NCBI GenBank assembly: GCA_023269615.1
Contig: JAHFSY010000006.1
Span: forward strand, 11,033-75,032
Origin: Verrucomicrobiota bacterium
GTDB lineage: Bacteria; Verrucomicrobiota; Verrucomicrobiia; JABWAM01
Length of the DNA: 64,000 nucleotides
Reading direction: 5' to 3'
Part shown: piece after piece, positions 1 through 64,000 of the stretch
How the letters are laid out: each line of letters opens with the position of its first letter
How positions within the stretch are numbered: the first letter of the stretch is position 1
Position numbers and translations under genes: made by a program
Notes under the pieces: model-generated
Databases searched by the model: none
What the model was told of the DNA's origin: nothing
Seen by the model: only the letters and a program-made list of their open reading frames with translations

Positions 1-2
1 CG

Positions 3-875
3 CCGCGGGTGGCGTGGCGCGCGGCGCAGTGGATTTTTGCTGTTGGACTTCTCGGCCTGCCGTTCGCGCAACTGGTCACGATCCTGTTTTATGAAACAAC
101 GCTTTCCGATGGCACAGGGATCGAGCATGTGCTCGCTGAAAAATATCCGCGCATGATGAATGCCCATCTCGTCCGCGCGGGCCAGACACCAATGACCGTG
201 GATGCCTTGGGTGACACGGAGCGGTTGCGCACGGTGAGCCGTCAGATCATGGACCGGAAGTTGCTGCAGCGGGACCTCGTGCTGACGGGTTCATGCCTTT
301 CGCAGACGGGGTCAAGCCTGCCGAACGATCTCTATTTTTTTGCGAACGGCCCCGCAGCGTCGAAGCCCGTGTTCGGAACGCGTGGCGTGGCGATGGCGGA
401 GCATCCCTCGCTGCTACTTGACGTCGTGATGGGTTCGGGTTCGATCTATCCGATCTTTCCGTCACGCAGGCTTCCGGATTTTCCAGCAGCGGGCGCGAGC
501 GCGGAACTGGTGGATGGCGGTTTTGCGCACAACAGCCCGATCGAGGCGGCGATCCTGTGGGGGGCCACGCACATCGTTTTGATTGAAGCCTCTCCCGAGG
601 AACGTGGGCACACGGGGAATTTCCTCGAAAACATTTCCGAGGCGTTCAATCATCTTTACAGCCAGGCGCAGCTCACGGATGCCCATTCGCGCGGGCGCGT
701 GAGCATCTTTACTCTCGCCCCCAGCGCGCCGCACCTGTGCGTGATTGATTTTGCGGACAATCTGGTGGCCGCCTCGATTGAGAAAGGGTACGCGGAGGCG
801 GGAGGGGGGACATTCGCTCAACAGCCACATTTTCGAAAAGAATTAGGTGAACCTGTATTCTGGGAAGTGAAGTGA
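3..875 (+). CDS. patatin-like phospholipase, C-terminal part (5' end outside window)
   Basis: ORF is open to the window edge. VDGGFAHNSP block resembles the catalytic Asp (DGA/G) motif of the patatin fold. The N-terminal GxSxG part is not in the window. Confidence 0.55.
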   Translation, partial: PRVAWRAAQWIFAVGLLGLPFAQLVTILFYETTLSDGTGIEHVLAEKYPRMMNAHLVRAGQTPMTVDALGDTERLRTVSRQIMDRKLLQRDLVLTGSCLSQTGSSLPNDLYFFANGPAASKPVFGTRGVAMAEHPSLLLDVVMGSGSIYPIFPSRRLPDFPAAGASAELVDGGFAHNSPIEAAILWGATHIVLIEASPEERGHTGNFLENISEAFNHLYSQAQLTDAHSRGRVSIFTLAPSAPHLCVIDFADNLVAASIEKGYAEAGGGTFAQQPHFRKELGEPVFWEVK

Positions 876-940
876 CTTCCGGATTCTGGCTCCTGAATCC
901 TGTCTCCTGATCGCTCTTGTCGCGGGGCAGGGAATACGGA

Positions 941-2056
941 ATGTTGGGTGCAATGAATGAAGCCGAAGTAAAAATCCATGACGTCGCTTTTGGCGGCTCG
1001 GGCGTTGGGAAGTTGCCCGATGGCAAGGTTGTCTTTGTGCCCCGCACGCTTACGGGTGAAACGGTGCGCGTGAAGCTCGGGAAATCCCGCAAAGGATTTT
1101 CAGAGGCGGAATTGCTTGGAATTGTTTCACCTTCGCCTCATCGCGTTCCACCTCCCTGTGCTTATTTTGGAGCATGCGGCGGCTGCCAGTACCAGCATGC
1201 GTCGTACGACGAACAGGTTCGGATCAAGGAAAAGCAGGTGCGTGATACGCTCGCGCGAATCGGTGGCTTCAAGGAATTGCCGCCATCTCATTTCGAAGGT
1301 GCCCCGTCCCCATTCGGATATCGAAACAAGATATCCATCCATCGGGGCGAGGGGAGCGAGCTCGGTTTCATTGCGACGGACCATCGCACGGTGGTGGACG
1401 TCGAGAAGTGCCTGATCGCAAACGACTCGGTGAACGCCAAACTGATCACGCTTCGCAAGTCGTCCTACCGCGCCCCTCACGTCACGTTGAGCGATTCATC
1501 GCAGCGCGAAGGAAGTCCTGAGGGCAGTTTTCACCAGGTGAACAGCGCGATGGCGGCGAGGCTGTTGGAATGGGTACGCGGTCAGATCGGGGGTGCGACA
1601 TCCGCCCGGCTGCTCGATCTCTATAGCGGCTCGGGATTTTTCACCCTGGGGCTTGCAGATCTTTTTTCCGGGGTGCTCGGGGTGGACTACGATGCCCGGG
1701 CGATCCATGAGGCAACGGTGAACGCCCAAAAGCGGGGGGTCGCCCCCGCAAAATTTCTCGCGGCCGATGTGGGCGAACGCATCGACCCCCTGCTTGAAGA
1801 CACCTCGTTGGCCGGAGGCGTCATCCTCATTGACCCGCCGCGCGAAGGCCTTCCTCCAGCGGTCACCACCGCATTGTCCGCCAAGGGGAGCGAACGATTG
1901 ATTTATATTTCATGCAATCCCGCCACGCTTGCGCGCGATTTGAAAGGGCTGGCGGGTACGGGCAGCGGGCGGTATTCCTTCAAGGCACTGGGAATTTTTG
2001 ACATGTTTCCCCAGACGGCGCATATTGAGGCGGTGGCCGTGTTGCAACGAAAGTAA
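941..2056 (+). CDS. rlmD: 23S rRNA (uracil-C5)-methyltransferase, RumA/RlmD family
   Basis: TRAM-like N-terminus; Fe-S Cys cluster CAYFGACGGCQYQH; SAM-binding LDLYSGSGFF; ISCNPATLARD and DMFPQTAHIE C-terminal motifs. Track ORF starts at TTG 917; first ATG is at 941. Confidence 0.8.
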   Translation: MLGAMNEAEVKIHDVAFGGSGVGKLPDGKVVFVPRTLTGETVRVKLGKSRKGFSEAELLGIVSPSPHRVPPPCAYFGACGGCQYQHASYDEQVRIKEKQVRDTLARIGGFKELPPSHFEGAPSPFGYRNKISIHRGEGSELGFIATDHRTVVDVEKCLIANDSVNAKLITLRKSSYRAPHVTLSDSSQREGSPEGSFHQVNSAMAARLLEWVRGQIGGATSARLLDLYSGSGFFTLGLADLFSGVLGVDYDARAIHEATVNAQKRGVAPAKFLAADVGERIDPLLEDTSLAGGVILIDPPREGLPPAVTTALSAKGSERLIYISCNPATLARDLKGLAGTGSGRYSFKALGIFDMFPQTAHIEAVAVLQRK

Positions 2057-2061
2057 AACTC

Positions 2062-2979
2062 ATGTGGCATCGACTCATTTGGATCGGCGGCGCGGTCATC
2101 CTGCTGGAGACAGCCACCGCGGTTCGCTCGCAAACGGAGGTGACGTTGGAGGACGTGGTGTGGAACGATGCCCGCCAGAAGGAATTGAGCCGCAGGGGGG
2201 CGGAAGCGCTTTCTTTGGAGGGCATTGAGTGGCATCATGCCCAGACGGAGCATTTTGTCTTTCACTTCACCCAAAAGTGGATGGCTGAACGCGCCTCGTC
2301 GGAGGCGGAGACCTATTACACCCTCATCAAGAAGGATCTCAAGATCGAGGAGGACAAATGGGAGTTGAAAGGTCAGATTTTTATTTTTGAGACAGACGAG
2401 TCATGGAAAAGCTTCGTCGCAAAATCCTCGGTGGACCGCTGGAGCGGCGGAGTCTGCATCGGGAACGAGTTGTTTTTGCGTTCGCCCCCCGCCGCAACCC
2501 CGTTCACCGGCTCGGTGTTGCCGCACGAATTGTCGCACCTTGTGGTGAATCGTTTCGTGAAGGGGCGCATCCCGATCTGGCTCAACGAGGGTTTTGCCGA
2601 ACAGCAGTCCCGCAAGCATTTCACTGCGTACACGCGACCGAAGGGCTACACCTTCCTGCTTCGCCCCAACGTGGTGTCCGAGGAAAATTATTTTCCACTC
2701 GGCGAGCTGACATCGGCCAACGACTATCCGTCCGACGAGGCCCGCGTGCCTCACTTCTATGCCGAGTCGGTGCGGCTGGTGCAGTTCCTCATCGAGGACC
2801 ACCCAAAGCAAAACTTCCTTGAATTCGTTCAACACATGGCCGATGGCATGAAGTTTGAAAATGCGCTCGACCGCGTGTACGGCAACGTGTACCGCAACAT
2901 GGAAATGTTTGAGACTAGGTTCAAGGATGTCGCCATCTCCAAGGTGAAACTGGCAGAGGAGCCATCGGAAAAGAAATGA
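2062..2979 (+). CDS. putative secreted zinc metallopeptidase (peptidase MA-like)
   Basis: Hydrophobic N-terminus. HELSH followed by NEGFAE gives HExxH plus a downstream Glu (gluzincin signature). No closer family recognised. Confidence 0.6.
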   Translation: MWHRLIWIGGAVILLETATAVRSQTEVTLEDVVWNDARQKELSRRGAEALSLEGIEWHHAQTEHFVFHFTQKWMAERASSEAETYYTLIKKDLKIEEDKWELKGQIFIFETDESWKSFVAKSSVDRWSGGVCIGNELFLRSPPAATPFTGSVLPHELSHLVVNRFVKGRIPIWLNEGFAEQQSRKHFTAYTRPKGYTFLLRPNVVSEENYFPLGELTSANDYPSDEARVPHFYAESVRLVQFLIEDHPKQNFLEFVQHMADGMKFENALDRVYGNVYRNMEMFETRFKDVAISKVKLAEEPSEKK

Positions 2980-3569
2980 CCCGCATCGTTTCGATACGGG
3001 AGGATCCGCGCGCTGCAAGCGAGGATGCACTCGAGGCGCTCCAGGGCGGCGGCATCATTTTGTTCCCCACCGAAACGGTTTACGGTCTTGGCGTGGACCC
3101 CGCCAATACCGATGCGGTAAAACATCTTTACGTGTTCAAGGGACGTCCGAAGGAAAAGCCTTTCCAGTGGCTGATTGCCGACGCGAGTCAGGCGCGTGCG
3201 GTGTCGGGCGGATGGGATGAACGCGCTGAAAAACTGGCGCAGGCGTTTTGGCCGGGGCCCTTGACGCTCGTGGTGGCGGTTGAGGGGGAGACGGTGGGCT
3301 GGCGGGTTCCGGATCACGAATGGCTCCATGGCCTGCTTGTGAAGTTTGGTCGCCCGATGATTGCAACCAGCGCGAACCGATCGGGGGAGCCACCCGCAAA
3401 ATCATGCGCGGAAGCGTTTCAACATTTTGGATCCGACCTGGCGCTTGCCGTGGACGGCGGACTGATCAAGAAAGGCGTCGCCTCCACTGTCGTGTCGCTT
3501 GAACCCGGGGAGGTGAAGATTCTTCGGGAAGGGGCGATTTCCGAAGCGTCCATTCGTGGGGCGATCTGA
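2976..3569 (+). CDS. tsaC: L-threonylcarbamoyladenylate synthase (YrdC/TsaC type)
   Basis: ILFPTETVYGLGVDP and IATSANRSGEPP motifs of the YrdC/Sua5 domain. 4-nt overlap with the upstream gene. Confidence 0.8.
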   Translation: MTRIVSIREDPRAASEDALEALQGGGIILFPTETVYGLGVDPANTDAVKHLYVFKGRPKEKPFQWLIADASQARAVSGGWDERAEKLAQAFWPGPLTLVVAVEGETVGWRVPDHEWLHGLLVKFGRPMIATSANRSGEPPAKSCAEAFQHFGSDLALAVDGGLIKKGVASTVVSLEPGEVKILREGAISEASIRGAI

Positions 3570-3605
3570 GGATTGGACAAGGGAGGGGGTCGGCGGTGCC
3601 AACCT

Positions 3606-4916
3606 TCAGCCCATGTGCGCGATGATGTTGTCCCCGAACTCCGAACACTTGATTTCCTTCGCGCCCTCCATCTGGCGGGCAAAATCGTAGGTGACTTTTT
3701 TGGAACCGATCGCGCCGTTCAACCCCTTGATGATGAGGCCGGCCGCCTCGGTCCAGCCCATGTAGCGAAACATCATTTCGCCGGAGAGCACGACGGAGCC
3801 AGGGTTCACCTTGTCCTGATTTGCGTATTTGGGTGCGGTGCCGTGCGTGGCCTCGAAGATGGCGTGGCCGGTGAGGTAATTGATGTTGCCGCCGGGCGCG
3901 ATGCCGATCCCGCCCACCTGCGCGGCAAGCGCGTCGCTCAGGTAATCGCCGTTGAGATTGAGCGTGGCAATCACGTCGAAATCTTCCGGGCGCGTGAGCA
4001 CCTGCTGCAACGTGATGTCGGCGATGGCATCCTTGACAAGAATTCTGCCCTCTTTTTGGGCGGCCTTCATCTCCGAGTTGGCGGCTTCCTCGCCCTTGTC
4101 CCTTTTCGTTTGCTCCCAGATTTTCCACGAATAGGTTTCCTTGCCAAATTCACCATCGGCAAGAGCATAACCCCAGTCGCGGAAGGCGCCCTCGGTGAAC
4201 TTCATGATGTTGCCCTTGTGGACAAGCGTCACCGACCTGCGCTTGTTGGCAATCGCATACTGGATGGCGGAGCGGACGAGACGTTCCGTGCCGGGCTTGC
4301 TGACGGGTTTGAGTCCCACGCCAACCTCGACGGGGGATTGCTTCCCGAAGCGGATTTTTTTGAATTCCTTGGGAAACTCCTTTTCGAAAAACGCGAGCAG
4401 CTTGCCCGCTTCAGCTGAACCGGCGGCATACTCGATGCCGGCGTAAATGTCCTCTGTGTTTTCACGGAAGATCACCATCTCCACCTTCTCGGGGCGCTTC
4501 ACAGGGCTGGGCACACCGGTGAAATACTGGACGGGGCGCAGGCACACGTAGAGGTCAAGCATCTGGCGCAGGGCAACATTCAGGGAGCGGATGCCGCCGC
4601 CGACGGGCGTGGAGAGCGGGCCCTTGATGCCAACAAGAAAATCCTTGAACGCTTCCACGGTGTCATCGGGCAGCCAGTTGTCGAATTTCTCCTTCGCCGT
4701 CCCACCCGCAAACACCTCGAACCACGCGACCTTGCGCTTCCCCGCATAGGCCTTTTTCACCGCGGCATCAAACACGCGCTCGCTGGCGGCCCAGATGTCG
4801 GGCCCCGTGCCGTCACCGCGGATGAACGGGATGATCGGTTTGGCAGGTACGGTCAGTTTTCCATTCTTGATTGAGATCTTTTCGCCAGCAGGTGGTGTGA
4901 CAGTGGTGTACGGCAT
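3606..4916 (-). CDS. icd: NADP-dependent isocitrate dehydrogenase
   Basis: 436 aa. Motifs [33 protein letters not shown] and HGTAPKYA are typical of prokaryotic homodimeric IDH. Confidence 0.9.
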
Positions 4917-4950
4917 GGTGGATCAGAGTCGGATGGGTTCGTGTGCGGAT

Positions 4951-5622
4951 TTATTTTTTCATGAAGACGTGGGTTTGGAGCAACCCGGCGATGGAACCGC
5001 CGACGCAGGGACCCACGATGTAGATCCAGAAGTTGGGCCAATACCCGCTGGCCAACGCGGGTCCGAAACTGCGGGCGGGATTGAATGATGCACCTGTCAG
5101 CGGACCGAAGAACATGATGAGCGACGCGAGGCTCAGCCCGATGGCGAGGCCGGCCACATTGCCCGCGGTGCGACCATCCACGGCCGCTCCGAAGATGACG
5201 GTAAAGAAGAGAAACGTACCCATCGCTTCACATAGAAACCCGAGAGCGGGAGTGACGTTGCTTGCCAGAGAGGTGGCGCCAAGGTAGCCGGAGATGGGTC
5301 CCGAGCTGAAGAGCTGCTTCAACATGAACGCTGCCAAAGCCGCACCGATGAGCTGGGCGACGATGTACCCGATGGCATCAATCCAGCCAATCTTGCCGGA
5401 AACCTTCATGGCCACCGTGACGGCTGGGTTGATGTGGATGCCGGAGATGTGACCGAGGGCGTAGATCATGGTGGCGACAGTGAGACCGTGGGCCAGCCCC
5501 ACCGTGACAAGTCCCATGAGGCCAGGCGCGAGAACGCTCTTTTCATTGAGGAGGCAGACCGAGCCCGCCCCGACGAGGATGAGGGCGAAGGTTCCAATCA
5601 GTTCAGCGAGATATTTTTTCAT
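4951..5622 (-). CDS. MIP-family channel (aquaporin/glycerol facilitator)
   Basis: Six hydrophobic segments and two NPA boxes (HINPAVT, SFNPARS). Confidence 0.85.
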   Translation of the reverse strand: MKKYLAELIGTFALILVGAGSVCLLNEKSVLAPGLMGLVTVGLAHGLTVATMIYALGHISGIHINPAVTVAMKVSGKIGWIDAIGYIVAQLIGAALAAFMLKQLFSSGPISGYLGATSLASNVTPALGFLCEAMGTFLFFTVIFGAAVDGRTAGNVAGLAIGLSLASLIMFFGPLTGASFNPARSFGPALASGYWPNFWIYIVGPCVGGSIAGLLQTHVFMKK

Positions 5623-5741
5623 GGTTGAATTTGAAAATGGAGGACTGTTTCATCAAAAATGCCGTCAGGTTGCGGGTTGCAATCGCGGTACAATGCGGTT
5701 AGTAATGAGGTTTGCGCAAGACAAAATCCGATCCGCTTTGA

Positions 5742-6668
5742 ATGATGAGTGCCGAAATTACACTGGAGGTGGAAGGGCAACCCCCGCGAAAACTCCCTGT
5801 TGGTCCGCTTTTTGCGATGGGGAGAGGACTTTCCAACGACTTGGTGGTCAATGACGTCAAGGCGTCGCGCAACCACGCGGTCATCCGACTTCAGGGCGAC
5901 AAAACCTACTACCTCCTCGACCTCGGCAGTTCCAACGGCACGCTCCTCAACGGCCGCCGCGTCACCATCCCCAATGCGCTCAAGAGCGGGGACGAAATCC
6001 TGGTGGGCAACCATCTCATGAAGTTTGTGGACCATGCCAACGACGGCACGGGCGTCCAGGCCGGGCCGGTGGAGGAAATGCGTACCCAGGTGGATTTTTC
6101 CACGGAAACGGTTTCCATCCTTGTCGTGGACATCCGCAACTACACCCCGCTTTCGGAAAAACTCCCCCCCGAATACCTCTCAAAAATTGTCGGCGAGTGG
6201 TTCAAGGAGGTGCAGGTCATCATTGATCGCAATAACGGGAACATTGACAAGTTCATCGGCGACGCCGTAATGGCTTACTGGCTCAAGACGCGCACCGAGG
6301 GCAACCAGAATTACGTGATTGGTGCGCTCAAGTCCGCGATTGAAATGGTGGATCTGGCCGCGAAGTTTCACGAGCGCCTTTCCGCGGACTATCCTGATTT
6401 TGCTTTTCGCATCGGCTGCGGCCTCAACGCCGGCAAGGCCATCACGGGCAATGTTGGTGTGGATGCGCGCAGGGATTTCACTGCGGTCGGCGATTGCGTA
6501 AATGTAGCTTTTCGCATCGAAACGTTGAGCAAGGAGTTGAAACGCTCCATCATCCTCACCGAGGAGGTGGTCAAGGCGGCCGGCGACCAGTTTCAGTTCG
6601 AAGACCTCGGCTCCCACAAACTCAAAGGCAAGTCTCTCGAACAACGCGTCTTCACGGTCAAGGAGTAG
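5742..6668 (+). CDS. FHA domain - class III adenylate/guanylate cyclase
   Basis: FHA core SRNHAVIRLQGDKTYYLLDLGSSNGTLLNG, fused to cyclase catalytic motifs ILVVDIRNYTPLSE, KFIGDAVMAYW and GDCVNVAFRIE. Confidence 0.8.
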   Translation: MMSAEITLEVEGQPPRKLPVGPLFAMGRGLSNDLVVNDVKASRNHAVIRLQGDKTYYLLDLGSSNGTLLNGRRVTIPNALKSGDEILVGNHLMKFVDHANDGTGVQAGPVEEMRTQVDFSTETVSILVVDIRNYTPLSEKLPPEYLSKIVGEWFKEVQVIIDRNNGNIDKFIGDAVMAYWLKTRTEGNQNYVIGALKSAIEMVDLAAKFHERLSADYPDFAFRIGCGLNAGKAITGNVGVDARRDFTAVGDCVNVAFRIETLSKELKRSIILTEEVVKAAGDQFQFEDLGSHKLKGKSLEQRVFTVKE

Positions 6669-6670
6669 GA

Positions 6671-7417
6671 CTACCGGTTCAGAGGATCGAATGCCTTGCC
6701 GCCCCCGCGGATCTTTCCCCACCAGCGCTCCCAGCGTTTGTTCACCGAAAGGCTCGATTGCCAGATTCTCTCGAAGTCTGTCACAGACCACGCGGCAAGC
6801 TGTCCATGCAACGAATCGAGTTCCTTTTGCAACGCCTGCTCGAGTGACGCCGTGGATGCGCCGGCAAGAGCGGGGCCGAATCGCAGGAAAATGTGCGGGC
6901 GATCCTCACGCATGAATTCGTAACGGCAGGCCATGGGAATTGCGGACAGGTCCGCCCGGTGCTCGAGGATCCATTCCAGCCCGCGCCGAAACTTCAACGG
7001 ACGCTCGTGCGCCGATCCCATGCGACCCTGCGGATAAATCCAAAGCACAGGCTGACGTGTGACCGGCTGGGACGGCGCAAGGACCCGCAGCGCCGACCGC
7101 AGGGCCAGCGCCGACCGGCGCGGTGTCCCAAGATCGGCGTCAAACGCCCCCAGCCAGCGCAGGAACGGCGCTTCATCCAGGTTCTTCTTTTCCATCATCA
7201 CGTGGAGATCGAACCCGAAATGCTGCTCCAGCATGAAAGCCACAAAACCATCCCACCAGCCCGAGTGATTGGAAAAGACAACCGCGGGCCCGCGATGAAG
7301 TGCGTTCCGCAGATGTTCCGCCCCATGGGCATCCATCGAAAAAAAGAGCTGTCCCATCCGTCGGCGGATCCACGGACCGCCCACGCTGCGGGTGAAAAGC
7401 GGGGATTTACTGCTCAT
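6671..7417 (-). CDS. lysophospholipid/glycerol-phosphate acyltransferase (PlsC/LPLAT family)
   Basis: HX4D motif NHSGWWDG. ATG 7417 is preferred over the track start 7576 because the extra 53 codons run through a REP-like hairpin and look non-coding. Confidence 0.65.
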   Translation of the reverse strand: MSSKSPLFTRSVGGPWIRRRMGQLFFSMDAHGAEHLRNALHRGPAVVFSNHSGWWDGFVAFMLEQHFGFDLHVMMEKKNLDEAPFLRWLGAFDADLGTPRRSALALRSALRVLAPSQPVTRQPVLWIYPQGRMGSAHERPLKFRRGLEWILEHRADLSAIPMACRYEFMREDRPHIFLRFGPALAGASTASLEQALQKELDSLHGQLAAWSVTDFERIWQSSLSVNKRWERWWGKIRGGGKAFDPLNR

Positions 7418-7492
7418 CCGATGCAGTAAACCCGCAAAGCCAGACGCACGTCGAGCCGCTTTTCTCCCCCAACTGGATCCCCCCTGTTTTTG

Positions 7493-7563
7493 GTAGGAGC
7501 CGCTGTCAGCGGCGACCGGGAGAATGGGGCAATGCGGAGATCGCCGCTGACAGCGGCTCCTAC
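7493..7563. repeat. REP-like hairpin with 23-bp perfect arms (GTAGGAGCCGCTGTCAGCGGCGA ... TCGCCGCTGACAGCGGCTCCTAC)
   Basis: Arms at 7493..7515 and 7541..7563 are exact reverse complements with a 25-nt loop. Lies in a divergent intergenic region. Confidence 0.85.
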
Positions 7564-7651
7564 ACTTCAAACCCAAATGAGCTGCACAGCCATTCCCTCA
7601 TTGACAGACTCCAAAAACAGATGTATCGTACTTTCAGAAAGAACTGAAAGT

Positions 7652-8158
7652 ATGAATACATCCCTCAACGAGGCCAGGTCGCGGTTCCTTCAATGCTGGG
7701 GGGAGATGGGGTCCTGCTGGGGGATCAACAAGACGATGGCCCAGATCCACGCGCTCCTGATGGTCCACGAGGAGCCCCTGAGCACGGACGAGGTGATGCG
7801 CGAGCTCAACATCAGCCGCGGCAACGCGAACATGAACCTCCGCAGCTTGGTGGACTGGGGGCTCGTCCGCCGCAGCTTCAAAAAAGGGGAGCGCCGAGAG
7901 TACTTCCAGAGCGAAAAGGACGTCTGGCGGATGTTCTGCACGATCGCCCGCGAGCGCAAGAAACGCGAGATCGAGCCCGTGATCACCGCCCTCCAGGAAT
8001 GCCTGGCGATCGCGGGACGCGACCGCGACTGCGCCGCCTTCCGCAAACAGGTCGAGTCCATCCTTGAGTTTGTCAAGACCGCCGACCTGATGCTCGGAAA
8101 AATTTCCCAGCAGCAAAAGAGCCGGGTGCTCCCCCTGCTCGTCAGGCTGCTGGGATGA
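7652..8158 (+). CDS. GbsR/MarR-type winged-helix transcriptional regulator
   Basis: INKTMAQIHALLMVHEEPLSTDEVMRELNISRGNANMNLRSLVDWGLVRR followed by GERREYF matches the GbsR-like wHTH pattern. ATG 7652 chosen; the track start 7490 lies inside the hairpin. Confidence 0.7.
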   Translation: MNTSLNEARSRFLQCWGEMGSCWGINKTMAQIHALLMVHEEPLSTDEVMRELNISRGNANMNLRSLVDWGLVRRSFKKGERREYFQSEKDVWRMFCTIARERKKREIEPVITALQECLAIAGRDRDCAAFRKQVESILEFVKTADLMLGKISQQQKSRVLPLLVRLLG

Positions 8159-8172
8159 ACCAAGGAGACATC

Positions 8173-8334
8173 ATGAAACACGCAACCATGCACGACACCA
8201 AGGCCCACACACTGAAGGAAGCCGGGGACGCGATCCGCTTCCCCGTCGAAATCCTCCGCAAGCTCCGGATGCTCACCCACCTCCGCCGCCGCGAGGTGAA
8301 GCGCCTGCGGCGGTGGGCTTTTTTTGACCTCTAA
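8173..8334 (+). CDS. small hypothetical protein (53 aa)
   Basis: Below the track cut-off. AAGGAGA Shine-Dalgarno sits 4 nt upstream of ATG 8173. Translation MKHATMHDTKAHTLKEAGDAIRFPVEILRKLRMLTHLRRREVKRLRRWAFFDL. No family recognised. Confidence 0.35.
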   Translation: MKHATMHDTKAHTLKEAGDAIRFPVEILRKLRMLTHLRRREVKRLRRWAFFDL

Positions 8335-8381
8335 TTTCACAATTTCCTGAAACTTCAATAACAATCAACAAAAGGAAACAT

Positions 8382-8786
8382 ATGGTTACCCCCACGGTCT
8401 GGATGTACATCGCCTACCTCATCATCAGCGTCGGCCTCACCATCTGGGTGGCGAGGACGCTCCACGCGAACGGTCGCATCTTCCTGGTGGATTCGTTCCT
8501 CGGGAACGAGAAGCTGGCTGACTCGGTGAACCACCTCCTCGTGGTGGGGTTCTACCTCATCAACATCGGGTACGTGACGCTGGCGTTAAAATACGGCGGC
8601 AAGTCGGAAGACCTGCAGCAGGTATTCGAGACACTGAGCTCGAAGGTGGGATTCGTGCTGCTGGTGCTGGGCGTCATGCACTTCATGAACCTGCTGATCT
8701 TCTCGAAAATGCGCAAACGCGCGATGCTCCGCAACCAGCCGCCTCCACTGCCGCCTCAGGCCCACTTGGCCGTAAAAACCGCCTGA
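8382..8786 (+). CDS. hypothetical membrane protein (3 TM)
   Basis: Three hydrophobic helices. First gene of a tightly packed operon. Confidence 0.6.
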   Translation: MVTPTVWMYIAYLIISVGLTIWVARTLHANGRIFLVDSFLGNEKLADSVNHLLVVGFYLINIGYVTLALKYGGKSEDLQQVFETLSSKVGFVLLVLGVMHFMNLLIFSKMRKRAMLRNQPPPLPPQAHLAVKTA

Positions 8787-8789
8787 TCC

Positions 8790-9197
8790 ATGAAAACCCT
8801 CTACATCCTCTACGATGCGCAGTGCGGGTTCTGCTCGCACTGCCGTCGATGGCTGGAACAGCAACCGGGTTTTCTGGACCTTCGCTTTCTCCCGCGTGAC
8901 TCGCCCGAGATTGAATGCCGCTTCCCGGGATTTGTTCGCAGCCAGTATCCGGAGGAACTCGTGGTGATCAGCGACGAGGGTGGAATTTACTGGGGCGCCC
9001 ACGCATGGGTGATGGTCCTGTACGCGTTGGTCGAATACCGCGAATGGGCCGTGCGCCTGGCGCGCCCTGCGCTCCTGCCGCTCGCCCGCAAGGTGTGTGA
9101 ACTCATTTCAAAAAAACGCCGCGACCTCTCGTCATTGCTCGGTATGGAGAATGATGCGACCCTTGCGGCGGAAATCCGGAGGAACCATGAATGCTGA
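8790..9197 (+). CDS. thiol-disulfide oxidoreductase DCC family (DUF393)
   Basis: N-terminal YDAQCGFCSHC CxxC block typical of DCC/DUF393. Confidence 0.7.
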   Translation: MKTLYILYDAQCGFCSHCRRWLEQQPGFLDLRFLPRDSPEIECRFPGFVRSQYPEELVVISDEGGIYWGAHAWVMVLYALVEYREWAVRLARPALLPLARKVCELISKKRRDLSSLLGMENDATLAAEIRRNHEC

Positions 9198-9603
9198 AAC
9201 TTCACTGCTGATTGTCGCCGTCGTCCAGATCCTCATCGCCATCGTGAACCTGTTCCTCATTCGCATCCTGAAATGGGGACCGGACCTGGCACGCCTCCCA
9301 CTCCTCATTTACGAAGTGGTTCAGGTCCACAAGTGGTTCATCTCGATCATCCTTGCGATCTTCGCGGTCATGACATGGCGCTTCCGCGCGGAGATGTCCG
9401 CGGGAACCAACGCCGCGTGCGTGTGGCTCGCTGGCTGCATCGGCTGCTTCTGGCTTTTCCGCACATTCCTGCAGGTGTTTTATTACAGCAGCACCCACTG
9501 GCGCGGGCAAACGGGACGCACGCTGATCCACATCGCGTGCCTGCTGGTTTATGGGGGAATGTCAGCCGTGTATCTGGTAACGGCGTGGAAAGGAGTTCGG
9601 TGA
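9187..9603 (+). CDS. hypothetical membrane protein (4 TM)
   Basis: ATG 9187 overlaps the upstream stop by 11 nt. Four hydrophobic segments. Confidence 0.55.
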   Translation: MNAETSLLIVAVVQILIAIVNLFLIRILKWGPDLARLPLLIYEVVQVHKWFISIILAIFAVMTWRFRAEMSAGTNAACVWLAGCIGCFWLFRTFLQVFYYSSTHWRGQTGRTLIHIACLLVYGGMSAVYLVTAWKGVR

Positions 9604-9623
9604 TGAATGTGCGGGAAGGAATG

Positions 9624-9681
9624 CAGGAGTCAGGAGTCAGGAGTCAGAAGGATTTCAGGATCCAGAATTCAGAATCCAGAA
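9624..9681. repeat. tandem heptamer block (CAGGAGT x3, then CAGGAT/CAGAAT-type units)
   Basis: caggagtcaggagtcaggagtcag...ttcaggatccagaattcagaatccagaa, read directly. Intergenic, between 9603 and 9711. Confidence 0.8.
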
Positions 9682-9710
9682 CACCCTCCCTAGATCTGAG
9701 GGCTCGCGAA

Positions 9711-10460
9711 ATGAGCAACAAGCTCGACGTGGATGGCGGGGCCCTGTTCTTCGCCGACTGGGATCGCGCGCTGTTTTTTCATTTCGAGGTGGATGCCGAA
9801 ACACTTCAAAGGGAAATTTCCTTCGAGCTGCAACTCTTTGATGACAAGGCGTGGGTCAGCCTCGTCGCATTTACTCAAAATCATCTCCGTCCCGCTTGGG
9901 GTGGGCGTGCAACGGCATGGATGGGATATCCCGTGACCGATCATCCGTTCCTCAATGTCCGGACGTACGTACGTCATTGTGGCGAAACCGGGATTCATTT
10001 CATAGCCGAATGGGTGCCCAATCCCTTTGCGGCATTCATCGCGCCACGGCTTTTCGGCCTGCCGTACCGGCTCGGACGTCTGAATTATCGTCATGACCAT
10101 GAGTGCAACGAATTGAGCGGCGAGGTATTGGGTGACGGGCGTTTCAGATATCACGCACGGATCCCTGTCGGTGCGCGTTACGATGTGTGCGCACCGGGAA
10201 GTTTCGACGAAAGCATGATGGAATACTACACCGCGTTCACGGCATGCGGCGGCAAACAGCGCTATTTCCGGGTGTGGCACGAGCCCTGGCCTCAAACCCG
10301 GGTGGACGTGACGATCGAAGATGGGGGCTTGCTCGAAAAGGCATTTCCCTGGTTTCGCGGGGCCCGCCTGGCTGGCGCCAATTATTCACCCGGTGTGCGC
10401 GACGTGCGGATTGGATTTCCCCATTCAATCAAAGGTCAGCCGGAAAAACGACATGGATAA
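9711..10460 (+). CDS. DUF2071-like protein
   Basis: LFFADWDRALFFHF, WVSLVAF and NVRTYV resemble DUF2071 (COG3361). ATG 9711 follows the repeat block; the track start 9273 is unlikely. Confidence 0.55.
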   Translation: MSNKLDVDGGALFFADWDRALFFHFEVDAETLQREISFELQLFDDKAWVSLVAFTQNHLRPAWGGRATAWMGYPVTDHPFLNVRTYVRHCGETGIHFIAEWVPNPFAAFIAPRLFGLPYRLGRLNYRHDHECNELSGEVLGDGRFRYHARIPVGARYDVCAPGSFDESMMEYYTAFTACGGKQRYFRVWHEPWPQTRVDVTIEDGGLLEKAFPWFRGARLAGANYSPGVRDVRIGFPHSIKGQPEKRHG

Positions 10461-11367
10461 ACCACGCATTGTTTTGGCGGGAGGAAGCGGATTTCTCGGT
10501 CAGGAGCTGGCGCATGATTTGGTCGCGCTGGGATATGACCCAGTTATCCTGACCCGCTCCATGCGAGGAAAGACGGGGCGGGTGCGGCAGGTGCAGTGGG
10601 ACGGTAAAACGATTGGGAAATGGGCCATTGAATTGGATGGAGCGAAGGCCGTGGTTAACCTGACCGGCAAGAGCGTGAATTGCCGCTACACGCATGAAAA
10701 TCTTCGCGAGATCAACGAGTCGCGCGTGAATTCAGTTCGCGTGGTGGACGAAGCAATTTCAAAATGCACGCGCCCTCCGGAGGTATTGGTGCAGACCGCG
10801 TCGTTGGCCATTTACGGCGATGCGGGCAATCGACTGTGCGATGAAAACTCCCCGGCGGGCGATGGAATCCCGGTGGAAACCTGCCGGTTGTGGGAGGAGG
10901 CTTTTAACGAGGGAAAAACACCGTTCACGCGACGTATCATTTTGCGGATTGGATTCGTGCTTGGAAAAAGCGGGGGTGCCTTGGGGACGTTATCGAAACT
11001 GGTGAAATGTTTCCTGGGCGGGACGGTGGGCAGTGGACGCCAATATATCAGCTGGCTGCATGTGGCGGACATGAACCGGATGTTCTTGTGGGCCATCGAG
11101 AGGGATGACGTTCATGGTGTCTTCAACGCCACCAGTCCGAATCCGGTGACGAATGCGGAATTCATGCGCGAATTGCGGCGGGCCTTGCACCGTCCGTGGA
11201 GCCCGCCCACCCCGTCGTGGGCGGTTCATGTCGGCTCATGGTTCATGCGAACCGAACCCTGCCTGGCGCTGACCGGCCGGCGATGTGATCCGAAGCAATT
11301 TCTTCAGCATCGTTTCGAATTCAGGTTCCCTAATTTGCGGGAGGCGCTGGGAGATATTTATGAATGA
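10453..11367 (+). CDS. TIGR01777/YfcH-like NAD-dependent epimerase (DUF1731 C-terminus)
   Basis: Rossmann motif IVLAGGSGFLG at the N-terminus. C-terminal GRRCDPKQFLQHRFEFRFPNLREAL matches the DUF1731 pattern. 8-nt overlap with the upstream gene. Confidence 0.7.
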   Translation: MDKPRIVLAGGSGFLGQELAHDLVALGYDPVILTRSMRGKTGRVRQVQWDGKTIGKWAIELDGAKAVVNLTGKSVNCRYTHENLREINESRVNSVRVVDEAISKCTRPPEVLVQTASLAIYGDAGNRLCDENSPAGDGIPVETCRLWEEAFNEGKTPFTRRIILRIGFVLGKSGGALGTLSKLVKCFLGGTVGSGRQYISWLHVADMNRMFLWAIERDDVHGVFNATSPNPVTNAEFMRELRRALHRPWSPPTPSWAVHVGSWFMRTEPCLALTGRRCDPKQFLQHRFEFRFPNLREALGDIYE

Positions 11368-11770
11368 AAGGAGCACGCAACTTCCACGCAAGATCACCGT
11401 AATCTACGATGGGTCGTGCAATTTGTGCGCGGGAAATCTTCACTGGCTTCACCGCCTGGACTGGTGGCATCGGATGGAGGCGTTGCCTTTTCAGTCCGAC
11501 GAAGTGTTCGAGCGGTTTCCGAAACTCACCCGAGCAGAATGTGAGAAAGCGATGCAGGTAGTGCTTGAGGATGGACGCGTCGAATCGGGTGCCGCTGCGA
11601 TCCGCGAGGTGTTCCTCTGCATGCCCGCCACCTGGGTGGTTGGGATCGTGATGAGCATTCCACCCTTCGCTTGCATTCTGGACCGATTGTACCGGAAATG
11701 GGCTCCCTATCGCTACGCTTTCGCGGGAAGATGCCCTGTGGACTTAAACATAAAGAAGAGCCTTCGATGA
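11360..11770 (+). CDS. thiol-disulfide oxidoreductase DCC family (DUF393), second copy
   Basis: YDGSCNLCAGNLHW CxxC block. Overlaps the upstream stop. Confidence 0.7.
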   Translation: MNERSTQLPRKITVIYDGSCNLCAGNLHWLHRLDWWHRMEALPFQSDEVFERFPKLTRAECEKAMQVVLEDGRVESGAAAIREVFLCMPATWVVGIVMSIPPFACILDRLYRKWAPYRYAFAGRCPVDLNIKKSLR

Positions 11771-13161
11771 AATTTAAATTTTCTGATTGGTGGCGCTGGG
11801 GTGGAACGATCAACCGCGGGCACTACCTGTTGGCGGGGATTGTGCTCATGGCCATCAAGTACAACCTCGACCGTGCGGTGGCGTATTTTGGTTTTCATCG
11901 GGCGTGGTCGCTCATAAATTATCTCCAGCCGGATCATGCGGCCTCCTTTGTGGCGCTTGCGAAGGACGACTCGATATTTTACGCAACCATGGTTGCCATG
12001 GCGCTTCCCTTCATCTGGATCGGAGTGATGCTGACTTTCAAACGCTTGCGCGCCATCGGATTGCCGCTGTGGCTGGTCGTGCTGTTTTTCATTCCCGCGA
12101 TCAACCTGCTCTTTTTCGCCGTACTGTCGGTGCTTCCTTCGCGTTCGGCGCCTGTGTTTGAATCGCCGCCGAGAGGGTGGATCGGGCGGTTTCTCGACTG
12201 GGTTATTCCTAAGAGTGCCTGGGGAAGCGCCGCGATGTCGTTGTTTCTCACGGTATTTGCCGGTCTGTTCATCGCGTATTTTGGCACGTCGGTGCTGGAG
12301 CGCTACGGGTGGGGATTGTTTGTGGGTCTGCCGTTTGCCCTTGGCATGGGTGCGGCGCTGATCCACGGATATCATGAGGAGCGTACTTGTTGGGAATGCC
12401 TGGCAGTTGCGATTTTTTCCATGGTGCTTTTTGGCGCGTGGTTCCTGGCCTTTGGATTCGAAGGAATCGGCTGCCTGATCATGGCTGCTCCGCTTGGGCT
12501 GGTGATTGCGCTCCTGGGTGGTTTCGCGGGGTATGTGATCCAGGGCGTATGCCGTCGAAAGGAAACTGCCACGGCGCTTTTAATTTTGCTGACGGTGACG
12601 CCCGCAATGCTGGGAATGGAGCGAATGGCCGATCCCGAAGCGCCTCTGTTCGCGGTGCGCACGTCGGTGGAGATCAACGCCCCGCCGTCAAAGGTTTGGA
12701 AGCATGTCGTTTCTTTCACTGAACTGCCTGCGCCACGAGAGTGGCTGTTTCGCGCCGGCATTGCGTATCCCCTGCGCGCGGAGATCATCGGCCATGGAAA
12801 GGGTGCAAAGCGATTCTGCGTTTTTTCCACGGGCTCATTCGTGGAACCGATCGAGGTATGGGATGAGCCGCGGCTGCTGAAATTTTCGGTGACGTCCAAC
12901 CCGCCTCCCATGGAGGAATGGACTCCGTACCGGGAAATTCATCCGCCGCATCTGAATGGTTTTCTGGCTTCGAAGGGTGGACAGTTCCTGCTGACGCCGC
13001 TTGCCGATGGCCGCACGCGATTGGAGGGAACGACGTGGTATCATCACCACATGTGGCCTGCAGGGTACTGGAAACTCTGGTCGGATTTCATCATTCACCG
13101 CATTCATCTGCGGGTGCTTCAACATGTCAAAGACCTCACTGAACGGGAGAGCAACGGGTGA
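11767..13161 (+). CDS. multi-TM protein with C-terminal SRPBCC (lipid-binding/polyketide-cyclase-like) domain
   Basis: DUF805-like start (WWRWGGTINRGHY), about 8 TM segments, then VRTSVEINAPPSKVWKHVVSF...GKGAKRFCVFSTGSFVEPIEVWDEP, typical of SRPBCC. ATGA overlap with the upstream gene. Confidence 0.6.
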   Translation: MKFKFSDWWRWGGTINRGHYLLAGIVLMAIKYNLDRAVAYFGFHRAWSLINYLQPDHAASFVALAKDDSIFYATMVAMALPFIWIGVMLTFKRLRAIGLPLWLVVLFFIPAINLLFFAVLSVLPSRSAPVFESPPRGWIGRFLDWVIPKSAWGSAAMSLFLTVFAGLFIAYFGTSVLERYGWGLFVGLPFALGMGAALIHGYHEERTCWECLAVAIFSMVLFGAWFLAFGFEGIGCLIMAAPLGLVIALLGGFAGYVIQGVCRRKETATALLILLTVTPAMLGMERMADPEAPLFAVRTSVEINAPPSKVWKHVVSFTELPAPREWLFRAGIAYPLRAEIIGHGKGAKRFCVFSTGSFVEPIEVWDEPRLLKFSVTSNPPPMEEWTPYREIHPPHLNGFLASKGGQFLLTPLADGRTRLEGTTWYHHHMWPAGYWKLWSDFIIHRIHLRVLQHVKDLTERESNG

Positions 13162-14089
13162 CGCCAACACGCGTGAAGCGCGGTTGCGCGTGGCCGTGGC
13201 CGCTGCGATGCCGCTGTCGGGTTTGGTTGTCCTGTTCGCATTTCGAGATTCGTGGCAGCCGTGGCAGCGATTGGCGGGGGCGACTTTGGGGATGCTGTGC
13301 CTGATCAAGGCGGCGGTGTTTTTCAGGGAATCGCGCACGAAGTTTTCGGCGGTGGGGAAATGGATTTTCTTCACATGTTGGCCTGGAGTGGATCCGTCAC
13401 CGTTTGGTTTGGGATGTAGCCGCGTCCGCAAGGATGCGGGCGACGGAAGCCAAACCCTTGCGGATTCGGCTACATGTTCGGATTCCCTGAAGCTGATGGG
13501 GCGGGGGGCGATGGTAATGCTGATCGGGCTGGCGATGGTGGTTGCAGTGGCGTTCGGTGCCTCTCGGGAAAGTGACTGGATTGGATGGGTGGGAATCGCT
13601 GCCCTGTTCGTGACGCTTCACCTGGGATTTGCAAACGTGCTGACGGGTGCGGTGCGTTTAAATGGCTGGCCGGTGCGGCGGCTGTTCGAAAATCCTTTTC
13701 AAAGCCGGTCGCTGGGGGATTTCTGGGGGCGGCGCTGGAACCTGGCTTTTGTGGAGATGGATCGGATGTTGTTCATGCGTCCCTTGCGACGGGTGCTGGG
13801 CGCGAGAGGCGCGATCTTGGGAGTGTTTGTGATTTCCGGCTTTTTGCATGAGATGGCCATAAGTTATCCCGTGCAGGCGGGGTGGGGAGGTCCGATGGCG
13901 TACTTCGTGCTGCAGGGCGTGCTGGTTCTTTTCGAATCGCGATATCTCAAGCGCTGGCCGGTGGCCGCGTTGCGCGTATGGGCATGGTTTTGGATTTTCG
14001 CACCGCTTCCACTTCTGTTTCACGCGCCGTTCCGCGAAAGGTTGATCGTGCCACTTTTCAGAAATCTCAATCACTGGATATTCCCATGA
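13124..14089 (+). CDS. MBOAT_2 / wax-synthase-like membrane acyltransferase
   Basis: WPGVDP, FWGRRWNLAF and SGFLHE blocks; multi-TM. Start is uncertain. Contains an in-frame REP-like element at 13415..13474. Confidence 0.55.
   Translation: MSKTSLNGRATGDANTREARLRVAVAAAMPLSGLVVLFAFRDSWQPWQRLAGATLGMLCLIKAAVFFRESRTKFSAVGKWIFFTCWPGVDPSPFGLGCSRVRKDAGDGSQTLADSATCSDSLKLMGRGAMVMLIGLAMVVAVAFGASRESDWIGWVGIAALFVTLHLGFANVLTGAVRLNGWPVRRLFENPFQSRSLGDFWGRRWNLAFVEMDRMLFMRPLRRVLGARGAILGVFVISGFLHEMAISYPVQAGWGGPMAYFVLQGVLVLFESRYLKRWPVAALRVWAWFWIFAPLPLLFHAPFRERLIVPLFRNLNHWIFP
13415..13474. repeat. REP-like element TGTAGCCGCGTCCGCAAGG...CCTTGCGGATTCGGCTACA (copy inside a CDS)
   Basis: Near-identical copy at 28346..28402. 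Arms GTAGCCG/CGGCTAC and CCGCAAGG/CCTTGCGG are reverse complements. Confidence 0.8.
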
Positions 14090-14517
14090 ACATCGAATCC
14101 TGTTTCAACCTCGCGCTCTGGCTGGCGGGCATCGGACACTTCTGCATCCTCGGGGCGAGTTTCCAGGTTCCGCTTCGGCTCAACTGGAAGGAGGACCTTG
14201 AGAAGCTGGCCTCATTCAATCGCAAGCTGATGTGGGTGTACGGCACGTTCACCGTGGGGATGATTGTCAGCTTTGGCGTGCTGACGCTCATCCTGCATAA
14301 CGAATTATTGAGAGGCGACCGCGCCGCGCTGGGTCTCGCGTGCCTGATCGGGGGATTTTGGACAGCGCGGCTTCTGGTCGACTTTTTCTATTTCAGCCAC
14401 GAAGACTGGCCGAAGGGGAGATTCTTTGTGGTGGGGCATTGCATGCTGACAGGTCTCTTCATCGCGCTGGCGTTGACCTATCTGGGCTTGGTGGCGTGGC
14501 ATGTTGAATTCCGATGA
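14086..14517 (+). CDS. hypothetical membrane protein (4 TM)
   Basis: ATGA overlap with the upstream gene. Four hydrophobic segments. Confidence 0.55.
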   Translation: MNIESCFNLALWLAGIGHFCILGASFQVPLRLNWKEDLEKLASFNRKLMWVYGTFTVGMIVSFGVLTLILHNELLRGDRAALGLACLIGGFWTARLLVDFFYFSHEDWPKGRFFVVGHCMLTGLFIALALTYLGLVAWHVEFR

Positions 14518-14606
14518 ATTTTCACAAGCGCGGGCTCGCGCGCTTTTTTTGTCGTCTGTCGGGATGCGAGGGTCTAAAAAAAAATCGCATCCACTCCGCG
14601 TATCCC

Positions 14607-16811
14607 ATGAAAACCCGTTGCACGAAAAAAAAAGAGGATGGCCTGCCCTGGTGGCGAAAGCCCGTGCGCATGATGCGACGGGATTACATTTCGGATTTCT
14701 CACCCTTTCTCAGCTCCGACATGGACCGGATGGCGCGCGAGGCGAAGGAGCTCTGGCGGGTGAATTGTGAATGGGTGATGGCCACCCCCGGTTGCGCGCC
14801 GGGCACCGCACATCTCACCCTGTTCAATTCGCCCCAGTTCGACAAGATGCCCGGGTTGGGGTCGCGCGACCTTCTCCGTGAATATCTTCCGCACGCGCAC
14901 CGGCACGGCATCCGCGTGCTCGCCTACGTGAACATGCACTGGTACTCGTACGATTTTGCCAAAACGCATCCATGGGAGCAGTTGCTCGAGGACGGAACAG
15001 CGTACGGGCGCAAGCATCCGCTCTATGGCGGGGGAACGACGCTTTGCGTGAACAGCCCGTGGCGTGATTGGGCCTTTGAGCTGGTCCGCGAGGTGTTGTG
15101 CACGGGCGTGGACGGGTGCTTTTTGGACGGCCCGGTCATGTATCCCGGCGCCTGTTACTGCGACCGTTGCCGGAAACTTTTTCAGAAGGTGAGCGGCAGC
15201 AGGCGTCTTCCGAAGTTCGGCGACTGGCGTGATCCGCTCTGGAAACGATTTGCGGATTTCCGTGCTGATTCGTGGGCGCGGTTCATGCGCGACATGCGGG
15301 CCGTGGTGCGCCATGCCAATCCCGAGGCCGTCCTCTTCCTTAATGGCGGCGGCTTTGGATCGTACAATCTGTTGTTCGGATACGACACGGCGCGGATGGA
15401 GGATCACCAGACGTTCAACGGATCCGAGGAGTTTTTCCATTGCTCCGATGGTTTTCTCTCGCCGTATCGGACGCTCCACCTCGCCCGGTTTCTTTCGGCG
15501 GGGAAAAATCCCGGCGTGGTTTTCACAAACCACGGGCTTTCCACATGGCATTACACCCCGCTGCCCGCCGCCGAACTCTCCACCGCTCTCGCCCAGACAG
15601 TCGCGGGCGGGTCCAACACGTGGTTTGCCATTTTTCACGAAGCGATCAAGAAGGATTCAAATGAAGCGCTCACGGCGCTGAATGACATGGGGCAGTTCCT
15701 CGTGGACTGCGATCCCTTCACCGTGGCCGACCACACGGTTGCGGAAACGGCGGCGCTCATTTCAAATCAGACCGCTTATTATTATCTCAGCCGCCACCGC
15801 GGATTGTGCCGCGACGTGGGCAGCGGGCGGGAGGTGGGCCTGGTGGTGGACCAGGGCGGAGCGCAGCGGATGGGTGATTTGAAGGAGCGACGCGAGGCAT
15901 CAGCCCAAATCCTTGACCATGAAAATCAGGGATGTCTCGATGCCTGCACCTACGCCCATGTTCCCCTGCGTGTGCTGTGGGATGAGCATCTCACGCCGGA
16001 GAAGCTTCGTGGCGTCAAGGTGCTCACGCTCCCCAACGCGGCGTGCCTCTCAAACGGACAATTGGAAATGATCGACCAATTTGTGCGCGGCGGCGGCGGG
16101 CTGGTCGCCACGTTCGAGTCGGGGATGTACAACGAATGGGGCGATCCCGTGACGCGCAAACCGTGGCTGCGTTTCCTCGGCATCGAACGCGTCGAGGGCG
16201 TCTTCCTGCCGTCACGCACAGAGGACTACATGACGCTCACCACGCCGCTCGACCGGATTCCCGCCGGCACGCTCATCCCGCGGCCCGTAAACGCGCTTGG
16301 CGTACGCGCTGCGCATGATGCCGAGGTTCTGGCCCGTTATTTCAACCCGATCAACAAAGCATACATGCAACCGAAGGGAGTGTCCGATTACCCGGCAATT
16401 CTCATGGCACGACGCGGCAAGGGTCGCGTCGCGTACGTGGCTTCGCCACTTTTTGAAAGCTTCAGCCGCTTTCGCATCGACGTGCACAAGGACCTGGCGC
16501 GAGCCCTCATTCGCATGACGGCGGGGCATGGCGGTCTCCAGGTGGAAACAGACGCCCCCGGCAGCCTGGCCGTCGAAGTGCGGGCCCAGAAGGGAAGAAC
16601 GCTGGTGCACCTGGTGAACGTCACCTCCGACATGAAGCGCCCCATGGGGCGGCTCATCCCGCTGCATGATGTTTCAATTGCCGTGCGCGCCCAGGCGACG
16701 CGCGCGAAGTGTCTGCGTTCAGGACGGACATTGAAGCTCACACGAAAGGACGGTCTCATTTGCTTTCGTGTGCCGCTGATTCAGGATTACGAGATTGTGG
16801 CGTTAACTTGA
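14607..16811 (+). CDS. glycoside-hydrolase-like protein (GHL6/GH42-like N-domain + beta-galactosidase-trimerisation-like domain)
   Basis: Long uninterrupted ORF with good composition. TIM-barrel-like N-half (VLAYVNMHWY, GVDGCFLDGP) and a GATase-like middle domain (KVLTLPNAACLS). Family assignment is tentative. Confidence 0.6.
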   Translation: MKTRCTKKKEDGLPWWRKPVRMMRRDYISDFSPFLSSDMDRMAREAKELWRVNCEWVMATPGCAPGTAHLTLFNSPQFDKMPGLGSRDLLREYLPHAHRHGIRVLAYVNMHWYSYDFAKTHPWEQLLEDGTAYGRKHPLYGGGTTLCVNSPWRDWAFELVREVLCTGVDGCFLDGPVMYPGACYCDRCRKLFQKVSGSRRLPKFGDWRDPLWKRFADFRADSWARFMRDMRAVVRHANPEAVLFLNGGGFGSYNLLFGYDTARMEDHQTFNGSEEFFHCSDGFLSPYRTLHLARFLSAGKNPGVVFTNHGLSTWHYTPLPAAELSTALAQTVAGGSNTWFAIFHEAIKKDSNEALTALNDMGQFLVDCDPFTVADHTVAETAALISNQTAYYYLSRHRGLCRDVGSGREVGLVVDQGGAQRMGDLKERREASAQILDHENQGCLDACTYAHVPLRVLWDEHLTPEKLRGVKVLTLPNAACLSNGQLEMIDQFVRGGGGLVATFESGMYNEWGDPVTRKPWLRFLGIERVEGVFLPSRTEDYMTLTTPLDRIPAGTLIPRPVNALGVRAAHDAEVLARYFNPINKAYMQPKGVSDYPAILMARRGKGRVAYVASPLFESFSRFRIDVHKDLARALIRMTAGHGGLQVETDAPGSLAVEVRAQKGRTLVHLVNVTSDMKRPMGRLIPLHDVSIAVRAQATRAKCLRSGRTLKLTRKDGLICFRVPLIQDYEIVALT

Positions 16812-16857
16812 GGTCGCACGCTTGCATCAGGCTGATTTTTCTGCGAGTGAAAGGGGG

Positions 16858-17757
16858 ATGGCGAAAAAAACTTCATCTCGACCGGTCACGCTCGGGCTTG
16901 TGCAGATGAGCTGCGGGACGGACCCGAAGCGCAATCTTCTGAAGGCCGTGGAACGCGTCACGCAAGCGGCGAAGCGCGGGGCGCAGATTGTTTGTTTGCA
17001 GGAGCTTTTTTGCTCCCAATATTTTTGTCAGGACGAAGACCACGACAATTTCAAGCTGGCTGAGACAATTCCCGGGCCGAGCACGCGCGTTCTTTGCCCG
17101 TTGGCGAAAAAGCACAAGGTTGTGATCATTGCCTCGCTTTTCGAAAAGCGCGCGGAGGGGCTTTATCACAACACGGCGGTGGTGATTGACGCGGATGGGA
17201 AACTCCTCGGCAAGTATCGGAAGATGCATATTCCCGACGATCCGTTGTACTACGAGAAGTTTTATTTCACGCCGGGCGATCTGGGCTTCAAGGCGTGGAA
17301 AACGCGCTATGGGAAGATCGGCGTGCTGGTTTGCTGGGACCAATGGTATCCTGAAGGGGCGCGCCTGACGGCGCTGCAGGGGGCGGAGATTCTTTTTTAT
17401 CCGACGGCGATTGGCTGGCATCCGAAGGAGAAGGCGGAATATGGGAAGGCCCAGCACAGCGCATGGGAAACGATCCAGCGGAGCCATGCGGTGGCGAACG
17501 GATGCTTCGTGGCGGCCGTGAATCGCGTGGGACATGAGAAACCGATTGGCGGGGACGGGATCGAATTTTTCGGCCAGAGCTTCGTGACCGATACGTCGGG
17601 CCAGATCATCGCAAAGGCCGATGCGAAGCGGGAAGAAATTCTCATCGTGAAGGTGGATTTGAAGAAGGTGGACGTGACGCGGACCCATTGGCCTTTTTTG
17701 AGGGACCGCAGGGTGGATGCGTATGGCGGCATTACGAGGCGCTACCTGGACGAATGA
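16858..17757 (+). CDS. aguB: N-carbamoylputrescine amidase (CN-hydrolase)
   Basis: CN-hydrolase triad contexts (CLQELF, YRKMHIP, GVLVCWDQWYPE). AAGGGGG sits before ATG 16858. Paired with aguA. Confidence 0.85.
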   Translation: MAKKTSSRPVTLGLVQMSCGTDPKRNLLKAVERVTQAAKRGAQIVCLQELFCSQYFCQDEDHDNFKLAETIPGPSTRVLCPLAKKHKVVIIASLFEKRAEGLYHNTAVVIDADGKLLGKYRKMHIPDDPLYYEKFYFTPGDLGFKAWKTRYGKIGVLVCWDQWYPEGARLTALQGAEILFYPTAIGWHPKEKAEYGKAQHSAWETIQRSHAVANGCFVAAVNRVGHEKPIGGDGIEFFGQSFVTDTSGQIIAKADAKREEILIVKVDLKKVDVTRTHWPFLRDRRVDAYGGITRRYLDE

Positions 17758-17763
17758 ACAAAA

Positions 17764-17792
17764 CGCGGAGCGAGGAACGCGGAACGCGGAAT
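17764..17792. repeat. heptamer repeat (GGAACGC units), inverted copy of 18503..18531
   Basis: cgcggagcgaggaacgcggaacgcggaat, read directly. Confidence 0.8.
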
Positions 17793-17797
17793 TTTTT

Positions 17798-18172
17798 ATG
17801 AGCATGGAAAAGTCGGATTTACAGAAACGGACAAAAGAGTTTGCGGTTCGGGTGATTCGGATGGTCGATTCGCTGCCGAGGCATCGGACGGCCGATGTGC
17901 TCGACCGACAGCTGATCCGGTGTGCCACCTCGGTTGGAGCCAATTATCGTTCGGCAAAGCGGGCTAAGTCGCCCGCAGATTTCATCGCAAAGATGTCCAT
18001 TGTCGAAGAGGAAGCCGATGAATCCTGCTACTGGATGGAATTGATGACGGATATCAGCCTCATCAAGAAGGAGTCGCTGAAAGACCTGATGACCGAGTCC
18101 AATGAACTGGTCGCGATTGCAGTTTCGTCGGTGAAAACGGCGAGGAGCCGTCACGCCACCGCTGCTCGATGA
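17798..18172 (+). CDS. four-helix-bundle protein (23S rRNA intervening-sequence protein family, TIGR02436-like)
   Basis: LQKRTKEFAVRVIRMV, QLIRCATSVGANYRSA and EEADESCYWMELM motifs. ATGA overlap with aguA. Confidence 0.8.
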   Translation: MSMEKSDLQKRTKEFAVRVIRMVDSLPRHRTADVLDRQLIRCATSVGANYRSAKRAKSPADFIAKMSIVEEEADESCYWMELMTDISLIKKESLKDLMTESNELVAIAVSSVKTARSRHATAAR

Positions 18173-19245
18173 AGTCCGACTCTGAAACTCCGCGTTTATT
18201 GGGTTATCGTTTCCCGGCCGAATGGGAGTCCCATGCGGCGACATGGTTGACCTGGCCGCGCAAGGATGGGATCAGTTTTCCGGATCGTTATGACAACATT
18301 CCCGAATATTGGGTGACGATGTGCCGTCTGTTGAGCCCGCGCGAGGAGGTGCACATCAATGTATTCGACAAAAAGCACGAGGAAGAAGCGCGCGGGCATT
18401 TGGAGAGAGGAAAACTCAAAGTTGGAGAGAGGATTTTTCTCCATCGTTTCCCCGCCTACGAGCCGTGGTGCCGGGACCATGGGCCGATGTTCTTAAAACA
18501 AATTCCGCGTTCCGCGTTCCGCGTTCCGCGCTCGTCTCTCGCTGTTGTCGACTGGGGTTACAACGCCTGGGGAAACAAATACCCGCCTTGTGATCTGGAT
18601 GATGCGGTGCCCCAGCATGTGGCGAAGTTTTACGACCTGCCGCTTTTTTCGCCTGGCATTGTGATGGAAGGCGGAGCTTTGGAGGTGAATGGGAAAGGGA
18701 CGTTGCTTACCACGGAGAGCTGCCTGCTCAACAAGAACCGCAATCCGGACCTTTCAAAAAAGCAGATTGAGAAATATCTGAAGGATTTTCTTGGTGTGAC
18801 GAATATCCTCTGGCTTGGGGATGGAATTGAGGGGGATGACACGGACGGTCATGTGGATGACCTGACGCGGTTCGTGGACCCGACGACGGTGGTGACGGTG
18901 GTGGAGGAGGACCCGAAGGATGTAAACTACAAGCGGCTGCAGGATAATTTAAAGCGCTTGCGCAGGATGAAGGACCAGGATGGGCGGCCTTTCCGTGTGG
19001 TGGAACTGCCGATGCCCGGCGTGGTGGAATACCAGGGACAGAGATTGCCGGCGAGCTACGCGAATTTTTACATTGCGAACGGGATTGTGCTGCTGCCCGT
19101 GTACGGGCACCGCAACGACCGGGTGGCGCAGGAGATGTTGCAGGCATTGTTTCCGCAGCGGCAGGTGATTGCGATCAACTGCGTGGATTTGATCTGGGGG
19201 TTGGGCGCGTTCCATTGCATTACGCAGCAAATGCCGTTATGTTAG
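18169..19245 (+). CDS. aguA: agmatine deiminase
   Basis: FPAEWE, WLTWP, RDHGP, GGALEVNGKGTLLTTE, DGHVDD, ASYANFYIANG and GAFHCITQQ (catalytic Cys). Contains an in-frame heptamer block at 18503..18531. Confidence 0.85.
   Translation: MKSDSETPRLLGYRFPAEWESHAATWLTWPRKDGISFPDRYDNIPEYWVTMCRLLSPREEVHINVFDKKHEEEARGHLERGKLKVGERIFLHRFPAYEPWCRDHGPMFLKQIPRSAFRVPRSSLAVVDWGYNAWGNKYPPCDLDDAVPQHVAKFYDLPLFSPGIVMEGGALEVNGKGTLLTTESCLLNKNRNPDLSKKQIEKYLKDFLGVTNILWLGDGIEGDDTDGHVDDLTRFVDPTTVVTVVEEDPKDVNYKRLQDNLKRLRRMKDQDGRPFRVVELPMPGVVEYQGQRLPASYANFYIANGIVLLPVYGHRNDRVAQEMLQALFPQRQVIAINCVDLIWGLGAFHCITQQMPLC
18503..18531. repeat. tandem heptamer (TTCCGCG x4) inside the aguA coding sequence
   Basis: ttccgcgttccgcgttccgcgttccgcgc encodes PRSAFRVPRS. 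Confidence 0.85.
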
Positions 19246-19251
19246 GGGCGT

Positions 19252-21054
19252 ATGGAGACAACCCGCACAGGTCCACCCACGCGATGGTTTGCTTACGCCA
19301 TCATCGGATCCATCTTGGTGCATGTGGCGCTTTGGTTCTGGTTTGAACACACGCGCCTTCACCGGATGGCGTTGCCGTCGTATGAGAAACTGATGCTGCG
19401 CAAGTTCAAGCTCGAGCGCGTGGAGATCAACCCGAAGTGGAACGAGCCCAAGATGCCGCCGCCCCAGCACGTCTCTGTGACACCGGGACCCGACCGCGCC
19501 ACGCTCACGCCGACCGAGGAGAAGCGGTCCTTTGCCAGGATGCTTTCCGATGCGCCGTCCTCGCCCACGCTACCTGCGGGCTCGCCGGATATCCCGCAAC
19601 ACAAACCCGTCCCTGTGGTGGGCTCGCCTGACACGGCCGCCCTCGACGCCTCGATCCGCTCGCAGCTCGACCAGCAGCTCCAGGCGACGCGCGAGGAACA
19701 GTTCAACAAGTCAGCCAAGGCCTCGGCGAACGCGGGTCGCCCCCTTCTCAACTCCCCCGGAACGCCGGTGGCGCCCAGGTCCGGCTCCACCGAGGTGGGT
19801 TTGCCCACGCAGGGCAAGATTGGGCCGAGCGCAGGACCCGTGGTGGGAGAGGGTCTCAGCGGCTATACGGGATCGAGTCATCTGGAGGATTTTTTTGGAG
19901 CCGGCGGACTCCCGCCGCCCCCACCGCCCCCACCGCCCCCCGACAAGCCAAAAGTGACCGACACCACCGCGCTGGTGCCGCAGAGTTTGTTGAAGGACAA
20001 GCCGGTGACCACGCAGAAATTCGACTCGCTGAATCAATTCCTGAACGTCGAGCTTTTTACATACGAGCGTCCCGGCGCATCCGGCAAGGCGGAAGGATAT
20101 TTTCTCATCCGCATTTCGGCGAAGCCGAACCAGCAGCTGAACGTGATCCCGAAAGACGTGTATTTCATCATGGACGTGTCGAGCAGCATGGGCAGCGGTC
20201 GCATGGAGGCGGGCAGGGCGACCATCCTTGCGGCAATCGCCCAGTTGAATCCAGCCGACCGCTACAAGGTGATGGTGTTTCGCGACAAGCTGACGGCGTT
20301 TCGTCCCGACTGGACACCGGCAGCACATCCTGCGGCTGACGAGTTGAAGGAGTGGCTGGCGAAAATTGATTCGGGGGGCGTCACTGACTTTTATGACGGG
20401 CTGCGGCCGTTGACCGAGCACAAGCGCGAGGCGGGGCGGATGGCGATGGCGATGGTGTTGAGCGACGGGGTGCCGACGAAGGGATTGCTCGACAGCACGC
20501 AGATCATCGCGGACCTCTCGGAAGCGAACAACGACCGGTCATCCATCTTCACATTGAGCAGCGGCGTGGATGTGAACAACTTCCTGCTCGACCTGCTTTC
20601 CTACGGAAACCAGGGGCGCCTGCGTTACTCGAAGGACGTGGGGGCGTCGGCGCAAAGCTTCGGCGAGATGGTCCAGCAGGTGCGTAATCCGTTGTTTCTG
20701 AATCTGCGATTTCGTTTTGCGGGCGTGGAGGGGACGCAGGTTTATCCACAGAACCTGCCGAATTTGTACCAGGACAGCCCGCTGCTGCTTCTGGGCCGGT
20801 ACACGCCCGGGCAGACCGCGCCCATCAGCCTGCAGATTCTGGGAGAGAGCTTGAATTCGACCAAGGAGCTGCTTGTCCAGCTGCCGATTCCAAAGACTCC
20901 CCAGGGTCCCGAAATTTTGCCGTCCGAGTGGGCCCGCCAGCGAATTTACGATGTGCTCAGCCGCATGACGCGCTCCCGTCCCAGCCAGGACCGCATCATG
21001 GGCGAGGTGCGGAGGCTGAGCGAGGAGTACAAGGTGGAAGTGCCTTATTTCTGA
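19252..21054 (+). CDS. membrane-anchored VWA domain protein with Pro-rich linker
   Basis: N-terminal TM segment, PPPPPPPPPP linker, and VWA MIDAS region VYFIMDVSSSMGSGR...LSDGVPT. Confidence 0.7.
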   Translation: METTRTGPPTRWFAYAIIGSILVHVALWFWFEHTRLHRMALPSYEKLMLRKFKLERVEINPKWNEPKMPPPQHVSVTPGPDRATLTPTEEKRSFARMLSDAPSSPTLPAGSPDIPQHKPVPVVGSPDTAALDASIRSQLDQQLQATREEQFNKSAKASANAGRPLLNSPGTPVAPRSGSTEVGLPTQGKIGPSAGPVVGEGLSGYTGSSHLEDFFGAGGLPPPPPPPPPPDKPKVTDTTALVPQSLLKDKPVTTQKFDSLNQFLNVELFTYERPGASGKAEGYFLIRISAKPNQQLNVIPKDVYFIMDVSSSMGSGRMEAGRATILAAIAQLNPADRYKVMVFRDKLTAFRPDWTPAAHPAADELKEWLAKIDSGGVTDFYDGLRPLTEHKREAGRMAMAMVLSDGVPTKGLLDSTQIIADLSEANNDRSSIFTLSSGVDVNNFLLDLLSYGNQGRLRYSKDVGASAQSFGEMVQQVRNPLFLNLRFRFAGVEGTQVYPQNLPNLYQDSPLLLLGRYTPGQTAPISLQILGESLNSTKELLVQLPIPKTPQGPEILPSEWARQRIYDVLSRMTRSRPSQDRIMGEVRRLSEEYKVEVPYF

Positions 21055-21137
21055 TTTGAGATTTGAAATTTCAAATTTGAGATTGGCGGAGAGGGTCATT
21101 CGACGGAATTTCGGATTGCGGATTTCGGATTGCGGAA
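21054..21137. repeat. two tandem heptamer blocks (ATTTGAG-type at 21054..21085; GGATTGC-type at 21107..21137)
   Basis: gatttgagatttgaaatttcaaatttgagatt contains the palindrome ATTTGAAATTTCAAAT. ggaatttcggattgcggatttcggattgcggaacg matches copies at 39128 and 39613. Confidence 0.8.
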
Positions 21138-21150
21138 CGAAAGTCGGGGG

Positions 21151-21843
21151 ATGGCGGATGATGCGCAACTTTTGATTTCGGAGATTTATCTCAGCGTGCA
21201 GGGGGAGTCCACGCACGCGGGGTTGCCTTGCGTGTTTGTGCGGCTGACCGGATGCGATTTGCGATGCACGTATTGCGATTCCGCGTACGCGTTCAAGGGC
21301 GGAACAAAAATGGCGGTGCAGGATGTGGTCCGGAAGACGCTGGCGCTGGATTGTCCACTGGTGGAGATCACGGGGGGAGAACCCTTGTTGCAGAAGAACG
21401 TGCTGCCGCTGATGAAGCAGCTATGCGACGCGGGGAAAACCGTGCTGCTTGAGACGAGTGGCGCGCATGATGTTTCGAAGGTGGATCCGCGTGTCGTGAA
21501 GATTGTGGATTTCAAATGCCCGTCGAGCGGTGAATCGAGTCGCAACCTTCCAGCCAACCTGGCGCATTTGCGGCCGACAGATGAAATAAAGTTCGTGATT
21601 GGGACGCGGGAGGATTTCGAGTGGGCACGGGACCATGTGCGACGCCACATGTTGGATCGCAAGGTGAAGGCCGTGCTGTTTTCACCCGTTTTCAAGACGG
21701 CGGCCGCGACGGGGGAGACGAAAGGCCATGAAGGACTTGATCCCGAATTGCTCGTGAAATGGATTCTTGAGGAAAAAATACCGGTGCGGTTTCAGCTCCA
21801 GATTCACAAGTTCATCTGGGAGCCGACGTTGCGGGGAGTCTGA
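21151..21843 (+). CDS. queE: 7-carboxy-7-deazaguanine synthase (radical SAM)
   Basis: ISEIYLSVQGESTHAG, CDLRCTYCDS and ITGGEPLLQ. GGGGG sits before ATG 21151. Confidence 0.8.
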   Translation: MADDAQLLISEIYLSVQGESTHAGLPCVFVRLTGCDLRCTYCDSAYAFKGGTKMAVQDVVRKTLALDCPLVEITGGEPLLQKNVLPLMKQLCDAGKTVLLETSGAHDVSKVDPRVVKIVDFKCPSSGESSRNLPANLAHLRPTDEIKFVIGTREDFEWARDHVRRHMLDRKVKAVLFSPVFKTAAATGETKGHEGLDPELLVKWILEEKIPVRFQLQIHKFIWEPTLRGV

Positions 21844-21849
21844 AGGGAA

Positions 21850-22803
21850 TCAGAATTTCCAGAAGAATTTGATTTCACCGCCGGCGTTGGCAACCTTGTA
21901 ATCGCGGGTGGAGTTTACAGAGTTGTCGTAGCTGGCGAGGCTGAAGCCGCTGACCTGCAGCCATGGAAGGGGTTGCCAGACGGTCTGGAGGATCACGCTG
22001 CTCACCCATTCCTGGCGTCCATTCACGGGCAGGGCGGGGGGGCGGAAATCGTAAAACTGGTAATTCTGGCGGATCACGAGTTGGGAGAGGAGGTTGGACA
22101 TCCAGCTGTAGCCCGTTCCCATGTACACGGTGTGCTCGTCCCGCTCGAAGCCAACCGGGTTGGTAAATTTATGGTCGTACTCGTACCCGTAAAACCAGGT
22201 CAGGCGGTTGTCGAGATAGTTGTGGGACTGGGAGATGGTGGCGTACGGGTTGTTCTCACGGTACACCTCCACGCCCTGATGCGGAGCGGTGAGCCAGAGT
22301 CCGCGAACTCCGGTGCCGATCTGGAATTCCCACGGGAGCTTGTATGTGGTGCCGAATTCGGTGCTGTTCGCGTCGGTGTCGAGTGCCGGGTTTTCATCAT
22401 AGCGCGTGAGCTGGTAGTTGTAGCCGGCGAAGATCTGCCAGTCGCTGCTGAAGCGATAGCCGGCATTCAAGCCCTGGGTTTCGGTAAAAATGGTGTCCCC
22501 CTTTTCACTCTTGTTGGCGAGAAGCGCGTTGCTCGTCCAATATCCGCGCGCCGAGGCGAATGGCGTGACATACCAGGACTTGGAACGCTGGAGGGTGAGG
22601 ATTTTACCGAACTCGTCATCGTCACCGTCGAATTCCGCGTCAACCTCCCTGAGTCCCGGCAAAGCCTGTTGCTGAAGTTGCTTGTTTTTGATCTGGGCAT
22701 CCGGGTTCGGGCTGTTTTGAGCGAGAAGGCTGGAGGACAGCCACGCCACAAAAACAAGGGAGGCAAGATGGGGGCGGATGAAGGCAGGAGAGCGCATTTT
22801 CAT
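21850..22803 (-). CDS. putative outer-membrane beta-barrel protein
   Basis: Signal peptide from MKMRSPAFIRPHLASLVFVAWLSSSLLA, alternating aromatic pattern, and C-terminal KFFWKF. Confidence 0.55.
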   Translation of the reverse strand: MKMRSPAFIRPHLASLVFVAWLSSSLLAQNSPNPDAQIKNKQLQQQALPGLREVDAEFDGDDDEFGKILTLQRSKSWYVTPFASARGYWTSNALLANKSEKGDTIFTETQGLNAGYRFSSDWQIFAGYNYQLTRYDENPALDTDANSTEFGTTYKLPWEFQIGTGVRGLWLTAPHQGVEVYRENNPYATISQSHNYLDNRLTWFYGYEYDHKFTNPVGFERDEHTVYMGTGYSWMSNLLSQLVIRQNYQFYDFRPPALPVNGRQEWVSSVILQTVWQPLPWLQVSGFSLASYDNSVNSTRDYKVANAGGEIKFFWKF

Positions 22804-22843
22804 AGGCAAGAGTTGTACGCGTTGTAAAATTTCCATCGCAACG

Positions 22844-23989
22844 TCACTGGCGGGTGCCGCTGATGAGCTTGTCCTGGACGATGGGATCCGCGGGTGTGGT
22901 CAGCGTGCCCTGGAATGAATTTTGATTGTATGTTCCCTGACTGGCGGAGCCGCCAGAGCCGGTGGTCGTAAATGTTCCGTCGTTGTTGAGCTGGCCCGTA
23001 AATGTGAACCCAAAACCGTTGTCCGTTCCCACACCCGTCAACAGCCCGCTGTCTGAAACGGTGGTGACGAATGTTCCTGTGAGTGCACCAGGAGACGGAC
23101 CGCTTGGGCCTTGAACGCTGCGTCCCAGAAAGATGCCTCCAAAACGACTGGTGGCTGTCGATTGAACATTGATGGCACTGCTGCCGGTGACCTGTGCCGA
23201 CAGATTGCCATCCGCCTTGGCCACAACCTGGGCGCCTCCCTCTAATTCGCCGCTCTTGATTTCCGCCTGCTGCTTGACTTCGGTGCCATGGATTTCCTTC
23301 ACCGCACTCTCCGGCAGTTTGCTTTGGAATCCACCTTCCGCGTTCAACAGCGTGCTGGATTGCACAAAAACATCCACCGCGATGGTCAGGGGATCGGGCA
23401 GCCTGACGTCCATGGGATCAATGGTGATCATCTCACCCTGCTTCAGAGTTCGCTTTTCGCCGGTTTTAATCGAGGTGACGGTCACTGGCCCGCGCTCATC
23501 CTGGGAAAGGGCAACCACCTGGGTCACGCCCTTTTCGTCCACGCGCATGGCCACGACGTCGCCCAGGACGGCCACAGTCGCGGCGGGCGAGGAGATGGTG
23601 GCGCCCGAGAGATTGGGGGGGATATGGATGAGTGCCGAGCCCTTGCGCACTTCCATCTTGCGAGAGGTGGGATCAAAGCTGAAAATGGTGTTGGAGCCGA
23701 GGCGCGCGAGCGACTTGTCGGTGAATTCCAGCTCCGCCCGTGATTTCTTGTCCGTGCGGATGAAGTCATTTCCGGCAACGACATCTTTTTCAACAGCAGG
23801 ACGCTCTTCAAATTTGCTTTTTTCCACCTCCTTGCCAAGAAACACGTTGTTGTGCTTTTCGACCACGGTGGCAGACTTCAAGGGGCGCCCTTCAGCTGCG
23901 ACGACGGGATTCAGGGTTGACGCAAAAAGGCCCAGGGCGAAAACCCACAGGAAGGGATTTTTCTTCAGATGAAAGGTGGATGTTTGCAT
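22844..23989 (-). CDS. secreted FecR-domain protein with Gly/Thr-rich C-terminal region
   Basis: Signal peptide MQTSTFHLKKNPFLWVFALGLFASTLNPVVAAEG. FecR-like block RLGSNTIFSF...GSALIHIPP...VLGDVVAMRV. Confidence 0.55.
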   Translation of the reverse strand: MQTSTFHLKKNPFLWVFALGLFASTLNPVVAAEGRPLKSATVVEKHNNVFLGKEVEKSKFEERPAVEKDVVAGNDFIRTDKKSRAELEFTDKSLARLGSNTIFSFDPTSRKMEVRKGSALIHIPPNLSGATISSPAATVAVLGDVVAMRVDEKGVTQVVALSQDERGPVTVTSIKTGEKRTLKQGEMITIDPMDVRLPDPLTIAVDVFVQSSTLLNAEGGFQSKLPESAVKEIHGTEVKQQAEIKSGELEGGAQVVAKADGNLSAQVTGSSAINVQSTATSRFGGIFLGRSVQGPSGPSPGALTGTFVTTVSDSGLLTGVGTDNGFGFTFTGQLNNDGTFTTTGSGGSASQGTYNQNSFQGTLTTPADPIVQDKLISGTRQ

Positions 23990-24094
23990 GGCAATCCTCC
24001 GAAACGGGCATGAATTAAAGTTGTTAAATCGTTGGCTTGCAAGCACATTTACGCACACAAGTTGGTCGCCCTTCTTCCATCCAGGACAGGTTCC

Positions 24095-26833
24095 ATGCCA
24101 TTTCAAATGCCAAGGTGCGTGTGCGCGATTCAAGCGCTGGCCATTCTTTTTCTACTGTTGGAGATTCCGGCCATTCAGGCCGTTCCGGATGAGCGCAAGA
24201 TCTCCGAGGCGATTGCACAACTCGGGTCGGACACGCTGAAAGTGCGCGAGGATGCGACTCGTTTTCTCTGGGAGGCCGGCCGGGCGGCTGGGCCGGCGTT
24301 GCGCGAGGCGATGAAGAGTCCGGATGCCGAGGTGGCGTGGCGGGCGCGGCAGGTGCTCGAGCAACTCGAGTGCGGGATTCGTCCAGACACACCCGAGGAC
24401 ATCCAGAAGCTGGCACGCAAATATCGCACAGGCGATCGTGCCGCAAAAGAAGCTGTAGCGGCGGAACTGGCCGGAATGAAGGGCAGTGGGTATGCAGTGC
24501 TGCTGGCCATCCTTGCCTTGGAAAAGGACGACGATTTGCGACGGGAACTGGTAAACCGGTACATCGACCAGTTGTTTGGCACGGTGTCAGAGCACATGCT
24601 TGCCGGCGATGATGAACGCGCAGAAGCGATGATCGAGCTGGCTCTCGATTTTTCCCATGACCAGGCGCTTGATTATTACCCGGTTTTTTTCCTGACGCAT
24701 GGATCGTTGGACGGGAAAATTCATCAATTCCAGGTGGAGATGGAGAAATCCCCGAGCACGTGCACCGCGAGGGCTCTTGCGTATTTGCAGCGAATGGGCG
24801 GCGATTCGAAAGGCGCGTTGCAGATGGCTGAGAAAAGCGACGATGCAGCTTTGGTTCGATCCATTCTTTTCGAGCTCGGCGATTGGAAAAGGCTCGCGGA
24901 GATGCAGGCGAAAGCGGCTGTTGGGCCAGATGAAATCGCGAAACGCAAATTGACAGGAAATTTTCAGGGGATGTTTGGAAATAATCGTGAGGATCTCGAA
25001 AATGCCATCCACGTCGAGCAGCTTGGCTTTCTCGCAGCGTACCAGCGATTGGCGGGGAACGCCGAGGATGCCTCGAAGACGCTTGCACAAATTCAAAAGT
25101 CCAATGGTAAAGGAGCTTTGATCCAACTTGCCGCCCGCGGGCTCTTTTTGAACGAGCGCCCCACCGAAGCCATGGCCCTGCTGATTCAGAACAAGCAATA
25201 TGCCCAGGCATTCGACATGATGTCCGTGCAGATGCGGTACCGTGAGGCAATTGGCGTGCTGGAAAAAGCGCGGAATGAGATGGTGGGGGATGAGCTTTTT
25301 GCGATGGAGCTCCGCGCGGCGCGAATGTGGTGCGTACTGGGGGAGAAGGAAAAGGCTGCGGCGATCCTGGCGAAACTCGGAGCTGATGAGAAGAACAAGG
25401 CCAGTTTCGAAAAGACCCTTTATATCCTGTCCCTGGAGTCCGAGTCAGGACTGAGGGAGCAGGCGGTGAATCGCTTCATCGCGGCGTTTCCTGTGTTCAA
25501 TGATGAGCAGGGCGCAAAAGCCCTGCTTGGCGAGATGGTCTTCCGCCGCGGCTTGCAGGCCGACCATCCTTGGCGGACCTCGCATTCAAGGACTCCCGCC
25601 CCCGACGCAGCGTATTGGTGGAACCTCTTTCGTAAAAAATATCGATCGGAAGATCCCCGCGTTACAATGAAACGGGTGATGGACCTGATGAACCAGCTGG
25701 TTGCAGGCCGGGAATTGGAAGCATTGGTTGCGGAAGCCGAGACGGCAGCCGTCGGGTTGACGGCGGTACAGCAGGCTGAGTGGTTTAACGGAATTGCGGA
25801 GATCTTTCTTGCAACGGGGAATGAAGAAGCCGCCCTGGCTTATTTCAAGAAGTCGGACAAGGTCCTCCCCATCAGTGCCACGAGCACGGAGGTGGCGGAC
25901 ATTCTGGCAAAGCAAAAAAAATGGAAGGACGCGGTGGAATGGTATGCGCATGCAGGACAAGAGCAGCATCACACACCCAGCACGGTGTGGTTGCGCGGCT
26001 GGGCGCTTGAACAGGATGGGCAAAAAGAGGAGGGGCAGCGGCTCATGAACCTGGCCCATCAGATTTCTTTCGATCCAAGCGTAAGGCATGGACTGGCTGA
26101 CACCATGGTTGCGAGGGGATTCCCCGACGTGGCGTTTCGAGAGTACGAAGTCATCACGCGGATGGGCCAGCTCACAGAGTCCTGGTCCATCGGCTTCGCG
26201 ATGGAGCAGCTCACCAACGCGGCCATCCGCAAGAAGGATTTTGCAGCCGCGACTCACCTTTACCAACGACGCCTTCTCAACTTTCTCCATGCGGACGCCT
26301 ATGTCTCGAACGAATTGGGATTGATCGCGCCGAACTTCCTTCATTCCCTCATGGGACGCGAACATCTCGCAAAGGGAAGATTGGATGAGGCGATCCAGGA
26401 AGCCCGGAAGTGCCTCGATTTCATGCCGGGCGATACCGAGACCATCAACGCGATCGTGCCCGCACTCGAGAAGGCCGGGCGGAAAAAGGATGCCGATGAG
26501 ATGTTTTCCGGGGTGTTCGATCTTTACGACAAATTGTGCGTGGAGTATCCGAAATCGGCGATGCTCCACAACAACGTCGCGTGGATGGCTTCGCGCTGTC
26601 ATCGGGTTCTGGACCAGGCGCTGGCCCATGCGCAGAAGGCGGTCGAGCTGGAGCCGGACAATGCGGCGTATCTCGACACGCTGGCCGAGGTGCGCTTCCA
26701 GCGCGGCGAGAAGGACGCAGCCGTTGATTTGATGAAGCGATGCATCAAGATCGACGCGAAGAATGAATATTTTCAGAAACAACTGAAGCGGTTTGAGGCC
26801 GGGGATTTGGCCGTGCCGAATCCGCAGGAGTGA
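24095..26833 (+). CDS. large secreted TPR/HEAT-like repeat protein
   Basis: Signal-like N-terminus and helical repeats throughout. Clear TPR units at the C-terminus (NNVAWMASRC...ALAHAQKAVELEPDNAAYLDTLAEVRFQRGEKDAAV). Confidence 0.65.
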   Translation: MPFQMPRCVCAIQALAILFLLLEIPAIQAVPDERKISEAIAQLGSDTLKVREDATRFLWEAGRAAGPALREAMKSPDAEVAWRARQVLEQLECGIRPDTPEDIQKLARKYRTGDRAAKEAVAAELAGMKGSGYAVLLAILALEKDDDLRRELVNRYIDQLFGTVSEHMLAGDDERAEAMIELALDFSHDQALDYYPVFFLTHGSLDGKIHQFQVEMEKSPSTCTARALAYLQRMGGDSKGALQMAEKSDDAALVRSILFELGDWKRLAEMQAKAAVGPDEIAKRKLTGNFQGMFGNNREDLENAIHVEQLGFLAAYQRLAGNAEDASKTLAQIQKSNGKGALIQLAARGLFLNERPTEAMALLIQNKQYAQAFDMMSVQMRYREAIGVLEKARNEMVGDELFAMELRAARMWCVLGEKEKAAAILAKLGADEKNKASFEKTLYILSLESESGLREQAVNRFIAAFPVFNDEQGAKALLGEMVFRRGLQADHPWRTSHSRTPAPDAAYWWNLFRKKYRSEDPRVTMKRVMDLMNQLVAGRELEALVAEAETAAVGLTAVQQAEWFNGIAEIFLATGNEEAALAYFKKSDKVLPISATSTEVADILAKQKKWKDAVEWYAHAGQEQHHTPSTVWLRGWALEQDGQKEEGQRLMNLAHQISFDPSVRHGLADTMVARGFPDVAFREYEVITRMGQLTESWSIGFAMEQLTNAAIRKKDFAAATHLYQRRLLNFLHADAYVSNELGLIAPNFLHSLMGREHLAKGRLDEAIQEARKCLDFMPGDTETINAIVPALEKAGRKKDADEMFSGVFDLYDKLCVEYPKSAMLHNNVAWMASRCHRVLDQALAHAQKAVELEPDNAAYLDTLAEVRFQRGEKDAAVDLMKRCIKIDAKNEYFQKQLKRFEAGDLAVPNPQE

Positions 26834-26840
26834 AAAGGGG

Positions 26841-26874
26841 AAGCTGCAAGCCACAAGCTTTAAGCCTTAAGCTG
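26841..26874. repeat. tandem heptamer block (AAGCTGC AAGCCAC AAGCTTT AAGCCTT AAGCTG)
   Basis: Read directly. Related block at 43211..43245. Confidence 0.8.
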
Positions 26875-26927
26875 TTCATGAAAAACATGAGGAGCCTGCA
26901 GCATATTCATCGCGTGATCGGCGATGA

Positions 26928-26959
26928 CGACCTTTTGTCGCATATGCGATAAAAGGTCG
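26928..26959. repeat. 32-nt palindrome CGACCTTTTGTCGCAT|ATGCGATAAAAGGTCG (family copy 1)
   Basis: 16-nt arms with one G-T position. Related copies at 49151..49174 and 49223..49256. Confidence 0.8.
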
Positions 26960-27060
26960 CATGGTTGTTATGATGGAAAATGCGGAGGCCAAATTCTTGC
27001 GAATTCGGCTACGGCGAAAAGGCTCGCGATGGAAATCGAAACCTGCAAATTTCATTGGAT

Positions 27061-28344
27061 ATGCCTGAATCGAAGGAAATCGTCGGCGTGGTGGGGCTTG
27101 GCTATGTGGGGTTGCCGCTTGCTTGCGCGTTTGCGCGTCATGTCCACGTGGTCGGTTATGATCTCGATGTCCGCCGCATCGCGTCGTTGCGGAAGTTCAA
27201 CGATCCCACCGGCGAAACCGCCTCGGTGGATTTGCGACGGAAAAACCTTCGCTTCACGACCCGGCCTGCCGACCTGCGCCGGTGCACGGTGATCATCGTG
27301 GCGGTGCCGACACCCACGGACGAGGCGAAGAACCCCGACCTGCATCCGATCCGATCGGCGGCGGCCACGGTGGGACAAAATCTTTCGCGCGGCGTCCTCG
27401 TGGTTTTTGAGAGCACGGTGTACCCCGGGCTCACCGAGGAAATCTGCCTGCCGATCCTGGAAAAGGAATCCGGGCTCAAGCTTGGACAGTTCAGCCTGGG
27501 CTATTCGCCGGAACGCATCAACCCGGGAGACCGCGAGCACACGCTCGACAAGGTCGTGAAGGTTGTTTCCGGTCATGATCGCGCGGCGCTCGAGCGCACC
27601 TCGAAGCTCTATTCGCTCGTCACCCGCGCAGGCGTGCATCGCGCGCCGAACATCAAGACGGCCGAGGCGTCCAAGGTGATCGAGAACATCCAGCGTGACC
27701 TGAACATCGCCCTGATGAACGAGCTGTCGAAGATTTTTGCGCGCCTCGGCATTCGTACCAAGGACGTGCTCGATGCCGCGGGCACAAAATGGAATTTTCA
27801 CAAGTACCACCCCGGGCTCGTTGGCGGCCATTGCATCGGGGTGGATCCGTATTACCTGACACATCGCGCGATGGAGGCCGGCATCCATCCCCAGGTGATC
27901 CTCGCGGGGCGCTCACTCAACGACTCGATGGGGCAGTACGTGGGGGAGATGATTTTACGCGAGCTCATCCGCGCCGGAAAAAACCCCTCTCGCAGCACCG
28001 TGCTGTTGCTCGGCCTCACGTTCAAGGAAAACGTGCGCGACACGCGCAACTCGCGCGTGGTGGACACGATCCGCCACTTGCGCGGCTTCGGCATCAAGGT
28101 GGAGGGTTGCGATCCCAATCTCGGCCCGCACGTAAACCTGGAGGGCGTGAAGGTTTCCAATCGTCCGCTCTCGCGATTGGGCCGCGCGGATTGCGTGGTG
28201 CTGGTGAATCGTCACCGCCAGTTTGATTCACTGACGCTCGCTGGATTGCGCCGTTGCATGAACCCTCCCGTCCTTGTTGATCTCAAAAATCATTTTGATC
28301 CGTCGGAAGCCCGCCGTCTTGGGTTTCATTACAGCAGCCTTTGA
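27061..28344 (+). CDS. nucleotide-sugar 6-dehydrogenase (UDP-glucose/GDP-mannose dehydrogenase family; WecC/TviB-like)
   Basis: VVGLGYVGLP Rossmann motif, catalytic GGHCIGVDPYY, and C-terminal UDP-binding domain. Confidence 0.8.
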   Translation: MPESKEIVGVVGLGYVGLPLACAFARHVHVVGYDLDVRRIASLRKFNDPTGETASVDLRRKNLRFTTRPADLRRCTVIIVAVPTPTDEAKNPDLHPIRSAAATVGQNLSRGVLVVFESTVYPGLTEEICLPILEKESGLKLGQFSLGYSPERINPGDREHTLDKVVKVVSGHDRAALERTSKLYSLVTRAGVHRAPNIKTAEASKVIENIQRDLNIALMNELSKIFARLGIRTKDVLDAAGTKWNFHKYHPGLVGGHCIGVDPYYLTHRAMEAGIHPQVILAGRSLNDSMGQYVGEMILRELIRAGKNPSRSTVLLLGLTFKENVRDTRNSRVVDTIRHLRGFGIKVEGCDPNLGPHVNLEGVKVSNRPLSRLGRADCVVLVNRHRQFDSLTLAGLRRCMNPPVLVDLKNHFDPSEARRLGFHYSSL

Positions 28345-28345
28345 G

Positions 28346-28402
28346 TGTAGCTGCGTCCGCAAGGACGCGGCCCGGGGCCAAACGCTTGCGCGTTCGGCTA
28401 CA
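28346..28402. repeat. REP-like element TGTAGCTGCGTCCGCAAGG...GCTTGCGCGTTCGGCTACA (intergenic copy)
   Basis: Same family as 13415..13474. Lies immediately after the dehydrogenase stop codon. Confidence 0.8.
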
Positions 28403-28508
28403 ACTGAGGGTTAAAATCTTTTAACCCTGAATTAATGGCCGTTTAAGGCGGGGGGATTAGGGTGTTTCAAGATTTAAAAGCAACTTCATCCTCAACAGAA
28501 ACACTCCC

Positions 28509-29498
28509 ATGAACACGAGCATTCAAGCCATCAACGAATCAGTGCAGAAGTCCTCCTCCTGGGTGCGGCCGCTGCAGAACGAAATCGGGCGGATCATCAT
28601 CGGCCAGAAGTACATGATTGACCGCCTTCTGGTCGGCCTGATCGCCAACGGCCATATCCTCCTCGAGGGCGTGCCGGGCCTCGCCAAGACGCTGGCCATG
28701 AAAACACTGGCAGCGGCGATCCAGACCAAATTCCAGCGCCTGCAGTTCACGCCCGACATGCTTCCCGCCGACATTGTGGGGACACTGATTTATAATCCGC
28801 AGGAAGGAAAATTCAGCACGAAGCACGGTCCCATCTTCACCAACCTAGTGCTGGCGGATGAAATCAACCGCGCGCCCGCCAAGGTGCAGAGCGCGTTGCT
28901 CGAGGCGATGCAGGAGCGGCAGGTCACGATTGGCGACACGACTTTTCCGTTACCTGATCCGTTTCTTGTCCTGGCCACGCAAAACCCCATCGAGCAGGAA
29001 GGCACGTACCCGCTGCCCGAGGCGCAGGTGGACCGTTTCATGCTCAAGCTGCAGATCGGGTATCCCAGCCGGACCGAAGAGCGGGCGATTCTCGACCTCA
29101 TGGCCACCACCAATCCGCCCACGGACGTCACCGCAGCCGTGGAAATCGCGCACATCAAGGAGGCGCGCCAGGTGGTGAACACGATCTACATGGACGACAA
29201 GGTGAAGGATTACATCGTGGACCTGGTCTGGGCGACGCGCGATCCCAAGGCCTACAAGCTGGATCTTAATGGCTACATCCAGTTCGGGGCGTCGCCGCGC
29301 GCCACGATCAACCTCACCCTTGCTTCGAAGGCCTGGGCCTACCTGCAGGGACGTGGCTACGTCACGCCCCAGGACGTGAAGACCATCGGCATGGACGTGC
29401 TGCGCCATCGCGTGATCGTCAGCTACGAGGCCGAGGCCGAGAACATGAAGAGCGAGGACATCATCAAGAAAATCTTCGACACGGTGCCGGTGCCTTGA
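28509..29498 (+). CDS. MoxR-family AAA+ ATPase
   Basis: Walker A GVPGLAKT, Walker B LVLADEINRA, ATQNPIEQEGTYPLPEAQVDRF. Confidence 0.9.
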   Translation: MNTSIQAINESVQKSSSWVRPLQNEIGRIIIGQKYMIDRLLVGLIANGHILLEGVPGLAKTLAMKTLAAAIQTKFQRLQFTPDMLPADIVGTLIYNPQEGKFSTKHGPIFTNLVLADEINRAPAKVQSALLEAMQERQVTIGDTTFPLPDPFLVLATQNPIEQEGTYPLPEAQVDRFMLKLQIGYPSRTEERAILDLMATTNPPTDVTAAVEIAHIKEARQVVNTIYMDDKVKDYIVDLVWATRDPKAYKLDLNGYIQFGASPRATINLTLASKAWAYLQGRGYVTPQDVKTIGMDVLRHRVIVSYEAEAENMKSEDIIKKIFDTVPVP

Positions 29499-29645
29499 AT
29501 GAAAAATGCAAAATGAAGAATGAAGAAATCCCGGCATCGGAATCGGCATTCGGAAAAAATCTCATGAACTCGGACTTCATCACTCCACTTCAATGGTTTT
29601 CTGCCCATCATTCTTCATTTTTCATTCTTCATTTTTAATTTCTTC
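29498..29645. repeat. inverted pair of AATGAAG-type heptamer blocks flanking a CGGCATC/GGAATCG block
   Basis: 29498..29528 aatgaaaaatgcaaaatgaagaatgaagaaa is inverted relative to 29607..29645 catcattcttcatttttcattcttcatttttaatttcttc. Confidence 0.75.
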
Positions 29646-29646
29646 C

Positions 29647-30534
29647 ATGAACCCCAACCAAGCCAGGGAAATCCTCAAGAAGGTGCGCCAGATCGAGATC
29701 CGCACCCGCCGTCTCGTGACGGACTCGCTGGCGGGGCAATATCATTCCGTGTTCAAGGGGCGTGGGATTAATTTTGAGGATGTGCGCGAGTACAGCCCTG
29801 GCGACGAGGTGCGCACGATTGACTGGAACGTCACGGCGCGCACGGGGCGGCCCTTCGTGAAGAAATTCACCGAGGAGCGCGAGCTGACGATCCTGCTCAT
29901 GGTGGACGTGAGCGCGTCGGGAAACTTTGGATCCGGCGCTCAGAGCAAGCGGGAGCTGTCAGCCGAGCTGGCCAGCGTCCTCGCATTCTCGGCGATCCGC
30001 AACAATGACAAGGTGGGGCTGATCCTCTTTTCCGACCAGGTGGAGAAATACATCCCGCCCAAGAAGGGGCGCCGGCACGTGCTGCGCGTGGTGCGCGAGA
30101 TTCTTTTCTTCGAACCAAAGCAGAAGGGCACGGACATCGCCAACGCCCTGGACTTTGCCAACAAGGTGGTGACGCGCCGCGCCGTGGCGTTCCTGGTGTC
30201 GGACTTCCAGGCATCGGAATACCAGCAGGCGTTGCGAATGACCAACAAACGCCACGACACCGTGGCCGTGATGGTGGTGGACCCGCGCGAACGCGACATG
30301 CCGGATGTGGGATTGCTTGCGGTGGAGGATTCGGAAACAGGCGAGCTCATGGAGGTAAACACCTCGAGCCCGGACATTCGTTCCTACTTCTCCAACTCGT
30401 CACGGAATCGGCTGGATGTGATTCGAAGGGACCTGCGTTCGTCCGGCGTGGACGTGCTGGAACTTGACACCGGAAAGCCCTATATGCCGGCTCTGATGCA
30501 ATTTTTTGCGACAAGGGAGGCAAGGCGCGTATGA
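29647..30534 (+). CDS. DUF58 protein (MoxR partner, VWA-like)
   Basis: FEDVREYSPGDEVRTIDWNVTAR motif and MVDVSASG. ATG 29647 follows the repeat block. Confidence 0.85.
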   Translation: MNPNQAREILKKVRQIEIRTRRLVTDSLAGQYHSVFKGRGINFEDVREYSPGDEVRTIDWNVTARTGRPFVKKFTEERELTILLMVDVSASGNFGSGAQSKRELSAELASVLAFSAIRNNDKVGLILFSDQVEKYIPPKKGRRHVLRVVREILFFEPKQKGTDIANALDFANKVVTRRAVAFLVSDFQASEYQQALRMTNKRHDTVAVMVVDPRERDMPDVGLLAVEDSETGELMEVNTSSPDIRSYFSNSSRNRLDVIRRDLRSSGVDVLELDTGKPYMPALMQFFATREARRV

Positions 30535-31307
30535 GCCCTGTTCTCAATTCAGATTTTGGAGTCTTGCGCTGGATGCGCGCCGCCGTCGTGGCGGCCGCCA
30601 TGGGAGCCTTCGTGGCGGCCCACTCACAAACGCCCCCTCCCATCGCAGCGCCTCCATCCCCTCTCCCCACGATCGGCAATCCGTCCCAGGCTGCGGCACC
30701 GGCGAAGGCAGAGGAAGACATCCGGGATATCCGTGGGCCCCGCCACATTCCGTATTCGTGGCTCTGGGCCGCCTATCTCGCGGGCGGATTGGCCGCTGCG
30801 GGACTGCTCGCCTGGGCCTATCGCCGCTGGAAAAACCGCCCGAAAATTGTCGTGAAGCTGCCCCATGAGATCGCATTGGAACAATTGCAGGCGGCACTGG
30901 CTCTGATGAATCCCGGACAGACGCGCGAATTTTCCATCATGGTGTCGGATGCCGTGCGTGTGTACATCGAGGCGCGATTTGAGGCGAAGGCGGCGCATCG
31001 CACGACGGAGGAATTCCTGCACCAGCTGCTGTTCGAGGTGATGTCCCCCCTTGCCCCGTACTCCGACTCGCTCCGGGATTTCCTGCAGTATTGCGACCTG
31101 GCGAAATTTGCCAAGTGGTCGCTCTCCATGCCCGAGATGCAATCCATGCACGAGAGCGCGCGCAAATTCATCGAGGAAACAAAGCCGCAACCCGGCGCGG
31201 CGGCAGAACGAAAGCTCCCTCCGGAATTCGCGACACCACCCGCGGCCATGAATGGCGCGCGAACCCGCTCCCTCCCCCACACTCAGCCACCGATCCTCAA
31301 CCACTGA
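30531..31307 (+). CDS. DUF4381-like membrane protein of the Bat operon
   Basis: ATGA overlap, one TM (WLWAAYLAGGLAAAGLLAWAY), and its position between DUF58 and BatA. Confidence 0.6.
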   Translation: MSPVLNSDFGVLRWMRAAVVAAAMGAFVAAHSQTPPPIAAPPSPLPTIGNPSQAAAPAKAEEDIRDIRGPRHIPYSWLWAAYLAGGLAAAGLLAWAYRRWKNRPKIVVKLPHEIALEQLQAALALMNPGQTREFSIMVSDAVRVYIEARFEAKAAHRTTEEFLHQLLFEVMSPLAPYSDSLRDFLQYCDLAKFAKWSLSMPEMQSMHESARKFIEETKPQPGAAAERKLPPEFATPPAAMNGARTRSLPHTQPPILNH

Positions 31308-31317
31308 CCCTGATTTC

Positions 31318-32313
31318 ATGCGCTTTCAATATCCAGAACTCCTGTGGCTCCTGACGCTGCTCCCGCTCCTCGCCTTGTGGCTTGGGCGGAAGGGTGGGAC
31401 CGCATCCATCCAGTATTCGAGCGCGGAACTGGTTCGTGCCGTGTCGCGCGAAAGCCGTTCGAAGGCAGGACACTGGATGACGACGCTGCGCCTTCTGGCC
31501 CTTGCGCTGCTGGTGATCGCGCTGGCGCGTCCCCAGTTTGGGCGTGGCACCACCGAGGTACAGGCCAGTGGCATTGACATCGTGCTGGCCGTGGATATTT
31601 CCGGCTCCATGGAGGCGCTGGATTTCAAGGTGCGTGGCCAGCCCACGAGCCGCGTGGAGGTTGTGAAATCCGTGGTGGCCAAATTCATCGAGGCGCGTCC
31701 CAACGACCGGATTGGGATCGTTGCCTTCGCGGGCCGCCCATACCTCATCAGCCCGCTGACGCTTGATCATCAATGGCTTTTGCAAAACCTGGAGCGCCTT
31801 CACATCGGGCTTGTGGAGGATGGAACAGCCATCGGATCGGCCATCGCGTCGAGCGTGAACCGCCTGCGCGACCAACCCGCCAAATCGAAAATCGTGGTGC
31901 TCCTGACGGACGGGGTGAACAACGCGGGCAAGGCCTCCCCTGAAGCGGCTGCGGACGCGGCCCGGGCGTTTGGCATCAAGGTGTACACGATTGGCGCCGG
32001 GGTGAAGGGCGAAGCGCCGATGCCGGTGCGGGACCGGTTTGGAAACCGCGTCATGGCGATGGTGAAGGTCGACGTGGACGAACCGATGCTGAAGAAGGTT
32101 GCGGAGACGACGGATGCGCAATTCTACCGCGCCACGGACGTGGCATCACTGGAGTCCATCTACAGCCAGATTGACCGTCTTGAAAAAACCACGGCCACGA
32201 TGAAAAAATTCGAACATTACAACGAGCTTTTCGCCTGGGTCCTGATTCCGGGACTCATGGTGCTGGGAGCCGAGGTGCTGCTCGCCAACACATTTTTCCG
32301 ACGCCTACCATGA
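31318..32313 (+). CDS. batA: VWA domain protein BatA
   Basis: Two N-terminal TM segments, MIDAS region VLAVDISGSM...LLTDGVNN, and a C-terminal TM segment. Confidence 0.8.
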   Translation: MRFQYPELLWLLTLLPLLALWLGRKGGTASIQYSSAELVRAVSRESRSKAGHWMTTLRLLALALLVIALARPQFGRGTTEVQASGIDIVLAVDISGSMEALDFKVRGQPTSRVEVVKSVVAKFIEARPNDRIGIVAFAGRPYLISPLTLDHQWLLQNLERLHIGLVEDGTAIGSAIASSVNRLRDQPAKSKIVVLLTDGVNNAGKASPEAAADAARAFGIKVYTIGAGVKGEAPMPVRDRFGNRVMAMVKVDVDEPMLKKVAETTDAQFYRATDVASLESIYSQIDRLEKTTATMKKFEHYNELFAWVLIPGLMVLGAEVLLANTFFRRLP

Positions 32314-34325
32314 CCTTCGCCCAACCCATCTGGCTTGTCGCCGCCGCCCTCTCGGTGCCGGTTCTTCTATGGATCTTCCGAATTTTTGACCGGGGCCGCC
32401 AGGAGGCATTGAAGCGTTTTGCCTCCGAGCATCTCCTGGAACAGCTCACGGCCAGCGTGTCCATCCGCCGTCGCTGGATGAAGCGCTGGCTCTTCATTGC
32501 GGGAAGCGCACTCTGCCTGATCGCACTGGCACGTCCGCAAGTGGGTTTTCGGTGGGAGGAGGCCAAACGCAAGGGCATTGACATCCTGTTTGCCGTGGAT
32601 ACCTCGCGCAGCATGCTGGCGACCGACGTGAATCCCGATCGCCTGACGCGCGCCAAGATGGCGGTGCTGGACTTGCTTGCAAAATTGCCGGGGGACCGCG
32701 TGGGACTGGTGGCTTTTGCGGGCCACGCATTTTTGCAATGTCCGCTGACGCTGGATTACGACGCATTTCGGCAGTCGGTGGAAGCGCTGGACACGGCAAT
32801 CATCCCGAAAGGCGGCACGAATGTGGCGGCAGCCATCCGCGAAGCCGAGAGCGCCTACGGCGCGGAAGGCAGGCATCACAAAATCCTGGTGCTGATCACG
32901 GACGGCGAGGACTTGGAGGCAAACGGGATCGCGGCGGCAAAGGCGGCGGCGCAACGCGACGTGAAAGTGTTCACGGTGGGCGTGGGGACCACGTCCGGCG
33001 AATTGATACCGTTGCGCAACGAAACGGGCGGCGTGGAATATGTCAAGGACGACAAGGGGCAGGTGGTGAAGTCGCGCCTCGACGAGAGCACGCTGCGGCA
33101 GATTGCCGAGGCGACGGGCGGCCTGTACGAGCCGCTTGGGCAGCGTGGTGAGGGACTTGAATCCATCTACGAGCGCGGTCTCAAGACCCTGCCGAAACAG
33201 GAACTTTCGGCGCGCATGAACAAAGTGTACATTGATCGCTTCCAGTGGCCCCTTGCGCTGGGCCTCCTTTGCCTGGCGCTTGAAATGTTGCTCGGCGATT
33301 GCAGGCGCGTGCGCAAATCTGCGCCCGCGGTTTCCCGGTTGAAATTTTCGGTGGCGCCCGCCCTCGCCCTGGTGATGCTGGCCCATGCGGGGTCTGCATG
33401 GGCCTCGCCGCAAAGCGCGGAGACCGCGTACCAAAAAGGAAAGTTCAACGAGGCGCTTTCACTCTACAAGAAGGCGGCGGAAAAAAATCCGAAGAAGGCC
33501 GAGTTGCAATACAATCTCGGTGCGGCCGCCTACAAGAACGGGCAGTTCCCGGAGTCGGCCGAGGCGTTCCAAAAAGCATTGCAGACAGACCAGGTTGGCC
33601 TGCAGCAACAGACCTTCTACAATCTCGGCAATGTGCAATACCGCCTCGGGCAACCCACCGAAAAAACCAACCCCCAGCAAACGATCCAAGTCTGGCAGCA
33701 GGCGCTGAAATCCTATGAAAACGCAATGCAGTTGAAGAAGGACGACAAGGACGCCAAATTCAATTACGATCTCGTAAAGAAAAAACTTGAGGAACTCCAA
33801 AAGCAGAATCCCCCGCCACCGCAGGATGACAAGGACAAGAAGGACGACAAGGACAAGAAAGATCCAAAAGACAACAAAGGCCAAAAGGACCCGCAGGAAA
33901 ACAAAGACCAAAAAGACGGCAAGGATCCGTCCAAGGGCAATCAGCAAAACCAACAGGGTGGCGACAAGGATGGGAAGGATCAAAAAGACAAACCCAATCC
34001 CGACCAGCAGAAGCAACAGGCGAAAAATGGCAGGGATGGCAAGGACCAGAAAGATCAGCAGCAGCCAAACGCTGGAAACCAGCAGCCTGATAACAAGCAG
34101 AATGGAAAAGACAAACAGCAACCCCAGCCCTCGGGTGATGAAAAGGGCGGGAATGAACAGAAGCAGGCCGGGACTGAACCCCAGCCTTTGCCGGGACAGA
34201 TGAGCAAAGAGGAAGCCCGTAATCTTCTCGATTCCTTGAAGGGAGATGAGAAAAAGATGCCTGCCTCGCCTGCCAATGCCAGCGTCCAGGCCGGTGGTGA
34301 TGAGCCGCCGCAACGTGATTGGTGA
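32310..34325 (+). CDS. batB: VWA + TPR protein (BatB-BatC-like fusion) with Lys/Asp/Gln-rich tail
   Basis: ILFAVDTSRSM...LITDGED VWA domain, TPR units (YQKGKFNEALSLYKKAAEKNP...), and a low-complexity tail of about 150 aa (DKDKKDDKDKKDPKDNKGQKD). Confidence 0.8.
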   Translation: MTFAQPIWLVAAALSVPVLLWIFRIFDRGRQEALKRFASEHLLEQLTASVSIRRRWMKRWLFIAGSALCLIALARPQVGFRWEEAKRKGIDILFAVDTSRSMLATDVNPDRLTRAKMAVLDLLAKLPGDRVGLVAFAGHAFLQCPLTLDYDAFRQSVEALDTAIIPKGGTNVAAAIREAESAYGAEGRHHKILVLITDGEDLEANGIAAAKAAAQRDVKVFTVGVGTTSGELIPLRNETGGVEYVKDDKGQVVKSRLDESTLRQIAEATGGLYEPLGQRGEGLESIYERGLKTLPKQELSARMNKVYIDRFQWPLALGLLCLALEMLLGDCRRVRKSAPAVSRLKFSVAPALALVMLAHAGSAWASPQSAETAYQKGKFNEALSLYKKAAEKNPKKAELQYNLGAAAYKNGQFPESAEAFQKALQTDQVGLQQQTFYNLGNVQYRLGQPTEKTNPQQTIQVWQQALKSYENAMQLKKDDKDAKFNYDLVKKKLEELQKQNPPPPQDDKDKKDDKDKKDPKDNKGQKDPQENKDQKDGKDPSKGNQQNQQGGDKDGKDQKDKPNPDQQKQQAKNGRDGKDQKDQQQPNAGNQQPDNKQNGKDKQQPQPSGDEKGGNEQKQAGTEPQPLPGQMSKEEARNLLDSLKGDEKKMPASPANASVQAGGDEPPQRDW

Positions 34326-34326
34326 T

Positions 34327-36237
34327 ATGAAAACATGGAAACACACATGGTTGGCTGTCCCGTGCGCGTGGGCGCTTTTCGGGGCATTCCCCTCCGCTGC
34401 CCTGGCTGACGGAATCCGCGCGTCCGCGGCCATACAGCCCGTGGAAATTTCTTTTGGCGAGACAGCCCAGTTGAACATCGTCATCGAGGGATCCGTGAAT
34501 GTTCCCGCACCCAGGATGCCGGAGGTGGATGGGCTGAAAATGGTGCATGTCGGGAACTCCTCCAGTTTTCAATTCATCAATGGGGCGATGTTCGCCAGCG
34601 TGACGCATGTGTACCAGGTCCTGCCCCGCAAGGAGGGGACGTTCAAGATTCCTGAAATTTCCATCACGGTTGACCAGGCGACGGCCAAGACTGCTGCATT
34701 GACGCTGAAGGTGGGAAAAGGAACGCCGTCATATTCCGTGCCAACAGCGCCATCCTCTCCAGGCTCTGTGACTTCATCGGGCATGTCGAGTCCATCCGTC
34801 GCGCAAGCTGATCCGGCGCAGGCTCCCCCGCCCGAATCATCCGAGGATGGAATGGTGCAACTGATTTATCCGAAGCGCGATTTTTATGTGGGCGAGCTGA
34901 TCCCCACCGACATCAAGATCTATCTTGGGCAGGAGCAGCGTATCATCCACATCAACCTGCCCACCCTTTCCAGCACGGCGTTCACGATAGGAAAGCTTGG
35001 AAACAAGTTTGAGCAAGGCATGGAAATGGTGCGTGGCGTGCCTTACTCGGTGTTGACGTGGCACACGGCGATTGCGGCGGTCAAGGCGGGCGAGCATCCA
35101 CTCGGGGCACAATTTGAATACACGAAGATGGTCCGTGTGAATGCACGGCCGTCGGGAGGCGGGTTATTGGACGAAAGGTTTGACCGATTTTTTGGCAGCG
35201 AGAAAGAGCAACAGACATCCCTTTCCAGCCCGGAGGCGACTGTGAAAATCCTTTCCCTGCCTGCGGAGGGGCGTCCACCGGATTTTTCGAGCGCAATCGG
35301 GCGGTTTGAAATAGGCGCGACGCTGCTTCCCAACGAAGTAACGGCGGGCGATCCCACGACACTCCAACTCACGGTAACCGGCACGGGAAACTTTGATCGT
35401 GTGACGGACCTGAAGCTGGGGGAGAACCAGGGTTTTAAGACTTACAAGCCGAGCGTTCGTTTTGAGCCTTCAAATGAGTCAGGGTATATTGGCCGGAAGA
35501 TCTTCGAGCAGGTGATTGTTCCCCAGAGTGCGGAGATCAAGGAGGTTCCACCGGTGCATTTGAGTTTTTTTGATCCCGAGAGCCGCAAGTATGTCACCCT
35601 CTCGACGCCGGCCATTCCGATCAACGTGCTGCCGGGTCACGGTGGAAGTGCGCCCGATCCGTCCGCGCACGGGGGTGGTGTCGTGACGTCGGTTCCCAAT
35701 CCTGCGACTGCCTTGCGTGGAATGTCTGCTGGCGCGGCGGAACTGGTTCCAAACAAACTGGATTTTGGATCGCCTCTTCGGTTTCTCCCGGTGACTTCGA
35801 GCCCGTGGTTTTATGGAGTGCAATCCGTGCCGCTGGCGGCGCTGGCGATCGCGTGGGGGCTTGCGCGGCGTCGCGCGCGGCTGGAGAACGATCCGACGTT
35901 TGCGCGGGAGGTGAGTGCGGGACGCGAGGTGCGGGCGCAAGTGACTGCGATGGACGGCGCGTTGAAGGCCCATGACCCGGCCGCATTTTTCTCCGCGGCC
36001 CGCCGCGCGTTGCAGGAGAGGCTGGCCCAGGGAACTGGATGCAGGGCGGACACCATCACCCTTTCCGAGGCGGAACCATGTGGCATCCGCGACCCGGCGC
36101 TATTGGAGGGCGTGCGAAAGATTTTTGAGACGGCGGATGCCATCGCGTATTCGGGGCAACATTACAGCCACGAGGAGCTGGCCGGCTGGAGACAGCATGT
36201 GCTGGACGCCCTGAAAAAACTGGAGGCAACTCCATGA
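34327..36237 (+). CDS. batD: BatD-like oxygen-tolerance protein
   Basis: Signal peptide, long beta-rich ectodomain, single C-terminal TM (PWFYGVQSVPLAALAIAWGLARRR), and operon position. Confidence 0.7.
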   Translation: MKTWKHTWLAVPCAWALFGAFPSAALADGIRASAAIQPVEISFGETAQLNIVIEGSVNVPAPRMPEVDGLKMVHVGNSSSFQFINGAMFASVTHVYQVLPRKEGTFKIPEISITVDQATAKTAALTLKVGKGTPSYSVPTAPSSPGSVTSSGMSSPSVAQADPAQAPPPESSEDGMVQLIYPKRDFYVGELIPTDIKIYLGQEQRIIHINLPTLSSTAFTIGKLGNKFEQGMEMVRGVPYSVLTWHTAIAAVKAGEHPLGAQFEYTKMVRVNARPSGGGLLDERFDRFFGSEKEQQTSLSSPEATVKILSLPAEGRPPDFSSAIGRFEIGATLLPNEVTAGDPTTLQLTVTGTGNFDRVTDLKLGENQGFKTYKPSVRFEPSNESGYIGRKIFEQVIVPQSAEIKEVPPVHLSFFDPESRKYVTLSTPAIPINVLPGHGGSAPDPSAHGGGVVTSVPNPATALRGMSAGAAELVPNKLDFGSPLRFLPVTSSPWFYGVQSVPLAALAIAWGLARRRARLENDPTFAREVSAGREVRAQVTAMDGALKAHDPAAFFSAARRALQERLAQGTGCRADTITLSEAEPCGIRDPALLEGVRKIFETADAIAYSGQHYSHEELAGWRQHVLDALKKLEATP

Positions 36238-37040
36238 ACACCAGGGGGGATTATTTTCGGAAGTGGTGCGGACGTTTTCTCCTGTTGGCGGGTGCGCACT
36301 GGTGCATGGCGGGACCCTCGGATGCCGACCAGTTTGCGCAGGGGAACGTGGCGTTTGCGGCGGGGAAATATGCGGATGCGATCCATGAATACGAGGCTCT
36401 GCAGGCGAAGGGAGAGTGTTCCGTGCCGCTGCTTTATAATCTGGCCAACGCGTGTTACCGTGACGGTCGGATCGGTGCCGCGATCCTGAATTATGAGCGG
36501 GCGCAGTGGTTTGCGCCCGGAGACCCGGACATACGGGCCAACCTGCAATTTGCCCGGCGATCCGCCGGACTTTTTGAGCCGGCACCAGGGGCCATGGAGA
36601 AGGTTGCCGATTTCCTGAGCTTGAACGCCTGGGCGTGGATTTTCACACTGCTGCTGGCTCTACTTTGTGCAAGCCAGATCTTGCGAATGCTGAGGCGGGG
36701 AGCTGCGGGGAATGCCCGACCCGTGACCCTTCTGCTCGCACTGGCATGTGGCATTTCCCTTGCCGCGGTGTTCACGCGCATGATGGAAACGAATCGCGCG
36801 GTGATCATTTCACCCGAGACTCCCTTGATGGTTGCCCCTCTTGAAGGATCACCCTCTTCCTACGCCCTGGCGGCGGGGAGCCTGGTCCGGGTGGACAAAC
36901 AGCGGGATCATTTCCTTTTTGTGCGGACGGAGGAGGGCAGAAGAGGATGGATTTCTGATACCCACCTCGAACCCGTGGTCACTCAAAAGTTTCGCGATAG
37001 TCATCCGTCGGAAGTGCCTCATACGGATGTCCGCAGATGA
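36234..37040 (+). CDS. BatE-like TPR + SH3-like domain protein
   Basis: ATGA overlap, TPR unit (GNVAFAAGKYADAIHEYEAL...YNLANACYRDGRIGAAILNYERA), TM segments, and a C-terminal SH3-like domain (GSLVRVDKQRDHFLFVRTEEGRRGWI). Confidence 0.6.
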   Translation: MNTRGDYFRKWCGRFLLLAGAHWCMAGPSDADQFAQGNVAFAAGKYADAIHEYEALQAKGECSVPLLYNLANACYRDGRIGAAILNYERAQWFAPGDPDIRANLQFARRSAGLFEPAPGAMEKVADFLSLNAWAWIFTLLLALLCASQILRMLRRGAAGNARPVTLLLALACGISLAAVFTRMMETNRAVIISPETPLMVAPLEGSPSSYALAAGSLVRVDKQRDHFLFVRTEEGRRGWISDTHLEPVVTQKFRDSHPSEVPHTDVRR

Positions 37041-37108
37041 GGTTGGCAATATTCAGAACGAACAAGCAACAGCCAATCAGAGCCACATGGCTCTGAGGAA
37101 AAAGCAGA

Positions 37109-37140
37109 AAACCCCGTTCCGATTTCTCGGAACGGGGTTT
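37109..37140. terminator. bidirectional rho-independent terminator
   Basis: Perfect 14-bp stem AAACCCCGTTCCGA-TTTC-TCGGAACGGGGTTT with T-rich flanks on both strands. Lies between convergent genes ending at 37040 (+) and 37184 (-). Confidence 0.75.
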
Positions 37141-37183
37141 CTGGTTTGTCTCCGAGTGCTCGGAGAAGTTGGTGTCAGTTTGC

Positions 37184-38668
37184 TTAGAACGAGTAAACCA
37201 GGTTCACAGCAACGGTGTCCTGCGTCTGACGAATGTCGCTGCCCGCAATGCCCGTGGCGCTGGTGCCAGCGGAACCGAAGCCAACGGCTCCAGCGGTCGT
37301 CCAGTCGCGGCGCCATTCGAGGCGGATCAGCGTGTCTTTCCACACGTTGAAAGCCTGGGTCAGCGTGAAGCTGAAGTTGTCAGTCTTCTGCGGAATGAAA
37401 CCGTTCACACCTGCAACTGAGGGAACTGCCAGGGGCCCAAGGCTCTCCTGGGTAACAGCTCCACCAACACCGCTGCTCACATTCGCATTCTTGTACCATG
37501 AGTAGCTGAAGCGGCCTGACGAAGTCAGCCACTTGTTCCAGTCCCACTTGCCGTAAGCGCTGAGCGCCGAGGCGTCAATGTTGGCAAACGATGTGGCCGC
37601 AGGGGTTCCTGCATAACCTTGCAGATTTGCAGTTTCCGAGCGATACAGGTAGTCAATGCCGAGGGCCATTTCCTTGACTTCAAACGGCTTGTTCCAGGTG
37701 CCACCGATGTTCCAGATGAACTGTTCACCAGTGCTGAATGTGGTCGCAGCAGGCACGCCCGTGCCAGCCACAACCGTGCTCGGAGACACAATGTCATTGC
37801 CATACAGGGAGGCGACAAACGCGTTGAACTCGCCAATGCTCGTCTTGGGTGCGGAAGCATCCAAGCGACCAATGAAGCTCAGGTTTTGATCGCGGTTTCC
37901 AGAACCAATGATCGTGTTGGCGGCGGTAGCATTGCCGGTGCCCGAGGTGCTATCCCAGCCGTTGATGACGCCCACGGTGCTCGTGAGGTAGTCATTCCAC
38001 TTGTAGCCGAGGGTGACGCCGGTCTGGGTCATGGGAGCCAGGCGGAAGGCATCAGAGCGGGAGAACTGCCAGTTGGCAGGGCTCTCGATCACTTCGTAGC
38101 CGAGGAGGGTGACCATCTTGCCGAACTTGACGTCCACGCCGTTACCGATCGGAACGCCGAGGGTGATGTAGGCCTGCTCGACAGCGAATTCACTGTCGTT
38201 GGCCGCAGCGCCCTGATTGTTGCTGCCGTTGATCACGGTGGCATCGTTGCCATAGATCGTGTCCACGCGGAAACCAGCAGGGAATTTGCTGGTGTCTTTG
38301 TCCTTCTCGATGGTGAGCTTGACGGCGTTCAGGTTGAACGAGTCAAACTGGCGATCGAACACGCGTCCGGTGTTGCCCGGGCCCGTGGTTGTTCCAGCCA
38401 CGCCGGACACGACTTGCGAACCACCAGCGCTGGGGCCCGAGTTGTCTTTATCGGCGAGGTTGACTGTATAAGAGGTGTCCACATAGCCACTGATTTTGAT
38501 GCCGGAGCCTTTGACGCCGGTGTAGCCTGTGTCTTTGAGTTTGGCTTCGAGTTCCTGGATGCGGTTCTCGAGCGACTTCTTTCCACCGCCACTATCATCG
38601 GCGTACATGGAAGAAACGCTCATCGCAGCCACGAGTGAAAGCCCGAGGATTTTCTTGGTGAGGTTCAT
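37184..38668 (-). CDS. outer-membrane porin-like beta-barrel with N-terminal coiled coil
   Basis: Signal peptide MNLTKKILGLSLVAAMSVSSMYA, coiled segment LENRIQELEAKLKD, alternating beta pattern, and C-terminal VNLVYSF. Confidence 0.7.
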   Translation of the reverse strand: MNLTKKILGLSLVAAMSVSSMYADDSGGGKKSLENRIQELEAKLKDTGYTGVKGSGIKISGYVDTSYTVNLADKDNSGPSAGGSQVVSGVAGTTTGPGNTGRVFDRQFDSFNLNAVKLTIEKDKDTSKFPAGFRVDTIYGNDATVINGSNNQGAAANDSEFAVEQAYITLGVPIGNGVDVKFGKMVTLLGYEVIESPANWQFSRSDAFRLAPMTQTGVTLGYKWNDYLTSTVGVINGWDSTSGTGNATAANTIIGSGNRDQNLSFIGRLDASAPKTSIGEFNAFVASLYGNDIVSPSTVVAGTGVPAATTFSTGEQFIWNIGGTWNKPFEVKEMALGIDYLYRSETANLQGYAGTPAATSFANIDASALSAYGKWDWNKWLTSSGRFSYSWYKNANVSSGVGGAVTQESLGPLAVPSVAGVNGFIPQKTDNFSFTLTQAFNVWKDTLIRLEWRRDWTTAGAVGFGSAGTSATGIAGSDIRQTQDTVAVNLVYSF

Positions 38669-38836
38669 TTGTTACTTTTTTTGTGTGCTAAGGAGCCGGC
38701 TTTCCTTGATGAGCCAACGGATGTTTCACGCGTCGTGAACCACCCTTTTCCTTAATGTATGCGTGGGAAAATACCAGAAGTCCCGGTCCTGTCAAGCGCC
38801 AATGACAACTTTTTTTATAAAACGTTCAAAATATTT

Positions 38837-39700
38837 TCATGTTTTTTTGGCCCCCTCCAGAAGCCTCGCGAGAACGTCATTCATATCGTCTGGCAATCGT
38901 GCCTCCAAAACCAAGGGTTGACGGGTGATCGGGTGCAAGAACTGAAGAGATGACGCATGCAAACACAACCGACGCACTCCCATGGTCTGGCGAAGCAGCC
39001 TATTAAGGGGGAAATTCCCGTAAACGCGGTCGCCTGCGACAAAATGTCGCTTTGCAGCAGCCTGAACGCGAATCTGGTGGGTGCGGCCTGTGAGAAGAGT
39101 AATTTTTAGCAGGGAGAGCGAGGACAATTTCGGATTGCGGATTGCGGATTGCGGAATGGGAAATGTGGAGAGGGTTTTGTAATCGAGTTCGGCGTTGGGA
39201 GGACGGCGGGGGATGATGATGGAGCGGACCATGCCTTTTCCTGATTGTTTTTGAAAATGATCTCTCCAATGGCCGGAAGGCGGAGAGGGCTTTCCTGCGA
39301 CGAGCGCAAAATAAATTTTGTGGATTTGTTGTTCCTCAAAGAGAACCCGACACAGCTTCGCGACGTGTTCGGATTTTGCCGCGAGCAGCACCCCCGAGGT
39401 GTCCTGGTCGAGGCGGTGCACAAGCCAGATCGGCCCGGACGGCGTGTCAAAGCGTCGGGCGTCCAAATCATAACTCCCTTCGAACGCGCAACGGGATGCG
39501 CGGGGCGCGGGCTTCCCATGGGAAAGTGGATTGGGATGGGAGAGAACGCCCTCGGGCTTGTGGATGGCAACCAGCCACGCGTCCTCGTGGAGGATGGGAT
39601 GGCGGGAGGGCAATTTCGGATTGCGAGTTGCGGATTGAGGAATGGGGAAAACGGAATTCGGATCCTGAAAATCGGAGTTTGTTGTTGGGAAATCGTTCAT
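38837..39700 (-). CDS. RluA-family pseudouridine synthase
   Basis: VHRLDQDTSGVLL (catalytic Asp) and LLTGRTHQIRVQ. Alternative TTG start at 39613 would exclude the N-terminal repeat-encoded segment. Internal repeat-encoded insertion at 39128..39158. Confidence 0.75.
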   Translation of the reverse strand: MNDFPTTNSDFQDPNSVFPIPQSATRNPKLPSRHPILHEDAWLVAIHKPEGVLSHPNPLSHGKPAPRASRCAFEGSYDLDARRFDTPSGPIWLVHRLDQDTSGVLLAAKSEHVAKLCRVLFEEQQIHKIYFALVAGKPSPPSGHWRDHFQKQSGKGMVRSIIIPRRPPNAELDYKTLSTFPIPQSAIRNPKLSSLSLLKITLLTGRTHQIRVQAAAKRHFVAGDRVYGNFPLNRLLRQTMGVRRLCLHASSLQFLHPITRQPLVLEARLPDDMNDVLARLLEGAKKT

Positions 39701-39817
39701 TGTGTTCGTCTTCGCTACTGGAATGGAGCGGGGAAAACGAGGAGGATTTTGGAATCGCTGATGGATATTCCGAAACGTCGGATGATGCCCGGGATCCCAA
39801 ACCGTTTGCTTCCGGCG

Positions 39818-39846
39818 TTGACATGCCTTGCACGACTCCGTATTTC
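39818..39846 (+). promoter_or_regulatory. sigma70-like promoter for rpmH
   Basis: TTGACA (39818..39823), 17-nt spacer, then TATTTC (39841..39846), 12 nt upstream of the rpmH ATG. Confidence 0.4.
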
Positions 39847-39857
39847 TTTCGGTTCAC

Positions 39858-39998
39858 ATGAAACGCACGTATCAACCATCCAAGCGTGTGCGCAAGCGCC
39901 GCCACGGATTTCTCAGCAGGACCCGCACCAAGGCCGGACGGGCCACACTCGCCCGTCGCCGCAAGAAGGGTCGCAAACGTTTAACACCGAAGATGTAA
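39858..39998 (+). CDS. rpmH: 50S ribosomal protein L34
   Basis: Not in the track (46 aa). Translation [46 protein letters not shown] is a canonical L34. Confidence 0.95.
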
Positions 39999-40044
39999 CA
40001 AACTTTCAATGTACCGCCATTCGGGATGATGAGCGGGTTTCGAC

Positions 40045-40410
40045 GTGATGAATCAGCGCCTGCCCAAGTCGTTGCGAATTCAGCAATCCGCCGAAATCCG
40101 AAACATCCTGAAAACGGGACGCAAATACACCGGGAACCACCTCATTCTTTACTGCCTGCCCCCAGCCGAACCCGCCGCCGCCCGCGCCGGGTTTCTTTCG
40201 CCCAAGCGGCTGGGAAAAGCCACGCGCCGCAACCGGCTCCGACGATGGATGCGCGAGGCGTATCGAAGGCACCGTGAGGAATTGAGCGGTTCCCCCCAAA
40301 TCCTCATGATGGGACGAACCTCCGCCATGCAAGCCGGCTACCAGGCCTTGCACGATGATTTCCTGCAGCTCTGCCGGAAGGCGCGTCTCCTGCCGTCGCG
40401 TGATTCGTAA
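40045..40410 (+). CDS. rnpA: ribonuclease P protein component
   Basis: Follows rpm[23 protein letters not shown]... and [21 protein letters not shown] (RNR motif). Confidence 0.85.
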
Positions 40411-40663
40411 ATTCCTGCTGCTCCTCATCCGTTTCTACCAGCTTGCCATCTCGCCCTGGCTCGGGCGCTGGTGCCGCTTCGATCCCTCGTGCAGCCAATA
40501 CGCCCGCCAGGCCATCGAGCAGCACGGCTCGGCCCGCGGCGCGCGGCTCGCCCTGTGCCGTATCGCCCGATGTCATCCCTTTTGCGACGGCGGGCATGAT
40601 CCTGTGCCTCCCGCGACGCATCGCGTCGGCCCGCTCCATTCCCACCCTTCCTCCCATGGATAG
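40400..40663 (+). CDS. yidD: membrane protein insertion efficiency factor YidD
   Basis: [35 protein letters not shown]...[16 protein letters not shown] 40400 chosen. Confidence 0.85.
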
Positions 40664-42461
40664 GAAATCACTTCCGCTCATCATCCTGCTCGTGTTATTG
40701 CTCCTGTTCTACCGGAGCATCCTGGAAAAAATCTGGCCGACACCGCCGGGCGCCCACTCCGGGGGGACCAACCAGGTGAGCCAGGTGCAGAGCCCGGCCA
40801 ACACATCCACCAATGCGGTTGCACCGGTGCCGACACGTGCGGAGGGGCTGGTCGCCATGGTTCGCCCCACGCCATCCACGCCGCCGCAGGTCGAAATTCT
40901 GAAAAACGACCAGTGTGACGTTGAGTTTTCAAGCCAGGGCGGCGGCATCGAGAAGGTCACGCTTCACCATTTTTCTGGCGACGACCACGTCTCCATCGTA
41001 CTCAACGCGCAAAGCCCTCTGCCCATCGGCGCTGTCTCGGCAGGGGGAACGTCGTTCTGGATCCCATGCCAGATGAGCGCTGTCTCCAACCAGGTGCGTG
41101 CTGTGAGCCAGTCATCCAATGGACTGGTCATCACCCGCGAATACACGTTGAAGCCGGATTACCAGATCACGGAGAACGTGATGCTGAAAAACGCCGGCAC
41201 GAATGCGTTCGACCGGATGGCAGTGCGGCTGGCGCTGGGCATGTCCGAACCCATGGGTGGCCGCGCCAGCGGGAACTCCTTTGCCTTTCTATGGAAATTG
41301 TTCGGCAGGGTTCCGCCGATGAGCGAGAGCGAGCGGGGCGACCATCTTGGCTTCTCCTTCATGCTGGATGGTGAGAAATCAGTGCATCAGGCCCTGCCGG
41401 GATTGAAGGCGCAGGTGGCACAACAACAGCAGCCGTTCGAGCGCCTCGCGCCGATCAGCTGGGCCGCGGTCAAGAACCAGTACTTCACCCAACTTGTCAC
41501 TCCGGAGAGCCCCTTCGCCGCGCTGCATGCCGCGCCGTTCGCCCTGCCCCAGGACAAGGATCCGGGCGTGCCAAAAAATTCGGGGGGGGTGCTTGCCGTG
41601 GCCACAACCCCAACCTTCAGCCTTGCCGCCGGCGCATCCACCAACCTGACGTTCAGCATTTACGCGGGGCCGAAGGAATATAAAATTCTGACCCTGCTCG
41701 ACAAGGGACAGGACGACCTCCTCGAGCTGGAAGTCTGGGGGCTGGGTATTTTCAAGCCGTTCTCCCGCGCGCTTCTCTGGATGCTCGATATTTTCCACGC
41801 GATTTTCCACAACTGGGGCATCGCCATCATCGTGGTCACCATCGTCATCAAGATTCTCTTCTGGCCGCTCACCGCCATCAGCACGCGCAGCATGAAGAAA
41901 ATGCAGGCGCTCGCGCCGAAAATGAACGCGATCAAGGAGAAGTACAAGGGCGACCAGCAGAAGCAGAACGAGGAGATCATGAAGATGTACCGGGATTACA
42001 AGATCAATCCCATGGCCGGATGCCTGCCCGTTCTCGTCCAGATCCCCATTTTCATCGCCTTCTACAACCTCCTGCGCACCGCGATTGAATTGCGCGGCGC
42101 AAGCTTCCTGTGGATCCATGACCTTTCCATGCCGGACACCGTGTACACCATCCCCGGCATTGATTTTCCCATCAATCTCATGCCGCTCATCATGGTCGTC
42201 ACCATGGTCATCCAGATGCGCGTCACGCCCCAGGCGCCCAATGTGGATCCCTCCATGAAAATGATGATGTGGATCATGCCCGTGATGTTCCTCTGGATTT
42301 GCTACGGATACTCCTCCGGGCTTTCGCTCTACTGGACGTTCCAGAATTTTCTCACGATTGTTCAAACTTATCTCACACGGGACCAGCCCGTGGAGCCGCC
42401 GCAGAAAGTAAAGCGCAAGGCAGGCTTCACGTTCAGCCGCCCCACTGACAGGAAAAAATAA
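40656..42461 (+). CDS. yidC: membrane protein insertase YidC
   Basis: N-terminal TM segment, large periplasmic domain, and conserved 60-kDa IMP core ([19 protein letters not shown]...[19 protein letters not shown]...[12 protein letters not shown]...LYWTFQN). Confidence 0.9.
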
Positions 42462-42478
42462 ACGAAAGGAGTTGCCCC

Positions 42479-43207
42479 ATGGAAACCGAGTTATCCGGCG
42501 CACCCACCCCCTCACCCACGCCCGCACCCGTCAGCCAGCCCCCGGATCCGCCCCCGGACCTCAACCTCCTCGCCGAGGAAGCCAGGCAGATCCTCGCCGA
42601 AATGCTTCCGCTGCTCTCGCTCGACGTCAGGATGACATCCTCCCACGACAACAACAACGTGCGCATCCAGATGAAATGCGAGGATGCCGCGCTCCTCATC
42701 GGTCGGCGTGGTTCCACCATCAACGAGCTGCAGTTTCTCGTAAATCGCATCATGCAGCGCCGCCACAAAATCGTGCCGCGCTTCTTTCTTGATGTGGACG
42801 CAGGCCCCAAGCCCCAGGCGCAACCGCAGCCCCAGGAGCAGCCGAAGGCAGCCCAGCCGATGCCTCCTCAGGAATCCCGGCACCAGCCGCCGCAGCGAAG
42901 GCAGGTTGCGCAGCATCAGCAGCAACAGCGAAGGGACCAATGGGAACCCGCTGCGCCGACCCCCAAGCCAGCTCCCGCGATCGCAGAAGCGCCGCCCACT
43001 CTTGTCGCAACCGATCCATTCGAGGATCGGATGAAGGCCGCAGCCAACAAAGTGCGCCGCTGGGGCGAACCGCTCGACCTCGGCCCCATGAGTGCCGAGG
43101 AGCGCCAGTCCGTCCAGGATTATTTCGCGCGCGACCGCGAGATCGAAGCCGTCGTCGTGGAAACCAAGCACGGCCCCCAGATCCGCCTCCAGTCAAAACA
43201 ACAATAG
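42479..43207 (+). CDS. jag: Jag/KhpB-like RNA-binding protein (KH + R3H)
   Basis: Position after yidC. KH-like LLIGRRGSTINELQFLVNRIM. Pro/Gln-rich linker. C-terminal R3H-like MSAEERQSVQDYF. Confidence 0.7.
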   Translation: METELSGAPTPSPTPAPVSQPPDPPPDLNLLAEEARQILAEMLPLLSLDVRMTSSHDNNNVRIQMKCEDAALLIGRRGSTINELQFLVNRIMQRRHKIVPRFFLDVDAGPKPQAQPQPQEQPKAAQPMPPQESRHQPPQRRQVAQHQQQQRRDQWEPAAPTPKPAPAIAEAPPTLVATDPFEDRMKAAANKVRRWGEPLDLGPMSAEERQSVQDYFARDREIEAVVVETKHGPQIRLQSKQQ

Positions 43208-43210
43208 GGG

Positions 43211-43347
43211 AAGCTTTAAGCCGTAAGCTTTACGCCTTAAGTTTTCAGCAGAGGAAGGCAGGATGTTTTGACAGAATGGACAGAATTTAGGAGCCCGGGC
43301 TCACTTGGTTCAGAAATATTCTGTCGATTCTGTTCATTCTGTCAAAA
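43211..43347. repeat. heptamer block (AAGCTTT AAGCCGT AAGCTTT ACGCCTT AAG) plus an inverted pair of GACAGAAT-type repeats
   Basis: 43266..43286 ttttgacagaatggacagaat is inverted relative to 43318..43347 attctgtcgattctgttcattctgtcaaaa. Confidence 0.8.
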
Positions 43348-43411
43348 AACACCGGGATATTGATGTCGCATCCAAATTGATTTTCCGCCTGGTTTCTGCC
43401 ATGTTTGCCTC

Positions 43412-44269
43412 ATGCTCATGCCACGAAGCATCTGGCTTCTTTTGATTCTCGTTGCGGCTCCCATCCTCCGTGCTGAAAAAATGGTGGTGGAGGTATATCC
43501 GCTCGACCTCGCCGATTTCGAAACTGCCTCTCAACTCGCCGCCGCCATGGTGTCCAAGGAGGCCAAGCTCGTCTCCGACAAGGAGAACAACCGCCTCATC
43601 GTGTATGATTTCCCGGAGCGGCAGGCCGCCCTGCGCAAGGCGCTCATGAAAGTAAGCGCCCCCGCGAACAATGTGCGCATCCAGGTCGCGTTCAAGGACC
43701 AGTCCAGCCTGCAGCAGAATTCGGCGGGCGTGGAGGGTCGCTTTCGAGCGGGGGGCGTGACGGTCGGGACGTCGCGCTCGACCGTGAACGGGGTGAATGT
43801 GCATGCCGACCAGGTAAACGTCATGCGCGATTCCAACGTCCAGCAGGAACTCATCGTGGTCAGCGGTGGAAAGGCAAAACTCCGGGTTGGCACCGACCTC
43901 CCCTACGCCGACTGGTTCTGGAGCTACGGCATCCAGCAGGGCCTCTGGAACGGCGGCGTGAAATGGAAGGAAGTGGGCGCGCAGATGATCGTGGAACCCT
44001 ACGTCATCGGCGGCAAAATCCGCGTGCGCCTTACTCCTGAATTCAGCTACGTGGTGGACGGGAAGACCCTCGCCACCGCCATCGAGAAACTGACCACCGA
44101 GGTCATCGTCGACGACGGCCAGGAAATCAGCCTGGGCGGTCTGCCGGTCTCCGACAGCGAATTCTTCTCCCGCTTCCTCATCGGCTACGACCACGCCGGC
44201 GAAAAACGCTCCCTGCACATCACGCTCAAGCCCACGATCGAACCCGCCACCCGGCCTATGCAGCAATAA
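43412..44269 (+). CDS. secretin-like outer-membrane protein (short)
   Basis: Signal peptide MLMPRSIWLLLILVAAPILRAEK, NolW-like N-domain pattern (VYPLDLADFETASQLAAAM...NNRLIVYDFPERQAALRKAL), and a secretin-like end (VVDDGQEISLGGL). Tentative. Confidence 0.45.
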   Translation: MLMPRSIWLLLILVAAPILRAEKMVVEVYPLDLADFETASQLAAAMVSKEAKLVSDKENNRLIVYDFPERQAALRKALMKVSAPANNVRIQVAFKDQSSLQQNSAGVEGRFRAGGVTVGTSRSTVNGVNVHADQVNVMRDSNVQQELIVVSGGKAKLRVGTDLPYADWFWSYGIQQGLWNGGVKWKEVGAQMIVEPYVIGGKIRVRLTPEFSYVVDGKTLATAIEKLTTEVIVDDGQEISLGGLPVSDSEFFSRFLIGYDHAGEKRSLHITLKPTIEPATRPMQQ

Positions 44270-44353
44270 TTTCTGCGGCCGGCTGATGCCGCATTTGGGG
44301 TTGTTTTCCTTCCCTCGATGAAATATCCCGGGTGAATCACGCGATTCATCCCT

Positions 44354-45418
44354 GTGCAAACCATCATCCCACCTGCGGGCGCCGCATCCGAGCCGTCTGC
44401 CTCGATGTCGGTTGCCCTTCCGGAACTCCTTCTCGTCCATGCACAATCCCGTTTCTGCGAACTGGGGCTGGCTTCATCCGAGGCGACGGAATGGCGCTGG
44501 GAGCCGATCACGCATGGCGGCTCGGATCGCGATTTTTACCGGGTGCGGTGCGATGGCGGGCGAAGCTGGGTGGTGATGAGCTATTCGGACGCGCGGGAGG
44601 AGAATGCGCTTTACGCGGCGATCGCTGAATTTTTGCGCGACCAGGGAATCCGCGCGCCTCAACTTCATTTTCACGACGCCTCGTCGCGCCTCATCGGTCT
44701 CGAGGACCTGGGCGATTGCAGCCTCTACAGCATGGCGAACGGACCCGGTGGGATGGCCCATGCCGAGTCTTTGTACCGCGAGGCCCTGGAACAGGTGCTG
44801 CGGCTCCACAAGCACGCATCGGCGCCCGTGCCGATCATGGGCGGATTTGATGACAAGCTTTATCGTTGGGAGCGGCTTTACTTCCTCGAAAATCTCGTTG
44901 AGCGGTGGGCAGGCATTCGTCTCACCGAAGCGGAGCGCGCAACCCTCGATCGCGAGGGCGAGGAGATGGCGGGGCGGCTGCTCGCGGCGCCGCGATGCCT
45001 CATCCACCGCGATTTTCAGTCACAAAACCTGATCGTGCGCGACGGCGGGGTGTGGATGATTGATTTCCAGGGGATGCGGCTTGGCCATGCGGCCTACGAC
45101 GTGGCATCGCTGCTCTACGATCCCTACGTGGACGTGGGGGCGGAGCGGCGCGAGGCGTTGCTGGCGGTGTATGCGGCGCGAGGCGTGGGGAAGAGCGATG
45201 ATTTTCGCGGGACATTTTACCGCGCAGCGGCCCAGCGGCTGATGCAGGCTCTCGGCGCATACGGATTTCTCGGATTGGTGAAGGGAAAGAAGGATTTCCT
45301 GCGTCATATCCCCCGCGGGCTGGCCCACCTTTCCGACGCGCTTGATCGCATGGGTGAAATGCCGGGGACACGAGAGTTGGTGAAACGAATAGGGATTGAA
45401 TCGGCGCGCCGTCTTTGA
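44354..45418 (+). CDS. aminoglycoside-phosphotransferase-fold kinase (AmgK/MurNAc-GlcNAc kinase-like)
   Basis: LIHRDFQSQNLIV catalytic loop and MIDFQGMRLGHAAYDVASLLYD. Start is uncertain. Confidence 0.65.
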   Translation: MQTIIPPAGAASEPSASMSVALPELLLVHAQSRFCELGLASSEATEWRWEPITHGGSDRDFYRVRCDGGRSWVVMSYSDAREENALYAAIAEFLRDQGIRAPQLHFHDASSRLIGLEDLGDCSLYSMANGPGGMAHAESLYREALEQVLRLHKHASAPVPIMGGFDDKLYRWERLYFLENLVERWAGIRLTEAERATLDREGEEMAGRLLAAPRCLIHRDFQSQNLIVRDGGVWMIDFQGMRLGHAAYDVASLLYDPYVDVGAERREALLAVYAARGVGKSDDFRGTFYRAAAQRLMQALGAYGFLGLVKGKKDFLRHIPRGLAHLSDALDRMGEMPGTRELVKRIGIESARRL

Positions 45419-45441
45419 GAAGGTGGCACCTTCTCAATCCA

Positions 45442-46215
45442 ATGGAACAGCTGACCTTCAAGACGGGGGAATTGATCATCAAGCAGGGCGACCTGGGCTG
45501 CAACGCGTACCGTATCACTCGCGGACAAGTGGAGGTTTTCCTTTCCCGCAGCAAAAAGAGCTTCGTGCTTGGGCGGCTTGGTGCGGGTGAATTTTTTGGC
45601 GAGATGGGGATGATCGAGGACAAGCCGCGGTCCGCCTCGGTGCAGGCGGTGGAGCCGACGGACGTGGAGGTGATCACGCCGCGCGATTTCAACGAATTCA
45701 TCCTCAAGAACCCGGACAAGCTCATCCCGTACCTCAAGTCCTTCTTTGAGCGCCTGCGCCGGGCAAACGAGCTTTCATTTTTTCAACTGCCGTCGTCCGA
45801 GCCCCCCACCGAATCGTCCGGCTCGTCGTCGGAAATTGATCCCGGCACGGTGCGCATGGCGGCGCAGACCGAGGAGCTTCGCCGTCGGATTCCCAAGCCT
45901 GAAGTGTTGATCCACAAGTTTCCGTACCGCATCGGGCGCTGGAGCGAGAACGTGCAGGCGGATGTATTTGTGTCGAATGACCTGCTGATCCGTGACGAAT
46001 CGCCCTACCAGATTTCACGCAATCATTGCGCCATCGAGCGCGAGGGAGACCACTACTGCGTGCTCGACCGCGGTAGCGCACAGGGCACGGCGGTCAACGG
46101 CAAGCGCATCGGCGGAATCGAGAACCAGATGATCGCCCCGCTGCATTCCGGCGAGAATGAAGTCCTGCTCGGGGGCGAAAACAGCGCCTACCGCTTCAAG
46201 GTTGTGGTGAGCTGA
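45442..46215 (+). CDS. cyclic-nucleotide-binding domain + FHA domain protein
   Basis: cNMP-binding FFGEMGMIEDKPRSASV, and FHA ISRNHCAIEREGDHYCVLDRGSAQGTAVNGK. Confidence 0.75.
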   Translation: MEQLTFKTGELIIKQGDLGCNAYRITRGQVEVFLSRSKKSFVLGRLGAGEFFGEMGMIEDKPRSASVQAVEPTDVEVITPRDFNEFILKNPDKLIPYLKSFFERLRRANELSFFQLPSSEPPTESSGSSSEIDPGTVRMAAQTEELRRRIPKPEVLIHKFPYRIGRWSENVQADVFVSNDLLIRDESPYQISRNHCAIEREGDHYCVLDRGSAQGTAVNGKRIGGIENQMIAPLHSGENEVLLGGENSAYRFKVVVS

Positions 46216-46231
46216 GCCCTGAACCCGGCCG

Positions 46232-46336
46232 TCACTTTGACGCGGATTTTTTCTTCGGGGATGCCGCCGTTTTTTTGCGTTTCAGGTAGGCGACGCGCCG
46301 GCGGCGCTTGATGACGTTGTTGTATGGTTTGCTCAT
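46232..46336 (-). CDS. possible very basic 34-aa peptide
   Basis: Translation MSKPYNNVIKRRRRVAYLKRKKTAASPKKKSASK. No clear SD and no family recognised. Confidence 0.2.
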   Translation of the reverse strand: MSKPYNNVIKRRRRVAYLKRKKTAASPKKKSASK

Positions 46337-46484
46337 GCCATCAGGTGTTGCCGCAAATTCACCATGCGAAGCAAGCGTGAATTATGAGGGTTTGGGAATG
46401 ACGCTGCCCGGTCAGCGGGGGGATTGGGACTATCATTCCATTCGCCTTTCGATTATGCTCCGCACATTACAAGACAATGCCATA

Positions 46485-46581
46485 GGAGAGTGAAGGGTGC
46501 CTGGTGGCCCTCGCGGTCTTCAAAACCGCCGTCGGCCCGTTTTACGGGGCGAGGTGGGTTCGATTCCCACCCTCTCCGCCA
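46485..46581 (+). tRNA. selC: tRNA-Sec (anticodon UCA)
   Basis: 97 nt. GGAGAG.../...CTCTCC-G-CCA acceptor. Anticodon arm GCGGT-CTTCAAA-ACCGC with anticodon TCA. Long variable arm (GGCCCGTTTTACGGGGC). T-arm GGTGGG-TTCGATT-CCCACC. Sits directly upstream of selD. Confidence 0.9.
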
Positions 46582-46657
46582 TTTTCACCACGGACTTGCG
46601 ATCTTCGAATTCGCAGGGTAATCCAAAATCAGACATTGCCAGAAGGAGGTGATGAAC

Positions 46658-47710
46658 ATGACCCGTGAGCGAATCTTGAAACTGACATCGCTTTCATCCT
46701 GTGCTGGATGAGCTTCAAAACTCAGCCAAAAGGCTCTGGCGCAAGTTTTGCGCCAGCTACCCCGAACGCATGACCGGAACCTGCTGGTGGGCATCGCCAC
46801 CGGCGACGACGCCGGCGTGTATCGCATTGACCGTGACCGGGCGCTGGTCCAGACGGTGGATTTTTTCACGCCCATCGTGGACGACGCATTCTCCTATGGA
46901 CAGATCGCCGCGGCCAACGCCCTCTCGGATGTTTACGCCATGGGTGGCCGTCCGCTCACGGCCATGAATCTCATGGGCGTTCCAACCGACCGTGTTCCTC
47001 CGCGGATCATCAACCAGATTCTGCGCGGCGGCGCGGCCAAGCTCAAGGAGGCGCGCTGTGTCCTTGTCGGCGGCCACACCATCCGCAATCCGGAACCCAT
47101 CTATGGCCTTTCGGTCACCGGCATGGTCTCGCCACGCCGCATGCTGACGAATGCCGCCGCGCGCGCAGGCGACCTGCTGGTGCTCACCAAGCCGCTCGGA
47201 ACCGGGGTGGTCACGACGGGAATCAAACGGGGCATCACATCACGGCCTCTGAAACAAAAGGCCGTTGCCCTCATGTGCCATCTCAATCTGGTCGGGACGG
47301 AGGTTGCCGAGCAGGGGCTTGTCCGCGCGGCAAGCGATGTGACGGGTTTTGGACTGCTTGGCCAGCTTGGAACCATGTGCCGCGCAAGCGGTGTGGGCGC
47401 GGAAGTGTTTGCGGGTTGTGTGCCCGTGATCAGTGATGAAGTGCTTGCCCTCATCTCACGAGAATGCATTCCCGGCGGAACCCGCGACAATCTTGCGCAC
47501 GCCGGCAAATTCGTGAAATGGAACCAAGGCGACGTCCGCTTGAAAATCCTGCTTGCCGACGCTCAAACCAGCGGCGGCCTTCTCCTCTGTGTACCGCCGC
47601 GCCATCTGCCCGCCGTTTTAAAGGTCCTGAAGCGGCATCGTGCGCCATGCGCGGCTGTGATGGGTCGGATCGTGCGCTCGTCGAAACCGATCATTGGGAT
47701 CAGACCATGA
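46658..47710 (+). CDS. selD: selenide, water dikinase SelD, Sec-containing (in-frame TGA at 46709..46711)
   Basis: AGGAGG lies 8 nt before ATG 46658. Translation MTRERILKLTSLSSCAG-U-ASKLSQKAL; U18 aligns with catalytic Cys17 of E. coli SelD (GAGCGCK). Downstream GDDAGVYRI and DFFTPIVDD. The track only shows the part from 46748. Confidence 0.9.
46736..46756 (+). promoter_or_regulatory. SECIS-like hairpin of selD
   Basis: CTGGCGCAA-GTT-TTGCGCCAG, a perfect 9-bp stem, starts 25 nt after the TGA. Confidence 0.6.
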
Positions 47711-49062
47711 AGCCAGCATCCTTGCGCTCCATCCCGGCGGTCGAAAAAGTGCTCCAGGCCCTCGGCACCCACGACCTGTCGCGCCCGGTCGTCGTTGCGG
47801 TTGTCCGACGCGAATTGGCGGCGCTGCGATCATCAAGGAAAGTTCCTGGCCTGGACACCGTCCTCGCCCGCATCCGCCATTCGCTCGAATTCCTGCGTCG
47901 CGCCCGAATCCAGCCTGTTGTGAACGGCACGGGCATTCTCGTCCACACCAACCTGGGCCGTTCGCCGCTCGCGCCGGCGGCGGTCGAAACGCTCACCGCC
48001 ATTGGCTCCAGCTACAACAACGTTGAATACGACCTGTCGGACGGTGAACGCGGCAAGCGCGCTTCCTATCTCGAGCACAATCTCGCCATCCTTTGCAGGG
48101 CCGAGGCTGCCACCGTGGTGAACAACAACGCCGCCGCACTCGTGTTGATCCTGCGGCACCTTTGCGCCGCACCGAAGTGCGACGTGGTGATCTCCCGTGG
48201 CGAACTGGTTCAAATTGGAGGCGAATTTCGAATTCCTGACATTCTTGAGGCAAGCGGCGCGCGTTTGCGGGAGGTGGGCACGACCAACAAGACCTTGATT
48301 TGCGACTATGAAAAAGCCATCCGACGGGAGACCGCGCTGGTCCTGAAGGTCCACCGCAGCAATTTTTTCATGGAAGGTTTTGTCGAGTCACCACCCACGG
48401 AACAAATCGCGGCGCTGGCGCGCAGAAAACGTGTTCCCCTGGTCGAGGATCTTGGCAGCGGGGCGGTGACGGAAACAGAAAAACTGGCTGGACTCGAACA
48501 TGAGCCGACTCCCGCCGAGGTATTGCGGCACGGGGCGGACCTGGTCTGTTTCAGCGGCGACAAACTCCTGGGCGGGCCGCAAGCGGGCATCATTGCCGGA
48601 AATGCGCGACGGGTCGCCGCTCTGAAGCGTGAGCCATTCTTTCGAGCGTTGCGCTGTGACAAGCTGATCCTCTCAGCCCTGCAAACGACCGTGGATCTCC
48701 ACCTCAAGGGTGACTCGCTGGACATCCCGGTGCTGTCCATGTCTGGCATTTCAATGGATGAACTGCGCACCCGCGCGGAACACATCGTGATTGCGCTTGC
48801 GGGTCTTCCCTTGAAGGCCGGCATCGGCGCTGGCCGGGCGCAAATGGGAGGTGGCACGCTCCCGCGGTCGGTGATCCCATCCGTCACCGTCGATCTCACC
48901 CCGGAAAAAGTCGCTCTCCCGGAATTCGCAAAACGCCTGCGTGAAAGCGTTCCGCCCGTCATCGGTTATATTTCGGGCGGACGTTTCAAACTCGACCTGC
49001 GCACGATTTTCCCACGACAGGACCAGGACCTCGTTCGCGCGATTCGACTGCTGAGCTTGTAG
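47707..49062 (+). CDS. selA: L-seryl-tRNA(Sec) selenium transferase
   Basis: ATGA overlap with selD. FSGDKLLGGPQAGIIAG contains the PLP-binding Lys motif. N-terminal MKPASLRSIPAVEKVL is typical. Confidence 0.9.
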   Translation: MKPASLRSIPAVEKVLQALGTHDLSRPVVVAVVRRELAALRSSRKVPGLDTVLARIRHSLEFLRRARIQPVVNGTGILVHTNLGRSPLAPAAVETLTAIGSSYNNVEYDLSDGERGKRASYLEHNLAILCRAEAATVVNNNAAALVLILRHLCAAPKCDVVISRGELVQIGGEFRIPDILEASGARLREVGTTNKTLICDYEKAIRRETALVLKVHRSNFFMEGFVESPPTEQIAALARRKRVPLVEDLGSGAVTETEKLAGLEHEPTPAEVLRHGADLVCFSGDKLLGGPQAGIIAGNARRVAALKREPFFRALRCDKLILSALQTTVDLHLKGDSLDIPVLSMSGISMDELRTRAEHIVIALAGLPLKAGIGAGRAQMGGGTLPRSVIPSVTVDLTPEKVALPEFAKRLRESVPPVIGYISGGRFKLDLRTIFPRQDQDLVRAIRLLSL

Positions 49063-49150
49063 GGGCAAGCGGCATGCCTGCTGTTCCGCTGTAGCCGGGG
49101 TCGTTGACCTCGTGGGGAGTCGCATCTCCGAGTTATCGGCGATCCACGAA

Positions 49151-49174
49151 CTTTTATCGCATATGCGCGAAAAG
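49151..49174. repeat. degenerate copy of the CGACCTTTT..GCATATGC..AAAAGGTCG palindrome (family copy 2)
   Basis: cttttatcgcatatgcgcgaaaag, preceded by atcggcgat as in copy 1. Confidence 0.6.
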
Positions 49175-49222
49175 CTGGTCGGGGCGGCTGCTGGCGCCCT
49201 TGGCATGAACCACCGGAGCCCA

Positions 49223-49256
49223 ACGACCTTTTTGCTCATATGCGCAAAAAGGTCGT
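49223..49256. repeat. 34-nt palindrome ACGACCTTTTTGCTCAT|ATGCGCAAAAAGGTCGT (family copy 3)
   Basis: 17-nt arms with one mismatch. Confidence 0.8.
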
Positions 49257-49482
49257 CGAACCATCGTGGCGAAGGATGATGCCGTGGCGCCAACGACAAC
49301 TCGGAGATGCGCGCCAGTGGGAGGGAGCAGGGCTTCATGCTGGCCCCGGTGCCCCTGCAATTCCAAGAAGTTCCACGGAAGATCGTGTGCGTTACTTTTC
49401 CATCTCACACCCAGAACGAAGGGTGGGTGGAATTGACGCTGTGTTGTGAATGCGGTAGGCTGTTGGGCAAGGAGACAATCCC

Positions 49483-49719
49483 ATGAGCTTGGAAATCACC
49501 ATCGAATATTGCAGCTCTTGAAGCTACGAACCGAAAGCCGTCGGTCTGGCGGAAAAACTTCTGGCGCTCAAGAGGCAGATCGGCTCCGTCAAGTTGATCC
49601 CTTCGGGCGGCGGCGTCTTTGAAATCTGCGTCAATGGAAAAAAGATTTATTCCAAAAAGGAAGCAGGACGGTTTCCCGATTTCGACGCCATTGTCAAAGA
49701 GATCAAGGCCCAGTTGTGA
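49483..49719 (+). CDS. SelW/Rdx-family selenoprotein (in-frame TGA at 49519..49521)
   Basis: Absent from the track. AAGGAGA lies 7 nt before the ATG. Translation MSLEITIEYCSS-U-SYEPKAVGLAEKLLALKRQIGSVKLIPSGGGVFEICVNGKKIYSKKEAGRFPDFDAIVKEIKAQL. CxxU motif plus the GGxFE...GRFP pattern of Rdx proteins. Confidence 0.8.
49538..49552 (+). promoter_or_regulatory. SECIS-like hairpin of the SelW-like gene
   Basis: CCGTC-GGTCT-GGCGG (5 bp including one G-U, GGUCU loop) starts 16 nt after the TGA. Weaker than the others. Confidence 0.4.
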
Positions 49720-49845
49720 CTTTGCCGTTCGGACGGGAGCGCGGGCGTCCCGCCCGCGTTTCAAAACCGATGGCGGGCAGGATGCCCGCCCTCCCGTCCA
49801 CGATGATTGCTTTGGCCCCTTCCTGATCGGTGTCGTTCAAGCTTT

Positions 49846-51876
49846 ATGACCGCCCGCCATTTCATCCTGGCCACTGCAGGCCACGTGGATCACGGCAAGA
49901 GCGCCCTGGTGAAAGCCCTGACCGGCACCGATCCCGATCGGTTGCCCGAGGAGAAGGCGCGGGGCATCACCATTGACCTCGGTTTTGCACATCTGGAATT
50001 GCAAGCGGCAGCGATGAGCAATCAGCGATCAGCAGTCAGCCATCAGCCATCAGCCGACGGTCCACATCCTTCATCCTTCATCCCTCATCCCTCATTCCTC
50101 TCTCTGGGCATCGTGGATGTTCCCGGGCACGAGGATTTTGTCAAAAACATGGTGGCCGGTGTCGGCTCAATCGATCTCGCGTTGCTGGTGGTGGCGGCGG
50201 ATGACGGCTGGATGCCTCAAACCGAGGAACACCTGCAAATTCTCATTCATCTGGGTGTCACGCGAGCCGTGGTCGCGCTCACCAAGATGGACCTGGCGCA
50301 AGGCGACGAAGCGCCGATCGTCGATGCCATCCGCGAAAAATTACGCGGCACGACCATTGCCGATGCCCCGATCATCGGAACCTCCGTGCTCAACGGTCGC
50401 GGCCTTGACGAGCTGAAAGCAGCGCTGGCCCGCGTGCTGGAAGGCGCTCCGTCTCAACCCGACATCGGCAAGCCGCGCCTGCCCGTGGATCGTGTGTTCA
50501 CCTTGCGCGGGGTTGGCACCGTGGTCACCGGCACGCTCACGGGCGGGATCCTCCGTCGTGGCCAGGCGGTGGTGGTCCAGCCTTCCGGCAAAACGGCCCA
50601 CGTCCGCGGCATCCAGAGCCACAACCGTGACGTCGAGTTCATTGGCCCAGGCACGCGCACCGCGTTGAGTCTCCCGGATCTTGCCGTTTCCGTGAAGGGT
50701 CATTCCGCGGTTGGCGACGAAGGTATCCACCGGGGCGATGTCATCACAGGGGCCGATTTCGGTGGGCCAAACACCACGCTGGGAGTGCTTCTGAAAACAT
50801 CGCCCCGTCCGCTGGAGGGCAGGGCGGGGGCGGCGCGCCCGCTCAAGGATGGAACGCTTGTTCACATCCATCATGGAAGCGGCCGTGTTTCGGCGCGCAT
50901 TCATCTGCTGGGCCAAAAGGAGCTAAACGCCGGTCAAGACAGTGTCGCCTTGCTGCATCTCGACACACCCATCTTCGCTTTCGCGGGCGACCGGTTCATC
51001 GTGCGCGACTGGCCGGAGCAACGCACGCTGGCCGGAGGCGTGGTGCTTGACCCCGATGCGGATCAAAAGCATGTCCGTGGCGAAATGCTCCACAAATTTC
51101 TGAAACGGAGGGCGGAAACGCCGGACCAGGCATCTGCTTTTATCATCTCCCAACTCGCGCGTGATGGCACGCTCCAGCGGTCCGCCCTGCTCGTCAAGTC
51201 GAGGTTCAGCGCCGTGGAAATTTCCGATGTCCTCGCGCAACTGTCGAAGGAAGGCAAGGCTGTCTGCTTCGGCGCATGGGCAGCGGATGCCTCATGGTGG
51301 CAAAAGCAACGGCGGATTGCGGTTGAGGCGATCGAAGAAGAGCACCGCGTTCATCCGGAGCGGACGGGATTGTCCCTGAACGCGCTGCGGCAGAAACTGG
51401 GGAGCGACGCTCATTCGACGGATGTGTTTGACGCGATGGTTGACGATCTTTGCAACAAAGACTTCATCCGCGTTGGCGCGGCGATCCGTCGGGTGACTCA
51501 TCGGCCCGCACTCCCGCCGCACCTTCAGGCGGCAGGAGCCAGGGTGCGCTCGGCTCTGGCGGCAAAACCATTTGACCCGCCTTCACGGAAGGAACTGGCA
51601 CCAGACGCCGTCACGCAGCAGGCGCTGCGGTTCCTGCTCGATACCGGTGAAGCAGCCGAGATCGGCGGTGAAGCTGTCCTGCTGGCGGAAAATTTTGCCC
51701 GTGCGACGGCCATCATCAAAAAATTCCTCGTGGATCATCGGGCGGCGACCGTCAGCGAGCTGCGACAGGCGGTTGGAACCAGCCGCAGAATTCTTGTGCC
51801 GTTGCTTGAGCGTCTCGACCGTGAAGGCGTCACGCTGCGCCAGGGCGACCGGCGCGTGCTGCGGCCGGGCCGGTGA
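49846..51876 (+). CDS. selB: selenocysteine-specific elongation factor SelB
   Basis: [19 protein letters not shown] (G1), DVPGHEDF (G3), LTKMD (G4), and C-terminal winged-helix [37 protein letters not shown]. Carries an insertion of about 30 aa encoded by heptamer repeats. Confidence 0.9.
50017..50100. repeat. two tandem heptamer blocks inside selB (ATCAGCN units at 50017..50055; CATCCTT/CATCCCT units at 50064..50100)
   Basis: gagcaatcagcgatcagcagtcagccatcagccatcagcc ... acatccttcatccttcatccctcatccctcattcctc encodes [28 protein letters not shown]. Confidence 0.85.
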
Positions 51877-51896
51877 GCTTCTTGTTAAAAAAACGA

Positions 51897-52035
51897 AGGG
51901 ACACGCTCTCGCCTCGCCGAAGCCTATCCGACTACGCCAAAGCGCTTCGTCGCGACGGCGAGCGGCGTAGCGCGGGCCGTCGTGTCCACCCACGTCACGA
52001 ATGGATCACAAATGGACACGACGGAGCGTGTCCCT
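51897..52035. repeat. nested inverted repeats downstream of selB
   Basis: Outer pair AGGGACACGCTC (51897..51908) / GAGCGTGTCCCT (52024..52035). Inner pair CCGTCGTGTCC (51977..51987) / GGACACGACGG (52014..52024). Confidence 0.65.
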
Positions 52036-52068
52036 CCGTTGCCCTGAGAGAACGATGAAGCAAAGAAT

Positions 52069-53292
52069 TTGGCTTTTGTTCCTCCACGCTTGTGCTATGG
52101 AAGGATCGTGAAACATGGACGATACGCCGTGTGGGTGACGGGGTCCTTTCTCCTTCTGGCCTTCGTGTTTCCACGACATGTCGTGGCAGGTCCTGCCGAG
52201 GAGTATCAGAGCTTGGTGAAGGAATACGATGCCGCCATGCAGGAGTTTTACAAGGTTTATGGCGAGGCCAAGACAGAAGAAGCAAAAGCGAAGGCATATG
52301 AAAAGTGTCCACGGAACGAGAGCTATACCGGTCGTTTTCTTGCGCTGGCCGAAAAACATCCCAAGGAGCCGCTGGCCCTCGACGCGCTCCAATGGGTCAT
52401 CCTTCACACGCAGCATGGCCCAGAGTTCGAGAAGGCGTTAAAAATCATTGCCGACGTCCACATCCAAAATGAAAAAATCGGGCCGATCTGCGAACTGTTG
52501 ACGAATCTCCCGATTCCCATGAGCGAACAACTGCTCCGCGGAATTTTGGAGAAGAACACTTACCACGAAGCCAAAGGCTATGCGGCCTTGAGCCTGGGCC
52601 AATTTCTCAAAAATGAATCCGCCGTGGCTCATTACTTGAAGGAATTGAATCCTGCCTCCCTGGCTGGCCATGAGCGGTATTATGGGAAGGATGGCGTGGA
52701 AAAGATGCTGCACAGCGATCCAAAAAAACTAACCGAGGAAGCCGAGAAATCTTTTGAGCAGGTGATCGAAAAATACGGCGACATCAAGTTCGGTGAACGC
52801 ACTCTTGCTGATTTTGCCAAAGCGGAATTGTTTGAAATCCGCAACCTGACGATTGGCAAGGTGGCGCCGGAAATCGAAGGGGTGGATGTTGATGGCAAGG
52901 CTTTCAAGCTGAGCGACTACCGAGGGAAGGTTGTGGTGCTCGATTTCTGGGGGGATTGGTGAGGCCCCTGCCGGGGCATGTACCCACACGAGCGGTCGCT
53001 CGTGGCACGACTGAAGGACAAACCCTTCGTGATCCTTGGGATCAATAGCGATCCGAAGGAGAATCTCAAGAAGGCGATCGAGCGGGAAAAAATGACCTGG
53101 CGCTCATGGTGGGATGGAGGCAATCCGAACGGTCCGATTGCAAGCAAATGGAACGTCAGTGGCTGGCCGACGGTTTATGTCCTCGATCACAAGGGAGTCA
53201 TCCGCTACAAGGAGGCCGAGCTTGATGAAGCCGTGGACACGCTCCTCAAGGAGCTTGATCAGGAAGCCAAGGTGGACCAAGGGAAGAAATGA
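52069..53292 (+). CDS. exported TlpA/thioredoxin-fold selenoprotein (in-frame TGA at 52960..52962; W-U-G-P-C)
   Basis: Track ORFs 52069..52962 and 52978..53292 share one frame. The junction reads VVVLDFWGDW-U-GPCRGMYPHERSLVARLKDKPFVILGINSD, the TlpA/ResA motif FWAxWCxPC with Sec in place of the first Cys. Signal/anchor segment and a helical N-domain of about 250 aa. Start is TTG 52069 or GTG 52108. Confidence 0.8.
52987..53004 (+). promoter_or_regulatory. SECIS-like hairpin of the TlpA-like gene
   Basis: CACGAGC-GGTC-GCTCGTG, a perfect 7-bp stem with a GGUC loop, starts 25 nt after the TGA. Confidence 0.6.
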
Positions 53293-53300
53293 ATTCTCTT

Positions 53301-54290
53301 TCAGGGAGAAGGTGTTGATCCTTGGGCGACGTTTGCGGCCTTGCGAAGATAGAGCCAGACCCAGCCGTGATATTCCGTGTTTGCACCGGATGAACTGGCA
53401 AAATCGCCGACGAGGAGATCCATGCGACCGTCGCCATTCCAATCGGTCACGCAGATTTTTGCGCGGATGCTCCCTTCGGGAAGTTTTAGAAGAATCACCG
53501 GGGCATCCAGCTTGGGTGCCCCCTTCTCGCCGATGTTGCGAAACCACGACACGCTTCCATCTCCCGCTCCGACAAGAAGGTCTGGTTTCCCGTCTCCGTC
53601 CCAGTCCGTCACACAGGGGCCCGCATCGCCGGAAACCATGAGTTTTCCACTCGGCAGCAGGGGCTGGGCCTGGCCAAAGGCGGGTTTTTCGCGGGTTCCT
53701 TCGTTCGGAATCAAAAACACCTTTCCCTGGATGTTGCCAACCAGAAGATCAAGATCGCCGTCGCCATCCCAATCCACGGAAAAAGGCACGGCAGCCGTCT
53801 GCTTGATCGGACTGCCCTTGGAATCCTTCAAGATTTCGCCCGCGGCGAATTGCCCGTCTGCTTGTTGGCGGAAAAGGTACAGCTCGCCTGGCGAATAGGA
53901 ACCCGTCAAGACATCAGGCTTCCCGTCGTTATCGAAGTCCACAAACTGTGGACTGAAGCCGACGCATCACCCAGTTGGAACTTTGGCGTCCGCGCCCCCG
54001 GCCTTGAGGTAGCTGAAGCTGCCAAAGGAAGGTTTCTCATTGGTGCCTTCGTTCCGGTAGATGCGCAGCCTGCCGCGAAATTCACCCGCGAGCAGGTCGA
54101 ATTTTCCGTCTCCATCAAAATCGGCAACAAAAGGCGCTGCGTGCCCGATCTCGCTGCCGAGATCGATCGGCTTTCCACCCGCCTCGATTTTCACCGGAGC
54201 GGAAAACTCATCGCCAGCTCCCGCAAAGAGCATGCCGGCCGTGAAGGCCAGGCCGAAGGTGCTCAAGAATTGTTTGCTTCCCGGTTTCAT
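53301..54290 (-). CDS. exported FG-GAP/VCBS-repeat protein with in-frame TGA (53967..53969): candidate selenoprotein
   Basis: Track ORFs 53967..54425(-) and 53301..53942(-) are one frame. Read-through gives ...GADAKVPTG-U-CVGFSPQFVDFDNDGKPDVL..., inside one of five D[FW]D(G/N)DG repeat units. Signal peptide MKPGSKQFLSTFGLAFTAGMLFAGA from ATG 54290. Confidence 0.6.
53937..53953 (-). promoter_or_regulatory. SECIS-like hairpin of the FG-GAP gene
   Basis: On the minus strand, GUCCACA-GUU-UGUGGAC is a perfect 7-bp stem starting 14 nt after the TGA. The GUU triloop closed by A-U matches the selD hairpin. Confidence 0.5.
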
Positions 54291-54460
54291 GAATGCCGCT
54301 CTCGGTTCAGTGACGGGTAAACACTCGCAGAAGACCCTCGATTTGTCAACCTGACGGCTGGAATAAACTGTTACGCTCTGCGTATATGTTTGACTTTGAA
54401 CTTTCACCATTATAACGATTCTCAATCAGGTTCGTCAGATAATTCATTTCCACTCAGACC

Positions 54461-54916
54461 ATGGACCTCCTCAAAATAAGAATGTTTCTGGCATTGGTCA
54501 TCTGGTGTGGCGTGGTAGGGATGCCGGCCAGCCTTCGTGGAAGGTGAGGACCGTCTACGGGGAGCGGGTCCCGCTCTCAACCAGCAAAGAGTCCTTCCAC
54601 AGCGGGCAGTCTTTCCGCCAAATTTGCCGCGGCCAAACAGCGCGATTTCCAGGAGAAGGCTGAGCAAGAATCGCGCGCTGCGAAACAAAACACCGATGCG
54701 AATCCAAACGCGGCCGCCGGAGAACAGGCCGCCCACCCGAATCGAGCGACGATTGTGAAAGCCTGCAACCTTGCGATGGAACACGGAAGCGTCGGGGTCA
54801 ACGTTGGAATCACTGTGAAAGTCCTTGAGGTCGTTGGCGATCAGGTTTTGGTTCAAGTAGAATCATTCAAAGGGAAAATTCCCATTTCCTGCACCGACTT
54901 GAAAAAGCAGGGTTAA
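54461..54916 (+). CDS. small secreted protein with in-frame TGA (54545..54547): candidate selenoprotein or pseudogene
   Basis: Not in the track. Translation MDLLKIRMFLALVIWCGVVGMPASLRGR-U-GPSTGSGSRSQPAKSPSTAGSLSAKFAAAKQRDFQEKAEQESRAAKQNTDANPNAAAGEQAAHPNRATIVKACNLAMEHGSVGVNVGITVKVLEVVGDQVLVQVESFKGKIPISCTDLKKQG. Signal peptide and mature part are in frame. Composition is more protein-like than the antisense track ORF 54422..54856. No clear SD. Confidence 0.35.
54562..54576 (+). promoter_or_regulatory. SECIS-like hairpin after the 54545 TGA
   Basis: GAGCGG-GTC-CCGCTC, a perfect 6-bp stem, starts 15 nt after the TGA. Confidence 0.35.
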
Positions 54917-54960
54917 AATTCCGTCCTGGGAGTGGTCGCCGTTGCCCGGAATCGCGACGG

Positions 54961-55938
54961 TCAGGAACCGTGCGGATCGTTCGTGCGACGGAACGTGAAC
55001 TCGGTTTCCGTCTTCACGGTTTTCCCATCCACTTCGAGAACTGGATAAACCAGGAAATTGATCGCTCCTCCGGCGGGTCCTGGTTCCACGACCAAATCGC
55101 GCCCCGTGCTGAACTCGAAACGGTTGGCGGGATGGTGGCCAAAATAGTAAGCCGCCATTTTTGGATGTTTTGCCGCCTCGCTGATATCGACTGGAATCCA
55201 GCGCCCGTCCGCAAGGAATTCCGCCCAGCAATGATAGCCCCCAATGACCCCGTCGTTCTTGTCGGCCGGAATCGTGGCGCCAATCTCAAAGCGCGCGGGA
55301 ATGCCGGCGGCGCGTGCGAGTGCGATGAAGTAGGCGTGAAAATCCGTGCAGTTTCCGGCCCGGGCTTCGCAGGCATGGACGGCGTCACCATAGCCCCATC
55401 CCGTGCCGCTTTTATCGTAACGCATGCGCTGCCGCACATGGTCGTAAAGCGCCCGCCCACGCTCCAGGTCTCCCTTCTTCCCTCGCACCGCTTCCAGCGC
55501 GAGGCCGCGAAAGGTTTTATTCACCGGCACGAGGTGGTCCGGACGCAGATAACGGGACGGATCGGAAGCCTTGTCATCATCGTAGGAGGTCTTTTCAAGG
55601 CGCTTCACCTGATATGTTACCTCGATGATCCCGTCGCTCTCGTCCGAGCCCGGAGCTAGGAACAGGATGTCATTGCCGTAGTCGCGATCACCCAGCTTTT
55701 TCCACCGCCCTGGAGCCGTGATCTTCTTCACCTTCACGGTCTGGTAGGAATCCGATTTCGCAAGTGGCATCCACAGGCGTCCAGCCCCGGCGATCCTGGG
55801 CAGCTTCACCCGATAGACGAATTCAAACTGGTCGGTTCCGTGCACCATTTCCGACTCGTCCGTCGGAGCGGCTGCGACCGTTTCCATTCGGAAAAGAGAC
55901 AGGAAACCAACGAGGATGAGGGCGTGGGCGACCGACAT
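54961..55938 (-). CDS. exported transglutaminase-like (Cys-protease-fold) protein
   Basis: Signal peptide MSVAHALILVGFLSLFRMETVAAAP. Transglutaminase core GNCTDFHAYFIALARAAGIPARF...GYHCWAEF...WIPVD (Cys-His-Asp). Confidence 0.75.
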   Translation of the reverse strand: MSVAHALILVGFLSLFRMETVAAAPTDESEMVHGTDQFEFVYRVKLPRIAGAGRLWMPLAKSDSYQTVKVKKITAPGRWKKLGDRDYGNDILFLAPGSDESDGIIEVTYQVKRLEKTSYDDDKASDPSRYLRPDHLVPVNKTFRGLALEAVRGKKGDLERGRALYDHVRQRMRYDKSGTGWGYGDAVHACEARAGNCTDFHAYFIALARAAGIPARFEIGATIPADKNDGVIGGYHCWAEFLADGRWIPVDISEAAKHPKMAAYYFGHHPANRFEFSTGRDLVVEPGPAGGAINFLVYPVLEVDGKTVKTETEFTFRRTNDPHGS

Positions 55939-56049
55939 GCCTCCTGCTTGGACTCCCTTTCTGGCAAAGTCAATTCACTTTGGGCGCCGCTCACCCGGCC
56001 GTCAGGAAATGCTCTTGACTGCCCAAATACAAATCAAAAGAGTGAGGGG

Positions 56050-57681
56050 ATGGAGCGTTGGAAACCGGATTCGGAAGTTCTTGGAAAGGGGGGCACAGCC
56101 GGCGTTTCCAGCCCGAAAGCTTCGGCAGCACCCCCGTCGGATGGAGTTGACGACGAAAGCTTGTTTGGGTCGCAAACGGGGTCATTCAGTTTTTACGTCC
56201 TGGTTCCGGAAACCTCGTTCGCGATCGCCTTCGTGGGGGGCATCGTGGGATCCATCATCGTCGGTGTGATCATATCAAAAATCCGGTCCATGGATGATGG
56301 GCTTGCTGTTGGGCTCAGTGGAAGCATTCTCACGTTCCTGGTGGTGGTGGTAACTTATTTTATTCTTAGATTTCGCAAAGTTTCTGTCTTGATGTTTGAG
56401 CACGGCGTCGAATTTGTCCGGGCAAAACGCAGGACGAGGATGCACGTGCTGGAAATCCGTGATCTCCGCCTGGCGGAATATCCGGGCGTCCGAAGTGGTG
56501 CGGGGATGGATCGCAAATTGAAGCTCGCCACCGAAACGTTTCGAATGGGATTGGAATCGCGAACCCTGCTTTCAGCGACGGACCCGCTACTTGATCTCCA
56601 TCAATTCCTGGCTTCGAAATGCGCAACGGTTTTCACGGTGTTTGCGGAACGGGGAAGGGTGCTTCGCGGCCAGGGCTGGGTGTTGTCAAAGGCTGGCCTG
56701 GCCGTCCCGGATCGAAACGAAGTGCTTTCCCTGACGCAGATTGATTTTGTGGGCGAGTTTGACGGGAAAGTGGGGTTTTATAGAAAAGGGGAACAGGAGC
56801 CTTGCGTTGCGTTTCCTTCAACAAGTTCCAACATCCATGTTCTGATGGAGATTGTCAGGAACGCCCTGAAGGCGCAGAACCGGACGCGAGAGGCATCTTT
56901 CGCATCGGGAAATCTGGGGCGTGTATTGTTTAGCAAGATGCTGCTTGGTCCGAAGCTGGGCTGGTTGAAGGTTGTCTCCTGGATGCTGGTTTTGTTTGCG
57001 GCATGGCTCATCGGTTTTGGAATTTCCGCCGGACTGAGAGAATGGCTTTTCGGTTTCAAGGGCCCTCCCAATGCCTTGGTTGACTGGACCATCACGCTCC
57101 TGCCCCAGGCGGCCTCATTCACGGGCATGATTTTTCTGATGCGAATGGGGGAGCGCTGTGTCTTGAGGTGCCATGAGAAGGGGATTTTTCGAAAGACCAT
57201 GTTTTCGGAGCGCGAGTTGCGTTATGAGGAGATGACCGCATTTACCCACAAGATGACCAAAACGTACTACCACGGCGTCTATGCGGGCACCTCGTTGTCC
57301 ATGGTGTTTGAATGCGAGCCCAGAAAAATCAAGATTCGTTATTCCGCTAGTGTTCGCGGAGCGGATGCCGATTTGGACAAATTGAGGGACGAGGTTTCCC
57401 TTCACGTCGCCCGACACCTCCTTTCCGAGATCAAGGCGGGAAAGAAGGTTCTTTGGGGGAAGGTGCAAATGCAGGAAGAGGGCTTTGTCCTCCCCCGGAG
57501 CAGATGGAAACCCTCTGCCACCCCCGTAACGGTGCGGTTTGCTGACGTCCGGTTTGTTGTGCAAAACGGGTCACTCTATCTTTTCTGGAGTGGAGGCAAG
57601 AAGTCAGACCTTGCCATCGTGTGCGGCGCGAGGAACTTCTGGCCCTGCTTTCTCATCATGCAGGGAACCGTGAAAGGCTGA
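56050..57681 (+). CDS. hypothetical membrane protein with internal duplication (2 x [2 TM + soluble domain of about 170 aa])
   Basis: GAGGGG sits before ATG 56050. Two TM pairs (about aa 45-100 and 345-400) are each followed by similar segments (SVLMFEHGVEFVRAKRR...LEIRDL versus CVLRCHEKGIFRKTMFS...YEEMTAF). No family recognised. Confidence 0.55.
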   Translation: MERWKPDSEVLGKGGTAGVSSPKASAAPPSDGVDDESLFGSQTGSFSFYVLVPETSFAIAFVGGIVGSIIVGVIISKIRSMDDGLAVGLSGSILTFLVVVVTYFILRFRKVSVLMFEHGVEFVRAKRRTRMHVLEIRDLRLAEYPGVRSGAGMDRKLKLATETFRMGLESRTLLSATDPLLDLHQFLASKCATVFTVFAERGRVLRGQGWVLSKAGLAVPDRNEVLSLTQIDFVGEFDGKVGFYRKGEQEPCVAFPSTSSNIHVLMEIVRNALKAQNRTREASFASGNLGRVLFSKMLLGPKLGWLKVVSWMLVLFAAWLIGFGISAGLREWLFGFKGPPNALVDWTITLLPQAASFTGMIFLMRMGERCVLRCHEKGIFRKTMFSERELRYEEMTAFTHKMTKTYYHGVYAGTSLSMVFECEPRKIKIRYSASVRGADADLDKLRDEVSLHVARHLLSEIKAGKKVLWGKVQMQEEGFVLPRSRWKPSATPVTVRFADVRFVVQNGSLYLFWSGGKKSDLAIVCGARNFWPCFLIMQGTVKG

Positions 57682-57827
57682 TTGGGGAGACCCTTGCCAA
57701 TGGATATCGCGGTTTCGATCTCCTCCATTTGGCCACATCCCTGCATTTGGGCGCGCGAGAGTTTCTGACCTTCGACGCCAACCAGAAAAAACTCGCCCGG
57801 GCGGAGGGGCTGCGGACACCTCTTTGA
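57678..57827 (+). pseudogene. C-terminal remnant of a PIN-domain (VapC-like) toxin gene
   Basis: GYRGFDLLHLATSLHLGAREFLTFDANQKKLARAEGL matches the last ~45 aa of VapC/PIN proteins. The N-terminal two thirds are absent; a stop lies upstream in this frame and the region is occupied by another CDS. Confidence 0.5.
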
Positions 57828-57832
57828 GGGGA

Positions 57833-57858
57833 GCATTCAGCATTCAGCGATCAGCCGA
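57833..57858. repeat. tandem heptamer block (GCATTCA GCATTCA GCGATCA GCCGAT)
   Basis: Related to selB block A (ATCAGCGATCAGC). Confidence 0.75.
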
Positions 57859-57971
57859 TATCGCTCTTCGTCTCTCGTTCAAGGTCGGGCCAAGCCGCTT
57901 GAATTCCATCACAAACGGGTTAGATTAGGAGTCAGCCTGCGAATGGGAAATCGTTTGCCTGGCAATACCTC

Positions 57972-58853
57972 ATGGCGTCCCTTCTTCCATCGCGCGGGTT
58001 GTTCGCCGTGGCGCTCCTGTGGGTCACATGGAACGCGCAGGCGGCTCCGGTTTCGGAGAAGGAGCGGGCCGGGGCGAAGAAGTTGATCCAGGAAATCATG
58101 GAACATCCCGTGGCTTACACTCAAATGTGCGGGGCGCCCACCCTGCCAGCGGAAGAGGTGAGCCTTTGCGGATTTCATCGCTGGGATGGATTTATCGCCG
58201 TCAAGGATTTCAAGCGCCTGCGCGACGCGAGGGAATCTGTGATCGCCGTCATTATTCAGAATTTTGAGGTCATACTCCAGCGCAAAGAGTTTGCCCTGAA
58301 CGTGATGGTCCACAAGATGGAGGACGATTATGAAAGCCAGATGATGATGCTCATTGATCTCAACGGCGTGGAGGCGCTGCCTTCGATGGTCCGGTTGCTG
58401 GACGCCGTGGAGGAAAAGCAGGGGGCGATTCAACGGACTCCTCCTCGCAAGGATGTTTATGATTCTGTGCCAAGTCAGGTTGCCGACCTCCGTTCCGCAA
58501 TCCTGAGCACCATCTTCGCCATTCTTCGGCAGGAACGCTACGAACCGCTTTTGAAATCCGAGATGGAAGGCAAACACAAGAAGTGGATTGAGCAGAATCG
58601 GGACGATCTCTTGAAAAACATGACGGAAAGGGAGTTGAAGGGGCGCATTGAAAAGGGAGAATTTGACTTCTGCAGGGTGGACCCGATTTACAATATCCCG
58701 TGCCGCTACTTTATGGGAAATGGTTGCACGGTACCCCTTACGCCCGAACTCTCGAAAACCATCCGGAGCTGGGCGAGCGATTATCTGGCCAAGACTCCGG
58801 AGAAGCAGCGCAAGGGGGTGACCGGGATGTCGCCCCGTCCGATCATGCGATGA
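57972..58853 (+). CDS. hypothetical secreted protein
   Basis: Signal peptide MASLLPSRGLFAVALLWVTWNAQAAP. ATGA overlap with the downstream FGE-family gene. No family recognised. Confidence 0.55.
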   Translation: MASLLPSRGLFAVALLWVTWNAQAAPVSEKERAGAKKLIQEIMEHPVAYTQMCGAPTLPAEEVSLCGFHRWDGFIAVKDFKRLRDARESVIAVIIQNFEVILQRKEFALNVMVHKMEDDYESQMMMLIDLNGVEALPSMVRLLDAVEEKQGAIQRTPPRKDVYDSVPSQVADLRSAILSTIFAILRQERYEPLLKSEMEGKHKKWIEQNRDDLLKNMTERELKGRIEKGEFDFCRVDPIYNIPCRYFMGNGCTVPLTPELSKTIRSWASDYLAKTPEKQRKGVTGMSPRPIMR

Positions 58854-59869
58854 ACGTGAACCGAACTTCCATGGCGTTGAAGCTCGCCGGTGCGGCAGCC
58901 CTTCTGGCCGTGTTGATGATCACCGCCATCCTTCTCCTGAGCGAGCCCAAGGCACCGGTCGCGGCGTCGATTCCGAAAATCGATCTCGCCGAACCCCCCA
59001 TGCAGCAGATGTGCAATACCGATTCTAAAATCGATCTGGCTGAAGCCATCACGCTCCAGATGTGCAAAAGACCTCTGGCTTCTGAAACACCCGACAACGG
59101 GCATGTGTTTGTGCGCGTTCCAGCCGGAACATATTCTCTTGGCGAAAAAGAACACCGGCGCAATCCGCGTCATGCGGTGAAACTCAAGGCATTTGAAATC
59201 GCCACGACCGAGACGACCAATGCGCAGTTTGCACGATTTGTGAAGGCGACCGGATATGTGACGGATGCCGAGAAGAATGGCGAGGCGCCTTCGTTTCACG
59301 AAGGGATGATGGATTGGGAGTGGACGCCGACGAAGGGGGCGTACTGGCGTTTTCCATTTGGGCCTGAGCGACCGGGTATCGAGGACAAGATGGATCATCC
59401 CGTCACGCAGATCAGCGCCACGGATGCGGAGGCTTATTGCAGGTGGGCGGGAGTCCGTCTGCCGATGCTTGATGAATGGGAGGCGGCGGCGCGCGCGGGC
59501 AGTGACACCCTTTATCCGTGGGGCGACGAAAAGATGCCCAAGGGAAAACCGATGGCGAATTTCTGGCAGGGAAAGACCCACGCGAAGAACACGATGGAGG
59601 ACGGATTTCTTTACACGGCGCCGGTGGGTTCGTTTCCGCCGAACAAGTGGGGCTTGTACGATGTGGTTGGCAACGTGTTCGAGTATTGCACAAGCGACCC
59701 GATGCCGGCCTGGGTGCATTCGAAAAATGCCTGCGTGGGACGTGGCGGATCGTGGTGGTGCTCGAGCGGCACGTGCTCGTTTTTCAACCTCGTGGATATC
59801 GGACAGATGAACAGGAAGGCGTCATTCCCCAACCAGGGATTCCGCGTTGCGCGAGATGCTAAAAAGTAG
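58850..59869 (+). CDS. formylglycine-generating-enzyme (SUMF1/FGE) family protein, membrane-anchored
   Basis: TM anchor LAGAAALLAVLMITAILLL. FGE-sulfatase motifs FEIATTETTNAQFARFV, RLPMLDEWEAAAR, YPWGD, GNVFEYC and RGGSWW. Confidence 0.8.
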   Translation: MNVNRTSMALKLAGAAALLAVLMITAILLLSEPKAPVAASIPKIDLAEPPMQQMCNTDSKIDLAEAITLQMCKRPLASETPDNGHVFVRVPAGTYSLGEKEHRRNPRHAVKLKAFEIATTETTNAQFARFVKATGYVTDAEKNGEAPSFHEGMMDWEWTPTKGAYWRFPFGPERPGIEDKMDHPVTQISATDAEAYCRWAGVRLPMLDEWEAAARAGSDTLYPWGDEKMPKGKPMANFWQGKTHAKNTMEDGFLYTAPVGSFPPNKWGLYDVVGNVFEYCTSDPMPAWVHSKNACVGRGGSWWCSSGTCSFFNLVDIGQMNRKASFPNQGFRVARDAKK

Positions 59870-59924
59870 CTGCGATCGCAAGAGCGCAGCCGGCTGCCGA
59901 TGATGTGGAATTTCGGAAGGTTCT

Positions 59925-60081
59925 CGCAAAGACGCAAAGGCGCAAAGTTTCTGTAAGCTGTTCCGGAGCCACGGTCCCAAGCGTGCCATCGCGGTGGAAA
60001 GCAGCGCTTTCCACCGCGATGGCACGCTTTGCTGCTCTTCGGAGTCCCCTCTTCCAAACTTTGCGCCTTTGCGTCTTTGCG
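59925..60081. repeat. nested inverted-repeat element (26-bp outer IR, 22-bp inner perfect hairpin)
   Basis: Outer pair CGCAAAGACGCAAAGGCGCAAAGTTT (59925..59950) / AAACTTTGCGCCTTTGCGTCTTTGCG (60056..60081). Inner pair GCGTGCCATCGCGGTGGAAAGC (59981..60002) / GCTTTCCACCGCGATGGCACGC (60006..60027). Lies between convergent genes. Confidence 0.85.
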
Positions 60082-60106
60082 CGAAACCCTCCGAAAATCG
60101 GGAGCT

Positions 60107-61192
60107 TTATGCCTTCGCTTTGGATGCGGCTTGCGCGGCTTCGGCTTCCTTGGGGGCGAGGCGTTTGGCGTGGATGGCGGCGACGATTTTTTCGGTGATG
60201 GGCGGGTTTTCCTTGAGGAAAAGCCTGGCGGCCTCGCGTCCCTGCCCGATCATTTCGCCACCGAAGGCGAGCCACGCGCCTTTCTTCTCGACGACGTCGA
60301 TCTCCGTGGCGAGGTCGAGAACGGAGTTCTCCCTGGAAATTCCCTCGTTGTAGAGGATGTCGAATTCGCATTCCGTGAATGGCGCCGCGACTTTGTTTTT
60401 GACGACCTTCACCTTGACGTGGTTGCCGACGACGGTTCCCACCGGGTCCTTGATCTGGTCCTTGCGGCGGATGTCGAGCCGCACGGAGGCGTAGAATTTC
60501 AGGGCCCTGCCGCCGGGCTGTGTTTCCGGGCTGCCGTACATGACGCCGATTTTTTCGCGGATCTGGTTGGTGAAGAGGAGGCAGGTCTTGGACTTGTGGA
60601 GGGCGCCGGTCAATTTGCGCATGGCCTGCGACATGAGCCGCGCCTGGGCCCCGACGGTGGCGTCGCCCATCTGGCCTTCGAGTTCGGCGCGCGGCGTGAG
60701 GGCCGCCACGGAATCCACGACGATGACGTCGAGGGCGTTCGAGCGGATCAACGTCTCCGCGATCGTGAGAGCCTCTTCGCCCGAGCCGGGCTGGGAGAGG
60801 AGAAGGTCCTTCATGTTCACGCCGATGCGGGTGGCGTAGGCGGTGTCAATGGCATGCTCGGCGTCAATGAACGCCGCGAGTCCGCCGGTGGTCTGTGCGT
60901 TCTTGATGATGTGGAGCATGAGCGTGGTCTTGCCCGAGGATTCGGGGCCGTAGATTTCGACGATGCGTCCGCGGGGAACACCGCCGGTGCCCAGCGCGAT
61001 GTCGAGCGTAAGCGAGCCCGTGGGGATCACCTGGATGGGGATCTTGGCGTGCCCATCGCCGAGGCGCATGATGGCGCCGTCGCCGAACTGCTTGGTGATG
61101 GAACTCAGCGCCGCATCGAGTTCCCGACTGCGGGTGGCGGCGGCTTTGGAATGTTCGTCGGTGTTTTTATCAGAGGCAGATGCTTTGGCCAT
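60107..61192 (-). CDS. recA: recombinase RecA
   Basis: GPESSGKTT Walker [47 protein letters not shown]. Confidence 0.95.
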
Positions 61193-61298
61193 GGGAATTT
61201 CCTTGTTGTGTGATGGAAAATCACAGCGTAGCCGCTCCGCCTGAAAACCGTCAAACCTTCTTATTGCGGACGATATACTCTTTCAGAACATTGCTGAA

Positions 61299-61399
61299 GG
61301 TAGGGCGCGATCGCCGAGCGCGCCGATGTGGTGGCTCATGGAATGCGAACATGTGATTTCGAATGAGAACGACGGCGCGCTCGGCGATCGCGCCCTACC
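61299..61399. repeat. REP-like hairpin with 27-bp perfect arms (GGTAGGGCGCGATCGCCGAGCGCGCCG ... CGGCGCGCTCGGCGATCGCGCCCTACC)
   Basis: Arms at 61299..61325 and 61373..61399 with a 47-nt loop. Same GTAGG...CCTAC end style as 7493..7563. Confidence 0.85.
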
Positions 61400-61421
61400 T
61401 CCGAATCCGGACAGCGCGTGG

Positions 61422-61994
61422 TTACAGCGCCGCGAGGATGGCGCTGAGGACTTTCATCGGCTGCTGCGTGGCGTCCACGGTGACGGTAAGGTCCTTGCCA
61501 TAATAATCCAGAATGGGACGCGACTCGCTTTCATAGACATCGAGGCGGGTGCGGATGGTTTCCTCATTGGCGTCGTCGAGGCGGTTGTCCTTGAGCGCGC
61601 GGCGCTTGAGGCGCTCGACGAGTTTGCTGCGGTCGGGGCAGGTGAGGTGAAACAGTTTTTTCACCTCGATGCGGTCGGTCATGATTTTTGCCTGCTGCAC
61701 GTTGCGCGGGATGCCATCGAGCACGAGGGTGTCGCGCGAGGGGTCGAAGCGCTTGGTGCTTGTCATGCCCTCGATGGCGTTGTGCCAGAGGCGGACGGTG
61801 AATTCATCGGGGACGAGCGCGCCCTTGCTGGAGTATTCGAGGAAGATGCGCCCCACTTCGCTGGAGAGGTCGAGGCTTCGGAAGACATCGCCGCACGCGC
61901 AGTGAAAATAACCCGGCACCTGGCCCAGGATTTTTCCCTGGGTGCCCTTGCCGCTGCCGGGCGCGCCGAAAATGAGGACGGTGTTCAGCTTCAT
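61422..61994 (-). CDS. adk: adenylate kinase
   Basis: P-loop IFGAPGSGKGTQ, LVLDGIPRNVQQA, and a short-lid type. ATG 61994 chosen. Confidence 0.85.
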   Translation of the reverse strand: MKLNTVLIFGAPGSGKGTQGKILGQVPGYFHCACGDVFRSLDLSSEVGRIFLEYSSKGALVPDEFTVRLWHNAIEGMTSTKRFDPSRDTLVLDGIPRNVQQAKIMTDRIEVKKLFHLTCPDRSKLVERLKRRALKDNRLDDANEETIRTRLDVYESESRPILDYYGKDLTVTVDATQQPMKVLSAILAAL

Positions 61995-62060
61995 CCGTTC
62001 TTTCCTGTTATCTTTTCCCGATCTTGAAGGCAACAGAAAATCATGGACTTTTGCGCCGGC

Positions 62061-62846
62061 TCAATCCTCCTCGGCCCCTTCGCTGCCCTCGGGGCGGAGT
62101 TTCATGCGGCAGGCGTTGGAAGCCAGGATGAAGAAAATGGTGTAGCACATGAAATAGACCAGGCCGTAATTGACATGGTTGAAGCGGATGGTCCCGTAGG
62201 TCGCGATGATGATGCAGCCCGGCGTCAGGGAGAAAATGGCGATGTTGAACAGTTGCGGGAATGTGAAGTTCGGGGCCAGGGTGCGCTCCATGAAGCCGGA
62301 GAGCGACGAGAAGAAGAATGCCTGGAGCAATCCCACCAGCAGGATGCCCAGCCAGAAGAGCACGAACACAATGGGGGTGGCCATGAGCGTTTCACGCTGG
62401 ATCTCCTCCAGGTAGGCACGGTTCACAGTGCCGTCCGGCAGTCCCATCCAGCGTTGTTTCAACGTGGGATAACCCTCCTTCCAGAATATCATCTCGTTTC
62501 TGCGGATGACGATGCCGGCGGGAAAGTCTTTTTCCACGGTTTTCAGCGTGTCCTTCAAGTCCAGGATCATGGGGAACTGGTTGGTGTTGGAAAAGTAGGG
62601 CTGGGGAAGCGAGGAATACGCAACGCCGTTGGAGAGGCTGAATTCGGGCAGATATTTCTCGGCGCTCTCGACCACGGGTGGAAATCCGGTTTCAAAGAAT
62701 TCGATGGCATTGAAGAGGGCAACCGCTCCGAGGATCGCCGAGAGCATCGCCCAATAACCCAGGGCGCGCCACATCGGCAGGTCGAGAAATTCAACATACG
62801 TGCGGAACCCGCTGCACGAAAGCCAGATGTACCGGAGAAAAGTCAT
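62061..62846 (-). CDS. DUF1189-like membrane protein
   Basis: One N-terminal TM segment, a soluble loop of about 110 aa, then four TM segments. This architecture resembles DUF1189. Tentative. Confidence 0.5.
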   Translation of the reverse strand: MTFLRYIWLSCSGFRTYVEFLDLPMWRALGYWAMLSAILGAVALFNAIEFFETGFPPVVESAEKYLPEFSLSNGVAYSSLPQPYFSNTNQFPMILDLKDTLKTVEKDFPAGIVIRRNEMIFWKEGYPTLKQRWMGLPDGTVNRAYLEEIQRETLMATPIVFVLFWLGILLVGLLQAFFFSSLSGFMERTLAPNFTFPQLFNIAIFSLTPGCIIIATYGTIRFNHVNYGLVYFMCYTIFFILASNACRMKLRPEGSEGAEED

Positions 62847-62921
62847 GGCCGGCTAGAATCCAGAAATGGGGTGCGGTAATCCAGAACATTCAGTTGTGCA
62901 GACGCGGCCGCATGGGATGGA

Positions 62922-63143
62922 TCATCCCTTTTCAGGAGGCTCCTTCTTTTCCTCCCCTGCCTTCCGCGTCTTCCACACCCCAAGGCGGACGCTCTGCCAG
63001 AGCACGAAGGCCCAGCCGATGACGAACACGGGCAGGAAATACCAGAGCTGGAACGCGGCCAGCACCAGGAGAAATGCGACGAGGCTGAGCGTGAAGCATC
63101 CCCCGACGACCACGTTTTCCTTGAACTGGCGGCTCGGCGGCAT
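62922..63143 (-). CDS. small membrane protein (2 TM)
   Basis: Two hydrophobic helices (GGCFTLSLVAFLLVLAAF, YFLPVFVIGWAFVLW) and a charged tail. Confidence 0.4.
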   Translation of the reverse strand: MPPSRQFKENVVVGGCFTLSLVAFLLVLAAFQLWYFLPVFVIGWAFVLWQSVRLGVWKTRKAGEEKKEPPEKG

Positions 63144-63254
63144 GCCGATACTTCAAAGCATGTGCAGGCCCGTTCGCCAAACCTTTTCCATCCGGCATCA
63201 AAACCGCCATCGGCCGGGCGTTGACACCCTCGTGATCTTCGGTATCGTGCCGGA

Positions 63255-64000
63255 ATGTTTTCCCTCAAGAACAAGACGGCATTGGTGACCGGCTCCACCT
63301 TTGGAATCGGCCTGGGCATCCTCCAGGTCCTGGCCCGCGCCGGGGCCAACGTGGTGATGAACGGCCGCAAGACGCCGCCCGATCTCGACCAATTGCTGAA
63401 AGAACTTTCGTCCCACGGAAACCGCGCGATTTTCATCCCGGCCGACGTCAGCCAGGCGAAGGATCGCGAGAGGCTGTTTCAGGAATCCCTCAAGGCCTTC
63501 GGGCGGTTTGACATCCTGGTCAACAACGCCGGCTCTTTTTTTGACAGCGGATGGGATCGGCTGAACGAGGAGACGTTCGACAGCACGATGAACCTGAATG
63601 TCAAAGCCACGTTTTTCATGTCGAAGCGGGTGATTGATCACTGTCGGGAATTGAAACAGAAGGGGAGCATCGTGCTCGTGGCCTCGACCAATTCGTTCGC
63701 CGCCGAGCGCGGCTCGCCTTGTTACGACACCTCCAAGGGCGCGTTGCTGATGATGACCCGGTCCCTTGCAGTCCAGACTTTCAAGGATTCCGTCAACGTC
63801 AACGCGCTTTGTCCGGGCCTGGTGGATACTCCCCTGGTGCGAAAGCTTGCCGGGGACGATGCCACGTTCAACATGATCGGCAGGAATGTTCCCAAGGGGC
63901 GGTTCTGCACCATCGAGGAATGCGGTTATGCGGTCCTTTACATGGTCAGTGACGAAGGGCAGTACATGACCGGGCAGCACATCACGCTGGACGGCGGCAT
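63255..64000 (+). CDS. short-chain dehydrogenase/reductase (3' end outside window)
   Basis: Not in the track because there is no stop inside the window. TGSTFGIGLG, NNAG, and the YDTSKGAL catalytic YxxxK. Confidence 0.8.
   Translation, partial: MFSLKNKTALVTGSTFGIGLGILQVLARAGANVVMNGRKTPPDLDQLLKELSSHGNRAIFIPADVSQAKDRERLFQESLKAFGRFDILVNNAGSFFDSGWDRLNEETFDSTMNLNVKATFFMSKRVIDHCRELKQKGSIVLVASTNSFAAERGSPCYDTSKGALLMMTRSLAVQTFKDSVNVNALCPGLVDTPLVRKLAGDDATFNMIGRNVPKGRFCTIEECGYAVLYMVSDEGQYMTGQHITLDGG

What the first reader, a model, noticed from the sequence alone, without database searches (positions are those of the whole stretch)
54461..54916. Unannotated small secreted ORF with a UGA right after the signal peptide and a SECIS-like hairpin
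On the plus strand, a 28-codon signal-peptide-like segment (MDLLKIRMFLALVIWCGVVGMPASLRGR) is in frame, across a single TGA, with a 122-codon protein-like segment. That segment has a Ser/Gly/Pro linker, an Ala/Lys/Glu/Gln-rich helix and a small beta-rich C-terminal domain with two Cys. It has no start codon of its own until 53 codons before its end. A 6-bp hairpin GAGCGG-GUC-CCGCUC starts 15 nt after the TGA, the same spacing as in the FG-GAP gene. The only track ORF here (54422..54856, minus) is Arg-rich and looks like an antisense artefact. An AT-rich promoter-like stretch (TTGACT 54390..54395, TATAAC 54411..54416) faces the plus-strand ORF. Weaknesses: there is no Shine-Dalgarno sequence, there is no CxxU-type redox motif, and a recent nonsense mutation is an equally simple explanation.
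Basis: inference. Interest (0 to 1): 0.65.

Follow-up and report, generated by a model that had tools for sequence, protein, structure and literature searches.

The report
Unannotated small exported selenoprotein gene
A small gene that annotation pipelines missed most likely encodes an exported protein in which a conserved in-frame UGA is read as selenocysteine; it seems to be a new, very rare selenoprotein family that uses the ordinary bacterial recoding mechanism.

Summary
The plus-strand ORF 54461..54916 has ATG, 28 signal-peptide-like codons, TGA at 54545-54547, then 122 open codons. An 8-bp hairpin with loop GUC starts 12 nt after the TGA.

The window carries tRNA-Sec, selD, selA and selB. 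It also holds three other genes with in-frame TGAs and GU-loop hairpins: selD itself, a TlpA-like WUGPC protein and an FG-GAP protein.

The only relative found in about 15 billion proteins is on a cave-metagenome contig and is 44% identical. It has the same layout: ATG, 28 codons, TGA at codon 29 after "LRG", same frame downstream. Its 23-nt hairpin stretch is nucleotide-identical, although 56% of conserved-residue codons elsewhere differ synonymously.

A motif conserved between the two proteins lies where the window has no possible start codon, so the TGA must be read through. Strain SNPs fall mostly on plus-frame third positions. The antisense ORF is not conserved.

A nonsense mutation and a minus-strand gene are effectively excluded.

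Function is unknown. The protein has no Pfam or NCBIfam match and no Cys-containing homologue. Its C-terminal two-Cys domain is perhaps SH3-like. There is no RNA or protein evidence and no covariation, because only two lineages exist.

This is a new member of a known kind, of moderate interest.

The parts
54461..54916 (+). Complete coding sequence of the proposed selenoprotein: 151 codons including Sec29, then TAA 54914-54916.
   Evidence: This is the only frame open in both the window and L002 apart from the shared TGA. Homologue P0001/L002 found; codon alignment.
54461..54529 (+). Predicted Sec-type signal peptide, M1-A23. n-region MDLLKIR, 14-residue hydrophobic core, putative cleavage MPA|SL (VTA|NL in L002).
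   Evidence: Hydropathy and alignment. Inspection only; no signal-peptide predictor was available.
54545..54547 (+). In-frame TGA (codon 29), proposed selenocysteine codon. It follows the conserved L-R-G-x.
   Evidence: Same codon position in L002 (3204-3206). Unchanged in independent assemblies and strain contigs.
54548..54559 (+). 12-nt spacer between the UGA and the hairpin.
   Evidence: The FG-GAP gene has the same spacer length. One strain SNP (54557 A>C) falls here and not in the stem.
54560..54578 (+). SECIS-like hairpin GGGAGCGG-GUC-CCGCUCUC (8 bp, one G-U pair). It encodes part of G-S-G-S-R-S-Q.
   Evidence: It lies in a 23-nt run identical in L002. It meets all four bSECIS model constraints quoted in PMC13188914.
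54605..54637 (+). Conserved motif GSLSAKFAAAK (GSLSSKFSALK in L002). In the window it lies upstream of any possible start codon.
   Evidence: Synonymous changes AAA/AAG and TTT/TTC show constraint at the protein level.
54752..54913 (+). C-terminal beta-rich domain (I98-G151), 53% identical to L002, with two invariant Cys: C102 (54764-66) and C144 (54890-92).
   Evidence: AF2 predicts four strands with pLDDT 67.5. Foldseek gives only non-significant SH3-like matches.
46485..46581 (+). tRNA-Sec (anticodon UCA), the decoding tRNA.
   Evidence: Rfam RF01852, 62.9 bits; ARAGORN.
46652..47710 (+). selD (selenophosphate synthetase), itself Sec-containing (TGA 46709-46711, SCAG-U-ASK). A 9-bp hairpin with loop GUU lies 24 nt after the TGA.
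47707..49062 (+). selA (Sec synthase); the start is approximate.
   Evidence: Pfam SelA, E = 6.8e-117.
49846..51876 (+). selB, the Sec-specific elongation factor, with the C-terminal winged-helix domain that binds SECIS.
   Evidence: Pfam GTP_EFTU, Beta-barrel_SelB and SelB-wing_3; 676-aa gene call.

Best explanation
Window 54461..54916 (+) is a real protein-coding gene that annotation missed. Its UGA at codon 29 is decoded as selenocysteine.

Mechanism (inferred from the well-studied bacterial pathway):
- The ribosome reaches the UGA with the 12-nt spacer inside its mRNA channel.
- The 8-bp hairpin with its G-U apical loop then sits at the channel entrance.
- The hairpin is bound by the winged-helix C-terminus of the SelB encoded 3 kb upstream.
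- SelB delivers Sec-tRNA(Sec), whose gene lies 8 kb upstream, so translation continues to TAA 54914.

The product is a 151-residue precursor with four parts:
- a 23-residue Sec-type signal peptide;
- Sec about six residues from the mature N-terminus;
- a disordered linker of about 70 residues, part of which (GSGSRSQ) is dictated by the hairpin;
- a beta-barrel domain of about 55 residues with two invariant Cys.

What is shown: the gene is real, the plus frame is the coding frame, the UGA and hairpin are conserved, and the machinery is present.

What is inferred: Sec insertion itself and export.

What is speculative (about 0.25): an extracytoplasmic selenol on a flexible tether that acts in redox exchange or in metal or chalcogen binding. 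One of the two Cys, or the neighbouring Sec-containing TlpA-like reductase, might act as its partner.
For: (1) Sec machinery is in the window: tRNA-Sec, selD, selA and selB. TGA is otherwise the main stop codon (27 of 36 long ORFs), so this is not a reassigned code.

(2) Three other genes in the window calibrate the signal:
- selD: UGA, 24 nt, 9 bp, loop GUU.
- TlpA-like WUGPC gene: UGA, about 25 nt, 7 bp, loop GGUC.
- FG-GAP gene: UGA, 12 nt, 8 bp, loop GUU.

(3) The hairpin meets the published bSECIS constraints (PMC13188914). Those are a 3-9 nt loop, a 4-16 bp stem, G in the first two loop positions followed by G or U, 16-37 nt from UGA to the loop, and MFE of -7.5 kcal/mol or lower. Here the values are 3 nt, 8 bp, GU, 20 nt and -13.2 kcal/mol.

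(4) The only homologue is P0001 (E = 1.2e-15), on a cave-metagenome contig (L002/L003). It has ATG, 28 codons, TGA and the same frame downstream, with the TGA at the same aligned codon after the conserved LRG.

(5) All seven hairpin codons are nucleotide-identical between the two lineages. Elsewhere 32 of 57 conserved-residue codons differ synonymously, which gives p of about 0.003. This is the longest identical run in the alignment, 23 nt.

(6) The conserved motif GSLSxKFxAxK lies between the TGA and the first possible start (GTG 54755) in the window. All indels between the two genes are multiples of three.

(7) Of seven strain SNPs, five are synonymous third-position changes in the plus frame. 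Four of those five fall on first positions of the minus ORF; the fifth (54865) lies outside it. None touches the TGA or the stem.

(8) The codon-aligned antisense frame is interrupted at different places in L002. Plus frame 0 is the only frame open in both lineages.

(9) A gene caller did call the plus-strand C-terminus on a short contig that cuts the gene (L001).
Against: - There are only two independent lineages, and their hairpins are identical. There is therefore no covariation, and no Cys-containing homologue to align with the UGA.
- The hairpin's free energy is no better than shuffled sequence (z = -0.03). In L002 the isolated RNA prefers an alternative fold that uses the spacer.
- No Rfam SECIS family matches.
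- Codon-usage score is low and equal on both strands (0.013 against -0.01; real genes have a median of 0.21).
- There is no Shine-Dalgarno sequence, although about half of the neighbouring genes, including selA and selB, also lack one.
- Metatranscriptomes from the same study give no coverage.
- There is no CxxU- or UxxC-type motif, so nothing points to a catalytic role.
- The L002 contig is too short to show whether that organism has Sec machinery.
Confidence: 0.77

Rival explanations
1. There are two separate cistrons. The UGA is a genuine stop that ends a 28-residue hydrophobic micropeptide or leader ORF. The downstream protein is initiated independently, by re-initiation or a non-canonical start. 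The conserved hairpin serves coupling, pausing or mRNA stability rather than Sec insertion.
For: In L002 an ATG lies 21 codons after the TGA, and a gene caller used it (P0001). Hairpin stability is not above shuffles. There is no direct evidence of Sec insertion.
Against: - The window has no ATG, GTG or TTG for 69 codons after the TGA, yet the protein-level motif GSLSxKFxAxK lies in that stretch.
- The L002 ATG sits inside an 8-codon insertion that the window lacks.
- Both lineages keep the two parts in the same frame, with the UGA at the identical codon.
- The hairpin has the geometry and GU loop of the window's three other Sec genes.
- The hairpin is not followed by a U-run, so it is not a terminator.
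Confidence: 0.1
2. The UGA is read through without selenocysteine. Either a near-cognate tRNA inserts Trp, Cys or Arg, stimulated by the downstream hairpin, or read-through is rare and most product is the truncated peptide.
For: Downstream structures can stimulate stop-codon read-through (general knowledge). None of the evidence collected here distinguishes which amino acid is inserted.
Against: The complete Sec machinery and three other UGA-plus-GU-loop-hairpin genes sit in the same 8 kb. The hairpin meets the bSECIS model, including the G-U loop positions. Stable conservation of UGA rather than a sense codon across about 56% protein divergence argues for a specific need for this codon.
Confidence: 0.06
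3. It is a pseudogene: a recent nonsense mutation in an ordinary small secreted-protein gene.
For: This is the simplest reading of a single sequence. Codon-usage score is weak.
Against: - The TGA is at the identical codon in a homologue only 44% identical.
- It is retained in independent assemblies and a strain about 95-99% identical.
- Sequence downstream of the TGA remains under purifying selection. SNPs are synonymous-biased, indels are in frame and there are no further stops.
Confidence: 0.02
4. The real gene is the minus-strand ORF 54422..54856 (144 aa, Arg-rich), and the plus-strand ORF is its shadow.
For: It is the longest uninterrupted ORF in the interval. Its codon score equals that of the plus frame.
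Against: - It has no Pfam match.
- The same antisense frame in L002 carries stops at different places, so the ORF is not conserved in extent.
- Four of the five synonymous plus-frame SNPs are first-position changes in this ORF.
- Gene callers did not call it on the long contigs.
- The homologue found by HMMER is in the plus frame.
Confidence: 0.01

Closest known systems
Canonical bacterial selenoprotein genes with an intragenic SECIS (E. coli fdhF type; bSECIS consensus model of Zhang and Gladyshev as summarised in PMC13188914)
   Same: An in-frame UGA is followed within the coding sequence by a stem-loop whose small apical loop starts with G-U. The loop lies 20 nt after the UGA, within the model's 16-37 nt range. 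The 12-nt spacer is close to the 11 nt of the minimal fdhF element (from my own knowledge). tRNA-Sec, selA, selB and selD are present in cis.
   Different: The protein has no known domain, no CxxU or UxxC motif and no Cys-containing homologues. The Sec lies in a disordered N-terminal region rather than in a folded active site. No Rfam SECIS family matches.
The window's own exported selenoproteins: the TlpA/AhpC-TSA-like WUGPC protein (52108..53292) and the FG-GAP protein (54290..53301)
   Same: All have hydrophobic N-terminal leaders. Each has one in-frame UGA with a GU-loop hairpin, and the FG-GAP hairpin has identical geometry (12-nt spacer, 8 bp, 3-nt loop). All lie next to the sel genes.
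   Different: Those two have recognisable folds, and their Sec sits beside a Cys (U-GP-C; U-C), typical of redox or metal sites. This protein has a lone Sec with no nearby Cys.
Small 'hypothetical' selenoprotein families from metagenomes and Haft's NCBIfam selenoprotein models (for example GOS_B NF041374, DW/OS_HP3 NF041197 'GxU', selenobacteriocin TIGR04081 'SGUG')
   Same: These are short proteins of unknown function, recognised only because gene calls are truncated at a conserved TGA. This protein has a local G-x-U context.
   Different: No NCBIfam model (release 20.0) matches either family member, even at E <= 1. Those families have tens of members and often Cys forms; this one has two lineages and none.
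SH3-like small beta-barrels (bacterial SH3b, HIV integrase C-terminal domain, HypC)
   Same: The C-terminal 55 residues are predicted as four or five strands. The top Foldseek PDB list is dominated by SH3-type barrels. The sequence pattern V.A..L.....G......G..V.VL...GD.VLV......G.IP...L resembles SH3b (my reading).
   Different: No match is significant (E about 1, TM 0.3-0.4). Model confidence is low (pLDDT 67.5). There is no Pfam SH3 hit even at E <= 10.

Membership tests
Bacterial selenoprotein gene (UGA recoded by SelB and SECIS) | The organism has the Sec-decoding trait: tRNA-Sec, SelA, SelB, SelD. | tested here: met
   tRNA-Sec 46485-46581. SelA E = 6.8e-117, and SelB with its SelB-specific domains. 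selD read. All lie within 8 kb upstream.
Bacterial selenoprotein gene (UGA recoded by SelB and SECIS) | A single in-frame UGA with coding sequence in the same frame on both sides. | tested here: met
   Constraint at the protein level is seen both upstream (A-x-L-R-G with synonymous CGT/CGG and GGA/GGC) and downstream (GSLSxKFxAxK and the C-terminal domain). SNPs follow the plus frame.
Bacterial selenoprotein gene (UGA recoded by SelB and SECIS) | bSECIS model: 3-9 nt apical loop, 4-16 bp stem, G in loop position 1 or 2 (usually G[G|U]), 16-37 nt from UGA to the loop, MFE <= -7.5 kcal/mol (PMC13188914). | tested here: met
   Loop GUC (3 nt), 8-bp stem, loop 20 nt after the UGA, hairpin -13.2 kcal/mol. 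Caveats: the energy is not better than shuffles, and the model is permissive.
Bacterial selenoprotein gene (UGA recoded by SelB and SECIS) | The UGA is conserved in orthologues and/or aligns with Cys in homologues. | tested here: met
   The UGA is at the identical codon in the one other lineage. No Cys homologue exists in 1.84 billion representatives. With only two lineages this falls short of curation standards such as Haft's (at least ten examples).
Bacterial selenoprotein gene (UGA recoded by SelB and SECIS) | RNA structure supported by conservation beyond the coding constraint, or by covariation. | tested here: inconclusive
   Synonymous sites in the seven hairpin codons are fully conserved (p about 0.003). 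No covariation is possible because the two hairpins are identical.
Bacterial selenoprotein gene (UGA recoded by SelB and SECIS) | Demonstrated selenium incorporation (75Se labelling or mass spectrometry). | not testable with these tools
   Metatranscriptomes from the same study gave no coverage. No proteomic data were available.
Thioredoxin-fold or redox-motif selenoproteins (CxxU, UxxC, UxxS/T) | Sec lies in a CxxU- or UxxC-type motif within a thioredoxin-like fold. | tested here: not met
   The local sequence is LRGR-U-GPST (LRGG-U-PPPS in L002). There is no Cys within 70 residues downstream and no Pfam or NCBIfam thioredoxin-like hit.
Described selenoprotein families that have NCBIfam models | A score against a curated family HMM. 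| tested here: not met
   Neither member has a relevant NCBIfam hit at E <= 1, and there is no Pfam hit.
Sec-dependent (signal peptidase I) secretory signal peptide | A positively charged n-region, a 7-15 residue hydrophobic core, and small residues at -1 and -3 of the cleavage site. | tested here: inconclusive
   n-regions MDLLKIR and MKTSVKR. Both lineages have a 14-residue hydrophobic core (hydropathy peak 2.7-2.9). The sites are VTA|N in L002, which is canonical, and MPA|S in the window, where Met at -3 is unusual. No predictor was available.
Bacterial lipoprotein with Sec in place of the lipobox Cys | Lipobox [LVI][ASTVI][GAS]C at the end of the signal peptide. | tested here: not met
   The residues before the Sec are L-R-G-R (window) and L-R-G-G (L002). 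Arg at -1 or -3 is incompatible with a lipobox.
SH3-like beta-barrel domain | A significant sequence or structure match to SH3-type folds. | tested here: inconclusive
   The best Foldseek PDB hits have E about 1 and TM 0.3-0.4 and are mostly SH3-type barrels. AF2 pLDDT is 52-67. There is no Pfam or PDB sequence hit.

The most novel reading that the evidence does not exclude
This is an obligately Sec-containing, exported protein family with no Cys counterpart. The selenol sits a few residues from the mature N-terminus, on a 70-90-residue disordered tether anchored by a small two-Cys beta-barrel. That architecture is unlike the usual Cys/Sec-interchangeable oxidoreductase active site. It could represent a new functional class: a tethered extracytoplasmic selenol for metal or chalcogen capture, selenium delivery, or a redox relay. 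It may work together with the adjacent Sec-TlpA-like and Sec-FG-GAP proteins of a subsurface bacterium's 'selenium island'.
Probability: 0.25. Interest if true: 0.65.

Novelty: new member of a known kind. Interest (0 to 1): 0.5.

Why it matters
- It adds an apparently undescribed selenoprotein family. Standard pipelines cannot see it. The gene was left uncalled on the long source contig, and only a C-terminal fragment of the homologue is in the protein databases.
- It shows that a Sec codon can sit directly behind a signal peptide in a disordered segment, with the SECIS dictating the linker sequence.
- A family with no Cys form and no redox motif is a useful test case for what selenocysteine does outside classical active sites.
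- The locus is a compact natural set of four SECIS elements for one SelB: tRNA-Sec, selD(Sec), selA, selB, then three exported selenoprotein genes. That set is useful for defining what this lineage's SelB recognises.
- The FG-GAP selenoprotein next door may also be undescribed.
- The limits are real: there are two lineages, no expression data and an unknown function.

Tried and rejected
**Homologue searches**
- Word-index protein search with the read-through protein found nothing. With P0001 it found only P0001 itself. With the C-terminal domain alignment it found nothing.
- The exhaustive HMMER search gave one true hit, P0001, and one low-complexity repeat protein, P0002, which I rejected as compositional.
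- The metagenome-contig scan returned only the L002 contig.
- The genome contigs protein-pattern scan found nothing.
- The genome-contig scan with a degenerate TGA-N12-hairpin pattern gave four hits in high-GC MAGs. All are chance: none has an ORF or the family's features.
- The plasmid tblastn and the viral-contig scan found nothing.
- There is no paralogue in the window.

**Family and structure searches**
- Pfam, NCBIfam and PDB sequence searches found nothing relevant.
- Rfam at E <= 10 on the region gave only noise and no SECIS family.
- AF2 models have low confidence, and the Foldseek hits are not significant.

**Tests that did not discriminate**
- Codon-usage and GC3 scoring does not separate the plus and minus frames.
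- Metatranscriptomes from the same sample and study show no coverage of this organism beyond spurious 30-nt matches.
That scan instead finds a minus-strand site facing the FG-GAP gene.

**Readings considered and rejected**
- Terminator: there is no U-run after the hairpin.
- Lipobox: Arg at -1 in the window and at -3 in both lineages.
- Double-glycine leader: GG is not conserved.
- Reassigned genetic code: TGA is the main stop codon.

**Not resolved**
Runs holding the sequence are groundwater and freshwater metagenomes; the L002 lineage is from a cave metagenome.
Full report
**1. Checking the observation**

The plus strand reads ATG (54461), then 28 codons MDLLKIRMFLALVIWCGVVGMPASLRGR, then TGA (54545-54547), then 122 open codons ending at TAA 54914-54916. 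The first in-frame ATG/GTG/TTG after the TGA is GTG 54755, 53 codons from the end. The 144-codon minus-strand ORF 54422..54856 exists.

It is GGGAGCGG-GUC-CCGCUCUC, 8 bp with one G-U pair (54560-54578). It starts 12 nt after the TGA, which puts the apical loop 20 nt downstream.

The hexamers TTGACT and TATAAC exist, but they are 15 nt apart and were not returned by the consensus scan. That scan instead found a minus-strand site facing the FG-GAP gene.

Public gene calls on the 354-kb source contig leave this interval empty. A short contig that cuts the gene did get a plus-strand call ending at 54916.

**2. Genomic context**

The window carries tRNA-Sec at 46485-46581 (Rfam 62.9 bits; ARAGORN anticodon TCA). 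It is followed by selD, selA (Pfam E = 6.8e-117) and selB, which has the SelB beta-barrel and winged-helix domains.

Three further genes have a single in-frame TGA followed by a GU-loop hairpin:
- selD: SCAG-U-ASK; TGA 46709; 9 bp; loop GUU; 24 nt downstream.
- A TlpA/AhpC-TSA-like protein: FWGDW-U-GPC; TGA 52960; 7 bp; loop GGUC.
- The divergently transcribed FG-GAP protein: KVPTG-U-CVGF; TGA 53969-53967; 8 bp; loop GUU; 12-nt spacer. This is the same geometry as the finding.

TGA is also the usual stop codon (27 of 36 long ORFs), so the code is standard with Sec recoding.

Only about nine hairpins in 128 kb of sequence (both strands) have at least 8 bp, at most one G-U pair, and a 3-5 nt loop carrying GU. 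Three of them lie 12-24 nt after in-frame TGAs. The chance that a given TGA has one at bSECIS distance is about 2e-3. About 50 TGAs bridge ORF-like segments.

**3. Comparative evidence**

The word-index protein search found nothing. An exhaustive HMMER scan of 1.84 billion representatives found one true relative, P0001 (120 aa, 48% identity, E = 1.2e-15).

Its contigs are L002 (JGI) and L003 (ENA), which are identical in this region. They come from a cave metagenome. The window lineage occurs in groundwater and freshwater metagenomes.

P0001's called ATG is not the true start. Upstream, in the same frame, lie an ATG, 28 codons (MKTSVKRAMALSIILPFLVGVTANLRGG) and a TGA at codon 29. The same hairpin follows after a 12-nt spacer.

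The read-through proteins are 44% identical. They align end to end, and all indels are multiples of three.

Three details matter:
- **Hairpin conservation.** The seven hairpin codons GGG AGC GGG TCC CGC TCT CAA are nucleotide-identical. Elsewhere 32 of 57 codons for identical residues differ synonymously (p about 0.003). The 23-nt identical run is the longest in the 260-nt alignment.
- **Constraint upstream of the TGA.** The residues before the TGA (A-x-L-R-G) are conserved with synonymous changes (CGT/CGG, GGA/GGC). The leader is therefore translated in this frame.
- **No possible start codon.** The motif GSLSxKFxAxK, conserved with synonymous AAA/AAG and TTT/TTC changes, lies in the window between the TGA and the first possible start codon. 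It can only be made by reading through the TGA.

The L002 ATG used by the gene caller sits in an 8-codon insertion that the window lacks.

**4. Strand and population evidence**

Codon-usage scoring could not separate the plus frame (0.013) from the codon-aligned antisense frame (-0.01). Both are below typical genes (median 0.21).

Three other lines do separate them:
- Plus frame 0 is the only frame open in both lineages. The antisense frame is broken at different places in L002.
- Contigs from related strains show seven SNPs. Five are synonymous third-position changes in the plus frame, and four of those five are first-position changes in the minus ORF (54865 lies beyond its start). Two are non-synonymous, in the spacer and the linker (binomial p about 0.045). 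None touches the TGA or the stem.
- The TGA is present in several independent assemblies, so it is not an assembly error.

**5. SECIS assessment and caveats**

A 2026 review (PMC13188914) quotes the bSECIS model as follows: a 3-9 nt loop, a 4-16 bp stem, G in the first two loop positions (usually followed by G or U), 16-37 nt from UGA to the loop, and MFE of -7.5 kcal/mol or lower. All four constraints are met here: GUC, 8 bp, 20 nt, -13.2 kcal/mol.

The caveats are these:
- The model is permissive.
- The energy is not better than shuffles (z = -0.03). The FG-GAP and selD hairpins score z = -3.4 and -2.7.
- In L002 the isolated 46-nt RNA prefers an alternative hairpin that uses the spacer. With the UGA in the A site the spacer would lie inside the ribosome, leaving the conserved hairpin free. 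That argument is inference.
- No Rfam SECIS family matches.
- With two identical hairpins there is no covariation.
- There is no Shine-Dalgarno sequence. However, selA, selB and the FG-GAP gene also lack one, while selD and the transglutaminase-like gene have one.
- Metatranscriptomes from the same study gave no coverage.

**6. The protein**

Both leaders have a basic n-region and a 14-residue hydrophobic core, too short for a typical membrane helix. Both have an A-x-A-like site at the same aligned position: VTA|N in L002 and MPA|S in the window. Cleavage there would leave Sec as about the sixth residue of the mature protein.

The next 70-90 residues are low-complexity, vary in length and are predicted to be disordered.

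The last 55 residues are 53% identical, with two invariant Cys (C102, C144). They are predicted as four strands (pLDDT 67.5). Foldseek hits are not significant but are mostly SH3-type barrels.

There are no Pfam, NCBIfam or PDB sequence matches. There is no CxxU or UxxC motif, no lipobox, and no Cys-containing homologue anywhere.

The neighbours are not shared between the two loci. The window has the FG-GAP and transglutaminase-like genes; L002 has Hsp70-like and TraB/GumN-like genes.

Function is therefore open. My best guess, at low confidence, is an extracytoplasmic tethered selenol for redox exchange or metal or chalcogen binding.

**7. Comparison with known families, and verdict**

Mechanistically this is an ordinary bacterial selenoprotein gene. 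As a protein family it matches none of the curated selenoprotein models. It is not recognisable among the families tabulated in the 2026 review or mentioned in the main text of the BSepDB paper. I could compare by HMM and by name only.

The nonsense-mutation and minus-strand alternatives are effectively excluded. A two-cistron reading and non-Sec read-through remain possible, but each needs extra assumptions.

This is a new, very rare member of a known kind. Interest is moderate. It is raised somewhat by the unusual Sec position, the lack of any Cys form, and the compact 'selenium island' that also holds an FG-GAP selenoprotein which may itself be undescribed.

Noticed in passing
window 53301..54290 (-), TGA at 53967-53969: The FG-GAP repeat gene has one in-frame TGA (KVPTG-U-CVGFSPQF). 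An 8-bp hairpin AGUCCACA-GUU-UGUGGACU follows 12 nt later (z = -3.4). Public gene calls split the gene into two pieces. 'FG-GAP' is not mentioned in the 2026 prokaryotic selenoproteome review or in the main text of the BSepDB paper, so this may be an undescribed selenoprotein family with a U-C dyad.
   Followed up: partly
window 52108..53292 (+), TGA at 52960-52962: A TlpA/AhpC-TSA-like thioredoxin-fold gene with a hydrophobic N-terminus has the classic FWGDW-U-GPC Sec motif. Its hairpin is CACGAGC-GGUC-GCUCGUG. Gene calls split it into 284- and 104-aa pieces.
   Followed up: partly
window 46485..51876 (+): A compact Sec-machinery cluster: tRNA-Sec, selD (itself Sec-containing: TGA 46709, SCAG-U-ASK, a 9-bp hairpin with loop GUU 24 nt after the TGA), selA and selB. 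It is directly followed by three genes for exported selenoproteins. Together they form a 'selenium island' with four SECIS elements for one SelB.
   Followed up: partly
window 54447-54455; L002 3097-3105: The 9-mer TTTCCACTC is shared just upstream of the start codon in both lineages (5 nt and 14 nt before the ATG). Neither lineage has a Shine-Dalgarno sequence. It might be a translation-initiation or regulatory element, or it might be chance.
   Followed up: no
window 54931 onward (strain contig in run X4): A contig about 94% identical, from another groundwater sample, follows the gene to 15 nt past its stop codon and then departs completely from the window sequence. This suggests a different downstream neighbour in a related strain.
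   Followed up: no
window 54409-54438 (-): A promoter-like site, CTGACG-18 nt-TATAAT (10 of 12 matches), sits on the minus strand facing the FG-GAP gene. The intergenic region probably holds divergent promoters.
   Followed up: no
L002 3204-3249: In the homologue, the isolated RNA's minimum-energy fold (-17.2 kcal/mol) is an alternative hairpin that pairs the C-rich 12-nt spacer with the 5' arm of the conserved SECIS stem. It could compete with, or regulate, SECIS formation when no ribosome occupies the spacer.
   Followed up: no
window 54461-54916 (search behaviour): The word-index protein search missed the 48%-identical homologue, which the exhaustive HMMER scan then found. Only a C-terminal fragment of the homologue, starting at an internal ATG, is in the protein databases. 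Families like this one are systematically under-represented there.
   Followed up: yes
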